Shown: positions 1-64,000 of the stretch, in pieces
How positions within the stretch are numbered: the first letter of the stretch is position 1
Layout of the letters: each line of letters begins with the position of its first letter
Assembly: GCA_027366525.1 (NCBI GenBank)
Contig: DAHXKG010000005.1
Location: 2,575-66,574, forward strand
Direction of reading: 5' to 3'
Source of the DNA: a candidate division FCPU426 bacterium
Lineage (GTDB): Bacteria; Oederibacteriota; Muellerivitia; Muellerivitales; DAHXKG01
Length of the DNA stretch: 64,000 nucleotides
Program-made: the position numbers and the translations under genes
The notes under the pieces: generated by a model
Told to the model about the DNA's origin: nothing
Database searches by the model: none
What the model saw: the letters and a program-made list of their open reading frames with translations, nothing else

Positions 1-194
1 TTTTTGCCCTAGTTGTACAGGCCTCTGGTTTTCTTATTGTCCTTATGGATGCGCTTCGAGGAACGTTTCATCATTCCTATATACCATCGTTTGTAGGGCT
101 TGCAGTTTTGTTGGCGGGAGCAGCTTTTTTGATGATGATGTTTCTTTCGGAGTCTCCCAAGATGACTCGATCATCTAAGTCCTCCCAAGCCTAG
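1..194 (+). CDS. partial CDS: C-terminal end of a hydrophobic (membrane) protein, 5' end outside window
   Basis: Frame 3 is open from the window edge to TAG at 192-194. Translated tail (...FVGLAVLLAGAAFLMMMFLSESPK...) is hydrophobic. Absent from ORF track because truncated. Confidence 0.3.
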   Translation, partial: FALVVQASGFLIVLMDALRGTFHHSYIPSFVGLAVLLAGAAFLMMMFLSESPKMTRSSKSSQA

Positions 195-2161
195 TTCAAG
201 TTAGGTATAGTATACAAAGGGAGCAGGATGATGTAAGTCGTTTGGATGGTAGTCTGATTTAGATCTCACTTAAATTGAACAGCATAAAATTACTTAGTTT
301 GGATTTTCATGTTGAACCTCTTTTGCTGATATAAATAAGACATCTTAGAGTCGCATAAACAAAAAAAATTAAAATGCTTGAAGCTGAAAGCGGAGACCTC
401 AATGGATGGAAGGATTTTAGATGGACTGTGAAGACTTTTAACATTGGATTCAAGATCCAATTTAGAAGTGCAAAAGTGGTTTTCGACGCAACTTAATTTC
501 CACCATGAATTTGATGAAATTTTCAGATTAGCCTAATCTATCCTACTTGATCGTCATATGGCAAGAATACATAATTTGTGATGATTTCCCTATTGTACCA
601 AGTCATCTTTAGTCGTCGGACTGGTTATGATAATGACAACGACGAAAAATGTTAATTTGAGATACCGCCATGCAAAAACAGTTGGAGAAAGAACTAAAAA
701 TCAACCAGCAGATTTAATGAACCAGATGGATATTTCAAGATAAATGTCCTTTAGATACATGAGAATTTTTTGAAAAGATGGGTATTAAAAAATCGAGTGA
801 CCAAGTTAAATTTCAGTTAACTGTTAAGACGAAGACAGGGGGTGGAAAGCAAAAGCTGCATGGATCAAGATAAACGATTGAGCGAGTGAACTTCTTGAGA
901 TTAAAGTAATCTAAGTCATGCAGTTCAATCATATTACGGGACGATGAGTCATCTCGATTGCATGTATTCCTACCCACCGTTTCAATACGCGAAAGGAATC
1001 CAAACAGGATTTAATGAAGGGGTTGAATTACCCGGAAGCAGTAGGGGATTTGAGTTCAAGGTGGAAATGAAACGAAGTATTGTTTTTTAATGGAACAGAA
1101 GCGGACGTATTTTAAAAAAGAGAACGAAGGAGTGGCGAGAAGCCAACCATGAAAGCGATGCGAAACACAAGTTGATGATGGATGGCGGTGGGTTAATGTG
1201 TGGAGGACGCGTGAAAGCACAAAGTCCAACGCTGGTTTCAACGGTGACGAATTCGGCGGATGACATGAGTGTGGGATGCTTGGGCATGGCGGTGAGTTTG
1301 GCGAGGAAACTCGAATTGAACTATGAAGTAGTGTGAGTAAGAGTCCGAGTTTGAATGGCGTTTCAGCTTTGTTGGGGATGGAATTTTACCCAACAAGTTG
1401 AGGAACATACTCGAGAGTGTCTAGATCAGTCTAGAATTGTTTTGACTTGATCTTGGGTCAATGAAAAGGATGATGACTTCTGGTCGGATAGAAATTTGCT
1501 CTATTTATTTTTGAATTTTCTCATCCACGTCTAGAAGTAGAGTGAATGTTGTTGTGAGAAGAAGAAACTAGGCTTAGGGTATTGTCATTAGAAAGAGGTG
1601 AAAGAAAATTAAAGATATTTATTGTACAGGTCGCTTCGTAATTGAAAAATCGATAGAATGCTAGCATGCGTTATTGAAATTTAGAGATGCAATAATGAAT
1701 ATATTTAAAGGCAGTAAAAACATTCAAGATTGCGTGACGGTTGCGATACATCCCAAGTTGCGTGCACGATGTATCAGATCATCCTAATAAAATGGATGAA
1801 GGAAATTGAAATTAAAAGAGATGATGTAGAACAAAGAAACCAACTTTAGTTTTTAAAATTTAAAGATCCGAGAGATGAGGACTAAGAATTATGAAATTTC
1901 ATTTTAATAGTGCATAAATTCCAGGGTGTGATTAACGATTTTAAATATGAAGAACGATTCAAGTTTGAAAATTTCATGGAATTCATATGTACTAACGAAA
2001 TAGCTATGCTATAATTTCAGGCATTTATGATCAAGCATAGCATCCGATTTCTGTTTTTGATTTTCAAAAAATAATATGGGTTTAAATGTGAGACTCAATC
2101 GAAGAACTATAAATGAATCAAACATGGATTAAAATATTTTTAAATTTTAAGGAGGAGCACT

Positions 2162-4330
2162 ATGGAGGTATTGCGTAGAAAAGTAGCATTGACCTTAGGA
2201 CAAAAACAAGGGCCGTTGGAGGAATATAAAGCAGAACCTGCTCAAGAAATTTATGGATCACTCGTTTTTAACGATGTGGCGCAAAGAAAATTTTTATCGA
2301 AAGATATTTATAAAAAACTTCGTTCAACCACTTTGAGTGGGGAACCCTTGGATGCATCGATTGCAGATCAGGTGGCCCAAGGGATGAAGGAATGGGCATT
2401 ATCACATGGTGCATCGCATTACACGCATTGGTTTATTCCAATGACGGGGTTGACGGCTGAGAAACATGATACATTTCTAGAACCAGGTTCAGATGGTGCG
2501 GCGCTAGCTGAATTTGATGGAAAGACCTTAATTAAAGGCGAACCTGACGCATCCTCGTTTCCATCAGGTGGGACGCGTTCTACTTTTGAGGCTCGCGGAT
2601 ATACGACATGGGATCCCACGTCGCCAGCTTTTATTCAAAAGGAAGTAAACGGAGCCACCTTAACAATCCCAACCGCTTTTGTTAGTTATACCGAAGAAGC
2701 ATTGGATTTCAAAATTCCACTTTTAAGATCCATTGAGGCGTTATCGACGCAAGCGATTCGTCTGCTTCGAATTTTTGGCAATAAGAGCACCAAGCGTGTT
2801 TTTACAACGATGGGTCCGGAACAGGAATATTTTTTAATTGATCGGAATTATTTCGAATTGCGTCCGGATTTGATTGCTTGTGGACGGACTCTTTTTGGGG
2901 CGCATCCCTATCGGGGTCAAGAATTGGAAGATCATTATTTTGGGGCTATTCGTGAACGTATTTTGGCTTATATGATGGATTTGGATCGGGAACTTTGGCG
3001 TTTGGGTATTCCGGCTAAAACGAGACATAATGAAGTGGCTCCCGCTCAATTTGAATTAGCACCTATTTTTGAAAAATCATCGATTGCGGCGGATCATAAT
3101 ATGATCGTGATGGAGCTTTTGCGTCGTGTAGCATTGCGCCATGGTTTGGTTTGTCTTTTGCATGAAAAGCCATTCGCTGGTATCAATGGGAATGGCAAAC
3201 ACAACAATTGGTCTATGGCTACAAATGAGGGAGAAAATCTGCTGGATCCAGGTCATACGCCGCATGAGAATGCACAATTTTTAACCTTTTTAGTGGCGGT
3301 GATTGCTGCGGTTGACAAATATGCTGAATTACTTCGAATTAGTGTTTCAGGTCCAGGCAATGATCATCGATTAGGTGCCAATGAAGCTCCACCAGCTATT
3401 ATTTCAGTATTTTTAGGCGAACAACTTGAAGATATTGTTAACCAACTTGAAAAAGGAAAAGTTTCAAGCAGTCGTAAGGGTGGCATATTAGAGTTGGAAA
3501 TTCCTACATTGCCTCCTTTGCCGAAAGATAGTACGGACAGGAATCGAACTTCACCATTTGCTTTTACTGGGAATAAGTTTGAATTTCGTGCGGTTGGATC
3601 AACTGCACCCATTTATTGGCCCAATACGGTTTTAAATACGATTGTAGCGGAATCTATTGATCGTATTGCCAGCGAACTTGAAAAGGGAAAAGGAGATTTA
3701 AAGCCACTTGCTGATATCCTGATGAAAGAGATCAAGGAGCATAAAAAAGTACTTTTTAGTGGTAATGGGTATAGTTCGGAATGGCATGAAGAGGCTCGCA
3801 AAAGAGGATTACCAAACTTGAAAACCACGGTGGATTGCTTAACGGTCATGCCTAAAAAGGAATATAGGGAATTATTTAAACGATATAAAGTTTTGAGCGG
3901 GAAGGAGTACGAAAGTCGCGAGGAAATTATGTGGGAGCGTTATGTCAAGATTTTGAATATTGAAGCTAACGCCACCGTCGATATTGCAAGGAACCAGATT
4001 TTACCCGTGGTTCTTTCCTATCAAAACAAATTAGCATCAACTATTCAAGCCACCCAATCAGTTGTTGAAGTTCATCAACGAGGACAAGTTGCCTTGCTTG
4101 AGAAATTGGTCGAGGAGGCCAGCCAGCTATATGAGGCGGTACAATCACTGGACAAATCAATTGAAAAAGCCAATCAATTCAGTTCGCTACATCAAATGGC
4201 GGCTGCATTTAAGGATGGTGTGATTCCGGAAATGGATAAGGTTCGAAAAATTGTGGATGGACTCGAAGAGCAGATTGATGATGCGCTTTGGCCACTTCCT
4301 AAATATCGAGAGATGCTTTTTCAATATTAA
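2162..4330 (+). CDS. glnN: glutamine synthetase type III (GSIII)
   Basis: 722 aa. GSIII-type N-terminus ([28 protein letters not shown]), catalytic core motifs ([32 protein letters not shown]). Length typical of GlnN. GGAGG RBS 8 nt upstream. Confidence 0.9.
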
Positions 4331-4366
4331 AAATTAACCGATTGAAATTTTCCAAATGTATGAAAG

Positions 4367-4421
4367 GGGCCCTGAAAAGAGGGTTCCTTTCAGCCTTTGG
4401 AAATCGGGTGTTTTTTTTTAA
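4367..4421 (+). terminator. probable Rho-independent terminator after glnN
   Basis: Imperfect GC hairpin (GAAAGGGGCCC...GGGTTCCTTTC) followed by a T9 run at 4412-4420. Confidence 0.45.
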
Positions 4422-4468
4422 AAAGGACTTGTAATTATTTTAGAATATTAGTATTATCTGATTAAAGG

Positions 4469-4765
4469 ATGGTTATGGAAAAGCTTGCAGCTCAAACTCA
4501 ACATACCGCTTATTGTATCAAGGCGATTGCTCATCCGGTGCGGTTGTCGATTTTAATGGCCTTATCTGAACATGAGAAAAACGTTCAGGAATTAACCCAG
4601 ACCATTGGAACCACTCAATCCAACATCTCACAACATCTTTTCCAGATGAAAGCCAGAGATGTCTTGATCGCTCGACGGGAGGGCAATATGACATATTACT
4701 CGATCCGGAACTCTAAAGTGATCAAGCTGGTTGAGTTGATGAAAGAGATTTTCTGTAATCAATAG
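4469..4765 (+). CDS. ArsR/SmtB family transcriptional regulator
   Basis: 98 aa. Winged HTH signature (IAHPVRLSILMALSEHEKNVQELTQTIGTTQSNISQHLFQMKARDVLIARREGNMTYYSI). Confidence 0.8.
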   Translation: MVMEKLAAQTQHTAYCIKAIAHPVRLSILMALSEHEKNVQELTQTIGTTQSNISQHLFQMKARDVLIARREGNMTYYSIRNSKVIKLVELMKEIFCNQ

Positions 4766-4824
4766 TTTTTTTAAAAAGTTATAATATAAGCATTTGATAA
4801 TAATCTTATATAAAGGAGAAAAAA

Positions 4825-5139
4825 ATGACAAAGGAATTTACAACGTCGAATTGGCAAACCGATGTTTTAGAATCAACGAAGCCTGTTTTGGTGGATGTGT
4901 GGGCGCCGTGGTGTGGACCTTGCCGTATGCAAGGACCGATTGTTGAAAAAATTTCTGAGGAAGTAGGTGCGGAAGCGATCGTTGGGAAGTTAAACAGCGA
5001 TGATTACCCGGAGATTGCTGCCCAATATGGGATCCGCGGTATTCCGACGTTAATGATTTTTAATAAGGGAAAACTTCAAAAAACATTTGTTGGGGTAACA
5101 GGACCCGACGTTTTGAAGTCTGCTTTGCTAAAAAAGTAA
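4825..5139 (+). CDS. trxA: thioredoxin
   Basis: 104 aa with WCGPC active site and thioredoxin fold length. AAGGAG RBS. Confidence 0.9.
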   Translation: MTKEFTTSNWQTDVLESTKPVLVDVWAPWCGPCRMQGPIVEKISEEVGAEAIVGKLNSDDYPEIAAQYGIRGIPTLMIFNKGKLQKTFVGVTGPDVLKSALLKK

Positions 5140-5163
5140 TAACGATCTATCTGGGAGAAAGGC

Positions 5164-5370
5164 ATGACCATGAAAATCAATATTCAACGATGGGAACGAG
5201 CTGGGAGAATTATTGTAGGCTTGGTGCTGATTAGTTTTGTGTTTTGGGGTCCCCACAGTAATTGGTTTTGGCTAGGCTTAATACCGCTGATGACAGGATT
5301 TGTGGGTGTGTGTCCACTCTACTCGGTTTGTCGCATGAACACGAGCAGTCGCAATCCCGCTAAAAAGTAG
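5164..5370 (+). CDS. DUF2892 (YgaP-like) small membrane protein
   Basis: 68 aa. N-terminal QRWERAGRIIVGLVLI signature and two hydrophobic segments typical of DUF2892. Confidence 0.6.
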   Translation: MTMKINIQRWERAGRIIVGLVLISFVFWGPHSNWFWLGLIPLMTGFVGVCPLYSVCRMNTSSRNPAKK

Positions 5371-5470
5371 TGCGGTCAAACACAAGACATTGGGTGACTT
5401 GCCAACGAAAAATTTGGGCGTAGTCGAAGGCGTCACTCAATGAACCTGGGGTGGCCTATTCAAAAAGTTT

Positions 5471-6325
5471 TTGAAAGATTTGAACCCACATGTGATACAA
5501 TGCCTGCCAACAGTTGGAGACTCGTCATTAAAAAAGGATGGCATGAGCAACGCACCCAATAATCCCCCGTTACACCTTGTAATTGGGACGCCTTGTTATG
5601 GCGGGCAAGTCACCACGATTTTTACACGATCGCTGTTGAAATTACAAAATGCATGTTTTCAAAAAAGAATTATTCTAAGTACAAAACTATTGTGGGGCGA
5701 TGCACTCATTACGAGAGCGCGCCAGAATATTGTGGGACATTTTTTAGAAGATGCGACGGCAACCCATCTGTTGTTTGTCGATGCCGATATCGGATTTGAG
5801 CCGGATCAGGTTTTTCGATTGATGGAATTCAATGAGCCAGTTACGGCAGCTATTTATCCAACCAAACGGATTGACTGGGATCGGTTACGCGTGCTTGCTT
5901 CAGCGGGCTATAAAGACTTAGAATCGATCTCGTTAGCTTATGTGATTGAATTTGAGGATCCTAAAAATGTGATCCGAAAAAATGGATTTGCCCAAGTTAA
6001 ATATGTGGGAACCGGGTTTTTAATGATTCAACGAAATGCCTTGATTCAGATGATTCAAAAATATCCTGAATTGCATTATACGCGGGAACATCGAGCTTTG
6101 GATGAGTTGCAGGCAAGTCCATGGCGGTCGGCTATTTTTAATTGTATGATTGATGAACACGGGTTTTACTTAAGTGAAGATTATAGTTTTTGCCGCCGCT
6201 GGACGGATATGGGCGGGAAAATTTGGGCGGATTTACACAGTCGTCTCGTTCATTTTGGATCGATGAGTTTTAAAGGCGATTTAGCAACACAAATTTCCGA
6301 TAATTCCAATCTTCCGGTATCTTGA
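5471..6325 (+). CDS. putative GT-A fold glycosyltransferase (DxD)
   Basis: 284 aa. GTPCYGG...THLLFVDADIGFEPDQV with a DAD motif after a hydrophobic beta-strand, resembling GT-A family transferases. Weak assignment. Confidence 0.4.
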   Translation: MKDLNPHVIQCLPTVGDSSLKKDGMSNAPNNPPLHLVIGTPCYGGQVTTIFTRSLLKLQNACFQKRIILSTKLLWGDALITRARQNIVGHFLEDATATHLLFVDADIGFEPDQVFRLMEFNEPVTAAIYPTKRIDWDRLRVLASAGYKDLESISLAYVIEFEDPKNVIRKNGFAQVKYVGTGFLMIQRNALIQMIQKYPELHYTREHRALDELQASPWRSAIFNCMIDEHGFYLSEDYSFCRRWTDMGGKIWADLHSRLVHFGSMSFKGDLATQISDNSNLPVS

Positions 6326-6495
6326 AATAGGGCGGACGATGATCCGCGGACGCTTGGAAAATTCAGAAAAATACAGCGAGCATGTCTATTCACTTGACAA
6401 AACTCGACCACTCTCTCTAAAATCAACCTCTTAGCTTTGATAAGGGTTTAAAGCTTTGGGCCAAGAGCCATAAATTAAATTATTATCTAAGGAGA

Positions 6496-6747
6496 ATGAG
6501 CGCGGTGTCCGTTAAAATCCGATTGAAACGCATGGGCAATAGCAAACGACCAATTTATCGAATTATTGTAATTGATTCGCGATTTTCTGGCAAGGGTCGC
6601 CGAGTGGATGATTTAGGAACCTATAATCCACGTCGATCTGATCAGCCGGTGATTAATTTCAAAAAAGAGTCCGTTCTGGAATGGATCAAAAAAGGGGCGA
6701 TCCCATCCGAATCGGTACGGACACTCTTGAAAAATTCCAAAGTTTAA
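6496..6747 (+). CDS. rpsP: 30S ribosomal protein S16
   Basis: VKIRLKRMGNSKRPIYRIIVIDSRFSGKGRRVDDLGTYNP is the canonical S16 N-terminus. Real start may be the GTG/ATG a few codons in. Confidence 0.9.
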   Translation: MSAVSVKIRLKRMGNSKRPIYRIIVIDSRFSGKGRRVDDLGTYNPRRSDQPVINFKKESVLEWIKKGAIPSESVRTLLKNSKV

Positions 6748-6774
6748 AATTTTAACAATGATCGAGGTTGGAGG

Positions 6775-7005
6775 ATGAAGTTATTAATTGAATTTGTCAC
6801 CAAATCATTGGTGGACAAACCCGAAGAAGTAGTGATTCAAGAACGCATGGAAGGGACGATGAAAATATTGGAGTTGCGTGTTGCCAAGGATGATTATGGC
6901 AAGATTATTGGGAAACAGGGACAGACGGTCAAAGCCATGCGAACACTGTTATCAGCCGCTTGCAATAAAAATGGTTTGAAATATACCTTGGAAGTCGTTG
7001 AATAA
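6775..7005 (+). CDS. KH-domain RNA-binding protein (UPF0109/YlqC-like)
   Basis: 76 aa. GKIIGKQGQTVKAMRTLL KH motif. Conserved position between rpsP and rimM. Confidence 0.8.
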   Translation: MKLLIEFVTKSLVDKPEEVVIQERMEGTMKILELRVAKDDYGKIIGKQGQTVKAMRTLLSAACNKNGLKYTLEVVE

Positions 7006-7528
7006 TTCGCTTCCCGAAGGATATGTCGCATTAGCTCAGGTGATGAGGCCTCAAGGGTTGAAAGGGGATCTCAAGATTCACTTGTTGTGTTCGGGTATTG
7101 AACGTCTTCAAGCTTGTGCGGATCTGAAAATATTTCATTCCACCCAAGGGTTGATTTCTGTGGCAATGACCACGGCGGCGGTTCGTCCGGATGGATATGG
7201 CGTGATTCATTTAAAGGAAGTCACCAATCGATCCGAGGCTGAAAAACTTCGAGAGGCTTTTCTCGTCATCCAAGCAGACCAGACAGTTTCGCTTGCAGCC
7301 GATACCTTTTTTATCCATGATTTATTGGGATTGCAAGTTGAAACGATTCAGGGCGAAGATTTAGGAATCGTAACCGAGATGCTTGAATTGCCCGCGAATT
7401 GGGTATTTCTTGTTCAAAAAGGGAATCAAGAAACACTGATCCCCAGTTTGAAATCGATGATTCGACACGTGGATTTGAAAAAAAGAAAAATGATTGTCGC
7501 ATTGCCCGAATTTTTAGAGGCTCAGTAG
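6998..7528 (+). CDS. rimM: 16S rRNA processing protein RimM
   Basis: 176 aa. GYVALAQVMRPQGLKGDLKI N-terminal RimM motif, PRC barrel C-terminus. Operon context. Confidence 0.85.
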   Translation: MNNSLPEGYVALAQVMRPQGLKGDLKIHLLCSGIERLQACADLKIFHSTQGLISVAMTTAAVRPDGYGVIHLKEVTNRSEAEKLREAFLVIQADQTVSLAADTFFIHDLLGLQVETIQGEDLGIVTEMLELPANWVFLVQKGNQETLIPSLKSMIRHVDLKKRKMIVALPEFLEAQ

Positions 7529-7538
7529 GAGCGGGAGG

Positions 7539-8258
7539 ATGGCACTTCGGATTGATATTTTGACGCTGTTTCCCGATTATTTTTCAAGCCCTTTTTCGGT
7601 CAGTTTAATTAAACGGGCGATTGAAAAAAATTTGATTGATATTCGAACCCATAATTTGCGACAATACTGTTTGGACAAGCATCAAACGGCAGATGATGTT
7701 TCTTATGGTGGCGGAGCCGGGATGGTGTTGAAACCCGAGCCAATGGCTAGGGCGATACGACAGATTATAAAAAAACGAAAAACGACCGTGATTTACTTGT
7801 CCCCGCAAGGGCAGGTTTTTAATCATGCGTGGGCGATGGAACTATCAAGGCGCCGATCGATGTTCTTGATTTGTGGGCATTATGAAGGAATCGATGAGCG
7901 GATCGTTGATAAATATGTGGATGAGGAGATAAGTTTAGGTGATTTTGTGATGACCGGAGGAGAACCTGCGGCCGCTGCTATTGTCGATGCGGTCGTTCGT
8001 TTGCGGCCGGGTGTGGTCCAATCGGTTGAATCGATCGAAAAAGACAGTTTTTATGATGGTGGGTTGGACTATCCCCATTATACGAAACCAAGACAATTTG
8101 AAAAAATGGACGTTCCGTCGGTGCTTCTTTCAGGGAACCATCTACAAATCCAACAATGGAGAAGAAAGGCAGCTTTGAAGAAGACCCAAAGTCGTCGACC
8201 AGATCTTTTTCAAAAGATGATGTTATCGGACGAAGATCGAAAATTATTAAGTGAATAG
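7539..8258 (+). CDS. trmD: tRNA (guanine37-N1)-methyltransferase
   Basis: 239 aa. MALRIDILTLFPDYF and GGGAGMV, YEGIDERI SPOUT motifs. Confidence 0.9.
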   Translation: MALRIDILTLFPDYFSSPFSVSLIKRAIEKNLIDIRTHNLRQYCLDKHQTADDVSYGGGAGMVLKPEPMARAIRQIIKKRKTTVIYLSPQGQVFNHAWAMELSRRRSMFLICGHYEGIDERIVDKYVDEEISLGDFVMTGGEPAAAAIVDAVVRLRPGVVQSVESIEKDSFYDGGLDYPHYTKPRQFEKMDVPSVLLSGNHLQIQQWRRKAALKKTQSRRPDLFQKMMLSDEDRKLLSE

Positions 8259-8300
8259 TTAGGCCAGACAGTCAACTGATATTTGAAGGGGGAATAGGTT

Positions 8301-8783
8301 ATGAATAGTGTTGTTCAGGCATTTGAGAATTCAAAAATAATTCGAGCGGAAGTTCCGTTTCGAATTGGAGATACGGTTAAAGTTTCGCTCCGAATCAAGG
8401 AAGGCGAAAAAGAACGAATTCAGATTTTCGAAGGTGTAGTCATTGCCATCAAAGGTAAAGGTGGTTCCATGCGCTTTACCGTTCGAAAAATTTCCTATGG
8501 TGTTGGAGCTGAGAAAAGCTTTTTTTATCAATCCCCCATGATTAAGGATATTAAGGTCATTCGATCGGGGAAAATTCGTCGAGCCAAATTGTTCTATTTG
8601 CGTGAAAAGACGAGTAAAAAAGATATCCGCATTGAAGAAAGTAAGAAAACCGGATTCAAATCGGCTCCGGGGGCTCCATCCAATACATCGGAATCATCAG
8701 AAGTGATTTCAACGCCTATCCCTGAAACTCCCACGGTCGACGCCACATCGGCTCCTGCTCCCTCCGATCCTCCCAAGGCTTAG
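8301..8783 (+). CDS. rplS: 50S ribosomal protein L19 with ~45-aa Ser/Thr/Pro-rich C-terminal extension
   Basis: N-terminal 115 aa is canonical L19 (IRAEVPFRIGDTVKV...RKISYGVGAEKSF...IRSGKIRRAKLFYLR). Tail is SAPGAPSNTSESSEVISTPIPETPTVDATSAPAPSDPPKA. Confidence 0.85.
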   Translation: MNSVVQAFENSKIIRAEVPFRIGDTVKVSLRIKEGEKERIQIFEGVVIAIKGKGGSMRFTVRKISYGVGAEKSFFYQSPMIKDIKVIRSGKIRRAKLFYLREKTSKKDIRIEESKKTGFKSAPGAPSNTSESSEVISTPIPETPTVDATSAPAPSDPPKA

Positions 8784-8844
8784 TTCGCATCCTGTATTGA
8801 TTAGGACTGCTGAGCAACTTGGGAAGGGTGGTTGATAAAATTTA

Positions 8845-10461
8845 GTGGGTAGGTTCAAGATGGGCTTTCAAAAGCCGTGGAGAAAATTAATCGTCAACTT
8901 TTCTATTCTTTTCATCACCCTTTTGGGCTTGGAATGGGGGTGTACAGGCTCAGGCGCCATTAACCCACTTTCGCCTCAAGCCGCCACCATTACGGCAGCC
9001 TCTTCGACATCTTCCGGCTCTGCTCAAATTCATTGGAGTTCGGTTCCGGTTTTTCCCACCACGACGCAAACATTGAATGGTGTCTTTATGTTAAGCTCGC
9101 AAGACGGGTGGGCATGTGGAAATAATGGCGTGATTTTACGATACAATGGAACCTCGTGGGCTAAACAAACATTGCCGTTCCCGGATCCGGGAAATTTATT
9201 TTCGATTTCATTTGCGGATAGTCAGGATGGATTTGCGGTGGGTTCCAATGGCGTGATTCTATATTATCATGATGGGACTTGGGCCGAAGAACAATCCCCA
9301 ACCCAAAATACCTTATATGCCATTACTGTAACGCCTGAAATGACGGCTTGGGCTGTGGGAGCGGAAGGGACTGTTTTGAATTTTAATGGCTCGACCTGGC
9401 AACAAGTGACCATTCCCAATGTAACCCAAAATTTGTATGGCGTGAGTTTATCGAGTTTAAGCAATGGATTGATTGTGGGAAGCCAGGGAACAATTTTGAG
9501 ATACAATGGCCAAGAGTGGAGTTTATTTGGATCCAATGTTTCAACAGAACGATTAAATGCAGTCTATACCACAAGTGATTCAGAGGCCTGGGCCGTCGGC
9601 GCCTTTGGAACGATTTTGGAGTTTAATGGCACCACGTGGAGTTCACAACTAACTCCTGCGACCGGCACGGATCTTTTGGATGTCTATGTGCCCAACAGTT
9701 CAGAAGGATGGGCGGTAGGAACGCAGGGTCAGTTTCTATACTTTGATGGCGATCGGTGGATTCTGGAAGAAGCCGCTAAAAATCGTCCAACACTTAATGC
9801 AATCAGTTTTACTCGGGGCAATACAGGATTTACCGTTGGCCAAACTGGGTCGGTTTTTAAATACTATAGTCATTTAACAAAACGGTATAAATTAACCTTA
9901 GTTGGAAAGGTTTTAAAAAAAGAATTAAAACCGTTTGTTGCATGGAAAATCCAATACACGATTCAAAATATTGGAAACCAAAATTCACCGGAATTTACGT
10001 ATCAGGTGAAACTGCCATTTCAATTATCTCCGTTGCAAATTCCTACTCCAACCCCGACGCCCTTGCTCAATACAACCATGAGTGAAAAGATTGTTCATTT
10101 TATTTCCAATAAATTGGATCTAAACCACCCCACCGTAACACCAACTCCTGTGGTCATGCAAGCACGTCAAAACTGGAATTATTCGAATCGCCAATTGGTT
10201 TGGCCCCTGTCTATTCTGAAGCCCGGTGGCGTAGTGCAATTAAACTTGCTGTTGAAAGATACCCGGCCTGTGACCATCAAAAAGATTGCCTCTTTAAAAG
10301 CCATATTGATGATTCACCAAAAAGCGAAGATCCAAGCGCCGATTTTGTTTTTAATTCCACCCAAAATTAAAAAGCAAGCTTTGAGACGTTCCATTCAAAT
10401 CAAAGCCTTGCGTCAACAGGAACAGGATATTTTAAATGCCATCCCATCGCCCTCTGAATGA
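8845..10461 (+). CDS. secreted Ycf48/BNR-like beta-propeller protein with Thr/Pro linker
   Basis: 538 aa. N-terminal TM/signal segment. Six repeats of GWA(V/C)G..G.IL.(Y/F)NG..W (Ycf48-like photosystem II assembly factor-type propeller blades). TPTPTP linker. C-terminal domain of unknown function. Confidence 0.6.
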   Translation: MGRFKMGFQKPWRKLIVNFSILFITLLGLEWGCTGSGAINPLSPQAATITAASSTSSGSAQIHWSSVPVFPTTTQTLNGVFMLSSQDGWACGNNGVILRYNGTSWAKQTLPFPDPGNLFSISFADSQDGFAVGSNGVILYYHDGTWAEEQSPTQNTLYAITVTPEMTAWAVGAEGTVLNFNGSTWQQVTIPNVTQNLYGVSLSSLSNGLIVGSQGTILRYNGQEWSLFGSNVSTERLNAVYTTSDSEAWAVGAFGTILEFNGTTWSSQLTPATGTDLLDVYVPNSSEGWAVGTQGQFLYFDGDRWILEEAAKNRPTLNAISFTRGNTGFTVGQTGSVFKYYSHLTKRYKLTLVGKVLKKELKPFVAWKIQYTIQNIGNQNSPEFTYQVKLPFQLSPLQIPTPTPTPLLNTTMSEKIVHFISNKLDLNHPTVTPTPVVMQARQNWNYSNRQLVWPLSILKPGGVVQLNLLLKDTRPVTIKKIASLKAILMIHQKAKIQAPILFLIPPKIKKQALRRSIQIKALRQQEQDILNAIPSPSE

Positions 10462-11233
10462 AATTCAGAAGCAAATTTTTCTGGAACCTCGAACGATGGA
10501 AAATTATCAAAAACTCGTAGATCAATTTCACAACGATCCCCGTCGGGGTGTTCAAACGAGCTTGGAACGATTTAAACGCGAAATGGATTACCAGGATCGA
10601 GAAAAACATCGAATTCAAAAAATGCTTGAAATCGAAAAAACATTGATAGCGAAGGGAGTGCAGGGCATTGCCGGAATTGATGAAGCCGGTCGCGGACCCT
10701 GGGTGGGTCCGGTGGTTGCCGCCGCGGTTGTTCTGCCCGCGGTTTTCCATTGGGACGGACTCAACGATTCCAAAAAAGTTTCTCAAGCACGGCGGGAAGA
10801 TTTGTTTTTGAAAATTACATCTCAGGCTTTAGATTTTGGTGTGGGAAGTGCCAGTGCCGCTGAAATTGATCAAGTCAATATCTATCGAGCCACTCAAATC
10901 GCTATGGAGCGGGCCGTTCAAGCCATGCATCAGCCACCCCAATATTTATTAATTGATGCCATGAACATTCCCAATCTGGCGTGGATTCCTCAAAAAAACA
11001 TCATTCATGGGGATGCTTGCTCAGCCAGTATTGCGGCAGCCTCCATTGTAGCTAAAGTGACACGCGATCATTGGATGGAACAGTTGGATCTGGTTTATCC
11101 TCAATATGCATTTAAGCAACACAAGGGCTATGGAACTACTCGCCATTGGCAGGCCATACAAAAATATGGAATTTGTCCGGAACACCGGCGTTCATTTTCT
11201 CCCATTGCCCAGTGGAGTGGAATTGAAAATTAA
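10436..11233 (+). CDS. rnhB: ribonuclease HII (start uncertain; ~75-aa N-terminal extension)
   Basis: GIAGIDEAGRGPWVGPVVAAA catalytic motif and full RNase HII fold downstream. Annotated start overlaps the upstream gene by 26 nt; internal Met codons possible. Confidence 0.8.
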   Translation: MPSHRPLNEIQKQIFLEPRTMENYQKLVDQFHNDPRRGVQTSLERFKREMDYQDREKHRIQKMLEIEKTLIAKGVQGIAGIDEAGRGPWVGPVVAAAVVLPAVFHWDGLNDSKKVSQARREDLFLKITSQALDFGVGSASAAEIDQVNIYRATQIAMERAVQAMHQPPQYLLIDAMNIPNLAWIPQKNIIHGDACSASIAAASIVAKVTRDHWMEQLDLVYPQYAFKQHKGYGTTRHWQAIQKYGICPEHRRSFSPIAQWSGIEN

Positions 11234-11354
11234 ATTCATGTCCTGAATGTGAAAACAAATTTAAAAGTACCGACATCTCAATCGATGCAAATATCGATTG
11301 AAAATACGAGGAGCCGTAGGGCATGCATAAAAAACAGGTTTTGAAAAAAACTCA

Positions 11355-12620
11355 ATGACCCCACCCAATCAGATGATCCGATATTCAATTTTGGAGTTTC
11401 CACAATCCATTGGTCATCTCATTCGAACGATTGAGAAAATTTCCAAAGAGAGAAAAGAAAACTGTTATTTGGTTGGTGGATTCGTTCGTGATTGGATTTT
11501 AAAGGTTCCCAATGCCGATTTGGATATTGCCGTTGAAGGCGATGGCAATGCCTTTGCTCGTGAGCTGGCGCTTCAAACCCAGGCCACACTTAAATGTTTT
11601 GAACGGTTTGAAACGTCGACGTTGGGCATCCAGGGAGGGGGCAAGCTAGATGTTTCAACTTGTCGAAGCGAGGTTTATGATTCCGAGGGTGAATTACCAA
11701 GAGTCACCCGGAGTAATATTCAGGGTGATTTATTTCGACGGGATTTTACCGTTAATGCGATGGCTTTGAAAATTCAGAGCAGGCATTTTTTGGAGTTGAT
11801 AGATCCGTTTCATGGGAAGCAGGATTTAAAATCTAAAATACTTCGGGCGCTTCACGCCAAAAGTTTTTTGGAGGATCCAACACGTATTTTTCGGGCATCA
11901 CGATTCCAGGCTCGATGGCATGGAAAAATTCATCCTCAAACACAACGATGGATTCTGGATGCTGTTCAAACTGGGTGTTTGACGCGCGTTTCTGCCTTTC
12001 GAATTTGGAAGGAACTGCATCTGATTTGGAACGAGCCGTACCCTTCAAAAATTCTTGATCAATTACAAGCATGGAAGACTTTCAAGCCATGGAACATTCG
12101 GTATTCAGGACAAATCTTTCCTAGCAAGGTTCGCCAGTGGGTAAAATTTTTTAATCAAAAATTCAACCAAACGATTGATCCAAGAGATTTGTATTTTCTT
12201 GATTTTTTTTCAGGGTGGACCTCGCAACAAATGATTCAATGGGAAAATCAATTTCCGCTGTCTCGGTTGGAAAAACGACTGTTAAATCAGTGGATCCGAA
12301 TTCGGGAAGACTTCCAACATGGGGCCACGATGTCCTGGAGCCAAAAAGATCGTGTTTTAAAAAAAATACATCCGGCAATGCAGGCATTTTTGTGTCTGTG
12401 TGAGTCGGAACCTTTTCAGCCTTACGTGGTCCACTATTTTCGAAAAATAACTTCGTTGACACCGTGGATTCAAATGAAGGATTTGGTTCGGGATAATCGA
12501 TTTATACCGAGTCAATATACTGAAATTTTGTCAGAAGCATTGGGAAAACAAGTCGAAAAAAAATTCCCAAATCAGGAACAACTGCTAAAATGGCTTCATC
12601 AAAGGTATGGATCGAAATAA
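11355..12620 (+). CDS. cca: CCA-adding tRNA nucleotidyltransferase / poly(A) polymerase family
   Basis: 421 aa. YLVGGFVRDWILKVPNADLDIAVEGD polymerase-beta NTase head motif, RRDFTVNAMA. Confidence 0.8.
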   Translation: MTPPNQMIRYSILEFPQSIGHLIRTIEKISKERKENCYLVGGFVRDWILKVPNADLDIAVEGDGNAFARELALQTQATLKCFERFETSTLGIQGGGKLDVSTCRSEVYDSEGELPRVTRSNIQGDLFRRDFTVNAMALKIQSRHFLELIDPFHGKQDLKSKILRALHAKSFLEDPTRIFRASRFQARWHGKIHPQTQRWILDAVQTGCLTRVSAFRIWKELHLIWNEPYPSKILDQLQAWKTFKPWNIRYSGQIFPSKVRQWVKFFNQKFNQTIDPRDLYFLDFFSGWTSQQMIQWENQFPLSRLEKRLLNQWIRIREDFQHGATMSWSQKDRVLKKIHPAMQAFLCLCESEPFQPYVVHYFRKITSLTPWIQMKDLVRDNRFIPSQYTEILSEALGKQVEKKFPNQEQLLKWLHQRYGSK

Positions 12621-12750
12621 AGCAGTTGAAATGGAATGTGAGTTTCCTTAATAATTAATTTTAAACATCGGCAAGGATGTGTGAATGAGGGATGCCTTGA
12701 AAGCATTCAAGTAAAAGGATTATTAGTTTGGTGAATAGGGGGAGTTAACG

Positions 12751-13434
12751 ATGTCGACTGCGAATATTGTGAAAATTTTTATTGAATTGGGCATATTGAT
12801 TTTTTCATTATCGTTGCATGAATTTGGCCATGCGATTGCCGCCAATCGGCTGGGCGATCCGACGGCAAAAATGTTGGGACGGATGACCTTGAATCCATTG
12901 GCACATGCTGATTTTTTTGGAACCTTTTTGTTTCCATTGATTATGTTCATGTTACCGGGATCGTATATTTTTGGATGGGCTAAACCGGTTCCTGTGACCG
13001 CACAAAATTTCAAAAATCCTCGGCGGGATATGGCTCTGGTGGCCTTGGCTGGGCCCATGATGAATTTTCTCCTGTCCTTCCTTTCCGTCGTGGTGTTAAG
13101 TGTGATGGATGGAACCACTTTTTTTCAAGTCAATCCGGTTACGGCAGGGTTAACCATCAGTTTTTTTCTTTTTTTCTTCTGGATCAATTTTTTATTGGGT
13201 GTTTTTAACTTAATTCCCATTTTTCCCTTGGATGGATCATGGATTTTAAAGGCCATTTTACCACCACGGGCATCCGCCGCAGTCAGTCGATTGGATCCCT
13301 ATGGATTCATCATTTTAATCGTTCTTTTAATTTCAAATATTCTTAATTATTGTCTTGCCCCCGCAATGTTGATCCTTTTTTTAGTATTGCATTACTTAGG
13401 GTTGGACCATGTAGCTCAGCTACTTCAAACCTGA
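12751..13434 (+). CDS. site-2 protease family (peptidase M50) zinc metalloprotease
   Basis: 227 aa polytopic membrane protein. HEFGHAIAA HExxH motif in first TM. LDG motif (NLIPIFPLDGS). Confidence 0.75.
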   Translation: MSTANIVKIFIELGILIFSLSLHEFGHAIAANRLGDPTAKMLGRMTLNPLAHADFFGTFLFPLIMFMLPGSYIFGWAKPVPVTAQNFKNPRRDMALVALAGPMMNFLLSFLSVVVLSVMDGTTFFQVNPVTAGLTISFFLFFFWINFLLGVFNLIPIFPLDGSWILKAILPPRASAAVSRLDPYGFIILIVLLISNILNYCLAPAMLILFLVLHYLGLDHVAQLLQT

Positions 13435-13443
13435 AAGGCCAGT

Positions 13444-14460
13444 ATGGCAGAATCATCAACTACAACCCGTCAACCCATGCGATATCTCTCAGGGGTGCAA
13501 TCGAGTGGCCGGCTTCATTTGGGAAATTATTTTGGAGCGGTTCAGCACCATATTAATCTCCAAACCCAGGGCGAATGTCTTTATTTTATTGCCAACTATC
13601 ATTCCTTAACGACCATTCATGATGGAGAGCAACTCAGGAAATTTACGTTTGATATTGCAGCCGACTATTTGGCACTTGGGTTGGATCCTCAACATGCGTT
13701 GTTATTTCGACAAAGTGATATTCCTGCGGTAACAGAATTATCATGGATTCTAAGTTCCGTGACCGGCATGGGATTATTAGAACGGGCGCATTCCTATAAA
13801 GATAAATTAACCAAGGGGATTGTGCCGAATGTGGGATTATTTACCTATCCGATTTTAATGGCGGCGGATATTTTAATTTATCAGAGCGACAAAGTTCCTG
13901 TGGGAATGGATCAAGTTCAGCATGTTGAAATGGCGCGGGATATTGCCGGTTACTTTAATCAGCAATTTCAAAAAACGGTTTTTAAGCTTCCGGAAACACT
14001 ATTGAGTTCTACGCCCAAGGTTGTTGGATTAACTGGCGGGAAAATGAGTAAAAGTGATGATAAAAGTGTTTTGCCGATTTTGGGTGATTCGTCGGAAATT
14101 AAGAAGAGAATTATGAGTATTGTTACGGATTCCAAAGGGGTACACGATCCTAAAGATCCAGATCAAAATCCTATTTTCTTATTATATCAGTTACTGGCGA
14201 CGCCGGTTGAAGTTCAGGAGATGCGTGCAGGGTTTGAACATGGAGGCCTGGGATATGGTGAGGCGAAACAACGTCTTTTTTTGAAAATGGAAGAGATATT
14301 TGGAGGCTCCATCCGGACTCGTCGCGCGGAACTCGAAAAGCATCCGGATTGGGTGGAAGATGTGCTTGTGGAATCAGCTAAAAAAGCGGACCTCATTGCA
14401 CGGGCAACCATGGAACAAGTTTATCAGGTCACGGGACTTCGATCCTGGAAGATCAAGTAG
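13444..14460 (+). CDS. trpS: tryptophan--tRNA ligase
   Basis: 338 aa. GVQSSGRLHLGNYFGA (HIGH-type), KMSKS present. Class I TrpRS length. Confidence 0.9.
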   Translation: MAESSTTTRQPMRYLSGVQSSGRLHLGNYFGAVQHHINLQTQGECLYFIANYHSLTTIHDGEQLRKFTFDIAADYLALGLDPQHALLFRQSDIPAVTELSWILSSVTGMGLLERAHSYKDKLTKGIVPNVGLFTYPILMAADILIYQSDKVPVGMDQVQHVEMARDIAGYFNQQFQKTVFKLPETLLSSTPKVVGLTGGKMSKSDDKSVLPILGDSSEIKKRIMSIVTDSKGVHDPKDPDQNPIFLLYQLLATPVEVQEMRAGFEHGGLGYGEAKQRLFLKMEEIFGGSIRTRRAELEKHPDWVEDVLVESAKKADLIARATMEQVYQVTGLRSWKIK

Positions 14461-14476
14461 CCCATCCCTGTAAGAA

Positions 14477-15355
14477 ATGAGAAATGATATGCTTGAAAAT
14501 TCCCAGAATGAATTAACAAAACTAGAGACGACCTATGAGTCCATATCTGTCCAGCTTCGGGAAATTCTCAATCCAGAAGATCAGCGGTGGACGTATCAAA
14601 TTACGATGCCTGCTTTTGATGGACCGATGGAATTATTATTGCTCTTGATTCGGGAACATAAGTTGGATATTTATGATATTCCAATATCCAAAATTACCCA
14701 AGAATATATCGCGATTTTGGATGCACTTCAAAAGTTCAATATGGAGGTAGCGGGTGATTTTTTAGTCATGGCGGCCACGTTGATGCAAATTAAAAGCCGG
14801 ATGATTCTTCATCAGGAAACCGAAGATGCCAATGAGGAAACTGAAGATCCACGTGCCGAATTGGTTCGACGGCTTTTAGAATATAAACGATTCAAGGAGG
14901 CGGCCGCTCAACTTTGGGAATTGGAAAAAAACACACGCTTGTTATTTCCAAGACAGGTTCCACCTGAACTCAAAGTCATTTCCAAAGAAGAACATTTAGT
15001 TGAAATAACCTTGTTTGGTCTTTTATCGGCCTTTAAGGATGTTTTGATTCACGCGCAGGAAAATTTTACGACTGAATTAATTCGTCCGGAAATTACCGTA
15101 ACGCAAAAGATCAATGATCTCATGGATCTTCTTCAAAAGGAGAATAAACTGGCCATTATGGAACTCATGAAGTCTTTTCCCAGTAAGTTGGAAAAAATTG
15201 TAACCTTCTTGGCTCTTTTGGAACTCGTTCGATTGAAATTGGTGAGGGTTTATCAAACCAATGTTTTTGAAGAATTCTATTTGGAGTTGATTCTGGTGTC
15301 GGAAGCGTCAGTAGAAAAAAGTATTGAAGCTTCCCATGATGCATTATTAAATTAG
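14477..15355 (+). CDS. scpA: segregation and condensation protein A
   Basis: 292 aa. FDGPMELLLLLIREHKLDIYDIPISKIT ScpA N-terminal signature. Followed by scpB. Confidence 0.85.
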   Translation: MRNDMLENSQNELTKLETTYESISVQLREILNPEDQRWTYQITMPAFDGPMELLLLLIREHKLDIYDIPISKITQEYIAILDALQKFNMEVAGDFLVMAATLMQIKSRMILHQETEDANEETEDPRAELVRRLLEYKRFKEAAAQLWELEKNTRLLFPRQVPPELKVISKEEHLVEITLFGLLSAFKDVLIHAQENFTTELIRPEITVTQKINDLMDLLQKENKLAIMELMKSFPSKLEKIVTFLALLELVRLKLVRVYQTNVFEEFYLELILVSEASVEKSIEASHDALLN

Positions 15356-15365
15356 GAGACCTGGT

Positions 15366-16055
15366 GTGGAAATCAATGAATTAAAAAAAATTATCGAAAG
15401 TCTTTTGTTTGTTAGCGAGGTTCCATTACCCATTAAACAAATTACATGGATTATTCATGAATCAACGCCGGACGAAGTTCATCAAGCTCTGTTGATTCTT
15501 CAAGAAGAATTGAATGGTTTGAATCGAAGTTTTCAATTGGTAGAAATCGCCGAGGGTTTTCAACTCGTGACACGGCCGGATTATCATAAATGGGCTAAGG
15601 AACTTTATAAAACGGTTACCACCACCCGGATTTCCCGGGCGGCGTTAGAGGCTTTAGCCATTATTGCCTATAAACAACCAGTTACACGGACGGAAATTGA
15701 AGCCATTCGCGGCGTGGATGTTAGTAATTTGATCCAATCCTTGTTGGAGAAAAAAATGATCAGAATCCTGGGGCGCGCGGAAGTTGTTGGGAGACCGCTG
15801 CTCTATGGTACCTCTCAAGAATTTTTAGTGCATTTTGGATTAAAAAGCCTTTTGGATCTTCCGCGGGTTTCTGAAATCCAGGAATTGGCAGGCGATAAAT
15901 TGACGCCCGAGTTAATGAAAGAGATGGAAGGCGAACTTCGACGCCGAGAAGCCAAGCTGGGGATTGCTCCAGAGCAACCCGTGACGGAATCGGCCAATCC
16001 GGAGACTTCATCTCCATCGATGGAAGCGCCATCCACATTTGAGGAGCCAACATGA
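15366..16055 (+). CDS. scpB: segregation and condensation protein B
   Basis: 229 aa. IESLLFVSEVPL and two winged-helix ScpB repeats (AALEALAIIAYKQPVTRTEIEAIRG). Confidence 0.85.
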   Translation: MEINELKKIIESLLFVSEVPLPIKQITWIIHESTPDEVHQALLILQEELNGLNRSFQLVEIAEGFQLVTRPDYHKWAKELYKTVTTTRISRAALEALAIIAYKQPVTRTEIEAIRGVDVSNLIQSLLEKKMIRILGRAEVVGRPLLYGTSQEFLVHFGLKSLLDLPRVSEIQELAGDKLTPELMKEMEGELRRREAKLGIAPEQPVTESANPETSSPSMEAPSTFEEPT

Positions 16056-16804
16056 GATTAAATCAATTTTTATCCCGGGCTGGCGTAACTTCCCGACGAG
16101 GGGCAGATCGTTTGATCCAGTCAGGACAAGTTTCAGTAAATGCCAAGACAATAACGGAATTGGGCACCCAGATTAATCCGGAAAAAGATCGAGTTAAAGT
16201 TTCTGGAAAACGTGTTCAACTGGAGGAATTTAAATATTTTATTTTTCATAAGCCGCAGGGCATGATTAGCACTCTGAAAGATCCTCAGGAACGGCAAAGT
16301 TTTGAAACCATTGTGGAATCCGTGGGAACGCGTGTAGTTCCAGTAGGACGTTTGGATTACAATACGGAAGGATTGATCCTTCTAACGAATGATGGGGAGT
16401 TGGTTCACCGTTTTTTGCATCCTAAATTTCAAGTCCCACGTAAATACCATGTTAAAGTCAAAGGAATTTTAACTCCAGAAGAATTTGAAAAAATTAAAAA
16501 GGGAATTCATTTGGAAGATGGAAAGGTTTATGCGGAAGTCAAACCGCTTCATAAACTGGAAAAAAATTCAGAATTGGAAGTAGTTGTTCGCGAGGGACGG
16601 AATCATTTGATTCGCCGATTGATGCTTGCCTTGGGACACCCGGTCATTAAATTAACTCGCATTGGATTGGGTCCTCTGGTCTTGGGAGCACTCCCGAAAG
16701 GACAGTATCGACGATTATATCCCGATGAAGTCAAATTATTAAAAGCGTGGGTCGTTAAGAATACTCAAAAATCCAAGCAAAATTCAACCTCCAAACTTAG
16801 TTGA
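16052..16804 (+). CDS. rluB: pseudouridine synthase, RsuA/RluB family
   Basis: 250 aa. S4 domain MRLNQFLSRAGVTSRRGADRLIQSGQVSVN, catalytic VGRLDYNTEGLILLTNDG. ATGA overlap with scpB. Confidence 0.8.
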   Translation: MRLNQFLSRAGVTSRRGADRLIQSGQVSVNAKTITELGTQINPEKDRVKVSGKRVQLEEFKYFIFHKPQGMISTLKDPQERQSFETIVESVGTRVVPVGRLDYNTEGLILLTNDGELVHRFLHPKFQVPRKYHVKVKGILTPEEFEKIKKGIHLEDGKVYAEVKPLHKLEKNSELEVVVREGRNHLIRRLMLALGHPVIKLTRIGLGPLVLGALPKGQYRRLYPDEVKLLKAWVVKNTQKSKQNSTSKLS

Positions 16805-17340
16805 ATTGGTTGAGTATAAAGACAAAATTGGGTGATACCCCTGTGTTGAAGGTAAAGGCTTTTTATTTTATTAAAACAGCATTTCCAAGTCGTAAACTAC
16901 CAAAAAAATATTTTAAAGAGATAGAGCAATGAAAAACAATCATGCTTAAACCAAGAAGAAAAAGAAATTATGGAAGCTATTGAACAAGAGGAGTATATGT
17001 CAGTGACTGGGTTAGAGTTAAGAAAAAAGGAGGATGCATTAACTGCCTGCAAGAAAGAAATGACATTTACGATTTGAGTTTATCACAAAGGTATTAATCG
17101 GATAAAAAATGACCCAGAAGCACAAAATTCCTTATCAAAGCTATGTTTTTGAAGTCATTCATAGAGTGCGAAAGGGCTTGAACTGCAGGATCTGAACCGA
17201 TTTGAAAAGTATTTATTACGGCTATCGGTTTATTGGCATTTTAAGGATATTATGAAAAACCATTTTTTTATTCTATAATAGTACAAGTTCGGTATTGCTG
17301 AAATTTTTAAAGTCGTAAGACGAGGAGACAATCCATCTAT

Positions 17341-18597
17341 ATGGCGAATGATGAAAAATCCACCATGGTCAAAATGGCAATGATTTATAGTCAAAATGAA
17401 GAGTGGTATAAGGCTATCGAAGAATATAAAAAATTATTGACGTTGGAGCCAGAGAATGCTCATATTTTTAATGTCATGGGTGATGCGTTTTTTAAAAAAG
17501 GCGATGACCAGGATGCCATGGACTGCTATTTAAAGTCTAAACATCTTTATACTGATCAAAGTCAGCAAGCTAAAGTAGCTTCACTCAATGCCAAAATCGC
17601 CAAACTTTCTGAATCTAAATTGGACGTCCTCCATCGTCGGCAATATAATGGGATTTGTAAAATCGCTCTAGCCGATAAGTTGGCTCGAGAGGATAAACTA
17701 TCGGAAGCCGTTGAAGTCTATCAACAATTGATTGCAGCAGAACCCATTAATTACACCTATCGAGAACAACTAGCTCATTTTTACTTGGACCATGCGCAAG
17801 TTTATGAAGCGCTGGATCAATGGAAGTTTCTTGCAAACGAATTTCTTGCCCAGCAGCAGTTCGAGCAAGCACAATACTATGCTCAAAAAATGAAAGAGAT
17901 TGATTCGGAAAGCCTTGAGGTGCTGGAAATCATGACGGGTATTCAACTTCAATCTGGAGGGTCGGTTCCGGCTTCGAGTTGGATCCAAATGGCTAAAAAG
18001 GCTTTTGAAGTTAAGCAGTTTGAAAAGTCCAAGCAGGCTTTGGATCGGTTGGCTTCCCCGCTAGAGCTAGATATCCGATTACTTCAGATTCAAGTGTTGA
18101 TGGCGTTAAAGCTCTATAGTGAAGCACGCAAATCCTTAATGCAGTTTGAAACGCTCCAGGAGCATCCAGAGTTGATACTGTTTTTAATTGAGATCGATGA
18201 AGCATTGAAAGAGTGGGCGGCGATGGTGGAACATATTAAGGAATTTCTAAAACATCATCCGGACGATATCAAGATGCGTGTCAAGGAAGCTCGAGCCCAA
18301 ATTCAATTAGGACGAAGTGATTTGGCACTTGCTATTTATTCTCAATTGGTTCAAGAAGCTTTGGCTAAAAACCAAGTGGATAGTGCCCTTTCTTATTTGG
18401 AATCCATACTGGCTTTTCAGCCCGATCATATTGAAACGTTGAAGAAGAAAGCCGAACTTTGCTTGAAACAAAACAAACATCCCCAAATGTTAGCGACGTA
18501 TAAAGAAATGATTCAAATTTTAAAAAACAAAAATATGCATGACGATGCTCGAAAAATACAAATGGTTGTTGATCGTTTGTCACGATTGGTGAAATGA
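17341..18597 (+). CDS. tetratricopeptide-repeat protein
   Basis: 418 aa, helical. Multiple TPR-like W-LG-Y-A-F repeats (WYKAIEEYKKLLTLEPENAHIFNVMGDAFFKKGD...). Confidence 0.6.
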   Translation: MANDEKSTMVKMAMIYSQNEEWYKAIEEYKKLLTLEPENAHIFNVMGDAFFKKGDDQDAMDCYLKSKHLYTDQSQQAKVASLNAKIAKLSESKLDVLHRRQYNGICKIALADKLAREDKLSEAVEVYQQLIAAEPINYTYREQLAHFYLDHAQVYEALDQWKFLANEFLAQQQFEQAQYYAQKMKEIDSESLEVLEIMTGIQLQSGGSVPASSWIQMAKKAFEVKQFEKSKQALDRLASPLELDIRLLQIQVLMALKLYSEARKSLMQFETLQEHPELILFLIEIDEALKEWAAMVEHIKEFLKHHPDDIKMRVKEARAQIQLGRSDLALAIYSQLVQEALAKNQVDSALSYLESILAFQPDHIETLKKKAELCLKQNKHPQMLATYKEMIQILKNKNMHDDARKIQMVVDRLSRLVK

Positions 18598-18598
18598 T

Positions 18599-18886
18599 AT
18601 GGAAAAAGATCCCAATACTCCTTGGCGCGGTGGCGATATACAATGTTTGCGGTGTCGATCGTGGAATATCCCGGATAATCATATTTGTGGGAACTGCGGG
18701 GCAAGCTTGCCAGTTCTATATGATGAGGAGGGTCACCCTCGCTTTTCCATGGAGCCCCGTCGGGTTGCAGCAAGATATTTGGTTCAACAATCCAATACCC
18801 GGTTTATAAAGATTCGGATTTTTTTAAGCCTTATTTTAATCGTTTTTATAATTATTTTATTGATGGTGGTTCTAGGTCATCTATAA
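18599..18886 (+). CDS. zinc-ribbon domain small membrane protein
   Basis: 95 aa. CLRC...CGNCG zinc ribbon followed by a C-terminal TM helix (IFLSLILIVFIIILLMVVLG). Confidence 0.5.
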   Translation: MEKDPNTPWRGGDIQCLRCRSWNIPDNHICGNCGASLPVLYDEEGHPRFSMEPRRVAARYLVQQSNTRFIKIRIFLSLILIVFIIILLMVVLGHL

Positions 18887-19013
18887 CGCACGGCCTATGC
18901 CAAATCTTTTGCGATATATTGCTAGGGCAGTCAGTCAAGGTTAGATAGATTGAAATCGGGGTTGAAAATGAATAAAATTAATGAACTTATTTTGAATTGA
19001 GGACGATATCAAT

Positions 19014-20372
19014 ATGAGTGGAAACAGCGATGCTCCGGAAATCTTGGCCTTGCCAGCCCAAAAGGTGTTTTTAGAAACCTTAGGATGCCAATCAAATGTT
19101 CTGGAATCCGATCATATCAAAGGCCTTTTAAAAAAAGAAAATTTTATCCTGACCAACAATCCCGATGAGGCCGACGTAATGTTATTTAATACATGTTCCA
19201 TTCGTCAACATGCTGAAGATAAAATTTTTTCAAGATTAGGGGAACTTCAAGCGTGGAAAAAATCCAACCATCGTCGACGCATTGGGGTTTTGGGATGTAT
19301 GGCTTCGAGTTATAAAGAGGTCTTGATCCAACGCATGCCGCATTTGGATATGGTTTTGGGACCCGATCAATATGCTAAGTTACCAGCACTTCTTAAAGGG
19401 AAAGCACTTCCAACTGTTTGGACTGATTTTGATCCAAGTTTTTTTGCACAAAATGATATCGAACAGTGGACCGGTTCTCATAAAGCGTTTGTAGAAATCA
19501 TGAAGGGATGCGATAAGTTTTGCACGTACTGTGTTGTTCCTTTTACTCGGGGACGAGAAATTTCTCGTCCGTGGGAAACGATTCGGGAAGAAATCCAAGC
19601 TTTAATCGATGTAGGAGTCAAGGAAATCACGTTATTAGGTCAAAATGTCAACTCGTATGGGCAAGATATGAGTAAAGATCCTATCTCTTTTGCCGCTTTA
19701 TTAGAGAAGATTGCACAACTTTCAGGATTGCATCGATTACGATTTATGACTTCGCATCCAATGGATCTTTCCGATGAGTTGATTCAGGTCATGGCCGATT
19801 ATGCTGTCATTTGTCACTTTTTACATTTACCCGTTCAGTCGGGATCGGATGTGGTTTTAAAACGCATGAACCGGAAATACACCATTCAGCATTATCGGGA
19901 ACGAGTGGCCACATTACGAAAATTAATACCCGATGTGGCTTTATCGACAGATCTCATTGTGGGATTTCCGGGTGAAACTGAACTTGAATTCAGAAAAACA
20001 TTGGAACTGCTGGATGAGATTCAGTATGATTCGGTTTTTAGCTTTAAGTACTCAGATCGCGAAGGCACGCCATCGGCACGGATGCTGGATAAAGTCACGG
20101 AAGAGATCAAGGATCAACATTTAAAACAATTGAATGAAAAGGCCTATCATTATGCTGCTCTTAAACATCAGGCTCGGATTGGACAACAGGAGGAAGTACT
20201 GATTGATGGACCGGCCGATAAAACTCCGGGTGCATGGTATGGAAAATCATATCACTATAAAACAGTTGTTTTTCATGCTCCGGAATCGTCCCGTCTTCAG
20301 GCTGGCGATTTTGCTAAAGTATTAGTTCAGTCATCAAAAATTGCAACGCTTTATGGAACAAAGGTGAATTAA
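19014..20372 (+). CDS. miaB: tRNA-i6A37 methylthiotransferase MiaB
   Basis: 452 aa. MTTase N-terminal LETLGCQSN, radical-SAM CDKFCTYC (CxxxCxxC), TRAM C-terminus. Confidence 0.9.
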   Translation: MSGNSDAPEILALPAQKVFLETLGCQSNVLESDHIKGLLKKENFILTNNPDEADVMLFNTCSIRQHAEDKIFSRLGELQAWKKSNHRRRIGVLGCMASSYKEVLIQRMPHLDMVLGPDQYAKLPALLKGKALPTVWTDFDPSFFAQNDIEQWTGSHKAFVEIMKGCDKFCTYCVVPFTRGREISRPWETIREEIQALIDVGVKEITLLGQNVNSYGQDMSKDPISFAALLEKIAQLSGLHRLRFMTSHPMDLSDELIQVMADYAVICHFLHLPVQSGSDVVLKRMNRKYTIQHYRERVATLRKLIPDVALSTDLIVGFPGETELEFRKTLELLDEIQYDSVFSFKYSDREGTPSARMLDKVTEEIKDQHLKQLNEKAYHYAALKHQARIGQQEEVLIDGPADKTPGAWYGKSYHYKTVVFHAPESSRLQAGDFAKVLVQSSKIATLYGTKVN

Positions 20373-21533
20373 ATGAAAAAAAATATTTGGAATGGATTGT
20401 TGCTGGGACTAGGACTGAGTCTTGTGGGATCCGGATTGTGGGGCGCGACGCTTTCTGGATCAATGCAAGCTCAACAATTATTTTTGAAAGGGAAAAAGGC
20501 GTTCGAATTGCGGTTTGATGATGAAGCGGGACAGTACTTAACGACCTTGATTACGAAGTATCCAAGAGCCCCTCAAGTTCCAGAAGCTCGACTGATGTTG
20601 GCAGAGTTAGAAATTAATTTGAACCAAGCAATTGGCCAGCTTAAAATATTGGCACACGAATATCAGGGTCGGCGCGTGGGAGAGCAAGCCTTGCTTCAAG
20701 TTGCAAGCCGATATTATTTATCTAAGCAATATTTTTCAGCGGCACGATCCTATCAAAAGTTTATTCGTCAGTATCCGGTTTTAGAGCGCGAAGATCGGTT
20801 GATGGAAGACTACGACTGGCTTGGAAATTGCTATTATTATTTGAAAAAATATGATCGAGCACAACAAACCTATCAGGCGATTCTTAAACAATTACCCACT
20901 TCTTCTTGGGCTCCAAGAGCTTTATGGGGCGAAGGCATGATTGCAATGACTCAAAAAAAATGGAAGCAATCGATCCGGTTGTTTTTGATGATTTTGAACC
21001 ATTACCCAGCCTATAGTCAAATGGATTTGGTTTATTGGGAGTTAGGTCAATCGTATGCCGCTAAAAATAAAATCAACCATGCCCATGCGGCTTATTTAAC
21101 TCTGGTGGATCGATATCCTCGATCTCCTTTAAAATCCAAGGCCGAAGTTCAGTTAAAGATGTTGGAACATCTGAAACCAAGTTTAAAAAATGCACCTACA
21201 CCGATTCAGGCGATCGCCACCCCTGTTCCAACAACGACGCCATCCCAAGCCTTATTGACCCAAGTTGTACCAACTCCAACAGTCTGGCCTCAGAAAGAGC
21301 ATTATTATCTTCAAGCCGGAGTATTTAAAACCCTAAGTTTTGCCCAACGACTGGTTAAAAAATTAAATCATGAAAAATTTTCGGCGGTTTTAGTTCGATT
21401 CCGAATGAAGGCTTCCAAGATACCATTTTGGAAAGTGTTAGTCGGCAACTACTCAAGTATTCGCCAAGCGAAACAAGCACTCCATCAATTTCAACGTCAA
21501 ACTCACGTCGCTGCATTTGTGATCAAAGGTTAA
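20373..21533 (+). CDS. TPR-repeat periplasmic protein with C-terminal SPOR domain (YbgF/CpoB-like)
   Basis: 386 aa. Signal peptide, TPR repeats, Pro/Thr linker. C-terminal ~80 aa (YYLQAGVFKTLSFAQRLVKKLN...WKVLVGNYSSIRQAKQA) matches SPOR peptidoglycan-binding fold pattern. Confidence 0.65.
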   Translation: MKKNIWNGLLLGLGLSLVGSGLWGATLSGSMQAQQLFLKGKKAFELRFDDEAGQYLTTLITKYPRAPQVPEARLMLAELEINLNQAIGQLKILAHEYQGRRVGEQALLQVASRYYLSKQYFSAARSYQKFIRQYPVLEREDRLMEDYDWLGNCYYYLKKYDRAQQTYQAILKQLPTSSWAPRALWGEGMIAMTQKKWKQSIRLFLMILNHYPAYSQMDLVYWELGQSYAAKNKINHAHAAYLTLVDRYPRSPLKSKAEVQLKMLEHLKPSLKNAPTPIQAIATPVPTTTPSQALLTQVVPTPTVWPQKEHYYLQAGVFKTLSFAQRLVKKLNHEKFSAVLVRFRMKASKIPFWKVLVGNYSSIRQAKQALHQFQRQTHVAAFVIKG

Positions 21534-21585
21534 TAAAGTTCTTGAAATTTCGAATGGTTCCATATTTTGATTTAAACGGTGATGC

Positions 21586-24234
21586 ATGATGTTAGATACG
21601 ACTCCCATGATGCGGCAGTATAAAGAGTTGAAAAAAGCGCATCCGAATGAAATTTTATTTTTCCGGTTGGGTGATTTTTATGAAATGTTCTTTGATGATG
21701 CTCAAACCGCTTCTCGCGTATTGCATTTAACCTTGACCTCGCGGGAGGGAGGACAAGGTCATCGGGTTCCGATGGCCGGTATTCCTTATCACATGGCCGA
21801 TAATTATATTGCGCGGTTGGTTAAAAATGGATTTTCAATTGCCATTTGTGATCAAACCGAGGATCCGGCAGTTGCCAAAGGGTTGGTCAAGCGGGAGATC
21901 GTTCGGGTAATCACGCCGGGAACGATTCTCTCGGAAACCCTGCTGGAACACAAAGTCAATAACTATTTAGTGGGATTGATTTGCTCCGAGTCGCAAATCG
22001 GAGTTGCTTGGGCCGATGTTTCGACAGGGGAATTCAAGGCTTTTGAAATATCAACCGAGAATCGCGCTTTAATCGTGACGGCAGAAATCTCCAAATTCAA
22101 TCCATCCGAAATCCTATTTCCAATGAACTCAAGCTTTCAAAAGGATTTGGAATCTATGGTGAAAACTGCTTCTAATGCTAAGCTCACGAAATGGGAAGAT
22201 TGGAAGTTTAATTTTGATGATACACAACAAGCCTTAAAAGATCATTTCCAAGTTCAAACGCTGGAGGGTATGGGATTATCCGCCCATCGATTAGCCATTC
22301 AAGCGGCTGGTGCAGTCTTGAAGTACCTTAAAGAAACTACGCATAGCGATTTGGCTCACATCAATACCTTGATACTGGATCATCCAGGGGAAGGAATGAT
22401 TTTAGATACAGCAACCCAACGCAACCTTGAAATTTTAAAAACGATGCGAGATGATGAGAAACAAGGCAGCCTTTTATCCGTGATGGATCAAACCATAACT
22501 TCCATGGGTGGAAGAGAATTGCGGCGTTGGTTGGTGAATCCACTCACCACGGTACCCCAAATTCGTGAGCGTCAAGATGCAATTGAAGAAGGCTTGATTC
22601 AGCGAGATTCCCGGGAACAAATCCGAAAAATATTCAAGGAAATTGCCGATCTTGAACGATTGATTGGACGCATTGGATGTGCATCGGCTAATGCCAGGGA
22701 TTTGATCGCATTGAGAAATACGATACGATATTTTCCCGCTCTTCAAGTGATCCAAGCTGGGTTTAAATCAGACCTTTTACGTCGGCAATTTGAAACGTGG
22801 GACAATCTCAAAGAGGTTTTACAGCTACTTGAGCAATCATTGATGGATGAACCCCCGTTAACTCTAAAGGAAGGAGGGTTGATTAAGCCGGGTTATCATG
22901 ACGAATTAGATCGTCTTCGAAAAGATGCCCATGAGGGGAAAAGCTTTATTACCACTTTGGAGGGAAAAGAACGCCAAAGAACCGGTATTCATTCTTTAAA
23001 AGTGCGTTATACGTCCGTGTTTGGGTATTATATTGAAGTTTCTAAGACCCATTTGAATAAAATTCCACCCGATTATTTCCGGAAACAAACGTTGGTCAAT
23101 GCAGACCGATTTGTTACGGCAGAACTCAAAGAGGCCGAAGGCAAAGTATTGGGGGCGCAGGATCGTGCCGATCAACTGGAATATGAAATTTTTCAGGCCA
23201 TTCGGTCACAAATTTCAAAAGATATGGCGCGTATTCAACGCATGGCGAGGCATCTTGCAGGTTTGGATGTTTATATGAGTCTGGCCGATTTGGCTGAAAA
23301 AAACCACTATAGCCGCCCGGAGATTGAAAATACGTCAGAGTTAATGATTGAAGAAGGAAAACATCCGGTTTTGAGCCAGTTGATTGCAACTGATCAATTT
23401 ATTCCCAATGATACTTGCTTAGGCTCAGAAGAGGCTCGCATCATGTTGTTAACCGGACCGAATATGGCGGGGAAAAGTACATACATTCGTCAAGTTGCGC
23501 TTTTGGTTTTGATGGCCCAAATGGGTTCCTTTGTTCCAGCCAAATATATGAAATTGGGGTTGGTGGATCGTATTTTTTCACGAGTAGGTGCTTCGGATAA
23601 TTTAGTGCAGGGTCAAAGTACTTTTATGGTCGAAATGATTGAAACTGCGAATATTTTAAACTATGCGACAAACAAAAGTTTGGTTATTCTAGATGAAATT
23701 GGTCGTGGAACATCCACCTATGATGGGATTGCGATTGCGTGGGCTGTTGTAGAATATTTATCTCAAAACATCCAGGCCCGAACGTTATTTGCTACGCACT
23801 ATCATGAGTTAACCCAACTTTCCAAGGAATTTAAAAATATTAAAAATTTCAATGTAGCCGTTCGAGAATGGAATGATCAAATTTTATTCTTGAGAAAGAT
23901 TGTTGAAGGAGGAACGGATAAGAGTTATGGGATTCATGTTGCACGATTGGCGGGCGTGCCCAAATGGGTCATTGAACGTTCTAAAAAGATATTAATATTG
24001 TTGGAATCAACGAATTCGTTAGCGAGCCAGTTAGAACAGAAAGATCGCGAGGTGACAAATCTTGAAGAACCTGAAGTGAAACGGTCGCAGCTTCCTTTAT
24101 TTGAATCTAAAATGCAACATCCGATTATCCAGGAATTAGAACGCATTCAGATTAATGAGATTACACCATTAATGGCGTTGAACTTAATTGAACAATGGAA
24201 AAGCAAAATATGGGATTTTAAAAATGATGCCTAA
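21586..24234 (+). CDS. mutS: DNA mismatch repair protein MutS
   Basis: 882 aa. Mismatch-binding N-terminus (GDFYEMFFDDA), Walker A GPNMAGKSTYIRQVAL, STFMVEM, DEIGRGTSTYDG. Confidence 0.95.
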   Translation: MMLDTTPMMRQYKELKKAHPNEILFFRLGDFYEMFFDDAQTASRVLHLTLTSREGGQGHRVPMAGIPYHMADNYIARLVKNGFSIAICDQTEDPAVAKGLVKREIVRVITPGTILSETLLEHKVNNYLVGLICSESQIGVAWADVSTGEFKAFEISTENRALIVTAEISKFNPSEILFPMNSSFQKDLESMVKTASNAKLTKWEDWKFNFDDTQQALKDHFQVQTLEGMGLSAHRLAIQAAGAVLKYLKETTHSDLAHINTLILDHPGEGMILDTATQRNLEILKTMRDDEKQGSLLSVMDQTITSMGGRELRRWLVNPLTTVPQIRERQDAIEEGLIQRDSREQIRKIFKEIADLERLIGRIGCASANARDLIALRNTIRYFPALQVIQAGFKSDLLRRQFETWDNLKEVLQLLEQSLMDEPPLTLKEGGLIKPGYHDELDRLRKDAHEGKSFITTLEGKERQRTGIHSLKVRYTSVFGYYIEVSKTHLNKIPPDYFRKQTLVNADRFVTAELKEAEGKVLGAQDRADQLEYEIFQAIRSQISKDMARIQRMARHLAGLDVYMSLADLAEKNHYSRPEIENTSELMIEEGKHPVLSQLIATDQFIPNDTCLGSEEARIMLLTGPNMAGKSTYIRQVALLVLMAQMGSFVPAKYMKLGLVDRIFSRVGASDNLVQGQSTFMVEMIETANILNYATNKSLVILDEIGRGTSTYDGIAIAWAVVEYLSQNIQARTLFATHYHELTQLSKEFKNIKNFNVAVREWNDQILFLRKIVEGGTDKSYGIHVARLAGVPKWVIERSKKILILLESTNSLASQLEQKDREVTNLEEPEVKRSQLPLFESKMQHPIIQELERIQINEITPLMALNLIEQWKSKIWDFKNDA

Positions 24235-24260
24235 ACGACAAGAATCATAAACGAGTACTC

Positions 24261-27200
24261 ATGTTACGAAAAAAAAACAAACAACAGAAAAAAAAGCTTC
24301 TGTATGACTTCCAAGTTGAACTCGAAACGATCAATACGGAAACGGTGGTTGCTCGGGCTCTGCTTTTGCCAGGGTGTCAAGCTCAGGGAAAAAATGAACG
24401 TGAAGCGCTTGATCGTTTAAAAAGTGCCATTGAACTTTATCTTTTAGAATCAAAATCGTTTAGTTTTCGAAGCATTGAAGAGTTTCAGGATATTCCCATT
24501 ATCTATGCCTTGGTGGAATTCCGGGGATTTTTATTTGCCGCAACGAATCGGGATATGATTCTTAAATCCAAAAATACGTTTTTAGGATCTTGGATTCGAG
24601 TCGAACTAACTCAATCTCCCTCTAAATTTTTTAATCCTCACCGAACCGGTAAAAGTGATGCAGAAGGGGATTATGTTACTCAAATTTATACCTTGGGTAA
24701 ATTTTCTCCAGTGGGCAAACCTTTGCATCTCTATGCTGGAACCAATTTGAATGGGACAGCTTATCAAACAGAGGATGGAGAAAAGTGGGAAGAGGCTTTT
24801 TGTACCAACGAGGACCGCATTCATTGCTTGGTTCCATTTCGAGGAAAATTATATATTGGAACCAGTTCACAAGGAAAAATTTATGCATTTGATGGTTCAG
24901 TTTTAAAGCCAGCGGGAAGTTTAAATGAAACAGCCATAACGTGTATGGCTATCTATCACCAACAACTTTATATCGGAACTTATTCAAATGGGAATATTTA
25001 TGCCTCGCCGGATGGCCATGTTTGGAAATTGGTTGCTTCAACTGAGCAAACGTTTATTCAATGTTTGAAAGAATACCAAGGGGATCTTTATGCTGGAACT
25101 TCAAGTACGAAAGGCGTGGGTATTTTTAAGACGTCGAATGGCAAGGATTGGATGAAAGTTTATGAAAATCCTCAATTTCTCAATATCTATTCCATGGAAG
25201 TCTTTGGAAATGCGCTTTATGTGGGTTTAGGAAGTTCAAGTCGAATTCTAAGAACGGAAGATGGCATGAATTGGCAAACTGTTTATGCAGCGGATGAAGA
25301 AGGTGTAAGAGCATTTTGCCAGTTTGATGATTATCTATATGCAACGACGGAATTAAAAGGGAAGATCATCCGTTCAACTTTTGATAGCGGGTCGATTCCA
25401 GAAATTCGCGATGTTCAGATCGATGTTCAATCATCCAGTGAAGTGATTATTACCTGGAATACGAATATTCCGTCGACCTCCACCATTTATTATCGCGAGA
25501 AAAAAGAAAAAGAACCCGTTTATGATTTTGAATGGAAAATCAATCAATTGGATCGTGTGGAAAAACATGAAATGCGGATTTCAAATTTGAAAGCAGATCA
25601 GGAATATGAATGTCAGCTTATCAGCGCTAATCGGGAATCATCGGTCTCTAGCAAGATGGGTTTGAATTTCAAAACGAAACCCATTTTTCCGCCTCAAATT
25701 TCATCAACCACCCACCCTTCAAACCAGTGGAGTAATCAATCAAAAGCGGTATTCCAATTGGAATTTCCAGACGGGATTCAAGAATGTTGCTATTGCTTCA
25801 ATCAAAGCCCGGATGTTCTTTGGGATCAAATTGAATCCTTAATGACATCTGAAAAAACATTGGTTTTTGACACACCCCTGCAGGGAGTTTGGTATTTGCA
25901 TGTAATGGGTGTTGATGGCATCGGAAATCGAGGAGTTCAGACAACAGCGTATCGGTTTCAAGTCGATCTGGAAGCTTGGCCCCCGAGTGATGTTTCCTCA
26001 CCCACGCATCCAAATGCTCAGCAGTGGATTTCCAATGATAAACCCGTAATTCAATGGGTGCCTCCGGAAGATTTTTCAGGTATTAAAGGGTATTATTTAA
26101 AAGTTGATCAACTTGAATATACGATTCCGACCTCTGAAACAGGCGAATGGACAGAATCCAATTGTGTATCGCTGGGCTCCTTAGCAGATGGGATTTGGTA
26201 TGCGCATGTGATTACGGAAGATCAATCAGGCAATTTGGGAAATACCGCAGCTCATTTTCAATTTAAAATTGATACCCACGTATCGGCACCTGAAATTATT
26301 TCCATGACCCATCCAAGTAGCGATGTGTGGTATGCATCAAATCAAGTACAATTTCAGTGGCTGGAACCTCAAGATTTTTCAGGCATTGCCAAATATTATT
26401 ATCAATTTGATTCTGATTCTGAAAGTGAGGTGATTCCAAACCAGGAAAACGCCATAACGAAAAACCATTTTGAAATGAAAGACATTTCAGATGGTTTTTG
26501 GTATTTTCATTTGCGATCCCAAGATCAAGCTGGGAATATTTCCAAAACGACCAGTCATTTTAAAGTTTGTATTGATACATATGCTGCATCGCCAGTCATT
26601 ACTTCTCGGTCTCATCCACAGTCTCTGCACTGGAGTAATCAACCGCAAGCTGTTTTTCAATGGGAAGCGCCAACCGATGATTCAGGCGTTAAAGGATATT
26701 TCTTTATTTTGGATCAAAATTCAAAAACTCGACCCGATGAAAAAACAGGTATATGGACTGAACAACGTGAGTTGTCGATTCAAGTCATGGAAGATGGAAT
26801 ATGGTTTTTTCACTTGGTGATGAAAGACGCGGCAGGCAATCTCAGTGAACCAGATCATTATGAACTTCGAGTGGATACGCAAATTGCTCAACCTCAAATT
26901 CAATCGACCAGTCATCCCGATGAAAATAAATGGTACACGGTAACTCAAGCTGTTTTTCAATTGATTCCGCCGCCCGATTTATCGGGTATTGTTGGATTTT
27001 ATTACCAATTGGATACATCATCTGAAAATTTTGATGTGGATCAATCTAGTTTTTCAGAAGCTCCCAAAATTCAAATTCCCATTCAAGAAGAGGGTATTTA
27101 TTTTCTAAAAGTAGTTTGTAGGGATGCAGCTGGCAATAGGGGAAGCGTTCCCGCGTTATACCGAATCCAGTCTGATTTGAGAGTTCTTACTCCAATACTC

Positions 27201-29837
27201 CATTCGCCAAGTCATCCGGATCCTCAAAAATGGTATCGGTCTAAAAGCGTTCAAATCGTGATAGATGCTCCACCCGATTTATCAGGCATTTGGGGATATT
27301 ATGTCAAATTTGATCAAAATGAAGCTTATGAGTTTAATGAGACCCAAATGGAGTTTGTTCAGAAATCGGATTTTGAAATTGAGGTTTCAGGTGAAGGGAT
27401 TGGATTTATTCATGTTGTGGCACGCGATCAAGCGGGGAATATCAGCTCTGTCATTCACTTTAAAGTTCAAATTGCAATGGAAATTCTGCCACCTCAAGTT
27501 AAAAGTCCAACCCATCCGTTAGAACACTGGTCGAATCATCAATCGCCTATTTTCCAGTGGGAACCCCAAACTTCTTTATCAGAAGTTGAAGGATATTATT
27601 TTTTTATTGATTCTCAAGAAACAACGATACCTCAACCGGATCAAGCTCAATGGACAACAGAACTGCAATACAAATCGAATCCCTTACCGGAAGGGAAACA
27701 TTATTTCCATATTATTGCGAAGGATCGTGTGGGGAATCTAAGCATAAAAGCTTCCCACTATCCTATTTGGATCGATATTACGCCCCCTCATTCTAAAATG
27801 AATCCATTATCTCTATTTTCCAATCAATCCGAAATTCAGGTTTCTTGGGAAGCTGAAGATCCCTTCAGTGGTGTTGTGAATTATGATATCCAAGTAAAAG
27901 AAGGAATGAATGGAGTATGGCGAGATTGGTTAACGACCACGACTCAAACTTCTAGTACTTATTTGGCAGAATCTGGGAAAAAAACATTTTTCCGATGTCG
28001 TGCCCGAGATGGTGTCGGCAATGTCGGTGAATTTTCAAGTCAAGAAATCATTTCAACCACAGTGGATCTGACTCCACCTCCACCAGTGATTGAATTAAAG
28101 GCCACAGCACAACCATTAGGAAAAATTTTACTTCAATTTACTCCGGTTACTGATGAAATTTCAGGTACCGCTTTTTATCGAATTTATCGCTGGACACAAG
28201 TAGAAAACGATAAAAAACTTATTTCAACAGATGGTATGAATGTGCCAGAATATCTCGATTCGGATGAACAACTTAAGGATGGAACGACTTATTTTTATTG
28301 TGTTCAACCCGTGGATCATGTCGGGAATGAACAAATACAAGGCAACGCAACGGCGTCGGCAATTTCAGATCATTATGCTTTAACACCAATTGTGACAAGC
28401 ACAACGCATGTTTTGGGGGCTTGGAGTTCTAATCCGGTGGTGACCTTAAACTGGATGCCAGTTTTGGATGCATCAGGTATTTATGGATACTACTATATTT
28501 TAGATCAAAATGCGCAGACGGTAGTAGATCCAAAGAAAGCGCAATTTACAAAAGATCTAACATTTACAATGGGACCGCTGAAAAGTGGGCAATGGTTTTT
28601 TCATTTAATCATGCAAGATCGTGCCGGAAATTTAAGTCCTATAGCTCATAGTTGTATCAAGATTGATTCAGATCAACCGCAATCTCCGACCATTGTCTGC
28701 CTGACTCATCCAAACTCAAATCAGTGGTACACCAATGCTTCAGTTGAGTTTGAAATCATTCTTCCTGAAAAGCTTTCAGGCTGGGATGGTTATTATTATG
28801 TTTGGACACAAGAGAGCCGCACAGAATTGAATTCTCAAAATTCTACACGAAGTATTGAAAAGAAGTTAACGTTGAATATGGATAAAATTGGGAAATGGTA
28901 TTTGAAAATCATGGGACGAGATTTGGCAGGGAATTTTTCTAATGCTGTTCAATATGAAGTAAGCTACTCAGGACATTTTGGATCTCCTCCATCTATTTTT
29001 TGTTCAACGCATCCTCGGGAATCTAAGATTGAAACCAATAATTCTCCAGTGTTTATTTGGGAAGATAAGAAAACGGATCATTGGGTACCTTCAGGCTATG
29101 TATATAAGTTGAGCAAAAATGAATCTGAAATATTATCTATGCAGGATTCTTTCACTAAGGAAAAAACCATTAAATTTGAATCCTTGGAAGATGGCGTCTG
29201 GTTTTTCCATTTATCAACTGTGGATCAAAATGGAACTTTAAGTCCTTTGATTGCTAAGAAAAAAATAAGCATCCAACAAGCGATTTCTATTTCTGGAAAA
29301 TTTTTGTCTAAAAATGGTGTTCAGGGTATAGCTGGCATTCGCATAGAATGGTTACAGAATGACAAAGTGATAGGTACGATTGAAACGAATGCTAACGGGG
29401 AATTTTCTATTTTATTAACCTCTTCAGGAAAGCACGATTTGAAATTTTATGAACCCAATTTTCCGGTACTATGGTTAAAGAATATATTGATCACATTGGA
29501 TTCAATTACTGATCAATGGGTATTTTCAGAAGATCTTGGAATTTTTCCTGCTGTAGTGGATTCTGGTCCGGTTCAATTTTACTATTTTCTAAAAGAAGAT
29601 TGCAATGTGGTGATTGAAGTTTTTGATTCGAAAGGTGTTTTAATTCATAAATTAGAAGAGAAAAAATCCGGTGGATGTTATAACTATTCTATTTGGGATG
29701 CGAGTCCTTATACTACAGGTGAATATCTTTATAAATTGACAGCCAAAAGTATTTTAAAGGGATCGATGTCGAGGTTTAATATTAAAAAGTTTAAAATTAA
29801 TAAAAAACAAAAAATGATGATTGAAGCAATGAAGTGA
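24261..29837 (+). CDS. giant (1,858 aa) multi-domain repeat protein: HicB-like N-terminus, beta-propeller, FN3, ~12 tandem ~100-aa repeats, CarbopepD-like domain, FlgD-Ig/T9SS-like C-terminal domain
   Basis: Single uninterrupted frame. N-terminal 70 aa match HicB/UPF0150 antitoxin fold signature (LLLPGCQAQGKNEREALDRLKSAIELYL). Blades of GKLYIGTSS.G.IY...DG..W. Repeats with consensus S.THP....W.SN....FQWE.P.D.SG..GYYY..DQ...DG.W(F/Y)FH....D.AGNLS. C-terminal domain similar to those of the 37,777-52,357 proteins. No N-terminal signal peptide. Confidence 0.7.
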   Translation: MLRKKNKQQKKKLLYDFQVELETINTETVVARALLLPGCQAQGKNEREALDRLKSAIELYLLESKSFSFRSIEEFQDIPIIYALVEFRGFLFAATNRDMILKSKNTFLGSWIRVELTQSPSKFFNPHRTGKSDAEGDYVTQIYTLGKFSPVGKPLHLYAGTNLNGTAYQTEDGEKWEEAFCTNEDRIHCLVPFRGKLYIGTSSQGKIYAFDGSVLKPAGSLNETAITCMAIYHQQLYIGTYSNGNIYASPDGHVWKLVASTEQTFIQCLKEYQGDLYAGTSSTKGVGIFKTSNGKDWMKVYENPQFLNIYSMEVFGNALYVGLGSSSRILRTEDGMNWQTVYAADEEGVRAFCQFDDYLYATTELKGKIIRSTFDSGSIPEIRDVQIDVQSSSEVIITWNTNIPSTSTIYYREKKEKEPVYDFEWKINQLDRVEKHEMRISNLKADQEYECQLISANRESSVSSKMGLNFKTKPIFPPQISSTTHPSNQWSNQSKAVFQLEFPDGIQECCYCFNQSPDVLWDQIESLMTSEKTLVFDTPLQGVWYLHVMGVDGIGNRGVQTTAYRFQVDLEAWPPSDVSSPTHPNAQQWISNDKPVIQWVPPEDFSGIKGYYLKVDQLEYTIPTSETGEWTESNCVSLGSLADGIWYAHVITEDQSGNLGNTAAHFQFKIDTHVSAPEIISMTHPSSDVWYASNQVQFQWLEPQDFSGIAKYYYQFDSDSESEVIPNQENAITKNHFEMKDISDGFWYFHLRSQDQAGNISKTTSHFKVCIDTYAASPVITSRSHPQSLHWSNQPQAVFQWEAPTDDSGVKGYFFILDQNSKTRPDEKTGIWTEQRELSIQVMEDGIWFFHLVMKDAAGNLSEPDHYELRVDTQIAQPQIQSTSHPDENKWYTVTQAVFQLIPPPDLSGIVGFYYQLDTSSENFDVDQSSFSEAPKIQIPIQEEGIYFLKVVCRDAAGNRGSVPALYRIQSDLRVLTPILHSPSHPDPQKWYRSKSVQIVIDAPPDLSGIWGYYVKFDQNEAYEFNETQMEFVQKSDFEIEVSGEGIGFIHVVARDQAGNISSVIHFKVQIAMEILPPQVKSPTHPLEHWSNHQSPIFQWEPQTSLSEVEGYYFFIDSQETTIPQPDQAQWTTELQYKSNPLPEGKHYFHIIAKDRVGNLSIKASHYPIWIDITPPHSKMNPLSLFSNQSEIQVSWEAEDPFSGVVNYDIQVKEGMNGVWRDWLTTTTQTSSTYLAESGKKTFFRCRARDGVGNVGEFSSQEIISTTVDLTPPPPVIELKATAQPLGKILLQFTPVTDEISGTAFYRIYRWTQVENDKKLISTDGMNVPEYLDSDEQLKDGTTYFYCVQPVDHVGNEQIQGNATASAISDHYALTPIVTSTTHVLGAWSSNPVVTLNWMPVLDASGIYGYYYILDQNAQTVVDPKKAQFTKDLTFTMGPLKSGQWFFHLIMQDRAGNLSPIAHSCIKIDSDQPQSPTIVCLTHPNSNQWYTNASVEFEIILPEKLSGWDGYYYVWTQESRTELNSQNSTRSIEKKLTLNMDKIGKWYLKIMGRDLAGNFSNAVQYEVSYSGHFGSPPSIFCSTHPRESKIETNNSPVFIWEDKKTDHWVPSGYVYKLSKNESEILSMQDSFTKEKTIKFESLEDGVWFFHLSTVDQNGTLSPLIAKKKISIQQAISISGKFLSKNGVQGIAGIRIEWLQNDKVIGTIETNANGEFSILLTSSGKHDLKFYEPNFPVLWLKNILITLDSITDQWVFSEDLGIFPAVVDSGPVQFYYFLKEDCNVVIEVFDSKGVLIHKLEEKKSGGCYNYSIWDASPYTTGEYLYKLTAKSILKGSMSRFNIKKFKINKKQKMMIEAMK

Positions 29838-29909
29838 TCATTTATATATAGTATATAGTAATGTTGGTTGACTAATGGTAATGTTATTTGTACTATAAGC
29901 GTCTTAAAT

Positions 29910-29987
29910 GGGGTTGTAGCTCAGCTTGGTTAGAGCGCCTGCCTGTCACGCAGGAGGTCGCGGGTTCGAGCCCCGTCAACCCCGCCA
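29910..29987 (+). tRNA. tRNA-Asp (anticodon GTC), with encoded CCA
   Basis: GGGGTTG acceptor stem pairs with CAACCCC. D-loop AGCTCAGCTTGGTTAGAGC. Anticodon stem CCTGC/GCAGG with loop CTGTCAC. T-arm GGGTTCGAGCCCC. Discriminator G + CCA. Confidence 0.9.
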
Positions 29988-30286
29988 TTACAAATTTAAG
30001 CTGTCCCCAGCAGTCTCTAAAGGTCTTTGCCTGTAAGGGTTTCGCAGCCCGGAGCAGGTAAAGGCCTTTTTTTGTTCCGGTGGTCAGCGGGGATCAAAGG
30101 GGGGAAAAGGGGGTTGGGAATGACATCATAAGACTCCTATAAGACACCGGGCCGATACCCCTGCAATCTCCTGCCATTTAGAGGCGACCTCCTCCGGTTG
30201 GGCTACCCGGTTTTGACCCCCTCCCCGGCCTCCTCCGGAATATGACACAAGCGCCATAGGCTTTTGGGGTATAAAGGGCCAGTGGT

Positions 30287-30350
30287 TGACAAAAGGCTAT
30301 ATTTGGATAAATATGTATATAGAAATGAATAACTATAGGCATATTTATCC
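30287..30350 (+). promoter_or_regulatory. candidate abiE promoter/operator: TTGACA -35 box and 11-bp perfect inverted repeat GGATAAATATG..CATATTTATCC ending 1 nt before the abiEi ATG
   Basis: TTGACA at 30287-30292. IR arms at 30305-30315 and 30340-30350 separated by 24 nt. AbiEi antitoxins are known to autoregulate via inverted repeats in their promoter. Confidence 0.45.
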
Positions 30351-30971
30351 ATGAATACGGCGACCAAAGCAAAAACCTATGAAAGGGCCATCAAGGTCTT
30401 CAAGACCCATGGAGGGCTCCTGTCCTCGACAGAGGCCATTCAGGCGGGCATCCATCCAAGGGACCTTTACGCCATGAGGGATGCCAAACTGCTCGAACAG
30501 ATGAGCCGGGGGCTTTACCGCCTTTCGGATATGCCTTCCCTCGAAAACCCAGACCTTGTGACGGTAGCCAAGCGAGTGCCAAAGGGGGTCCTTTGCCTGA
30601 TCTCGGCTCTTGCCCTTCATGAGCTGACCACCCAAATACCCCATGAGGTTTATGTGGCGCTCAAGATGGGGGCGAGAATCCACCGGCTGGAAAACCTGCC
30701 TCTTCGGATTTTTCATTTTTCCGGTAAGGCTTTTACGGAAGGGATTGAGGAACGAAAGGTGGATGGGGTGGCCTTCCGGGTTTATTCCAAGGAAAAAACC
30801 CTAGCAGATTGTTTCAAATATCGGAATGTCGTTGGGATGGATACGGCGCTGGAGGCCCTCCGTAATTATTGGAAGAGCCGGGGGAAGAATATGGATAAGC
30901 TTACCCATTTTTCGAAAATCTGCCGTGTCGAAAACGTCATGCGGCCTTATTTGGAGACCATTCAAGAATGA
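30351..30971 (+). CDS. abiEi: AbiEi-family antitoxin (type IV TA / abortive infection)
   Basis: 206 aa. N-terminal winged-HTH pattern (YERAIKVFKTHGGLLSSTEAIQAGIHPRDLYAMRDAKLLEQMSRGLYRL) typical of AbiEi. ATGA-overlapped with downstream DUF1814 NTase gene. GC-rich relative to flanks. Confidence 0.75.
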   Translation: MNTATKAKTYERAIKVFKTHGGLLSSTEAIQAGIHPRDLYAMRDAKLLEQMSRGLYRLSDMPSLENPDLVTVAKRVPKGVLCLISALALHELTTQIPHEVYVALKMGARIHRLENLPLRIFHFSGKAFTEGIEERKVDGVAFRVYSKEKTLADCFKYRNVVGMDTALEALRNYWKSRGKNMDKLTHFSKICRVENVMRPYLETIQE

Positions 30972-31894
30972 AAAAACCCATCGTCAATATGGCGGCCTCG
31001 GTCCACCAGCGGCTCCTGAACATGGCCCAAAAGACAAAGCGGCCTTTCAATGAGCTACTTCAGTATTACGCCATGGAGAGATTTCTCTATCGCCTTTCCA
31101 AGTCCAAATATTCGAATAGCTTCATCCTGAAAGGGGCCCTTCTGTTCAAAGCCTGGGAAGTAGCCGATTCCAGGGCCACCATAGACATCGATCTTCTCGG
31201 AAGGTTGAAGAATGAAACGAAACATATTGCCCAAGTCGTAAAGGAGATTTGTTCCCGTGATGATGATCATGATGATGGTCTTCGTTTTGACCCTGCCACG
31301 GTAAAGGCTTCAAGAATCGTGGAGGGCGCGGATTATCATGGCGTCAGGGTGAAGTTTCGCGGCTACTTGGGCAATGCTCAAATACCCATGCAGATCGACA
31401 TAGGATTTGGGGACCTCATAATGGCTGGACCTATTCCGTTGGTATATCCCACACTCTTGGATCTTCCGGCGCCCCATCTCAAAGGCTACAGGCCGGAAAA
31501 CACGATTGCCGAAAAATTCGAGACCATGTGCAAGAGGGGAACGGCCAATAGCCGAATGAAGGACTTTTTCGATATTTGGCTTTTGGCTAGAAGGTTTAAC
31601 TTTGATGGGACCAAGCTGTCCAGGGCCATTAAGGAAACCTTTGAGAACCGCCACATGGAAATCCCAATGGAGCCCCTAGCTTTGAGCACAGATTTTTCGC
31701 GGGACAAGACTAAAGCAACACAATGGAAAGCTTTCGTGAAAAAGAGCCGGTTACCCCATGCGCCTTCCAGCTTTACCCTGATAGTAAAGGTGCTAAGAAG
31801 TTTTTTGGGACCGATTGCAAAGACCCTGAACGTGAAGAAGAACTTCACTGGAAGGTGGAAAGCATCAGGCCCCTGGAAGGGTTTAAAGAAATGA
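30968..31894 (+). CDS. abiEii: AbiEii/AbiGii-family nucleotidyltransferase toxin (DUF1814)
   Basis: 308 aa. N-terminus ASVHQRLLNMAQKTKRPFNELLQYYAMERFLYRLSKSKYSNSFILKGALLFKAWEVADSRATIDIDLLGR matches the DUF1814 NTase signature (GS...DxD). Confidence 0.8.
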   Translation: MKKPIVNMAASVHQRLLNMAQKTKRPFNELLQYYAMERFLYRLSKSKYSNSFILKGALLFKAWEVADSRATIDIDLLGRLKNETKHIAQVVKEICSRDDDHDDGLRFDPATVKASRIVEGADYHGVRVKFRGYLGNAQIPMQIDIGFGDLIMAGPIPLVYPTLLDLPAPHLKGYRPENTIAEKFETMCKRGTANSRMKDFFDIWLLARRFNFDGTKLSRAIKETFENRHMEIPMEPLALSTDFSRDKTKATQWKAFVKKSRLPHAPSSFTLIVKVLRSFLGPIAKTLNVKKNFTGRWKASGPWKGLKK

Positions 31895-32200
31895 GAAAAT
31901 CAAAAGAGTTCAGCCAAAGCCTTAAAGAAGGTCTTAAGTTTGCTCAAGGCAAGAAGGCGAAAGTTAAGGTTGAAAGACTTCTCGTAAAGCGCAAACCCTC
32001 CAAGCTGAAAAAGTAAATCTCTGATTTTGCGGGGAAAGCCTTCCCCCTGGCCTCGGCTACCTTCGGTGATCCTCGGCACACCCCCTTCTTCTGGGGCTTT
32101 GCCCCAAGCCCTTTAAATCATCTAAACCCAATGTAGAAATGACTTAAAGTTTGAATCTTTTTGTAATTAAAAAAGTCCTTGAATTTATAGGAAATTAGTA

Positions 32201-32218
32201 ATACGCTAATCAGCGGAT
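32201..32218 (+). promoter_or_regulatory. 18-nt motif ATACGCTAATCAGCGGAT upstream of the XRE gene (copy 1 of 2)
   Basis: Identical 18-mer recurs at 33329-33346 upstream of the DUF3892-like gene. Near-palindromic core CGCTAATCAGCG. Confidence 0.45.
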
Positions 32219-32238
32219 TTATAGAATCCTAGAAATAG

Positions 32239-32559
32239 GTGATAAAAATGACATTTGGAGAATTTGTAGCCACTAAGCGGAAGGAAAGGAAACTTACCCA
32301 GAAGGATTTGGCGGCGAAGATTTTGAAAGAAGACGGCAATGCCATAACGGCCCAATATCTCAATGATATTGAGCACGATAGGCGAAATCCCCCGGCTGGC
32401 CAGTTGCTTGAACAGTTTGCGAAAATGTTAGATATCCCGGTGGATGCTTTGTACGTCTTGGCTGGCAAAATGCCAGATAATCTTTTGAAAAGTAAAGATG
32501 TTGATGTTCAAAAACTTGAAGTCGCCTTTCAAGCGTTTAGAAAAAAACTTAAGGAATAA
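32239..32559 (+). CDS. XRE-family (HTH_3) transcriptional regulator
   Basis: 106 aa. FGEFVATKRKERKLTQKDLAAKI...AITAQYLNDIEHDRRNP helix-turn-helix pattern. Confidence 0.75.
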   Translation: MIKMTFGEFVATKRKERKLTQKDLAAKILKEDGNAITAQYLNDIEHDRRNPPAGQLLEQFAKMLDIPVDALYVLAGKMPDNLLKSKDVDVQKLEVAFQAFRKKLKE

Positions 32560-32561
32560 TT

Positions 32562-33281
32562 TTGAAATACGTTCGCGACATTTCGGGAATCCTAAGAACC
32601 AGACCTCACTTGCAACCTGTCGAAATCGACAGGAAGTGCGAGCAAATCATCCGCGAATTTATGGAGCTTGAATGCGGTGGGTTTGTTGTGCCAATTCCGA
32701 CCAGTGCTTTGACGCGGTTGATTGAACGTGATGCAGATGACCTGGATTTGTACGCTGATCTTTCAAAGGACGGCCAGGGCATTGATGGTGTAACCGATTT
32801 TGTGAAAGACAAGCGGCCACGGGTTAGGATTTCAAAGGAGCTTTCGGAGGCAAAAAACGAACATCGCTTACGTACGACCTTGACCCACGAATATGGGCAT
32901 GTGAAATTTCATGCTCCGTTGGTAGCCGCCGAGGCTCTCGATCAAGACCTATTTGGTCCTGGTGCCACGAAAACCCCGCATCACTGTAACAGGGAGCGTA
33001 TTTATTCAAAAAACACTTCAAATTGGATGGAATGGCAAGCTGGTTATGTTTGCGGGTCACTATTGATGCCGTTGACGATTTTCAAGGAGTTCGTTTTGGA
33101 ATTTTTTAAACGTGAAAATACCCACGCCCCTCTGAAAATTTGTACCCCGCTGGCAGAAAAACTTTTGGCAGAAATCTCTCAAAAGTTTCATGTTTCCAGG
33201 GACGCTGCCAAAGTGCGGCTTTTCTATGTTGGAAATGGGTCTTATCTGACGGATGGGGATCCCCACCCAACCATGCTTTAA
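32562..33281 (+). CDS. ImmA/IrrE-family metallopeptidase
   Basis: 239 aa. HEYGHVKFH HExxH zinc motif in the ImmA/IrrE position immediately downstream of an XRE regulator (3-nt gap). Confidence 0.7.
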   Translation: MKYVRDISGILRTRPHLQPVEIDRKCEQIIREFMELECGGFVVPIPTSALTRLIERDADDLDLYADLSKDGQGIDGVTDFVKDKRPRVRISKELSEAKNEHRLRTTLTHEYGHVKFHAPLVAAEALDQDLFGPGATKTPHHCNRERIYSKNTSNWMEWQAGYVCGSLLMPLTIFKEFVLEFFKRENTHAPLKICTPLAEKLLAEISQKFHVSRDAAKVRLFYVGNGSYLTDGDPHPTML

Positions 33282-33328
33282 TCTCCAAAATAATCGGTTC
33301 AAAACATTGACAAGAACAACCTTTCGTG

Positions 33329-33346
33329 ATACGCTAATCAGCGGAT
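33329..33346 (+). promoter_or_regulatory. 18-nt motif ATACGCTAATCAGCGGAT (copy 2 of 2), upstream of DUF3892-like gene
   Basis: Exact repeat of 32201-32218. Preceded by TTGACA at 33306-33311. Confidence 0.45.
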
Positions 33347-33399
33347 ACTCAAATAAGCTTATTTTTGTATAAAAAAATCAGCAGTGAAAGGAAAAGACG

Positions 33400-33687
33400 A
33401 TGGCAGAGCGAGTGGAAGTAAGTTGTATCGACAAGCGGGACCGTCAGAATCCGCATGAACGGATTCAGGCCATTGGCGGTGTGCATGGTGGCCAGCGATG
33501 GAAGATGTCGGAAGAGAATGCAATCCAGAGCATTAAGGCTGGAAAATACGATTTTTACGTTACTCGAGGCGGTCGGACCGTGGACGTGATTATCGACACC
33601 CACAGCGGGCGTGAATATCTGAAAACGGAAAATGACGGGTATAGCCCGGACAACCTTCTCAGTTTAGACGCATGCAGGGTAAATTAA
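33400..33687 (+). CDS. DUF3892-like small protein
   Basis: 95 aa. C-terminal pattern FYVTRGGRTVDVIIDTHSGREYLKTENDGYSPDNLLSLDAC resembles the DUF3892 signature (fyv..gG..v.V....g.kYLrT.aDg...dNLlsLp.C) recalled from memory. Needs HMM confirmation. Confidence 0.5.
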   Translation: MAERVEVSCIDKRDRQNPHERIQAIGGVHGGQRWKMSEENAIQSIKAGKYDFYVTRGGRTVDVIIDTHSGREYLKTENDGYSPDNLLSLDACRVN

Positions 33688-33735
33688 TGGGGACGGCCTG
33701 TCGGTGACGGCGGGTCGTTTTTTCAAAAAGACATA

Positions 33736-33984
33736 ATGAGGTGCACAATGCTCGTTTACTGTACTAATTGCAAAAAAGAACATGCTGACCCAGGTATGAA
33801 CCTCCCGTGGTCATCCTGTCGGTTCTGCGGCGGAAACCTGGTTCGATCTGCAGGAGTTGGTCGTCTTGCCGGTGCTGGTGCAGGGGCGGCGCTTGGATCC
33901 CTTGGGGGACCTTTCGGCGCCGTTGTTGGTGGCGTCCTGGGATTTTTCCTTGGAAATACTGCAGAAAAAAACATCAAGAGGTGA
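33736..33984 (+). CDS. zinc-ribbon + glycine-zipper small membrane protein
   Basis: 82 aa. CTNC...CRFCGG zinc ribbon, then GAGAGAALGSLGGPFGAVVGGVLGFFLGN glycine-zipper TM helix. AGGAG-like RBS. Stop 4 nt before the next start. Confidence 0.6.
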   Translation: MRCTMLVYCTNCKKEHADPGMNLPWSSCRFCGGNLVRSAGVGRLAGAGAGAALGSLGGPFGAVVGGVLGFFLGNTAEKNIKR

Positions 33985-33988
33985 TGTA

Positions 33989-34579
33989 ATGGTACATAAG
34001 GTATTTTTTAGTTTTCATTATGAGCGGGATAACTGGCGTGCCGGACAGGTGCGTAATAGTGGAATCACCAAGTCCGACGTCGAATCCGCCGGGTTCATCG
34101 ATGCAGTTGAGTGGGAGTCCATTCAACGCGAAGGTGACAAAGCTATCGAATCGTGGATCGAGAAGCAGATGGAAGGGACGGCGGTTACGGTAGTCCTGAT
34201 TGGGGCTCAAACGGCCAATCGGCGCTGGGTCTTGCACGAGATTAAGCGGAGTGCAGAAAAAGGCAATGGATTGCTTGGCATCTATATCCACAACGTCAAG
34301 GACATGGAGGGTAAAAAGGACTCCCAAGGGAAAAACCCATTTACAGAATGCGGTATCGAGGATGTTCCCATCTATGACTGGGCTGAAGACAACGGATACG
34401 AAAATTTCGGGAAATGGGTTGAAGCGGCATATCAGAAAGCTCTTCCGAAGGCAGGAAAAGCCGTTGGTGCTGGTGCAGGTGCCGCTATCGGTGCACCCTT
34501 TGGGCTCCTCGGAGTCGTTATAGGGGCGGCGGTTGGGTACCTTTTTGGAAATGAAGTCGATAAAGAAAGTAAGGGATAA
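33989..34579 (+). CDS. ThsB-like TIR-like domain protein (DUF1863/MTH538 type) with C-terminal glycine-zipper TM helix
   Basis: 196 aa from ATG 33989 (AAGAGGTGA RBS). The ORF-track upstream extension to 33857 is frame read-through of the previous gene. KVFFSFHYERD...VRN...TAVTVVLIGAQTANRRWVLHEIKRSAEKGNGLLGIYIHNVKD...GKNPF...YDWAEDNGYENFGKWV parallels Bacillus cereus Thoeris ThsB (RVFFSFHY...TSVTCVLIGSQTFNRRWVRYEI...GIHIN..KD...GPNPFD...YDWVADDGYNKF) as recalled from memory. Tail GAGAGAAIGAPFGLLGVVIGAAVGYLFGN. Confidence 0.7.
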   Translation: MVHKVFFSFHYERDNWRAGQVRNSGITKSDVESAGFIDAVEWESIQREGDKAIESWIEKQMEGTAVTVVLIGAQTANRRWVLHEIKRSAEKGNGLLGIYIHNVKDMEGKKDSQGKNPFTECGIEDVPIYDWAEDNGYENFGKWVEAAYQKALPKAGKAVGAGAGAAIGAPFGLLGVVIGAAVGYLFGNEVDKESKG

Positions 34580-34583
34580 TTAA

Positions 34584-35009
34584 ATGGGAAAAAAATTTAA
34601 ACACCTAGAGTTTATCCAGGCAATTATCAACCGAATGGCCGGCAACTCTTTCTTAATCAAAGGTTGGTCGGTAACGGTTCTTTCCCTTGTTACTGCATTC
34701 GTGCTAAATGATGGCGACCCTCGGTTGGTTCCTGTGGCTTACTTTCTTGTTCTGATGTTCTGGTTCCTTGATGCCTACTACCTAAAAATCGAAAAGAACT
34801 ATCGGGAACTATACAAGGCTGTCTGCAAAACCGAGGAGAAGGCTATCGATTTCAACCTCGCTTCCAATGGCTACTCCAAAAAAGCGGGTAGCTATGGAGC
34901 CGTTCTATTCTCCACCACCCTGCTTTTGTTCTACGGGGCGTTGATTGTTTTTGTCGTCGTTGTTCATCTTATGACGGGAGTGTGTCATGGCACGTCGTGT
35001 ATTTTTTAG
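34584..35009 (+). CDS. small 3-TM membrane protein (candidate effector; possibly SLATT-like)
   Basis: 141 aa. TM segments [56 protein letters not shown]. 4-nt gap from upstream gene and 23-nt overlap with downstream gene. Confidence 0.55.
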   Translation: MGKKFKHLEFIQAIINRMAGNSFLIKGWSVTVLSLVTAFVLNDGDPRLVPVAYFLVLMFWFLDAYYLKIEKNYRELYKAVCKTEEKAIDFNLASNGYSKKAGSYGAVLFSTTLLLFYGALIVFVVVVHLMTGVCHGTSCIF

Positions 35010-35442
35010 TTTTGATTATGATCGGGACATTTGGCGGATTGGACAAATTCGAAATAGTGGTTTGACTAAACCGGACATTGAAACTGCTGGATTTGTTGAT
35101 TCTGCATCCTGGGAATCCGTCAAACGTCAGACCGATGAAGCAATCGCACGATGGATAAATAATCAGCTTAATGGAACTTCAGTTACTGTAATTCTTATTG
35201 AGGTGGAAACGGTTCAAAACAGGTGGGTAAAGTATGAAATAGACCAAAGTATTTTGAGGGGGAACGGATTGCTTGGAATTTATATCCACAATGTTAAGAG
35301 CGCTTTAACTGGGCAAACCGATTATCAAGGTAAAAATCCTTTCGATGCTTTTGTGCTCACTTCAACCAATTTACCCCTCTCTCGCTATTACTACACGTAT
35401 GACTGGGTTATGAATGACGGATACAACAATTTTCCTGCTTGA
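34987..35442 (+). CDS. second ThsB-like TIR-like domain protein (DUF1863/MTH538 type), soluble
   Basis: 151 aa. RVFFSFDYDRDIWRIGQIRNSGLTK...TSVTVILIEVETVQNRWVKYEIDQSILRGNGLLGIYIHNVK...GKNPFD...YDWVMNDGYNNF. Paralogous to 33989-34579 but lacks the TM tail. Confidence 0.7.
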   Translation: MARRVFFSFDYDRDIWRIGQIRNSGLTKPDIETAGFVDSASWESVKRQTDEAIARWINNQLNGTSVTVILIEVETVQNRWVKYEIDQSILRGNGLLGIYIHNVKSALTGQTDYQGKNPFDAFVLTSTNLPLSRYYYTYDWVMNDGYNNFPA

Positions 35443-35786
35443 GGGGAACTTGCGGCTCAACGAGCAGGTAAATAATAAATCGTCCCTTTAATAATTCCCC
35501 TAAGAAACATCCTGAAACTCATTTAGATGGTTTTCTTCATTTCCGAGCGGCCTTAGCCACCAGTGGATCATTGAAATCTTTCAAATTTCACAACGCCGGG
35601 TCTGTCAAGTGATGGGTTTATCGAGAAATATATATCGGTATGCGCCTCCGGGTCGCTCGGAGGAACCGTCTTTGATAGCTCGAATGATCGAACCGGCATG
35701 TCTGTATGGACGCTATGCCCCATATGTCAGGATAGATGTCGCTTTTAGAGATATACTTCTCACGGGGTCAAAAAGGAAAAGGACCG

Positions 35787-36242
35787 ATGGAACAGTTCAA
35801 ATATTCAGAAGAATTCAAAAAGACAGCCGTTCAAAAGTTGTTGAATCGAGGTTCTCGTTTAGCGGAAGAAATCAGCAAGGAGCCAGGGGTTGCTTTGAGT
35901 ACCTTGCACCGGTGGAAGACGGAGCTAGGCTACAAGGGAGAAATTAAAAGTACGAGTCCAAGGCCACAAGATAGAAATCCTGAAGAAATGCTGAGATTAT
36001 TGATTGAATTTGAAAAAACACCTGAAGAAAAGAGGGGTTAGTTTTTGCGCATGAAAGGTTTACACACGCAAGAGATCGAGAACTGGCGAAACCAAATCAA
36101 AATGGCTTTAGGTCCAGGTGGTAAGAGGGTCGTGGATCGCAATGAACAAGTTAAAAATCGACTCCGGATTAAGGAACTGGAGAGGGATTTCGTGCGCAAG
36201 GACAAAGCTTTGGCCGAGGCCACCGCGCTTTTGATTCTTTAA
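35787..36242 (+). pseudogene. IS3-family transposase OrfA, interrupted by in-frame stop at 36039-36041
   Basis: HTH N-terminus and leucine-zipper-like C-terminus (KELERDFVRKDKALAEATALL) lie in the same frame separated by TAG. Confidence 0.6.
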
Positions 36243-36370
36243 AAAAAGCCGAATTGATTTGGGGAATCGAGGAGAACGAGTGAGCGCTGCCGATAGGACT
36301 CAGACCCAAGAGTTGATCGACGAAGCGGTTCGGGGGGGCCCATCAAGACAAAGCGGCTCACTAACTGGGC

Positions 36371-37189
36371 GTGTCGGTGAGAACTTTACAACGTTGGAAA
36401 TTTCAACTGGAAAATGGGCGAAAAGGCCCCCAAACACCACCCTCCAATGCGCTGAGCTTACAAGAGCGCGCTCATGTGTTGTCAGTGGCCAATAGCGCGG
36501 AATTTGCGGATCTGTCGCCGTGGCAAATCGTGCCGCGTCTTGCCGATCGTGGAGAATATCTGGCAAGTGAATCAAGCTTTTATCGGATTCTGAAAGCTGC
36601 CAATTGTTTGGCTCCTAGGTCAAGATCCAAGCCCAAGCAGCGTCAAAAACCAGAGGCGCTGATAGCTGTCAGACCCAATCAGGTTTGGAGCTGGGATATT
36701 ACCTATTTGAAGACTCGAATCCAGGGAATGTTCTTTTATCTTTACTTGCCCATGGATATTTTTTCTCGAAAGATTGTTTATTGGGAAGTGCATGAAAGTG
36801 AAAGCGCTGAACTGGCCAGTGGAATGATGGCCAAGGCCTGTGAAGTGCAGACGATCGAACCTGGTCAAATCAAACTCCATTCGGATAATGGAGGCCCGAT
36901 GAAGGGGGCGACAATGCTGGCAACGCTTCAGCGTTTAGGGGTTGCACCGTCCTTTAGCCGCCCGAGTGTGTCAAACGACAATCCTTATTTAGAGTCGTTT
37001 TTCAAAACACTGAAGTATTGCCCGAGTTATCCGACAAATGGTTGTTTTGATAGTATCGAAGTGACACGGGAGTGGGTTGAAAAATTCGTTTATTGGTATA
37101 ACCACGTACATTTACACAGTGGCATTAACTGGGTGACACCCGATTCCCGTCACGAGAACCGTGATCAAGCCATCTTAAAAAAACCGTGA
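36371..37189 (+). pseudogene. IS3-family transposase OrfB (DDE integrase core), frameshifted at both ends
   Basis: rve core motifs present. N-terminal part lies in a different frame (36259-36495). C-terminal tail shifts frame after 37189. Confidence 0.6.
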
Positions 37190-37545
37190 AAAGGTTTACA
37201 AGACGGCCCAGAGCCAAAAGCCCAACCGATGGTCTCGATCAACGCGCGATTGGTCACGTCTAGGTGCCGTGGAATTAAATCCGGGTGGGAGTTCACAAAA
37301 AATTCAAAAAGAAGTTACTGAAGCTGCTTGAAAATTTAGGCGACATCTTTCTTGAAATTTTCGGGTAGCGTCCTATATGAACAAAGAAGATGTTGACAGA
37401 GCAATCAAGAACAGTAAAATTTTATATGGATATCTCTTCATTACTACGAAGCTGTGGGTTTAGAGTTTCGGTTACAAAAAACCAAAGTCACCCTGGAACG
37501 ATCTCTTAAGAGTTTATACTTGGAATACCTAGATCTTTATCGGAT

Positions 37546-37588
37546 TGCATGCAGGAGGTTATGGGTTCAAGCCTCGTCAATCCCGCCA
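37546..37588 (+). repeat. degenerate direct repeat of the 3' half of tRNA-Asp (candidate attR of integrated island)
   Basis: GCATGCAGGAGGTTATGGGTTCAAGCCTCGTCAATCCCGCCA vs tRNA 3' half CACGCAGGAGGTCGCGGGTTCGAGCCCCGTCAACCCCGCCA. No matching 5' half upstream. GC content drops back to ~38% beyond this point. Confidence 0.6.
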
Positions 37589-37776
37589 TTTTTTAGCATT
37601 TTTGGGTGTTACAGCTAGATTAGTTGACCCAATTTTATGATTACGACAATCAAGGAACTTTAAACAATTCTTCAGAAAATGACTTTAGAATAACAGAATA
37701 ATACCTATTTCCAGAAAGCATTTGTAAAACTTGACTATGAATTTAAAACCACTTGCAAAAAACAACAATACTTGAA

Positions 37777-40700
37777 TTATTGAAGAATAATAAGTTTAGT
37801 GATGAACCGACCGGATGAAGTATTCACGACTAAATAATAGAGTCCATTGGCTAAAGGTACATGACTTATATCCAAAGGCGTAATCCGAATGATCGACGCG
37901 CCACTTGGGAAAGAACCAAAATCTTGACTGAATATCTTTCGGAATGCGGTTGTGAATATCTGTATCGTTAAGGAATTAACAGACTGGGGTAAAGAAATTT
38001 GTACTTGAAGTGGACCATCACCAAGATATGGATTTGGAAATGGAAGTGCAGACAAATGCTGGATCACAGGTGTGGGGCTTAAGGCATTTTGGAGGATGGG
38101 AGTTGGACTTAAAATGGGTGTCGGTGTGCTGGTTGATGTAAATATGGGAGTCATTGTTTGCGTGGGTGATGTTGTTAAGGTGGGTGTGAAGGTATTTATT
38201 TTAGTAAATGTTGGAGTTGGAGTCAAAGTATAGGTTGGTGTGGAAGTAGTAGTCAAGGTTGGGCTCCATGTAGGAGTGGGTGATAAGGTCAAGGTTACAG
38301 TTGGTGTGGGGGTTGTTGTATCGGTGAATGTGGGCGTAAAGGTAGTCGTATCTGTGGGGGTTAAAGTCAAAGTGTCAGTAGGAAACGGAGTTGATGTTAA
38401 GGTAGGTGAAAATGTCGAGGTTAGGGTAGGGGTGGTTGTCCAAGTCGGTGTTGACGTTTGAGTTGGAGATGAAGTGATGGTTGGAGTTAACGTTGAAGTT
38501 ATTGTCCAAGTCGAGGTTGGGGTAGCTGTAAAAGTATTTGTGGGTGAAGAAGTCGGGGTTGAAGTAGGCGTGGAAGTGAGCGTGGGAGTATAGGTTAAGG
38601 TGGGGGTTGGAGTCTGAGTGGGAGACGGAGTGGATGTTTCGGTTGAAGTAAAAGTGGCCGTTGAAGTCGGCGTCATGGTAGAAGAAGGCGTAGTGGTAGG
38701 CGTGCACTGAATATTATCGTTGACAATTTCAATTCCAGTCACTTCCGCATTATCCTTGGTAGGAACTTCTAAGATATCAATGAGTTGATTGGTTACGGGA
38801 ACGACAAAACTTCGATTATAGGCGGCATATTGTCCAACTTCGGCATAAATATCTAAATTGGTAATGACAGTAACGCCGTTGATCATGACGCTAAAAATCC
38901 GATCATTGGAAGCCGTCCAATATTGCTCCACGAATCGAAGATTAACGGTATAGGTCCCATTGGTGGGAACGGTAAATTTATATTCAACTGGATTGCCGTA
39001 TCGTTCTGTTTGATAAATCGTTGGATTTTTGGTTCCGGAGATTGCATTGGTGATAGTGGCAGCTTGAGTATTGGTTCCTACATAGCCAAACCCACCCGTA
39101 GTATAAGCCTGATCGGGAGACCACGTTCGTCCGAGATTGTCGATATAACCAGTTGTTCCACCTAAACCACAATCAATTCGGATCATGGATTGAGCACAAG
39201 GATTTTCAGTGGGTGTAGGAGTGGGTGGAGGGGTTGGGGTGTTGGTGGGTGTAGGGGTGCACGTGTAGGGAGCACAAGGATTAGGAGCAGTATCATAAGC
39301 TTCTTTTACGGCCCATACGGTATTGGCACGCATATAATAATGTGCACGAACATTTTGAACACCTGAAGTCCAAGCTTCGGGTGTTCGAAACCAAAGTTGG
39401 GCGGTATTCCAAATGGTGTTATAAAGGCTATAGCCAATTTGAGTCGCTTGCGTATTCATGCCAAGTTGGATCATGCCAGCTACAACGCCCCAGGCGGTTC
39501 CCACCCAAGCTTCTTGTGTTTGTGAGGACGAGGTATCAATCGCACCTGCGGCGGTCATGACATTAACCACGCCGTCAGCTCCATTATCAAAAAGTTTATA
39601 GTTATTGTTATAAATCGTTTGAAAAGCACTGATGGCATCGGCGGTAGGAACAATGCTAGGGAGTCCGCAGGCTTCCGCATACCATTCGCCGCATAATTGA
39701 TCATCCATAATACGGGTATCGGCTGGTGGCGTATTCGTTGTACTGTAGTCAATATCATAATAGGTGTTGTTCCACAAGAGCGACTGATAACTGGCTTGTC
39801 CGGTATTAAACCAGCTGGTATAGGATGTGGCAGTGGTTGTATTCCCTTCGGCCGTTGCAATTTGTTCTGCCGCTTCACAGGCGGCGAGAAAGAGTCCACC
39901 ACAGTAAGCGGTATCGCCGGTGAGCGACATGTTGTCGTAGGTTTGATCAACTCCCGAGCTAATTGGAAGTCCGGTGGCATCACATTGACTATGGACTTTA
40001 TTCATAGCGACTTGAACAGCCGGCCAGCAATAATTAAGAAAAGCCGTGTCGGTTTTTCCTGTAATTTCCCAATCCCGGTAAACCATGAGGACAAATTTGG
40101 AATTCAAATCTTTCCAAGTTGTGGTATCGCGATAGGTATAAGCATTCCATTGAGTAAAGCAAGTATTGAGGTCACCCAAATCATGAGCGCAGGTTCCAAT
40201 AGCAGCCGGATAGAAACTTTGAGAGTTAATTAAGCTATTGCTAAATTCTTTTACACATTGTTTATCCAAATTAGGCCAAAGCATAATTAAGGGCCAAGAA
40301 CTATAAAATCGTACATCCGAGGTTTCATAGTAGGGATAAATATAACTTTCCAAATGAGCAAACATATCATCACTGGGATTGGTGTTGGTGGGTTGACCTG
40401 AAGCACCACCGGCTTCCCACATGGTTCCGCTGGTAAAAAGTTCATAGAGTTCATTGAATAAATCGGTTTTTAACCAATCCGGATAAAGTCCATTATTTAG
40501 AATTTGATTCTGCCAGGTTGTGATGGAGGTGTCCCAAGTGGGGTAGTTATTAAGCGCATCATTGGCAATGGCCCACGAATTGCGTCCAGTTTGTCCATAA
40601 TACCGAGTATATTCTCGGTACCATAAATCCCCGGTCCCGCCATCAGCGGCAGCAGGTTCCGCTAACGGAATATCCCAAGACAAAACGATGGGCACCACAA

Positions 40701-41568
40701 TGGATTGCCCAGCTGATAGAGTGGTGGTAAAGGCAATGCCCCCGATAGCATTATTCCCAACGGTATTGTTGAGCTGTCCGGTACTGATAAATTGACTTTG
40801 AAGAGTTTGAATTGTAGTCGCTGATTGGTATGTGATGGTTACCGAGGTACTGGATTGACTGGCTAAACAGAACTCACCTTGAGTTTGATCAGTGGCATTT
40901 CCCGTTCCAGTGCGTGTTAAGATCAGGCCCACGTTGTTATTGACTTGGGTAACGGCAGCTACGCCACCTCCAAAGGTATTGTCCCAAGTGAGCATAACGG
41001 ATACGGTAGTTGGCAGAGAGGTGGGATTGCTGATGGCCCATTTATAAATAGCAACCGGATAAGAGGAACGTTGATAATCATTGGGAATGATCGGACTAAA
41101 TTGTGTGACTGTGGCAGGACATGAAAAAAGATTGCCAGTGTAAGTAACCCATGCTTTGGGGAACAGAGCATAATAAGTGGCTTGACCTGTGCCTAGCGTA
41201 GCCCCATTAAGTTTTTCAGCTGTGGGAGTTCCTCCTTGAGGTTGTTCAAACAAATAAAAATCACAATTGGTATCAACGGTTTGATTATTACTTCCAATAT
41301 TTAATCGACCCAGATAAAAATCACCACTGTACATCCAAGTGATTGTGCCTGCTCCAAATCCACCGATGGGGGCTCCATCATCGTAACCACTGGAACCAAC
41401 ATCTCGACTCCAAGCTTGGGAGGGAATGACTTGAGCATGGAGGCGACTTGCGATTAATCCTGAAAGAATTAATAATAAAAAAATAATTTGAATACGAGCT
41501 GGAATTGAAAAAATTTTTTTTATTGTCATTATTTTAATTTTATCATAAAGCAGAAAATTCAAAGACAA
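37777..41568 (-). CDS. secreted glycoside hydrolase-like protein (GH116/GBA2-like (alpha/alpha)6 candidate) + malectin carbohydrate-binding domain + Thr/Pro linker + C-terminal sorting domain
   Basis: 1,263 aa. Signal peptide (IFLLLILSGLIASRLHAQ). Malectin signature (IRIDCGLGG...W..D..Y...IYQTERYG...YTVNLRFVEQ...RIFSVMINGVTVITNLDIYAEVG). ~210-aa TPT/STP linker. C-terminal ~90 aa similar to the C-terminal domains of neighbouring genes. GH family assignment is tentative. Confidence 0.6.
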   Translation of the reverse strand: MSLNFLLYDKIKIMTIKKIFSIPARIQIIFLLLILSGLIASRLHAQVIPSQAWSRDVGSSGYDDGAPIGGFGAGTITWMYSGDFYLGRLNIGSNNQTVDTNCDFYLFEQPQGGTPTAEKLNGATLGTGQATYYALFPKAWVTYTGNLFSCPATVTQFSPIIPNDYQRSSYPVAIYKWAISNPTSLPTTVSVMLTWDNTFGGGVAAVTQVNNNVGLILTRTGTGNATDQTQGEFCLASQSSTSVTITYQSATTIQTLQSQFISTGQLNNTVGNNAIGGIAFTTTLSAGQSIVVPIVLSWDIPLAEPAAADGGTGDLWYREYTRYYGQTGRNSWAIANDALNNYPTWDTSITTWQNQILNNGLYPDWLKTDLFNELYELFTSGTMWEAGGASGQPTNTNPSDDMFAHLESYIYPYYETSDVRFYSSWPLIMLWPNLDKQCVKEFSNSLINSQSFYPAAIGTCAHDLGDLNTCFTQWNAYTYRDTTTWKDLNSKFVLMVYRDWEITGKTDTAFLNYCWPAVQVAMNKVHSQCDATGLPISSGVDQTYDNMSLTGDTAYCGGLFLAACEAAEQIATAEGNTTTATSYTSWFNTGQASYQSLLWNNTYYDIDYSTTNTPPADTRIMDDQLCGEWYAEACGLPSIVPTADAISAFQTIYNNNYKLFDNGADGVVNVMTAAGAIDTSSSQTQEAWVGTAWGVVAGMIQLGMNTQATQIGYSLYNTIWNTAQLWFRTPEAWTSGVQNVRAHYYMRANTVWAVKEAYDTAPNPCAPYTCTPTPTNTPTPPPTPTPTENPCAQSMIRIDCGLGGTTGYIDNLGRTWSPDQAYTTGGFGYVGTNTQAATITNAISGTKNPTIYQTERYGNPVEYKFTVPTNGTYTVNLRFVEQYWTASNDRIFSVMINGVTVITNLDIYAEVGQYAAYNRSFVVPVTNQLIDILEVPTKDNAEVTGIEIVNDNIQCTPTTTPSSTMTPTSTATFTSTETSTPSPTQTPTPTLTYTPTLTSTPTSTPTSSPTNTFTATPTSTWTITSTLTPTITSSPTQTSTPTWTTTPTLTSTFSPTLTSTPFPTDTLTLTPTDTTTFTPTFTDTTTPTPTVTLTLSPTPTWSPTLTTTSTPTYTLTPTPTFTKINTFTPTLTTSPTQTMTPIFTSTSTPTPILSPTPILQNALSPTPVIQHLSALPFPNPYLGDGPLQVQISLPQSVNSLTIQIFTTAFRKIFSQDFGSFPSGASIIRITPLDISHVPLANGLYYLVVNTSSGRFITKLIILQ
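38075..38705. repeat. low-complexity Thr/Pro/Ser-codon tandem repeat (linker-coding) within 37777-41568
   Basis: Reiterated ACN-CCN codon units. Generates spurious ORFs on other frames (38240-38461, 38375-38707). Confidence 0.8.
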
Positions 41569-43122
41569 AATTGATTGAAGTGCTTTAACGATACACTAAC
41601 TTAAAATTAAAGTTGGATCAGTTTCAAAAAAAAATTTTTTGAAGTGGTCAGTTGTTCAAAATAGCAGGACGATAAAAATCAAATACTAATGAATGAAAAC
41701 GAAATCACAAAATAAAAGAAAACGAGTTCAAATAATTCATTTCAAAAATATTTTTCAGTACACGTTGAACTGGGTTTTAAAAAATCAAGTGACCAGATCC
41801 GTTCAAATGAGTACCGAAAATCAGAAAGGAATTGTTAAGGAAGTGTTGACTGAAATTTAATTCAAATATGAAATTTTGAATTAAATTTGGAGTTGGATCG
41901 TGGGTTCGGACGAGAGGATTTAATCCATTTTCAATTTATGTGAACAGGGCATGAAAATAACATGATAGGAAAATGAAGTTTCGTGATTCATTTTTAAAAA
42001 GTTGATCGGGTATGAAAAAGTGAATAATTAAGTGCAGGGAACGCATAGGAATTTATGACTTGCCGGCAGGGTTTTTTTGGTTTTTTAAACAAAGGACATC
42101 CAATACATTGATTCGTTTAGAGAAATGAGTTGTGTAAAAATCAAATTCAATTTAGAAATTTTGAACATAAGTTTGATAATAAAATCAAGGGACGAGAATT
42201 CTAAAATTAAAGTCATTGATCGTGTCTTTTTTTAAAAAATTGGACCTCTCCTGATTTGAAATTTCTGAACCCAGCGTTAAATCCGTTGTTACGCCGGGCG
42301 AGAGGATTTCCCGTGAGTTGTGACCTGAATGGGCAATGCAGTATTCGTGTAATATCCTTGCATAACTTCACTAGAATATTCGCTCGATTGGGAAAAGAGG
42401 AATCAACCCAGAGTGCCTGTATCAAGAAGGCTAGGAGTTGCAGATAGGACGTTTCATTCATAAAGGAGATCAAAATTTTGGAGGTTAAGCCAAATTTCAA
42501 ACTACCGTTCAGGGTAGGAAATCCTTCTAAAATTGATGAGTGGAATCATTGGGATGCGGGAATGGATCGAGAAATTTGATGATCGAAAAATTGTATCTTG
42601 GATGAATTTTTTTAAAAGAGGAATTAGTGGCGGGGTTGAGAGGCGTGAAGAACGGGGCCATAAAGTCAGGGGGCTTCATGAATACAATGCAAGAGTTTTT
42701 AAGGACGAATTTGATTGAACAGTTGGATAGAACTTTGTGTAACGATAAAATACTTTGATCCATAGAAAATTCAAAGATCTTATTCAGTGATGCGATGCAC
42801 GGATTCACTTCGATTTTAAAAATATCGCGGAAAGTTTTCAAAAAGAAAACCGGCAAGAAAAATTGCATTCATAAATCTTTTTGAGCACTCAAAAAAAGTC
42901 ACATGAGGTTAACGGTTTCCTTGGATTCAAGATCCACATGACGTGGTCAACGATTTCCTAATTTCACTAGTTCAGTTTATTCCAAAAACAGAGAACTATG
43001 ATAATCTTCATATTGCAGTCATTATTTTTAAAAATAAATGCTCAAAGGATGTACATATAAACACGCATAAATTTGAGCAATGAATGGATGAATTTATAGT
43101 TTGATTTTGAATTAAGGTTGCT

Positions 43123-46100
43123 ATGCAAAAATTTTCAACATGGTCTAAGTTTTTTTCTGGTCCATTTTTTATGGTGTGTGTACTCTGTTTTTTTTTTCAA
43201 CTTCGGTATAGTTATGCCCAGCAAGTTTGGCCCAATGGATGTTTCACGGATGACAATTTAACAGATTGGACATCCTCCATCAATGTCGGACCCAATGTTA
43301 TATGCAATCCAGCGGTGAATGTGGTTGTTCCCGGCATTGCTCCCAATTCCAATGGACTTTTGAATATGGTGCCACCCGGTCAGACAAATTCCGTGCAACT
43401 TTTTTCGGGTCGCGGTGATGCGAATCATGAAGATTATGCGCAAGTGTGTAGTACGACAACAGTGCCCACCAATGGCATGTGTTGCTTGCAATTCCTCGTT
43501 GCGGGTATTTTCGAAAATTACCATTATGTGAATGATCCGGGAATACCGAATGATGATGCTTACTTTTTAATTCGAGTTTTTGTGGGAGGAGGCCAGTGTG
43601 GAGCCGGGGGACAATTAGTTTACAGCATTCTCCTGAATTGGGAGTATTTGGTCGGCTCTAATTTGTTAGTGTTAGATGGATTAGTTGGAAATAATGCGGG
43701 AACCGTGGGAGCCACCCCCGGGGGGTGTCCAGTTGCCCCCTCAGACGGAACGAATTGGGGTGTTCTGCCTTGGACGCAGTACACCGTGAATATGTGTCAA
43801 TATGCGGGCCAACAATGTACGCTGGTGGCGGATGAATATGATTGTGGAGAAGGAGGACACTATGGTTGGGGATATTTGGATTGTCCAACGTGGGTGGACT
43901 GTCCGAATCCAACGATTCAATTAACGAAGACCAATAGTCCGACGGGAACCATTAGTCCCGGTCAAGCCATTACGTATACACTATCCTATAAAAATACGAG
44001 TACGTATCCCATTGATGGTGTGGTCATTAATGATACGATTCCGGCCGGAACCAATTTGCTGGGAGGATCAGTGACCAGTAGTCCCTATCAACCGGTCACC
44101 ACTTTAGTTGGACAGGATCTCAGCTGGGATATTGGGTATTTGTCACCTGGAGCGGGCGGGACGCTTTCTTTTAGTGTCACATTTGATGCCATTCGATTGC
44201 CTCCAGGAGAATGTGCGGTCCAAATCCCCAATATTGCGGAAGAAGAAAATTTTGAAACCGATCCAGCGACTTTGCTGTCTAATGCCGTAACCAATTGGAT
44301 GGGATTTACGTGTACACCTTCGCCCACGAAAACCAATACACCGACGCCGACGTATACTCCTACGGTGACGCCCACCTTTACTCCCACCAACACGCCCACG
44401 CATACCCCGACCTTTACGGTTACCAACACGCCCACGAATACCCCGACGTTTACTCCGACGTATACGCCTACGAATACGCCCACGCATACCCCGACCTTTA
44501 CGGTTACCAATACGCCCACGCATACGCCCACCTTTACTCCCACCCACACCCCAACATTTACGCCGACGCATACGCCCACGTTTACGGTTACCAATACGCC
44601 GACCTATACCTCGACGTTTACTCCAACTTACACGCCCACGAATACGCCGACTTATACCCCGACGTATACTCCCACGAACACCCGAACATATACGCCGACC
44701 TTTACGCCTACCGATACGTTTACCAATACACCCACGAATACGGAAACATGGACACCCACAAATACGTTTACCCCCACCTTGACTCCCACCAATACGTGGA
44801 CGCGAACACCAACCTGGACACCAACGAATACCCCCACCGTGACCTTAACCGATACCCCCACAGTCACTCCAACCCATACACCAACGCATACTCCCACGGC
44901 CACGCCTACACCCACCAGTACGTCAACACCGGTTCCCACCCTTCAAATCACGAAGGTCGCTTCGATTTTATCGGCGGCCTCAGGGGATACGGAAGTCTAT
45001 ACGATTCAAGCGCATGTCTTGAATGCTACGGCATTTGACACGTTAGTTTGGGATACCATGCCGTCAAATTTGACTTTTGCAGGTGGTGTTTCACCCGTGG
45101 CCACGATTGTCCCGCTTCCAACTCCGGGAAGTTCTTCAAGTGGAACATTATTAATTTGGAATTTGGGAACTACGCCACCTGGGACGTATACCTTTCGCTA
45201 TGATGCGGTTGTGAATAATTTATTGGTGGGGGGGACGGTGATTGATAATGTGGCATCGATGAACGATCAGGAAGTCTCCATTCCCATTACCGCGAGTGCT
45301 CCGGTAACGGTTCAAGGATCGTATACCATTATCATTGCTGTCTATAACGAGTCGGGAGAAATTGTTAAGCATATTGCTATTACACATTTTTCCGAACCCA
45401 TCAATAGTGCCCAAATTCAAGTCGGATCAACGATTGCAAGTTTGGAACAAACGGTTGGAATTTACTTTGATGGTGTGCTGATCGGCACGTGGAATGGAAC
45501 CAATGATCAAAATCAACCTGTAACGAATGGTCAATATTATGTTCAAATTGATAACGTGGATCCGTTAGGGGCCGTGTCGACGGTAACAAAAGATGTGACG
45601 GTAGATCGAACCATTCAAACCATTCAAGTCATGGTTTATAACGAAGCGGGCGAAGTGGTGCGCCACTTATATACCCAGATGACGGATTATAACGTTGAAA
45701 ATACCATCACAAGTGCTACCCTTTCGACTAATGTGATTTCTCCTAGTTATGTCACGACCCCAACGGGGATTAAAGTGACCTGGTTTGGAAGCCGTGGCAA
45801 TACCGTGGGCACAGCCGTTTGGAATGGTGAAAATGATAAGGGGAAAATTGTGACCAATGGACAGTATTTTATTGAAATCGTTTCGGAAGATGGATCCGGA
45901 TCGAAATTAATTGTCACGAAATCCGTTACGGTTTTAAGCCTCGTGAACTTAGGCGTTATTAATGCAGAACCTAATATTTTAAATCAAGGTCAGACACTGT
46001 TAACCTTCCGCGTGGTTCCTCCGCCGGGAAGTGGTAATTGGACGATGGACAAGGTTCGCGTCTATGATACGGCAGGAGAATTGGTGGGACAAACCAATGG

Positions 46101-46236
46101 CAATCCAGGTATGAATGCAGCAGTTTATAATGCGCAAGGACTGGCCAGCGGCTTGTATTTGGCAGTGGTTGATATTGTCGATAGTGAAGGTCATTTTATT
46201 GGAAGACAAGTTGTTAAGTTTGTGGTCATCCATTGA
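43123..46236 (+). CDS. secreted protein: Cys-rich N-terminal domain + TPT linker + DUF11-like domain + 3x FlgD-Ig-like domains (C-terminal sorting-type domain)
   Basis: 1,037 aa. Signal peptide. ~210-aa T-P-T linker. DUF11-like ([22 protein letters not shown]...[15 protein letters not shown]). Three repeats with [18 protein letters not shown] / [18 protein letters not shown] / [11 protein letters not shown] (FlgD Ig-like pattern). Confidence 0.65.
44311..44940. repeat. Thr/Pro-codon tandem repeat (linker-coding, ~24-nt periodicity TFTPTNTP)
   Basis: Repeated ACG CCC ACG / ACC CCG ACC units. Source of spurious antisense/alt-frame ORFs 44088-45038. Confidence 0.85.
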
Positions 46237-46416
46237 GGATGACGGCAGTCATCATTCATTTTGATTGGGTGACGCTGATAAATCCCAAAGATCAAACGGG
46301 TTAGAAACGATATTGAATTGCAGGGAAAAGTAAATTAAAATATTTTTCATCTTCAGAATTTTATTCCTATCAACCCTTAAATCCAACATCAGACTCTGAA
46401 TCAGGAGCTCAATTAG

Positions 46417-49400
46417 TTGAAATCAAAACTAATCATTTGGTTGATATTTTTGTACTTGGGCTTAGCGGTTGTTTTATTGAGCTTTCCCGCCTTCGGTTGG
46501 GGCCAAAGTTGTTCTCCTGCAGTAGCTCAAATCTGCGTTGCGGTAGATGATTATGCGGAAGTGTATATCAATGGAATCTATATAGGGCAGGTTAACTATT
46601 GTAACTGGAATGGAGCTGGAACTTGTCCGCCAGGATGTTTGAACGTTCCGGTTTCGCTATTAACCGGAAGTGACGTGTGTATTGCAATTGAAGATCAAAA
46701 TACAGCTCCTCAAGTGACTTATGCTTCTTGGGATTTGGATATCACCTGTTCCGGTGGATTGCATTCAGAAATTACATCCATGACGAATGATTATACGGGT
46801 TATTATGAACCCTCGGGCAATCCCGCTCCCACTCCATCCAATGATGCCAATGGAAATCCATGGTATTCTCCTAATTATACGGGAACAGGATTTACATCAA
46901 CACCTGCAACGGTGACGGGATCAACTTGGGGACAAGCTATTTTTGATCCGGTGACGGGACAAGAAATTCCTTTTATCTCCAACAATAATACCGGGGATTA
47001 TGGAAGTTCGGTTGGTGCAGTTTTTTGGAGACAATGCGTACCGATTCCGACACCACAACCACTCATTGGGGCTCCAGATATTAATATCACGAAATCACTA
47101 GCCGGGCCGGTTTCAATGTCAGGCGGCGATTTAACGGTGACTTTTAATGTCGCCGTTTGCGATTCAGGAGGTCCAGTGACAGATCCGGTAACGTTGACGG
47201 ATTTTTTCCCTGTGTCCATGGGGTTTAATTTTATCAATTGGGGATACAACGGTGAGTATCCTTATAATAGTCAATATAATGGAGAATCGCCTATTCCTAA
47301 AGCGAATACCTTGGAATTTCCATTCGGGTTAGGCAATGGATGCGTAACCGTACAAGCCGTTGCTGAAAACTATGATTGGCCAGCAAATCAATGCCAGAAT
47401 TTCGTCAATGAAGCGGCACTCGCGTATAATACCAGCGTAAGTATTCTCTCAAACGCAGTAACAGTTTTAGTCCCTTGTTTTACACCCACCGGAACGTTAA
47501 CTCCTTCAGCCACCCCTACCGTTACTAATACCTTTACACCCACCAACACGCCTACCAATACGCCAACCTTTACATCGACAAACACGCCCACCAACACGCC
47601 CACGGTGACCCCGACATTTACGCCAACATGGACTCCAACCTTTACACCGACGAATACACCGACGAATACACCCACCAACACGCCTACGATGACTCCAACC
47701 TTTACGCCAACGTGGACTCCAACGTTTTCGCCAACCTTTACACCGACGAACACGTCTACCAACACACCCACGGTGACCCCTACGTTTACGCCAACATGGA
47801 CTCCAACCTTTACGCCAACCTTTACACCCACTTATACCCCGACGAATACGCCCACGTTTACGGCAACCTCGACGCCGACCAATACATTCACGCCCATCTT
47901 TACACCAACTCAGACACCCACATTCACCGTTACGCCGACATGGACACCCTCCTTGACGCCAACGTGGACGATGTCACCGACGAATACGGCTACGCGTACG
48001 ATGACGCCTACAGTGACCAATACACCCACGCCGTCCAATACGCCGACATGGACCTCCACGACAACGCCAACGAATACATGGACTCCAACGTCTACAGCGA
48101 CGCCGACCTATACACCCACCCATACACCGACTATTACGTCAACACCCACTCCAACTCAGACTCCGACCACGACTCCAACGGCTACAGCTACACCGACTCC
48201 CATCGTGACAGTTCAATTAGCTAAAAAGGCTTCCAATCTAAACCCGTCCTCAGGAGATGTGGTTACCTATACCATCATAGCCCAGGTTTCTAATAATCAA
48301 AGCCAGGATTCAATCCTGTGGGATACAGTTCCAGCTAATTTGACTTATGTTGGAAATGCAACGCCTGTAGCCACTGTTCAAGCTTTGCCGACACCCGGAA
48401 GTACGGCAACAGGCACACTTTTGTCTTGGAACTTAGGAACGGTTTTACCAGGACAATATGTATTCCAATATCAAGCTTCGGTCAATCAATTAGTTCAAGG
48501 CGGCAGTGAAGTTATGAATCAAGCCAATTGGATCGATTTCGAACATCCGACACCTGTCGTTGCAAGTGCCCCCATTACGATTGCTGGCGAATATCAAGTA
48601 AAAATTAATGTTTATAATGAGTCCGGGGAAGTCGTCAAACATATTTTGATCGCAACCTATTCGCAGCCATTAAACAATGTGGATATTCAAATTAATAACT
48701 TGATTTCAACGCTCAATGGAAAAATTGATATTTATTACAAAGGGATTCTTATTGGAAGTTGGAATGGAACCAATGATCAAAATCAGCCGGTAACCAATGG
48801 TCAGTATTATGTTGAAATTGCGAATATTGATCCTTATGGGTCTGTAACCACCGAGACCAAGGATGTAACGGTCGATCGACTTGTTCAAACCTTAAACGTG
48901 TTAATTTATAACGAGGCCGGGGAAGTAGTTCGCCATTTATATCAACAAGCAACCAATTATAGTTTACAGAATGAAGTGGTGCAGATGATTGTTTCTTCTA
49001 ATACCTTGAATCCCAATTACAGTATTAATACTCCAACCATACAAATTCAGTGGAGTAATAGTTCTGGAAATAAGATTGGATCAACCATATGGAATGGACG
49101 AAATGATTCCGGCACGATTGTTACGAATGGGCAATATTTTATCGAAATTACTTCAAATACAACCAATGGAGCCGAAGAAGTAGTGACGCAAGAAGTAACG
49201 GTGTTGAGTAATGGACCGACGACGGGCTCCATTTATGCAGCACCCAATATTTTAAATCATGGCCAGACGAAGTTGGTCCTGAAAGTTAGTCCACCGCTAG
49301 GAGCCGGAAATTGGACCCTAAGCCAAGTTCGGCTGTATGACGTAGATGGAGAATTGGTTGCGCATTTTTCGGGATCTCCCAATACCAATTCAGCAAGCTA

Positions 49401-49509
49401 TAATGTCGCTGGTTTAGCTAGTGGATTGTATTTTGCAGTGGTCAGTCTGAAAGATGCTCAAGGAGATCAACTTGGCCGCCAGGTCGTAAAAGTGGTATTA
49501 CTCCATTAG
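46417..49509 (+). CDS. paralogous secreted protein: distinct N-terminal domain + TPT linker + DUF11-like + 3x FlgD-Ig-like domains
   Basis: 1,030 aa. Signal peptide. Same post-linker architecture and near-identical motifs ([21 protein letters not shown]-terminal [32 protein letters not shown]) as 43123-46236. Confidence 0.65.
47481..48210. repeat. Thr/Pro-codon tandem repeat (linker-coding)
   Basis: As above. Spurious ORFs 47388-47831(-), 47628-48224(+). Confidence 0.85.
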
Positions 49510-49612
49510 CCGTCATATTTAATTTTTCAAACTATGGTACAATTAACAGTTAAGGTTGTGTTTGGGAAATTTAAAACAACGTGGGATAACGAATAAGGGA
49601 TTTTTCTAAAGC

Positions 49613-52357
49613 ATGAAGCGCCAAGTGATTCCATATAATAATGCTTTTAAAATCAAAAAAGCAGAGGGGCAACATGTACATGTGATTAAACTGCTTTTGT
49701 TTTTATTTTTGATTGGAAACGGTGGGTTTATTTCGTTTGCATGGGCTAATCCTCCTCAACTGAAAATTGTGGGAAATCAAATTGAAAATGCCTCTACGGG
49801 ATGTACGGTTCGGTTAAAAGGAGTGGATGTTTCAGGTTTAGAGTACAGTCCAACGGGCGATACAGGAACAGGTTATCCTACGACGGTTATCAATGGGATC
49901 ACCATGACAAACTATGTTTCCATTATTAATGAAGCAGTGAGTGTTTGGCATGCAAACTGCATTCGCTTCCCATTAAATCAGGATTTTTGGTTTGGGTGTT
50001 CCAATTCCAAGGGAACTCCTAATGAGACCGCTTATCGTGATATGGTTCAATCAGTCGTCAACTATTGTGATCAAAATAATGTTTATATTGATTTGGATTT
50101 ACATTGGTCGGGGACCTCCAATTCAACAACCGTAGTTTCACCTTGTAGTAATTTAGGAACGGATTGGGGAACAGCTACAGGTCAACAAATAATGCCCGAT
50201 GAAGATTCGGTGACTTTTTGGCAATCGGTGGCTTCAATCTATGCCAATAATCCAGCGGTCCTTTTTGATATGTATAACGAACCCTACAATGTCACTTGGG
50301 ATGTTTGGAGAAATGGAGGATCAACGGGTGGGACTCCAGGATATACACCCGGATTACAAGGATTACTCAATGCCATTCGTGGGGTAGGGGCCAACAATAT
50401 CGTTGTTGCCGGAGGATTAAATTGGGCATTTGATTTAACTCAGATTGCAAGTAGTGGTGTAAGCTGTAATGGTGGACCTTGTGGATTAACCGATACCGCA
50501 AGTGGCAATGGTGTTCTTTATTCTGCGCATTGTTATTCCAGCAAAGGATATACAGTAGGGAGTGGATGGGATCCATACGTAACCATTGCGACACCGAATA
50601 ATGCGGTGATTATTGAAGAATTTGGAGCTCAAGCGACAGATCCCACAGGTTGGGATAATGCCGCGATTAGCTGGATTGATGGCAATAACGACAAAAATTA
50701 TGTTTATTCAGCGATGGCATGGTGTTTTAGTTCCGATGTGACGCCCTCTTTGCTAACAAGCTTTGCAACGTATGCAACAACAAGTTATCATGGAGCACCC
50801 GTATCAACGTGGTTGGCAGATTTAAATGAAACTCCCACTCCCAATTGTGGAGGAGCTGTAGCGACTTCAACGCCAACAAGTACATCAACGCCTACAGCGA
50901 CATGGACGTTTACGCCGACACGAACGGCCACATGGACTAGTACTCCAACCGATACCCCGACAGCGACTCCCACTGCAACGGGGACGTTTACACCGACACG
51001 AACGGCCACATGGACGAGTACTCCAACGGATACTTCGACAGCTACTTCTACAGCGACTTCTACGGCGACTAGGACGTTTACACCGACGCAAACCGCCACA
51101 TGGACGAGTACTCCAACCAATACTTGGACAGCCACTTCCACAGCGACGGAGACGTTTACACCGACGCAAGTAGCAGTATTGACGAGTACTCCAACCGATA
51201 CTCGGACAGCTACTCCTACAGCGACTTCAACAAGTATCAATACGTTAACACCTACGGCAACTACAACAAGCCCAGGGACACCAACGGTAACGAATACCCC
51301 CAATCCAACGGTATTGTTGACCGCTACTTCAACGAGGACGGTTACTCCGGTAAGCACAGCAACATTTACCGTTACAGCCACGATGACTTATACGCCAACA
51401 CCAACGTCAACGGTAACGCCATTAAACACTCTAACAGGGACTCCAACCGCAACCCCCACTTCAACAATGACACTGACCGCAACAGCAACTCAAACGAGCA
51501 CGGTAACACCAACACCTACGTTAACCAGCACACAAGTACCGACACAAACGATGACCGTTACAAGGACGATCACGCTCACTCCTACATGGACTCCAACGAG
51601 CACCCCTACATTTTCTCAAACACCGACTGAAACATCGACGACAACCGTAACCCCAACGCCAACGGCTTTGGTCATGCTGAATCAGCAAACATCGAGTATT
51701 TCGACTTATCCCGGTGGCACCGAAACCTATACGCTGGTTTTAACGGTTGGCGCATCATCAATTCATCAGGTTCAAATAATTGATCATGTGCCGTCTCAGG
51801 CCACGGCAGTCAGCTTGGGTTCGGATACCCTATCAGCTTCAGGTCAAATTTCTGGCAATCAGATTACTTGGAATATATCGAGTTTATTACCGGGCACATA
51901 TAATGTTACATTTTCAGTTCTGATCAATACTAATACACTGAACGACAGTCCCGTGATTAATAATGCTGGAGTAACCTACGCGGGTATGAGTCAAGGGCTC
52001 CAATCGTCAGTGACCGTTATTTCATTTGATTTAACGCCGACCCCAACACCCACTTCGAGCTTAAGTTTGATCAATCAGGCTTCTGATTCGTATCCTAATC
52101 CAACCGAATTAGGACTCGGAGTCAAGATTCAAATTCAAATCAATGCTCCTTCGGTAGTTCAATATGCCGTATTTACGACCGATTATCGTGTTATTTTTGC
52201 ATCATCCGTAGTCATGGATTCTTCAAGAGTGATTCAATGGGATCTCAGAGATGAAGAAGGACAACCCGTATCAAATGGACTTTACTATGTCCGGATTATT
52301 ATTGAGAATGCATCGGGAAAATATCAGAAAATCGATAAAGTTATTGTTTTAAATTAG
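49613..52357 (+). CDS. secreted GH5-family glycoside hydrolase (cellulase-like) + long TPT/TST linker + DUF11-like + C-terminal sorting-type domain
   Basis: 914 aa. Signal peptide. GH5 hallmarks NCIRFPL, DLHW, acid/base in MYNEPYN, nucleophile in IIEEFGA. ~280-aa T/P/S linker. C-terminal [15 protein letters not shown] domain. Confidence 0.7.
50831..51670. repeat. Thr/Pro/Ser-codon tandem repeat (linker-coding)
   Basis: Reiterated ACN CCN ACN units. Spurious ORFs 50788-51381(-), 50885-51169(-), 51100-51630(+). Confidence 0.85.
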
Positions 52358-52557
52358 TAAAATTCAATAAAATTATGACGTAAATGATTTAAAATATTTT
52401 TTAAAAATGAATAAGCTGAAATCTTAATTGCTGAGTATAATCAATCGACTAAAAAAAAATCAAAAAAAAATACTTTGAAAATTGATTTTTTTAAAAAAAA
52501 TGTATATATTTCAACTCTGTAGTTTAAATATTAGGATGAGAGCGTGGAAATACAATT

Positions 52558-53502
52558 ATGATCGAAGTTAAAGAACTAGTCAAAAATTACGGGCTAATTT
52601 CTGCGGTCGATAAAATAACTTTTTCGGTTAAAAAGGGAACTATTCTTGGGTTGCTTGGTCCCAATGGAGCGGGTAAAACAACGACGATGAGAATTCTAAC
52701 TACGGCGCTCCCTCCAACCGGAGGCAAAGCCATTGTGGCTGGATTTGACGTTGTGGATCAGTCCCTAGAGGTTCGTAAAAAAATTGGATATCTTCCAGAA
52801 ATACCTCCTATTTATTTTGAGATGACGTTAATGTCCTATCTTTCTTTTGTGGCCGATATCAAAGAAATTCCTTTATCTAAAAAAGTGAATCGAATTGGAG
52901 AAGTTTTGGAAATGTTAGCTCTGACGGATATGTCCAGACGATTGATCGGACATTTTTCATTAGGCTATCGTCAGCGGGTAGGATTGGCACAAGCATTATT
53001 GCACGACCCGGATATTTTAATTTTGGATGAGCCAACAAGGGGTCTTGATCCTAAACAAATTCTTGAGATCCGGAAATTAATTAAATCCTTGAGTGGGCAG
53101 AAAACAATTATCCTTTCTACTCATATTTTAGCTGAAGTTTCTTCAACCTGTGATGAGGTCGTGATTATTGATCAAGGGAGACTGGTGGTAGCGGATAGTG
53201 TGGAACATTTATCTCAACGATTGGCTGGTGGAAAAACCATTGAAATAGAAATAAAGGCTTCCTTTAATGAGATTGAAACCATATTTAAAAAAATTGATGG
53301 TGTTTTATCTGTAAAATCGATGGGGAAAGAAGCGCATGGCGTTTCAAAGCTAGAAGTAACAACGAATGGGGAAATTGAAGTGAGAGAAGAGCTGTTTCAA
53401 TCGATTGTTAAAAATAAATGGATGTTGCATCAATTAACTCCTGTAGGTGCCAGCTTGGAAGAGGTCTTCTTGAAGTTAACTACCAAGGAGGGGAAAGAAT
53501 GA
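52558..53502 (+). CDS. ABC transporter ATP-binding protein (GldA-like)
   Basis: 314 aa. Walker A GPNGAGKTTTMRIL, signature LSGGYRQRV variant (SLGYRQRVGLAQAL), Walker B ILILDEPT. Confidence 0.85.
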   Translation: MIEVKELVKNYGLISAVDKITFSVKKGTILGLLGPNGAGKTTTMRILTTALPPTGGKAIVAGFDVVDQSLEVRKKIGYLPEIPPIYFEMTLMSYLSFVADIKEIPLSKKVNRIGEVLEMLALTDMSRRLIGHFSLGYRQRVGLAQALLHDPDILILDEPTRGLDPKQILEIRKLIKSLSGQKTIILSTHILAEVSSTCDEVVIIDQGRLVVADSVEHLSQRLAGGKTIEIEIKASFNEIETIFKKIDGVLSVKSMGKEAHGVSKLEVTTNGEIEVREELFQSIVKNKWMLHQLTPVGASLEEVFLKLTTKEGKE

Positions 53503-54212
53503 GCTGGAGAAAAGTTTCTGCAATCGCCAAAAAGGATCTGACACATTATTTTTCATCACCCATGGGCTATGTGGTTTTAGCTGTTTTTTTTCTAGTCACG
53601 GGATTTTTTTTCTATTTGATTGCAGGCAAGGCTAGAATGGCCAGCATGACACCTGTATTTCAAAATGCAATCATTTTGCTTTTGTTTTTAACGCCTATGA
53701 TTACCATGCGACTTTGGTCTGAAGAAGAAAAATCAGGGACCGCTGAGCTTTTGAAAACTTCGCCGATCTCAACATGGGAAGTTGTACTTGGAAAATACTT
53801 GGCCGTTTGTGCTTTTGGAGGGGTTATGCTTTCCGTCACGTTGGTTTATTTGTTGATTATGGTTGAGTACGGAAATCCAGATATGGGGCCAGTTTTAACG
53901 TGCTATATCGGTTTTATTTTAGGAGTCATGGCTTATTTTTCTTTAGGATTACTGGCATCGACATTTAGTGAAAATCAAATTATTTCTGCAGTCATTGCTT
54001 ACGGCCTTTTATTGATGTTATGGGTCATTGGAGCTGCGGGCAATAATGCCAATGGACCAATTGCTAAATTACTTAAGTATCTTTCTTTTTTTAGTCATAC
54101 ATCCGATTTTTTCAATGGAGTGATCAATTCAACGCATATTGTTTATTTCGTGAGTCTGATTGTTGCAGGATTGTTTTTTTCAGTTAAAGTCTTAGAAAGC
54201 AAGCGGAGTTAA
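53499..54212 (+). CDS. ABC-2 family permease (GldF-like)
   Basis: Start at ATG 53499 (ATGA overlap with upstream stop). 6 TM segments. Typical ABC-2 N-terminus KKDLTHYFSSPMGYVVLAVFF. Confidence 0.75.
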   Translation: MSWRKVSAIAKKDLTHYFSSPMGYVVLAVFFLVTGFFFYLIAGKARMASMTPVFQNAIILLLFLTPMITMRLWSEEEKSGTAELLKTSPISTWEVVLGKYLAVCAFGGVMLSVTLVYLLIMVEYGNPDMGPVLTCYIGFILGVMAYFSLGLLASTFSENQIISAVIAYGLLLMLWVIGAAGNNANGPIAKLLKYLSFFSHTSDFFNGVINSTHIVYFVSLIVAGLFFSVKVLESKRS

Positions 54213-54214
54213 AT

Positions 54215-55828
54215 GTGAAAAAAAATTCTTTCTTATTACAGCTTCGGCAATACAATGTTGTTTGGCTCATTGGAAGCTTAGTATTGATGCTTGGTGGAAT
54301 TTTTTTAATTTTAATTTTCAACCAAACGTGGTGGAATACAATTTGTTTTAGCTTAGGAGTCTTAGGGTTAATTATATTTTTAATGATTAACCTCACCCAA
54401 GTCAAGGAAACTGGCAAACAGCGGACGACGTTGGCTCGGGCGAATTTAACGCTTGTGGCAATTGCCTTCTTGGCCATTTTATGTGCGGTTAATTATATAG
54501 CCGCTCGTCATCCAATTCGTGCTGATTTAACAGCCGATAAATTGTATACGCTTTCCAATGAAACCTTAAGGGTCCTCAAAAAATTGAAGGGACCAGTAAT
54601 TATCAGTTTTTTTGGTACCAGTAATCCCAATCATAATCCTCCGCAAGTAGCTCAAGCGAAACAGCTTTTACGTGAATATCAAGAAGCATCTAATAAAATT
54701 CATCTCGATATTATTAATGTGGATAAAAATCCATCAATGGCTCAAGAATACGGCGTAACGCAATACAATACTGTGGTTTTTGAAAGCGGGGGACATCGGC
54801 AAACCGTTCAAGAAGCGAATTATTTAACATATGCTTTCGACGGTGGTCGTCCCACTCCACAATTTAGTGGTGAAAGTGCATTTACAACGGCCTTGTTTAA
54901 ATTGGAAAATACCAAAGTAAAAACAATTTATTTTACAATTGGACATGGCGAAGAGGACATTATGAGTCCCGAGCCCAACGGCATGAATGCATTTCGTCAA
55001 GATTTACAAAATGAAAATTATGTTGTAAAAACCATTAATTTGCTAACGCAAAGCAAGATCCCTCAAAATGCGGCGGCGATTTTTATTGCCGGTCCCAGGA
55101 AGCCATTTCAATTTTCAGAGATCCAATTATTGCAAAATTATTTGAAGCAGGGCGGAAAATTAATTTTATGCTTGGCTCCCCTGGTTCCCACAGCTGATTT
55201 TGAACCCATCCTTCGGGATTTTGGAATTAAATATGGCAATAATGTTGTTGAAGATCCAACACGATTTGCTTACCCAGATATTCGGTCGATTATTCCTCAA
55301 TATGAATACTCAAAAATTGTTAATAAGCTTTCAAATGGAAATATTTTTTCCATTTTACCTTTCACTCGGAGTGTCCAAACAGTGAAAGCCGCATGGCCAG
55401 GAGTGGTTCAAACTGTGTTTTTAGAGTCGACGATTCACGGCTGGGGTGATTCAACGCCAACCCATCCTACGGCAACATTCAGACCGGGGATTGATTTGAA
55501 GGGCCCGGTGCCAGTTGCGGTTTCTTGTAATTGGACGTCTCCTAAAAACGCGAAGATCAAAAGTCGTGTTGTTTTTTATGGTGGTTCTGATTTTTTAACG
55601 AATCAACTGTCACAGGCTCCCGGGAATTTGAATTTAGCGATGAATACAGTTGATTGGGTAACGTTAAATCAAAGCAATATTTCGATTCGACCTAAAACCG
55701 AACAACCTCGAATGATGATGTTATCGAATCACGCCGAAAATGTTATTTATTATCTTTCAGTTTGGATTTTACCATTGTTGGTTTTGGCGTTCGGTGGTTG
55801 GGTATGGTATAAACGCAGGGCCATATGA
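54215..55828 (+). CDS. GldG-like ABC-transporter auxiliary protein
   Basis: 537 aa. N- and C-terminal TM helices flanking a large periplasmic domain. AARHPIRADLTADKLYTLSNETLRVLKKLKGPVIISFF matches GldG-family N-terminal region. GTG start. Confidence 0.7.
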   Translation: MKKNSFLLQLRQYNVVWLIGSLVLMLGGIFLILIFNQTWWNTICFSLGVLGLIIFLMINLTQVKETGKQRTTLARANLTLVAIAFLAILCAVNYIAARHPIRADLTADKLYTLSNETLRVLKKLKGPVIISFFGTSNPNHNPPQVAQAKQLLREYQEASNKIHLDIINVDKNPSMAQEYGVTQYNTVVFESGGHRQTVQEANYLTYAFDGGRPTPQFSGESAFTTALFKLENTKVKTIYFTIGHGEEDIMSPEPNGMNAFRQDLQNENYVVKTINLLTQSKIPQNAAAIFIAGPRKPFQFSEIQLLQNYLKQGGKLILCLAPLVPTADFEPILRDFGIKYGNNVVEDPTRFAYPDIRSIIPQYEYSKIVNKLSNGNIFSILPFTRSVQTVKAAWPGVVQTVFLESTIHGWGDSTPTHPTATFRPGIDLKGPVPVAVSCNWTSPKNAKIKSRVVFYGGSDFLTNQLSQAPGNLNLAMNTVDWVTLNQSNISIRPKTEQPRMMMLSNHAENVIYYLSVWILPLLVLAFGGWVWYKRRAI

Positions 55829-57207
55829 AAAATTTTCGGTCAGCCTTCATCTATATAATTATTGCGTTGGTTTTAGGAGGTTATATTTATTTTTTTGAGC
55901 AAGGTCCTACGGCGCAACAAAAAAGCAAGACATATAAAATTTTTCATTTTGTGGCCGCTCAGGTGAATGGTCTAACCATCCAGCAGTTCCACCAGAAAAA
56001 GAAAATCAATAATCTTCCAATTGAAATTACGGAAGTGCCGCCGGATCACTGGAAAATTATATCACCACGCAAACACAATGCTGATACGATAACGGTTCGT
56101 TCCATTTTAGGCCAATTGGGAAGTATGCATCCGGACCTGAAAATTAAATTGATTAACCCCGCTTTGTTGGTGGAGGCAGGATTAAACTCTCCGACTGCCC
56201 GAATTAGCTATCACTTGGTCAATGGAACCACTCAGGTTTTAACGATTGGGAATAAAAGTATTTCAGGATCGGATTACTATGTTGAAACCTCCGCCCAGAA
56301 AAAATTTATCTATTTAATGCCGACTTTTGTGATTCAAGATTCACTAAAAACCTTGAATAAACTTCGCAACCGTCATCTGATTAAGACCGATGCAGCATCT
56401 GCACGAAAATTTTTATTGGTTTATGCACATCGACGCATTTTGATTTCCAAAAATCCCCAATTGCGTTCATGGGAAATTCTTGAACCGCATGAGTATCAGG
56501 CCGATGCGTCGAGTGTGAAAAGTATGTTGGATCAAGTGAATTTGCTTCGTGCCATCAGTATTGTCGCCGGTCATCCTGCCAATTTAGCAAGCTATGGCTT
56601 CAATCATCCCAAGGTTGAGTTTACCGTTTGGCCGTTACAGGGCAATGTAACGCAAGAAATTTTGATTGGAAGCAAAGTAAAAGGTGGAACAGATTATTAT
56701 GCCAAGTTAAAGCATAAAAAAGCGGTCTATTTAATATCAAATTACTTTGTGAATGTTGTTTTGAACAAGACAGTTGATCATTTTCGAAATAAAAATATGA
56801 TGCAATTCAACAGTGCCGATGCCCTTCGACTGACGATTCATTATCATCATAAAATTTTTGTTTATTCCAAAAATAAAAAAGGAAACTGGATTTGTATTCC
56901 CGGCCGTCCGAATTCAAATGAAGAAGCGGTGGCCCTGATTAGTGAGTTGTCCCAAACAACGGTAACGGGGTTTCCTGTTGTTTCAAAAGCAAGTTCGGAT
57001 TTGGTACATCCACCGATGGTGGCTGATGTGACTTTGATTGGGAATACCATGCGCAATTTTGAATTTGGAAAGGTCGTCGCCAATAATGTATATACGACTT
57101 CGTATGCGTTGAAACGGATATATTTGGTTTCAAATCGTCCCGTGAATTTGATGAACAGCTACTTTAAAACTCCTGTACCGACGCCTACGGTGCCTCCTAA
57201 AAAATAA
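55825..57207 (+). CDS. DUF4340 domain protein (commonly encoded after gldG-like genes)
   Basis: 460 aa. N-terminal TM helix then periplasmic domain. ATGA overlap with upstream gene. Confidence 0.55.
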   Translation: MKNFRSAFIYIIIALVLGGYIYFFEQGPTAQQKSKTYKIFHFVAAQVNGLTIQQFHQKKKINNLPIEITEVPPDHWKIISPRKHNADTITVRSILGQLGSMHPDLKIKLINPALLVEAGLNSPTARISYHLVNGTTQVLTIGNKSISGSDYYVETSAQKKFIYLMPTFVIQDSLKTLNKLRNRHLIKTDAASARKFLLVYAHRRILISKNPQLRSWEILEPHEYQADASSVKSMLDQVNLLRAISIVAGHPANLASYGFNHPKVEFTVWPLQGNVTQEILIGSKVKGGTDYYAKLKHKKAVYLISNYFVNVVLNKTVDHFRNKNMMQFNSADALRLTIHYHHKIFVYSKNKKGNWICIPGRPNSNEEAVALISELSQTTVTGFPVVSKASSDLVHPPMVADVTLIGNTMRNFEFGKVVANNVYTTSYALKRIYLVSNRPVNLMNSYFKTPVPTPTVPPKK

Positions 57208-57264
57208 ATTCACTCATTTCTGTTCGATATGTTACATGGGTTAATATTCTGATATGGAAATTAG

Positions 57265-58068
57265 GTGAACATCATGTCTGATTCCAAAGAAACCTCCGCT
57301 TCATCCGATCATGTGCCGGTGGCATCTTTTTCGGAGCATCTCATGGAGCTTCGAAAGGGATTAATTCGAAGCTTATTAGCTTGTTTAGTAGGATGGATTA
57401 TTGCCTATTGGAAATCGGCCGATTTTTTTAAAGTTTTAATTCATCCGGTTCAACAAGCGTATGCTTATTTTCCTCAATTTAGCTCCCAACATGTTTTTTT
57501 GCAAACATTAGAACCTATTGAGGTTTTCATGATTAATTTGCGATTGATTTTTTTAGTTGGGATTCTTCTTGCTTCTCCGGTTTGGATTCGGGAAATATGG
57601 GTGTTTGCTTCTCCTGGTTTGAAATCCCATGAACGGGGTGTTGTATTTTGGATTTTTACAGCGGGAATGTTTTTTTTCCTTTTGGGAGCCAGTGGAGCTT
57701 ATTTTTTTATTATTCCGGTCGCACTGCGATTTTTAATTCAATATAACATTGGGTATCATTTACTGCCACGATGGAGTTTGGGGAAATATTTTGATTTCTT
57801 AATTTCATTTCTCTTGGCGTTTGGATGCGTATGCGAGCTTCCGCTTATTATGGCGGCACTTTCATTTTTTGGGTTAGTGCCTCCCACGTTTTATTCTTCC
57901 AAACGCAAGATTGCAATTTTAGGCATTTTTATTTTAGCTGCTTTTTTAACGCCAACCGGCGATCCAGTCACCCAAACCATTCTTGCAATTCCTCTTTTGA
58001 TTTTGTTTGAGTTGGGCATTCAGTTATCTTTTTTGGCATTTCGACATCGCAAAACGATGGTCGGGTAG
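57265..58068 (+). CDS. tatC: twin-arginine translocase subunit TatC
   Basis: 267 aa. 6 TM. HLMELRKGLIRSLLACLVGWIIAY and FLTPTGDPVTQTILAIP TatC motifs. Confidence 0.85.
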   Translation: MNIMSDSKETSASSDHVPVASFSEHLMELRKGLIRSLLACLVGWIIAYWKSADFFKVLIHPVQQAYAYFPQFSSQHVFLQTLEPIEVFMINLRLIFLVGILLASPVWIREIWVFASPGLKSHERGVVFWIFTAGMFFFLLGASGAYFFIIPVALRFLIQYNIGYHLLPRWSLGKYFDFLISFLLAFGCVCELPLIMAALSFFGLVPPTFYSSKRKIAILGIFILAAFLTPTGDPVTQTILAIPLLILFELGIQLSFLAFRHRKTMVG

Positions 58069-58069
58069 G

Positions 58070-58852
58070 TCAAGTTCCAGTACTCTGATAATTTTTTAAT
58101 CCCCAAGTCCATAATTGTTTTGCAATCCATATCGAAAGAGCCGCAAAAACGGGAGCGATCCAAGCTCCAAAGAGTCCAAAGAGTTTGTGGAAGATAAAAT
58201 TACCTGGTAAAAAATTAAATGCTCCAAATGGAATGAGGAATAACAGTAAATATTTCAACCAATTGGGATAAATACTAAGCGGATAACGACTTGCTTGTAA
58301 TAAGCTATGAACAAAGTTTAAATTATAGGTATAGGGACCAATAAACTTGAACGAGAGGCTGCAAATACAAACAAGCATTGAGGTGTAAATGATAGTTCCA
58401 CAAAAACTCCACAGTGGCACCATCATCCAGATATACCACGGTTCATGAAAATGGGATAGGCAATAAATGAGGAGCACCATTCCCGTTAAAAGATTGCCGA
58501 ATGAATGGAGGACCGGGCTAGAGATTAATAAAAATGGCAACGGGGGCGTAGGGTAGATGAGTAAACGATCTAAATCACCCATGACGATATAGTAGGGTAA
58601 CATCCAAATGTGATTAAATAAGAGTTCCGCAGTGCCAAGCGCAGTTGCTGAAATGCCAAAGAGGAACAACACTTCTTTTCCAGTCCATCCACCTAATAAC
58701 GGCGATTGATGAATCACGACCCAAAGCAAGCCTAAGGCGGCTAATTGCAGCATAATGGAGGTAATCATGCCGATAAGAAAATCTAGCTTATATTCCATCT
58801 TAGCTTGTAAGGATGATTTAAAAACACTCCAGTAAATTTTCAGTTCATTCAT
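58070..58852 (-). CDS. ABC-2 family transporter permease
   Basis: 260 aa polytopic membrane protein immediately downstream of a second permease and ATPase on the minus strand. Confidence 0.6.
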   Translation of the reverse strand: MNELKIYWSVFKSSLQAKMEYKLDFLIGMITSIMLQLAALGLLWVVIHQSPLLGGWTGKEVLFLFGISATALGTAELLFNHIWMLPYYIVMGDLDRLLIYPTPPLPFLLISSPVLHSFGNLLTGMVLLIYCLSHFHEPWYIWMMVPLWSFCGTIIYTSMLVCICSLSFKFIGPYTYNLNFVHSLLQASRYPLSIYPNWLKYLLLFLIPFGAFNFLPGNFIFHKLFGLFGAWIAPVFAALSIWIAKQLWTWGLKNYQSTGT

Positions 58853-58854
58853 AG

Positions 58855-59688
58855 TTATCCACCCTGAATTTCAATCGATCGAAGAGTCCATTTGAACACC
58901 CAGTAACCGAGTAGATACATTCCAAGAGCCCAAAGCATTTGGTGGACTAGTGCGGCTATAAGCGCAAGTCCATGATATTTCCCCATATAAATCGAGATGG
59001 GAACATAAATGATATTTTGAAATGGAAGCCATTCACCAATGTGCCGCAGAATTAAAGGATAAAGCGTCAAAGGGGCGGAAATACCTGAAAAAGTTAAATG
59101 AAGCGAAAGTCTGGAAGCACTAATTCCATAACTGCTATTCGTGTAGAAAATGCCCTGAATGAATAAAAATAAAACGGAAAATTGAATAATAAAAGCTAAA
59201 AAAACACTGACGAGAAAGGCCAAAAAGTCTTCCACACTTGCAGGGAATAGATTTCCTTTCAAAAGTAACACGGCAACGATAAAGACGCCTAAACTTAAAA
59301 AAAAATTAAAAAATGCGTCGCTAAGTGCTTGCATCATTTGTAAAAATTGAAAATCCAGTGGTTTTAAAAGGTCAGTGGCAATTAATCCAAGACGAATGCG
59401 TTGACCAATTCGAATATCAATATTAGTTGTGAGCGCGAAGTTTAAGCAAAAGGCAAGTGGAAGATAAACAAACATTGCGGTTCGTGAAATCGTAAGCCGT
59501 GGAGAGGGATGCGCATAAACATATCTCCAAATTAAAATAGTAAAACAATAACTGATAATGGAGGTGAGAAGTGCTAAAAATGCAGAAGAACGATAGGTGA
59601 AATTAGCCTGTAAAGCCCGATAAAGGAAGGAACAGTATCCCTTGAATCGATCCATCGGGGTCAGTGTTTGAAACACAGAATCACGCAT
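58855..59688 (-). CDS. ABC-2 family transporter permease (start placed at Met26 of track ORF)
   Basis: ATG at 59688 gives an ATGCGTGA overlap with the ATPase stop (59681). Longer in-frame extension to 59763 is less likely. 6 TM. Confidence 0.55.
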   Translation of the reverse strand: MRDSVFQTLTPMDRFKGYCSFLYRALQANFTYRSSAFLALLTSIISYCFTILIWRYVYAHPSPRLTISRTAMFVYLPLAFCLNFALTTNIDIRIGQRIRLGLIATDLLKPLDFQFLQMMQALSDAFFNFFLSLGVFIVAVLLLKGNLFPASVEDFLAFLVSVFLAFIIQFSVLFLFIQGIFYTNSSYGISASRLSLHLTFSGISAPLTLYPLILRHIGEWLPFQNIIYVPISIYMGKYHGLALIAALVHQMLWALGMYLLGYWVFKWTLRSIEIQGG

Positions 59689-60700
59689 GGGGAATTTCTT
59701 TTTTCTTGTAAATTTGTGTGACAAGATTTTCAATATCCGGTTTTTCGAGGCTGAGGTCAACAACCGGTAATTTTTTTAAAAGCAGCTTAGTCAGTTCCGG
59801 AGTGCATTTAGCACTGAGATATTCAAAAACAAGCCGTTTCCCTTCGATTTCTAATAATTGGGCATTTAATTTTGCCAAGGCGGGTTTTAATTGTTGAATT
59901 TTGGCTGGAGCAGTCGGAGCTTTGGTTTCAATAATAATTCTTTTCTTTTGAGCAAATTGATTTTCAAACTGTTTCAGGGATCCATCAAAGAGCAGTGTTC
60001 CATGATCGAGTACAATTAAACGTTTACAAATTTGAGTAATATCTTTGAGATCATGGGTCGTAATAATTAAGGTCGAATTGAATTTTTTATTAATCTCTTG
60101 AATAAATTCCCGAACTTGTTCTTTGATGGAAACATCAAGACCAATGGTGGGTTCATCTAAAAATGCAATAGAGGGAGCATGCAGCAGTGCCGCAGCTAAA
60201 TCACACCGCATACGCTGTCCTAACGAAAGAAGACGAACGGGAGTACTGAGCAAAGGTTCCAGATGTAACCGATGAAGCGCTTCATGAAGGACATAGTTAA
60301 AAGTCGAATCGGGAATACGATACATTGTTTTTAAAAGTTGAAAGGTTTCTCGAACGGGAATGTCCCATAACAATTGAGGACGTTGTCCAAAAACAACCCC
60401 AATGTTCAAAGCTAACTGTTGTCGCTCTTTCCAGGGAATCCTTCCAAGAACATTAATTTTTCCACTTTGAGGGACTAAAATGCCAGTCAGCATTTTCAAT
60501 GTGGTTGATTTACCTGCTCCATTTTCGCCAATTAACCCTACGCGTTCTCCAGAGTTTATTTTAAAAGAGATATCTTTCACAGCGAAAACTTCGTTGGATT
60601 GACTAGAAACGAATGCAAGCAGCGATCCCCACAGCCCTGGTTTTTTGATACGAATTTTGTAAGTTTTACATAAATGGTCAACATCAATTGCGGGGTTCAT
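59681..60700 (-). CDS. ABC transporter ATP-binding protein
   Basis: 339 aa. Walker A GENGAGKSTTLKML, LSLGQRMRCDLAAAL signature, Walker B IAFLDEPT. Confidence 0.85.
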   Translation of the reverse strand: MNPAIDVDHLCKTYKIRIKKPGLWGSLLAFVSSQSNEVFAVKDISFKINSGERVGLIGENGAGKSTTLKMLTGILVPQSGKINVLGRIPWKERQQLALNIGVVFGQRPQLLWDIPVRETFQLLKTMYRIPDSTFNYVLHEALHRLHLEPLLSTPVRLLSLGQRMRCDLAAALLHAPSIAFLDEPTIGLDVSIKEQVREFIQEINKKFNSTLIITTHDLKDITQICKRLIVLDHGTLLFDGSLKQFENQFAQKKRIIIETKAPTAPAKIQQLKPALAKLNAQLLEIEGKRLVFEYLSAKCTPELTKLLLKKLPVVDLSLEKPDIENLVTQIYKKKEIPHA

Positions 60701-61179
60701 GAGGACTTATAATAAATCTAATTTAATGTACTGTCAAACTTTTTGGAAAAAGCTTTGTTATATTTATGAAAACGATCTCATGATTATGCGATAAAACTGC
60801 AAATAAAGTTTGTTTTCAAGATCAGAAGCGAAGGCCAAAGAACGACGAAACTTGGAGTCGATGGAGTCGGTTAAAAAAATAGACGCACGATTTCCAGAAA
60901 TTAGTTTCTTCATTTTTAAGATGCGAATAATGGAGTTAATCCATCAGTTTAAATGGTTTTGAAAATGCGGGTTGAATCGCATTGTAAATCCAGTCGATTT
61001 TTCAATGCGGGATTTACCGCGTGAAATCGTGAAACTTCAAATAACTGTTTTTTTTATCGAAGTTTGAGGCTATTTCTTGGATAATAGCCCCATCCCTAAA
61101 GTGTTTGAATAGTTATCGTGAATGGATGTTTTTAAAACTGGGCACTGTTGAAAATGTATCAAACAAATGGAGGACGAGG

Positions 61180-61614
61180 ATGAAACATATGTTCTTTTGG
61201 ATTATGGTGGGCGTGATAGGTTTAGTGGGGTTGGGCTGTTCAACTAAATTAAAATCAACGGGAAAATGGATCAAGATATCGACCGGGCTCCATTATCAGA
61301 TTCTTCAACATGGATCCGGAGCGATAGCGGCAAATGGTGATTTAGTAACCGTGAATTATACCGGCTGGCTCCCGAATGGGACTCAATTTGACAGTTCAGC
61401 CGATCATGGCAAACCTTTTCAATTTGTATTAGGGGCAGGCGAAGTTATTCCCGGATGGGATAGGGGCGTAGTTGGAATGCATGTCGGTGAGATTCGCAAA
61501 TTGATGATTGCACCCGCATTAGCCTATGGATCGGCGGGAGTTCCCGGAACCATCCCTCCCAATTCCACGTTAACATTTCGGATTCATCTTTTGAACATTT
61601 CCAATTCAAATTGA
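61180..61614 (+). CDS. FKBP-type peptidyl-prolyl cis-trans isomerase lipoprotein
   Basis: Start at ATG 61180 after GGAGGA RBS. Lipobox LVGLGC. FKBP core (DLVTVNYTGWLPNGTQFDSS...FQFVLGAGEVIPGWDRGVVGMHVGEIRKLMI...LTFRIHLL). Confidence 0.85.
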   Translation: MKHMFFWIMVGVIGLVGLGCSTKLKSTGKWIKISTGLHYQILQHGSGAIAANGDLVTVNYTGWLPNGTQFDSSADHGKPFQFVLGAGEVIPGWDRGVVGMHVGEIRKLMIAPALAYGSAGVPGTIPPNSTLTFRIHLLNISNSN

Positions 61615-61615
61615 G

Positions 61616-62086
61616 ATGACCTCAGATCAAATCATCAGGATTTTAGATTTAAAACCCTACTTAAATGGAGGATTCTTTCGCGAAACCCATCGGAGTGAAC
61701 TGCATTCACTGGGAACCATGAATTTAATTGCGACCTCAGTGTATTATCTGCTCACGCCAGCCGCGGTTTCAAAATTTTATAAGTTTTCTGTCGATATGAG
61801 TTTTCATTTTTATTGTGGCGATCCAATAACTTGGATTTTTTTAAAAGAATCTGGCGAGGTTGAAAAATTTGTTATGGGCTCACTGTTGGAGCATCATCAG
61901 GTTCCTCAATTGCATGTTGCAGCATCGACTTGGGTGGGCGGGTTTGTCAATCCAGGTGGTTCTTTTTCTCTTTTAGGAATCATACTATCGCCGGGAATGG
62001 ATTTTCAAAATATAACAGTGGCCGATCGCGAACAGCTGATGACCCAGTATGCCATTGCGGAAAAATATATTAATCAATTATCTTGA
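61616..62086 (+). CDS. cupin-fold protein (DUF985-like)
   Basis: 156 aa. LKPYLNGGFFRETHRS N-terminus and beta-rich cupin pattern. Confidence 0.55.
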   Translation: MTSDQIIRILDLKPYLNGGFFRETHRSELHSLGTMNLIATSVYYLLTPAAVSKFYKFSVDMSFHFYCGDPITWIFLKESGEVEKFVMGSLLEHHQVPQLHVAASTWVGGFVNPGGSFSLLGIILSPGMDFQNITVADREQLMTQYAIAEKYINQLS

Positions 62087-62510
62087 AATTAAATCATGGA
62101 CTTCACCATTTTTAAAGTTTGAAAGTCCGATGTGCATAGTCGAGGTCAATCAGACTACCGATCTTAATATCAAATAATCGATCGTCGGGTGGATGAATTT
62201 TAAAGTTCAGGGGGTCAATCAAAAATAGACCAAAAATTCGTTTAACCCTAAAACGTTTGAAGTGTTTTAAACGAGTTAATTTCACAAATGGGTATTGCCC
62301 GTGTACTAGTTAATAGGGATATTTTAAAATGATTTTATACAGTCCAAAATTGTTTAAAAAATATTTCAATTAAAATAGCTGGTGGAGTTGTTTTTTTCTC
62401 TCGAGGTAGTTTAAATTAATTCTTTCAATCAGTTATTTAGTTATTTTAAGATTCTCAAAACTTCGAATTTTAGAATTGACGATAACGATAATATAATTAA
62501 GGAAACGAAA

Positions 62511-62900
62511 ATGAAAAAATATATTTGGGGATTGCTGACAGTTGTTTTTTTTATTTCGATGAGAACGTTGGTTTATGCCAAGGGGGCTCAAGTCACCGTG
62601 CGCGGCAAGCTGGTGGATGCGGCTTGTTATCTGAAGTTTGGATATACCAATAATAATCATATGGGAACAATGGCTTGTGGTACGAGGTGTTTGGTCCAGG
62701 GATCCCCGGCAGGCCTTCTCAAGGGTCACCATATATATATTCTGATTTTTCCAGCCCGTTTTTTTTCCAATGACATCGGAAAGACTTTTCAAATTAGCGG
62801 AAAGATTATTCAAGGTGATCTCTTAATTCCACATATAGTTAAAATTCTTGAAAATGGAAAAATGCAAAAAGTGAGTATTGCGGGCGTAACCATGATGTAG
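62511..62900 (+). CDS. hypothetical secreted protein
   Basis: 129 aa with signal peptide (LLTVVFFISMRTLVYA). AAGGAAACGAAAATG RBS-like. The overlapping minus-strand ORF 62433-62813 is considered spurious. Confidence 0.5.
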   Translation: MKKYIWGLLTVVFFISMRTLVYAKGAQVTVRGKLVDAACYLKFGYTNNNHMGTMACGTRCLVQGSPAGLLKGHHIYILIFPARFFSNDIGKTFQISGKIIQGDLLIPHIVKILENGKMQKVSIAGVTMM

Positions 62901-62946
62901 TATTAATAATATCTTACGAATAATGTATAGTTTATAAAGGCTACCC

Positions 62947-63750
62947 ATGTCACAAAAAAAATTTAAACCCATGCTTTCTCAGTATCTTCAAGTTGGGAAG
63001 AAAGCCGCTGAAGTCGGCGGCACCCTGGCTTTAAAATATTTTTCAAAACAAGCCGTTAAGGTTTTTTATAAAAAAGATTTGTCGCCGGTGACGCAAGCCG
63101 ATAAAGAGACCGAATATGCCATTCGAAAAGTTCTTAAACAACACTGCCGACAGCATCAAATTTGTGGTGAAGAATTAGAGGATTGGAGCATTCAACAGTC
63201 TGAATTTCGATGGTGGATTGATCCAATTGATGGAACTCGTTTGTTTATCCGTGGCATTCCATTTTGGGGAACTTTACTCGGCCTTGAATATCAACAAGAA
63301 GTAGTGTTGGGAGTGATTTATCATCCCGCGCTCAATCTCATGATTTGGGCCACGAAAGACCAGGGATGTTTTGTGAACGGTAAACGGACGCGTGTTTCAT
63401 CCATACGAAAAATTGAGAAGGGGACTTTGGGATATGGCAGCATCCGACTTTTTAAAACGTCCATTCAAGCCCGATTGGTAAAACTGGTATCGCATGTTTA
63501 TGATGAACGAGGCTTTGGCGATTGTTTAGCGCAGTCTTTTGTAATTCAAGGAAATATGGAAGCTGTGATTGAACCAGTCGTCAAACCGTATGATGTTGCT
63601 GCGGTAAAAATTTGTGTCGAAGAATCCGGCGGAAAATTTACCGATTGGAATGGGAAGCCAACGATTTATTCGGGACATGCACTATCGTCTAACGGATGGG
63701 TCCATCAGCAAATTTTAAATGGATTAAGAGGATCAAGCCCCAACGCATGA
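62947..63750 (+). CDS. inositol monophosphatase family protein (SuhB/HisN-like)
   Basis: 267 aa. WWIDPIDGTRLFIRGIPFWGTLLG metal-binding motif and DPIDGT. C-terminal WDVAA motif. Confidence 0.8.
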   Translation: MSQKKFKPMLSQYLQVGKKAAEVGGTLALKYFSKQAVKVFYKKDLSPVTQADKETEYAIRKVLKQHCRQHQICGEELEDWSIQQSEFRWWIDPIDGTRLFIRGIPFWGTLLGLEYQQEVVLGVIYHPALNLMIWATKDQGCFVNGKRTRVSSIRKIEKGTLGYGSIRLFKTSIQARLVKLVSHVYDERGFGDCLAQSFVIQGNMEAVIEPVVKPYDVAAVKICVEESGGKFTDWNGKPTIYSGHALSSNGWVHQQILNGLRGSSPNA

Positions 63751-64000
63751 AACCACATTCAATCAAATTATTTAATTATCTTTACTTAGTTATTGCGTTG
63801 CTGGCATTTATTCTTCTATTGAGAAGCAGTTGGTTTGTTTTTGATGGTTTAATTGTTGTTTTGGCATGGTTTCACATCCGGATTACGACTTCGATTTTAA
63901 GCCATCCAGATAAACCTATCGAACAACGTTTCTATATCATGCTTTATTTGATTCGATTTTTTTTTATCAGTCTATTGATTTTAGGTGCGGAGAAATATTT
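63747..64000 (+). CDS. partial CDS (N-terminus) of a small-TM membrane protein, 3' end outside window
   Basis: ATG 63747 forms an ATGA overlap with the IMPase stop. 84 codons open to the window end. Hydrophobic (LVIALLAFILLL, LIVVLAWF). Confidence 0.4.
   Translation, partial: MKPHSIKLFNYLYLVIALLAFILLLRSSWFVFDGLIVVLAWFHIRITTSILSHPDKPIEQRFYIMLYLIRFFFISLLILGAEKY

Follow-up and report, generated by a model that had tools for sequence, protein, structure and literature searches.

A likely ThsF-family effector of a type V Thoeris system between two ThsB-type TIR genes in a candidate division FCPU426 genome

Type V Thoeris was described in December 2025 as the combination of a ThsB TIR protein with an effector of three transmembrane (TM) helices, which was labelled DUF2270 and renamed ThsF (Yirmiya et al., bioRxiv 10.64898/2025.12.03.692087). 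Two type V systems were reported to defend, those of Bacillus thuringiensis DAR 81934 and Bacillus sp. 1NLA3E, and the B. thuringiensis system protected Bacillus subtilis from phage. The B. thuringiensis TIR, expressed alone, made 3'cADPR upon infection. Added 3'cADPR was toxic to cells carrying the B. thuringiensis system, a toxicity measured with the whole system present and not with ThsF alone, and the sponge Tad1 lowered the defence. AlphaFold3 predicted that ThsF forms a homo-heptameric channel with positively charged pockets between protomers. The same preprint assigns the SLATT effector ThsH, which also pairs with TIRs, to type VII Thoeris, a type separate from that of ThsF (bioRxiv 10.64898/2025.12.03.692087). 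SLATT effectors, namely ThsH and those of CBASS, are likewise small, helical, TIR-paired membrane proteins, and their presumed action is to oligomerise and breach the membrane once a nucleotide signal is bound.

The other closely related description is the PADLOC-DB v2 entry PDC-M50, in which component A is a small membrane protein and component B a ThsB-like TIR. To our knowledge, PDC-M50 had been a purely computational candidate with no assigned mechanism, and the literature that we searched held no mention of it. The effector family itself is not new: PADLOC listed it as a candidate in 2023, and in 2025 it was named ThsF of type V Thoeris. Here we analyse a locus in which both PDC-M50 components were matched.

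The three-TM protein and its family

The window, by which we mean the whole stretch of DNA analysed, comprises 64,000 nucleotides from a candidate division FCPU426 bacterium (GCA_027366525.1, contig DAHXKG010000005.1, positions 2,575 to 66,574). The gene under study lies among the following:

33736-33984, + strand: Zn-ribbon and glycine-zipper membrane protein, 82 aa, its stop 4 nt before thsB1 (Gly-zipper_Omp 3.5e-05; weak Zn-ribbon matches)
33989-34579, + strand: thsB1, a ThsB-type TIR (residues 1-150) with a C-terminal glycine-zipper membrane segment (~155-190)
34584-35009, + strand: thsF-like gene, 141 aa, ATG start, TAG stop; predicted type V Thoeris effector of the PADLOC PDC-M50A family
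34987-35442, + strand: thsB2, a ThsB-type TIR, 151 aa

A preliminary description of this DNA had reported the 141-aa ORF, its position between two TIR-like genes and its 23-nt overlap with the downstream gene (start 34987), and all of these were confirmed. Because the Zn-ribbon/glycine-zipper gene, thsB1, thsF and thsB2 follow one another at distances of 4 nt, 4 nt and -23 nt, the arrangement is operon-like. A promoter and terminator scan of positions 32000-35800 gave nothing informative.

ORF 34584-35009 is a real gene, far beyond chance, because 460 homologues were found with E values down to 1e-75. Nearly all of them are 130-140 aa long and named 'hypothetical protein', and a precomputed Pfam domain was recorded for none of the 120 homologues listed. 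The identical protein in public annotation (P0001, GCA_021800745.1) is given as 124 aa and starts at Met18, which drops 17 residues (window positions 34584-34634), including the near-invariant K4, H7, L8, Q12, I15 and R17. The ATG at 34584 is supported because both profile and pairwise homology begin at residues 2-4.

The PADLOC model PDC-M50A matched the protein over residues 2-130 (E 1.2e-44), and PDC-M50B matched the genes on both sides (3.5e-61 upstream, 3e-56 downstream). Between the B. thuringiensis DAR 81934 ThsF (141 aa) and the window protein, identity is 37% across residues 4-134 (E 3e-33), and the former also matches PDC-M50A (E 1.8e-48). This ThsF was reached from the validated ThsB sequence in Table S1 of the preprint (bioRxiv 10.64898/2025.12.03.692087), which is 100% identical to a database protein (P0121) whose next gene downstream encodes 141 aa with no Pfam match recorded. 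The 37% identity and the shared PADLOC model make the window protein a ThsF homologue, and, judged by sequence, PDC-M50A and ThsF are one family. The two proteins share their length, three TM helices, full-length homology, the PDC-M50A match and a ThsB neighbour. In our assessment, the 141-aa protein is likely to belong to the ThsF family and to act as the effector in a type V Thoeris anti-phage system. The earlier proposal that it is the membrane effector of a TIR-based abortive-infection system is supported by the ThsF homology and by the matches to PDC-M50A and to PDC-M50B/ThsB. Membership is anchored here on one validated ThsF, that of B. thuringiensis, which at 37% identity is the nearest validated one. 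For the other validated system, that of Bacillus sp. 1NLA3E, a search with its TIR domain sequence returned no match.

Kyte-Doolittle hydropathy, computed with a window of 19 residues, revealed three hydrophobic segments at residues ~22-41 (peak 1.88), 48-67 (1.67) and 103-141 (up to 2.54). An AlphaFold2 monomer model built with 21 homologues as input (mean pLDDT 87.8, pTM 0.77) placed helices at residues 3-43, 46-82, 95-101, 104-108 and 111-136, in agreement with the hydropathy peaks and with the three TM helices first proposed. The positive-inside rule would place the N-terminus and the loop of residues 68-104 in the cytoplasm, and the NDGDPR turn and the C-terminus would face outward. The cytosolic N-terminus of the preliminary description therefore stands at the level of prediction, but it is not short: its ~22-27 residues form an amphipathic helix that is the family's most conserved region. 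Similarly, the K/E-rich loop, put at ~45 aa, measures ~37-40 residues (68-104).

Across 82 ThsF-family sequences, Q12, F23, W28, F59 and E70 are invariant. Conservation of at least 90% was found in the N-terminal part for K4, H7, L8, I15, R17, N21, K26 and G27, and in the remainder for A38, W60, L62, D63, L67, R74, Y77, D89, F90, S110 and T112. Nearly all conserved residues, K, R and H included, are predicted to face the cytoplasm or to sit where the membrane meets it.

Pfam, NCBIfam and PHROGs yielded no named family for the three-TM protein, the only PHROGs match being phrog_19896, an entry of unknown function. The preliminary description had found no confident named family, which is correct for Pfam, but the family can be named as ThsF or PDC-M50A. 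It had also held that homology to a housekeeping membrane family would speak against an effector; no such family matches. Weak similarity to DUF3278 was seen in 42 of the 82 family members (best E 4.9e-05), none of which reaches the Pfam gathering score; the window protein scored 16.3 bits (E 0.011) against a cut-off of 26.6 bits. DUF2270 was weakly similar to 19 of the 82 (best E 0.0013) and 8xMP to six (best E 0.0092), in each case again below the gathering score; almost the whole of the B. thuringiensis ThsF aligned with 8xMP, at E 0.012. In HMMER, PF10028 (DUF2270) matched neither the window protein nor the B. thuringiensis ThsF at E ≤ 10, so the 'DUF2270' label of the preprint appears loose, reflecting perhaps weak similarity or a more sensitive method. 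Any relation of ThsF to DUF3278, DUF2270 and 8xMP, all of them Pfam families of small membrane proteins without known function, would be at most at the superfamily level, and a literature search on '8xMP' found nothing relevant. A Foldseek search of the PDB returned nothing significant (best E 1.1, all generic helical bundles), and a profile search of PDB sequences gave no match at E ≤ 10.

The family is widespread. At least 537 species-representative genomes, from many bacterial phyla and a few archaeal MAGs, encode a ThsF relative, as do 143 plasmids, including conjugative plasmids of Klebsiella and E. coli. A partial match (residues 7-77, 39% identity) was found in three Vibrio cyclitrophicus phage-like elements (PQ189363.1, PQ189372.1 and PQ189378.1, each ~14.35 kb), which fits the presence of defence genes on satellites and mobile elements.

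Flanking TIR genes and conserved neighbourhood

The ThsF-like gene is flanked by two ThsB_TIR genes that both retain the catalytic Glu. Besides PDC-M50B, thsB1 matched Pfam ThsB_TIR (2.7e-26), Gly-zipper 2TM (0.0025) and PADLOC ThsB (6.9e-62). Its E84 is the equivalent of E85 in BcThsB, and this catalytic Glu is invariant in the alignment. Likewise, thsB2 matched Pfam ThsB_TIR (6.5e-22) and keeps Glu at the position of BcThsB E85. The window TIRs are 48-60% identical to the TIRs listed in Table S1 as 'DUF2270 - Type V', thsB1 reaching 60% with one of them; ThsB1 is 46% identical to the type I Bacillus cereus ThsB domain. The locus differs from the validated one in its TIRs: the B. thuringiensis type V TIR has 252 aa with an N-terminal extension, whereas the window holds two short DUF1863/ThsB-type TIRs on either side of the effector, one with a glycine-zipper membrane tail and the other lacking its C-terminal end.

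The truncation lies at a TGA where homologues of thsB2 have a conserved Trp (35440-35475), and the last ~11 residues are absent. The frame reads NNFPA-stop-GELAAQRAGK-stop, where homologues read ...NMGAWIEAAARTAGR. The ten codons past the TGA (GELAAQRAGK, then a stop) remain in frame and match the C-terminus of the homologues (WIEAAARTAGR). The difference is a TGG-to-TGA nonsense change, with loss of the last helix. Reading of TGA as Trp under an alternative genetic code was ruled out, as 14 of the 30 longest ORFs in the window stop with TGA. Truncation by the downstream IS3-like element was also ruled out, since the lost codons persist in frame and the candidate end of the element lies ~275 nt downstream.

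The same TGA is present in a second assembly, whose contig L087 (GCA_021800745.1, JAJYYS010000001.1; 900-950) carries thsF-thsB2 at 99.2% DNA identity. This contig departs from the window sequence immediately before the thsF start, at ~17 consecutive G. A mobile two-gene thsF-thsB2 cassette, suggested by this breakpoint, was dropped as a candidate because poly-G junctions are typical of sequencing or assembly artefacts; the junction is probably not real but a chimera formed at poly-G in sequencing or assembly.

The membrane tail of thsB1 resembles that of the 82-aa Zn-ribbon protein (39% over 31 aa, E 0.009). Such a tail is rare on ThsB: among the 150 best representatives, a TM tail was seen in no more than a handful, including one fragment with the same glycine zipper and one protein (P0325) that combines a TIR, a TM segment and a Zn-ribbon within a single chain. 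None of 15 metagenomic relatives of thsB1 covers the tail. The Zn-ribbon/glycine-zipper gene is probably co-transcribed with thsB1, and its membership of the Thoeris system is uncertain; no homologue of its product was found in 80 related loci.

The pairing of ThsF with TIR genes is conserved across phyla. A ThsB-type gene lies directly downstream on the same strand in 52 of 79 loci from other species, at distances of -58 to +26 nt. With all TIR classes counted, a TIR gene immediately adjoins the ThsF homologue in ~66 of the 79, and TIRs stand on both sides, as in the window, in 16. Pfam TIR_2 was found in 19 upstream neighbours. In the reverse test, starting from thsB1, a ThsF homologue lies alongside in seven of the ~9 metagenomic relatives with enough flanking sequence. 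Plasmid copies of ThsF adjoin genes annotated as TIR-domain proteins, and on plasmids of Priestia, Klebsiella and Vibrio the neighbours are homologues of the type V ThsB. For type V ThsB relatives on a B. cereus and a second Priestia plasmid, no small membrane neighbour is annotated in the PLSDB gene tables, which are incomplete.

Three loci (L015, L017 and L065) hold the ThsF homologue in a larger cassette with at least one TIR, a ~410-aa protein and a ~220-260-aa protein with a 'SASVP' motif. A Pfam SLOG cluster3 match was seen in one upstream and one downstream neighbour in the locus set. These cassettes and neighbours suggest hybrid systems with more than one effector.

The surrounding defence island

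The setting is a defence or mobile island, which extends from a tRNA-Asp gene and AbiE genes to an IS3-like element:

29910-29987: tRNA-Asp, start of the island
30351-30971: AbiEi antitoxin
30968-31894: AbiEii nucleotidyltransferase toxin
32239-32559, + strand: HTH (XRE-type) gene (Pfam HTH_3 8.3e-08; PADLOC capH 0.0021, weak)
32562-33281, + strand: M78/IrrE-like peptidase gene (Peptidase_M78 2.1e-06; PADLOC capP 3.4e-08)
33400-33687: DUF3892 protein, 95 aa, between the peptidase and Zn-ribbon genes (E 1.5e-16; also phrog_8224)
35736-37189: IS3-family-like transposase in two frames (orfA 35736-36041, orfB 36371-37189)

The HTH and M78 peptidase genes are possibly a CapH/CapP-like pair, damage-responsive regulators of adjacent defence genes, and their position alone suggests a link to the Thoeris genes. 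Homologues of this pair were not found in the 80 related loci, nor was the DUF3892 gene found in the related loci. Candidate terminal inverted repeats of the IS3-like element lie at 35724-35742 and 37340-37358 and are 84% complementary. The island is flanked by two large ORFs, one of 1858 aa on the + strand (24261-29837) and one of 1263 aa on the - strand (37777-41568), the latter with a long Pro/Thr-rich repeat region. Both look like surface or secreted proteins.

Proposed mechanism and alternative readings

Under the ThsF reading, one or both of the adjacent ThsB TIRs would detect the infecting phage and make a cyclic ADP-ribose-type signal from NAD+. This signal is 3'cADPR in the only validated system where the molecule that the effector responds to is known. 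The signal would bind the cytoplasmic face of ThsF, formed by the N-terminal amphipathic helix (K4, H7, R17, N21, K26 and W28) and by the helix extending from TM2 (D63, E70, R74 and Y77). A ThsF homo-oligomer would then open or disrupt the membrane, and the infected cell would be stopped, by abortive infection or growth arrest, before phage progeny are released. The defence against phage, the dependence on 3'cADPR and the channel of seven protomers are carried over here from the preprint's work on a 37%-identical protein, and the window copy itself may be active. Of the two type V systems that defend, one did not become toxic with 3'cADPR (bioRxiv 10.64898/2025.12.03.692087), so the signal of the window system may differ.

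The glycine zippers raise a variant of this scheme, in which the Zn-ribbon/glycine-zipper protein, ThsB1, ThsF and ThsB2 would form a membrane-assembled type V system, with a TIR tethered beside the effector through the shared zipper. We regard this arrangement as rather doubtful; if it were true, local signalling or direct gating of ThsF would be possible instead of a freely diffusing signal.

The same features could also belong to a system in which the TIRs are themselves NAD+-depleting effectors and the three-TM protein is a membrane sensor or anchor that switches them on by contact, with no diffusible signal. The glycine-zipper segment of thsB1 would place a TIR beside the three-TM protein, the tight spacing of the genes (4-nt gaps, a 23-nt overlap) points to co-translation and to assembly into a complex, and the preprint itself cautions that the TIR of an unverified configuration may be the effector and act by depleting NAD+ (bioRxiv 10.64898/2025.12.03.692087). 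However, the validated homologous TIR makes 3'cADPR on its own, 3'cADPR is toxic to system-bearing cells, and Tad1 reduces the defence; moreover, the membrane tail on ThsB is rare (a handful of the 150 representatives, none of the 15 metagenomic relatives). We consider this reading unlikely as a whole, including its further element that the three-TM protein detects phage-induced changes of the envelope or membrane. A decaying, non-functional remnant, in which the three-TM gene was kept by chance, would account for the premature TGA in thsB2 and for the IS3-like transposase immediately downstream (35736-37189), and, given the truncation and an element ~275 nt away, the locus might indeed be decaying. 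Yet thsF and thsB1 are undamaged and lack none of the conserved residues, the identical thsF-thsB2 pair occurs in another assembly, and ThsB2 loses only its last ~11 residues and retains the catalytic Glu, all of which makes a remnant very unlikely.

The preliminary description had suggested a likeness to the SLATT family or to the two-TM effectors of CBASS or type II Thoeris, and a pore former of either kind would resemble the window protein in size, in helical membrane architecture and in its association with TIRs, SLATT pairing with TIRs in type VII Thoeris. Both assignments were rejected. SLATT models did not match the window protein at E ≤ 10, the list of 25 families for the 82 members includes none of them, and the conserved N-terminal helix differs from that of SLATT effectors. 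The type II effector combines TM helices with a His-ADPR-binding Macro domain; the window protein shows none and at 141 aa leaves no room for one, and its TM helices number three and not two. Together with the direct homology to ThsF, which the preprint separates from the SLATT effector ThsH, these results leave such a pore former very improbable. All of these alternatives are less well supported than the reading of the protein as ThsF.

As the likely ThsF of a type V locus, a previously unnamed, mis-started hypothetical gene is placed in a defined immune system, and the value of the present finding is mainly one of annotation. The window locus would be a natural variant of type V Thoeris, with two short ThsBs of which one is membrane-tethered. 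Since the way in which ThsF works has so far only been modelled, diverse variants of this kind would be useful for work on its structure and signal specificity.
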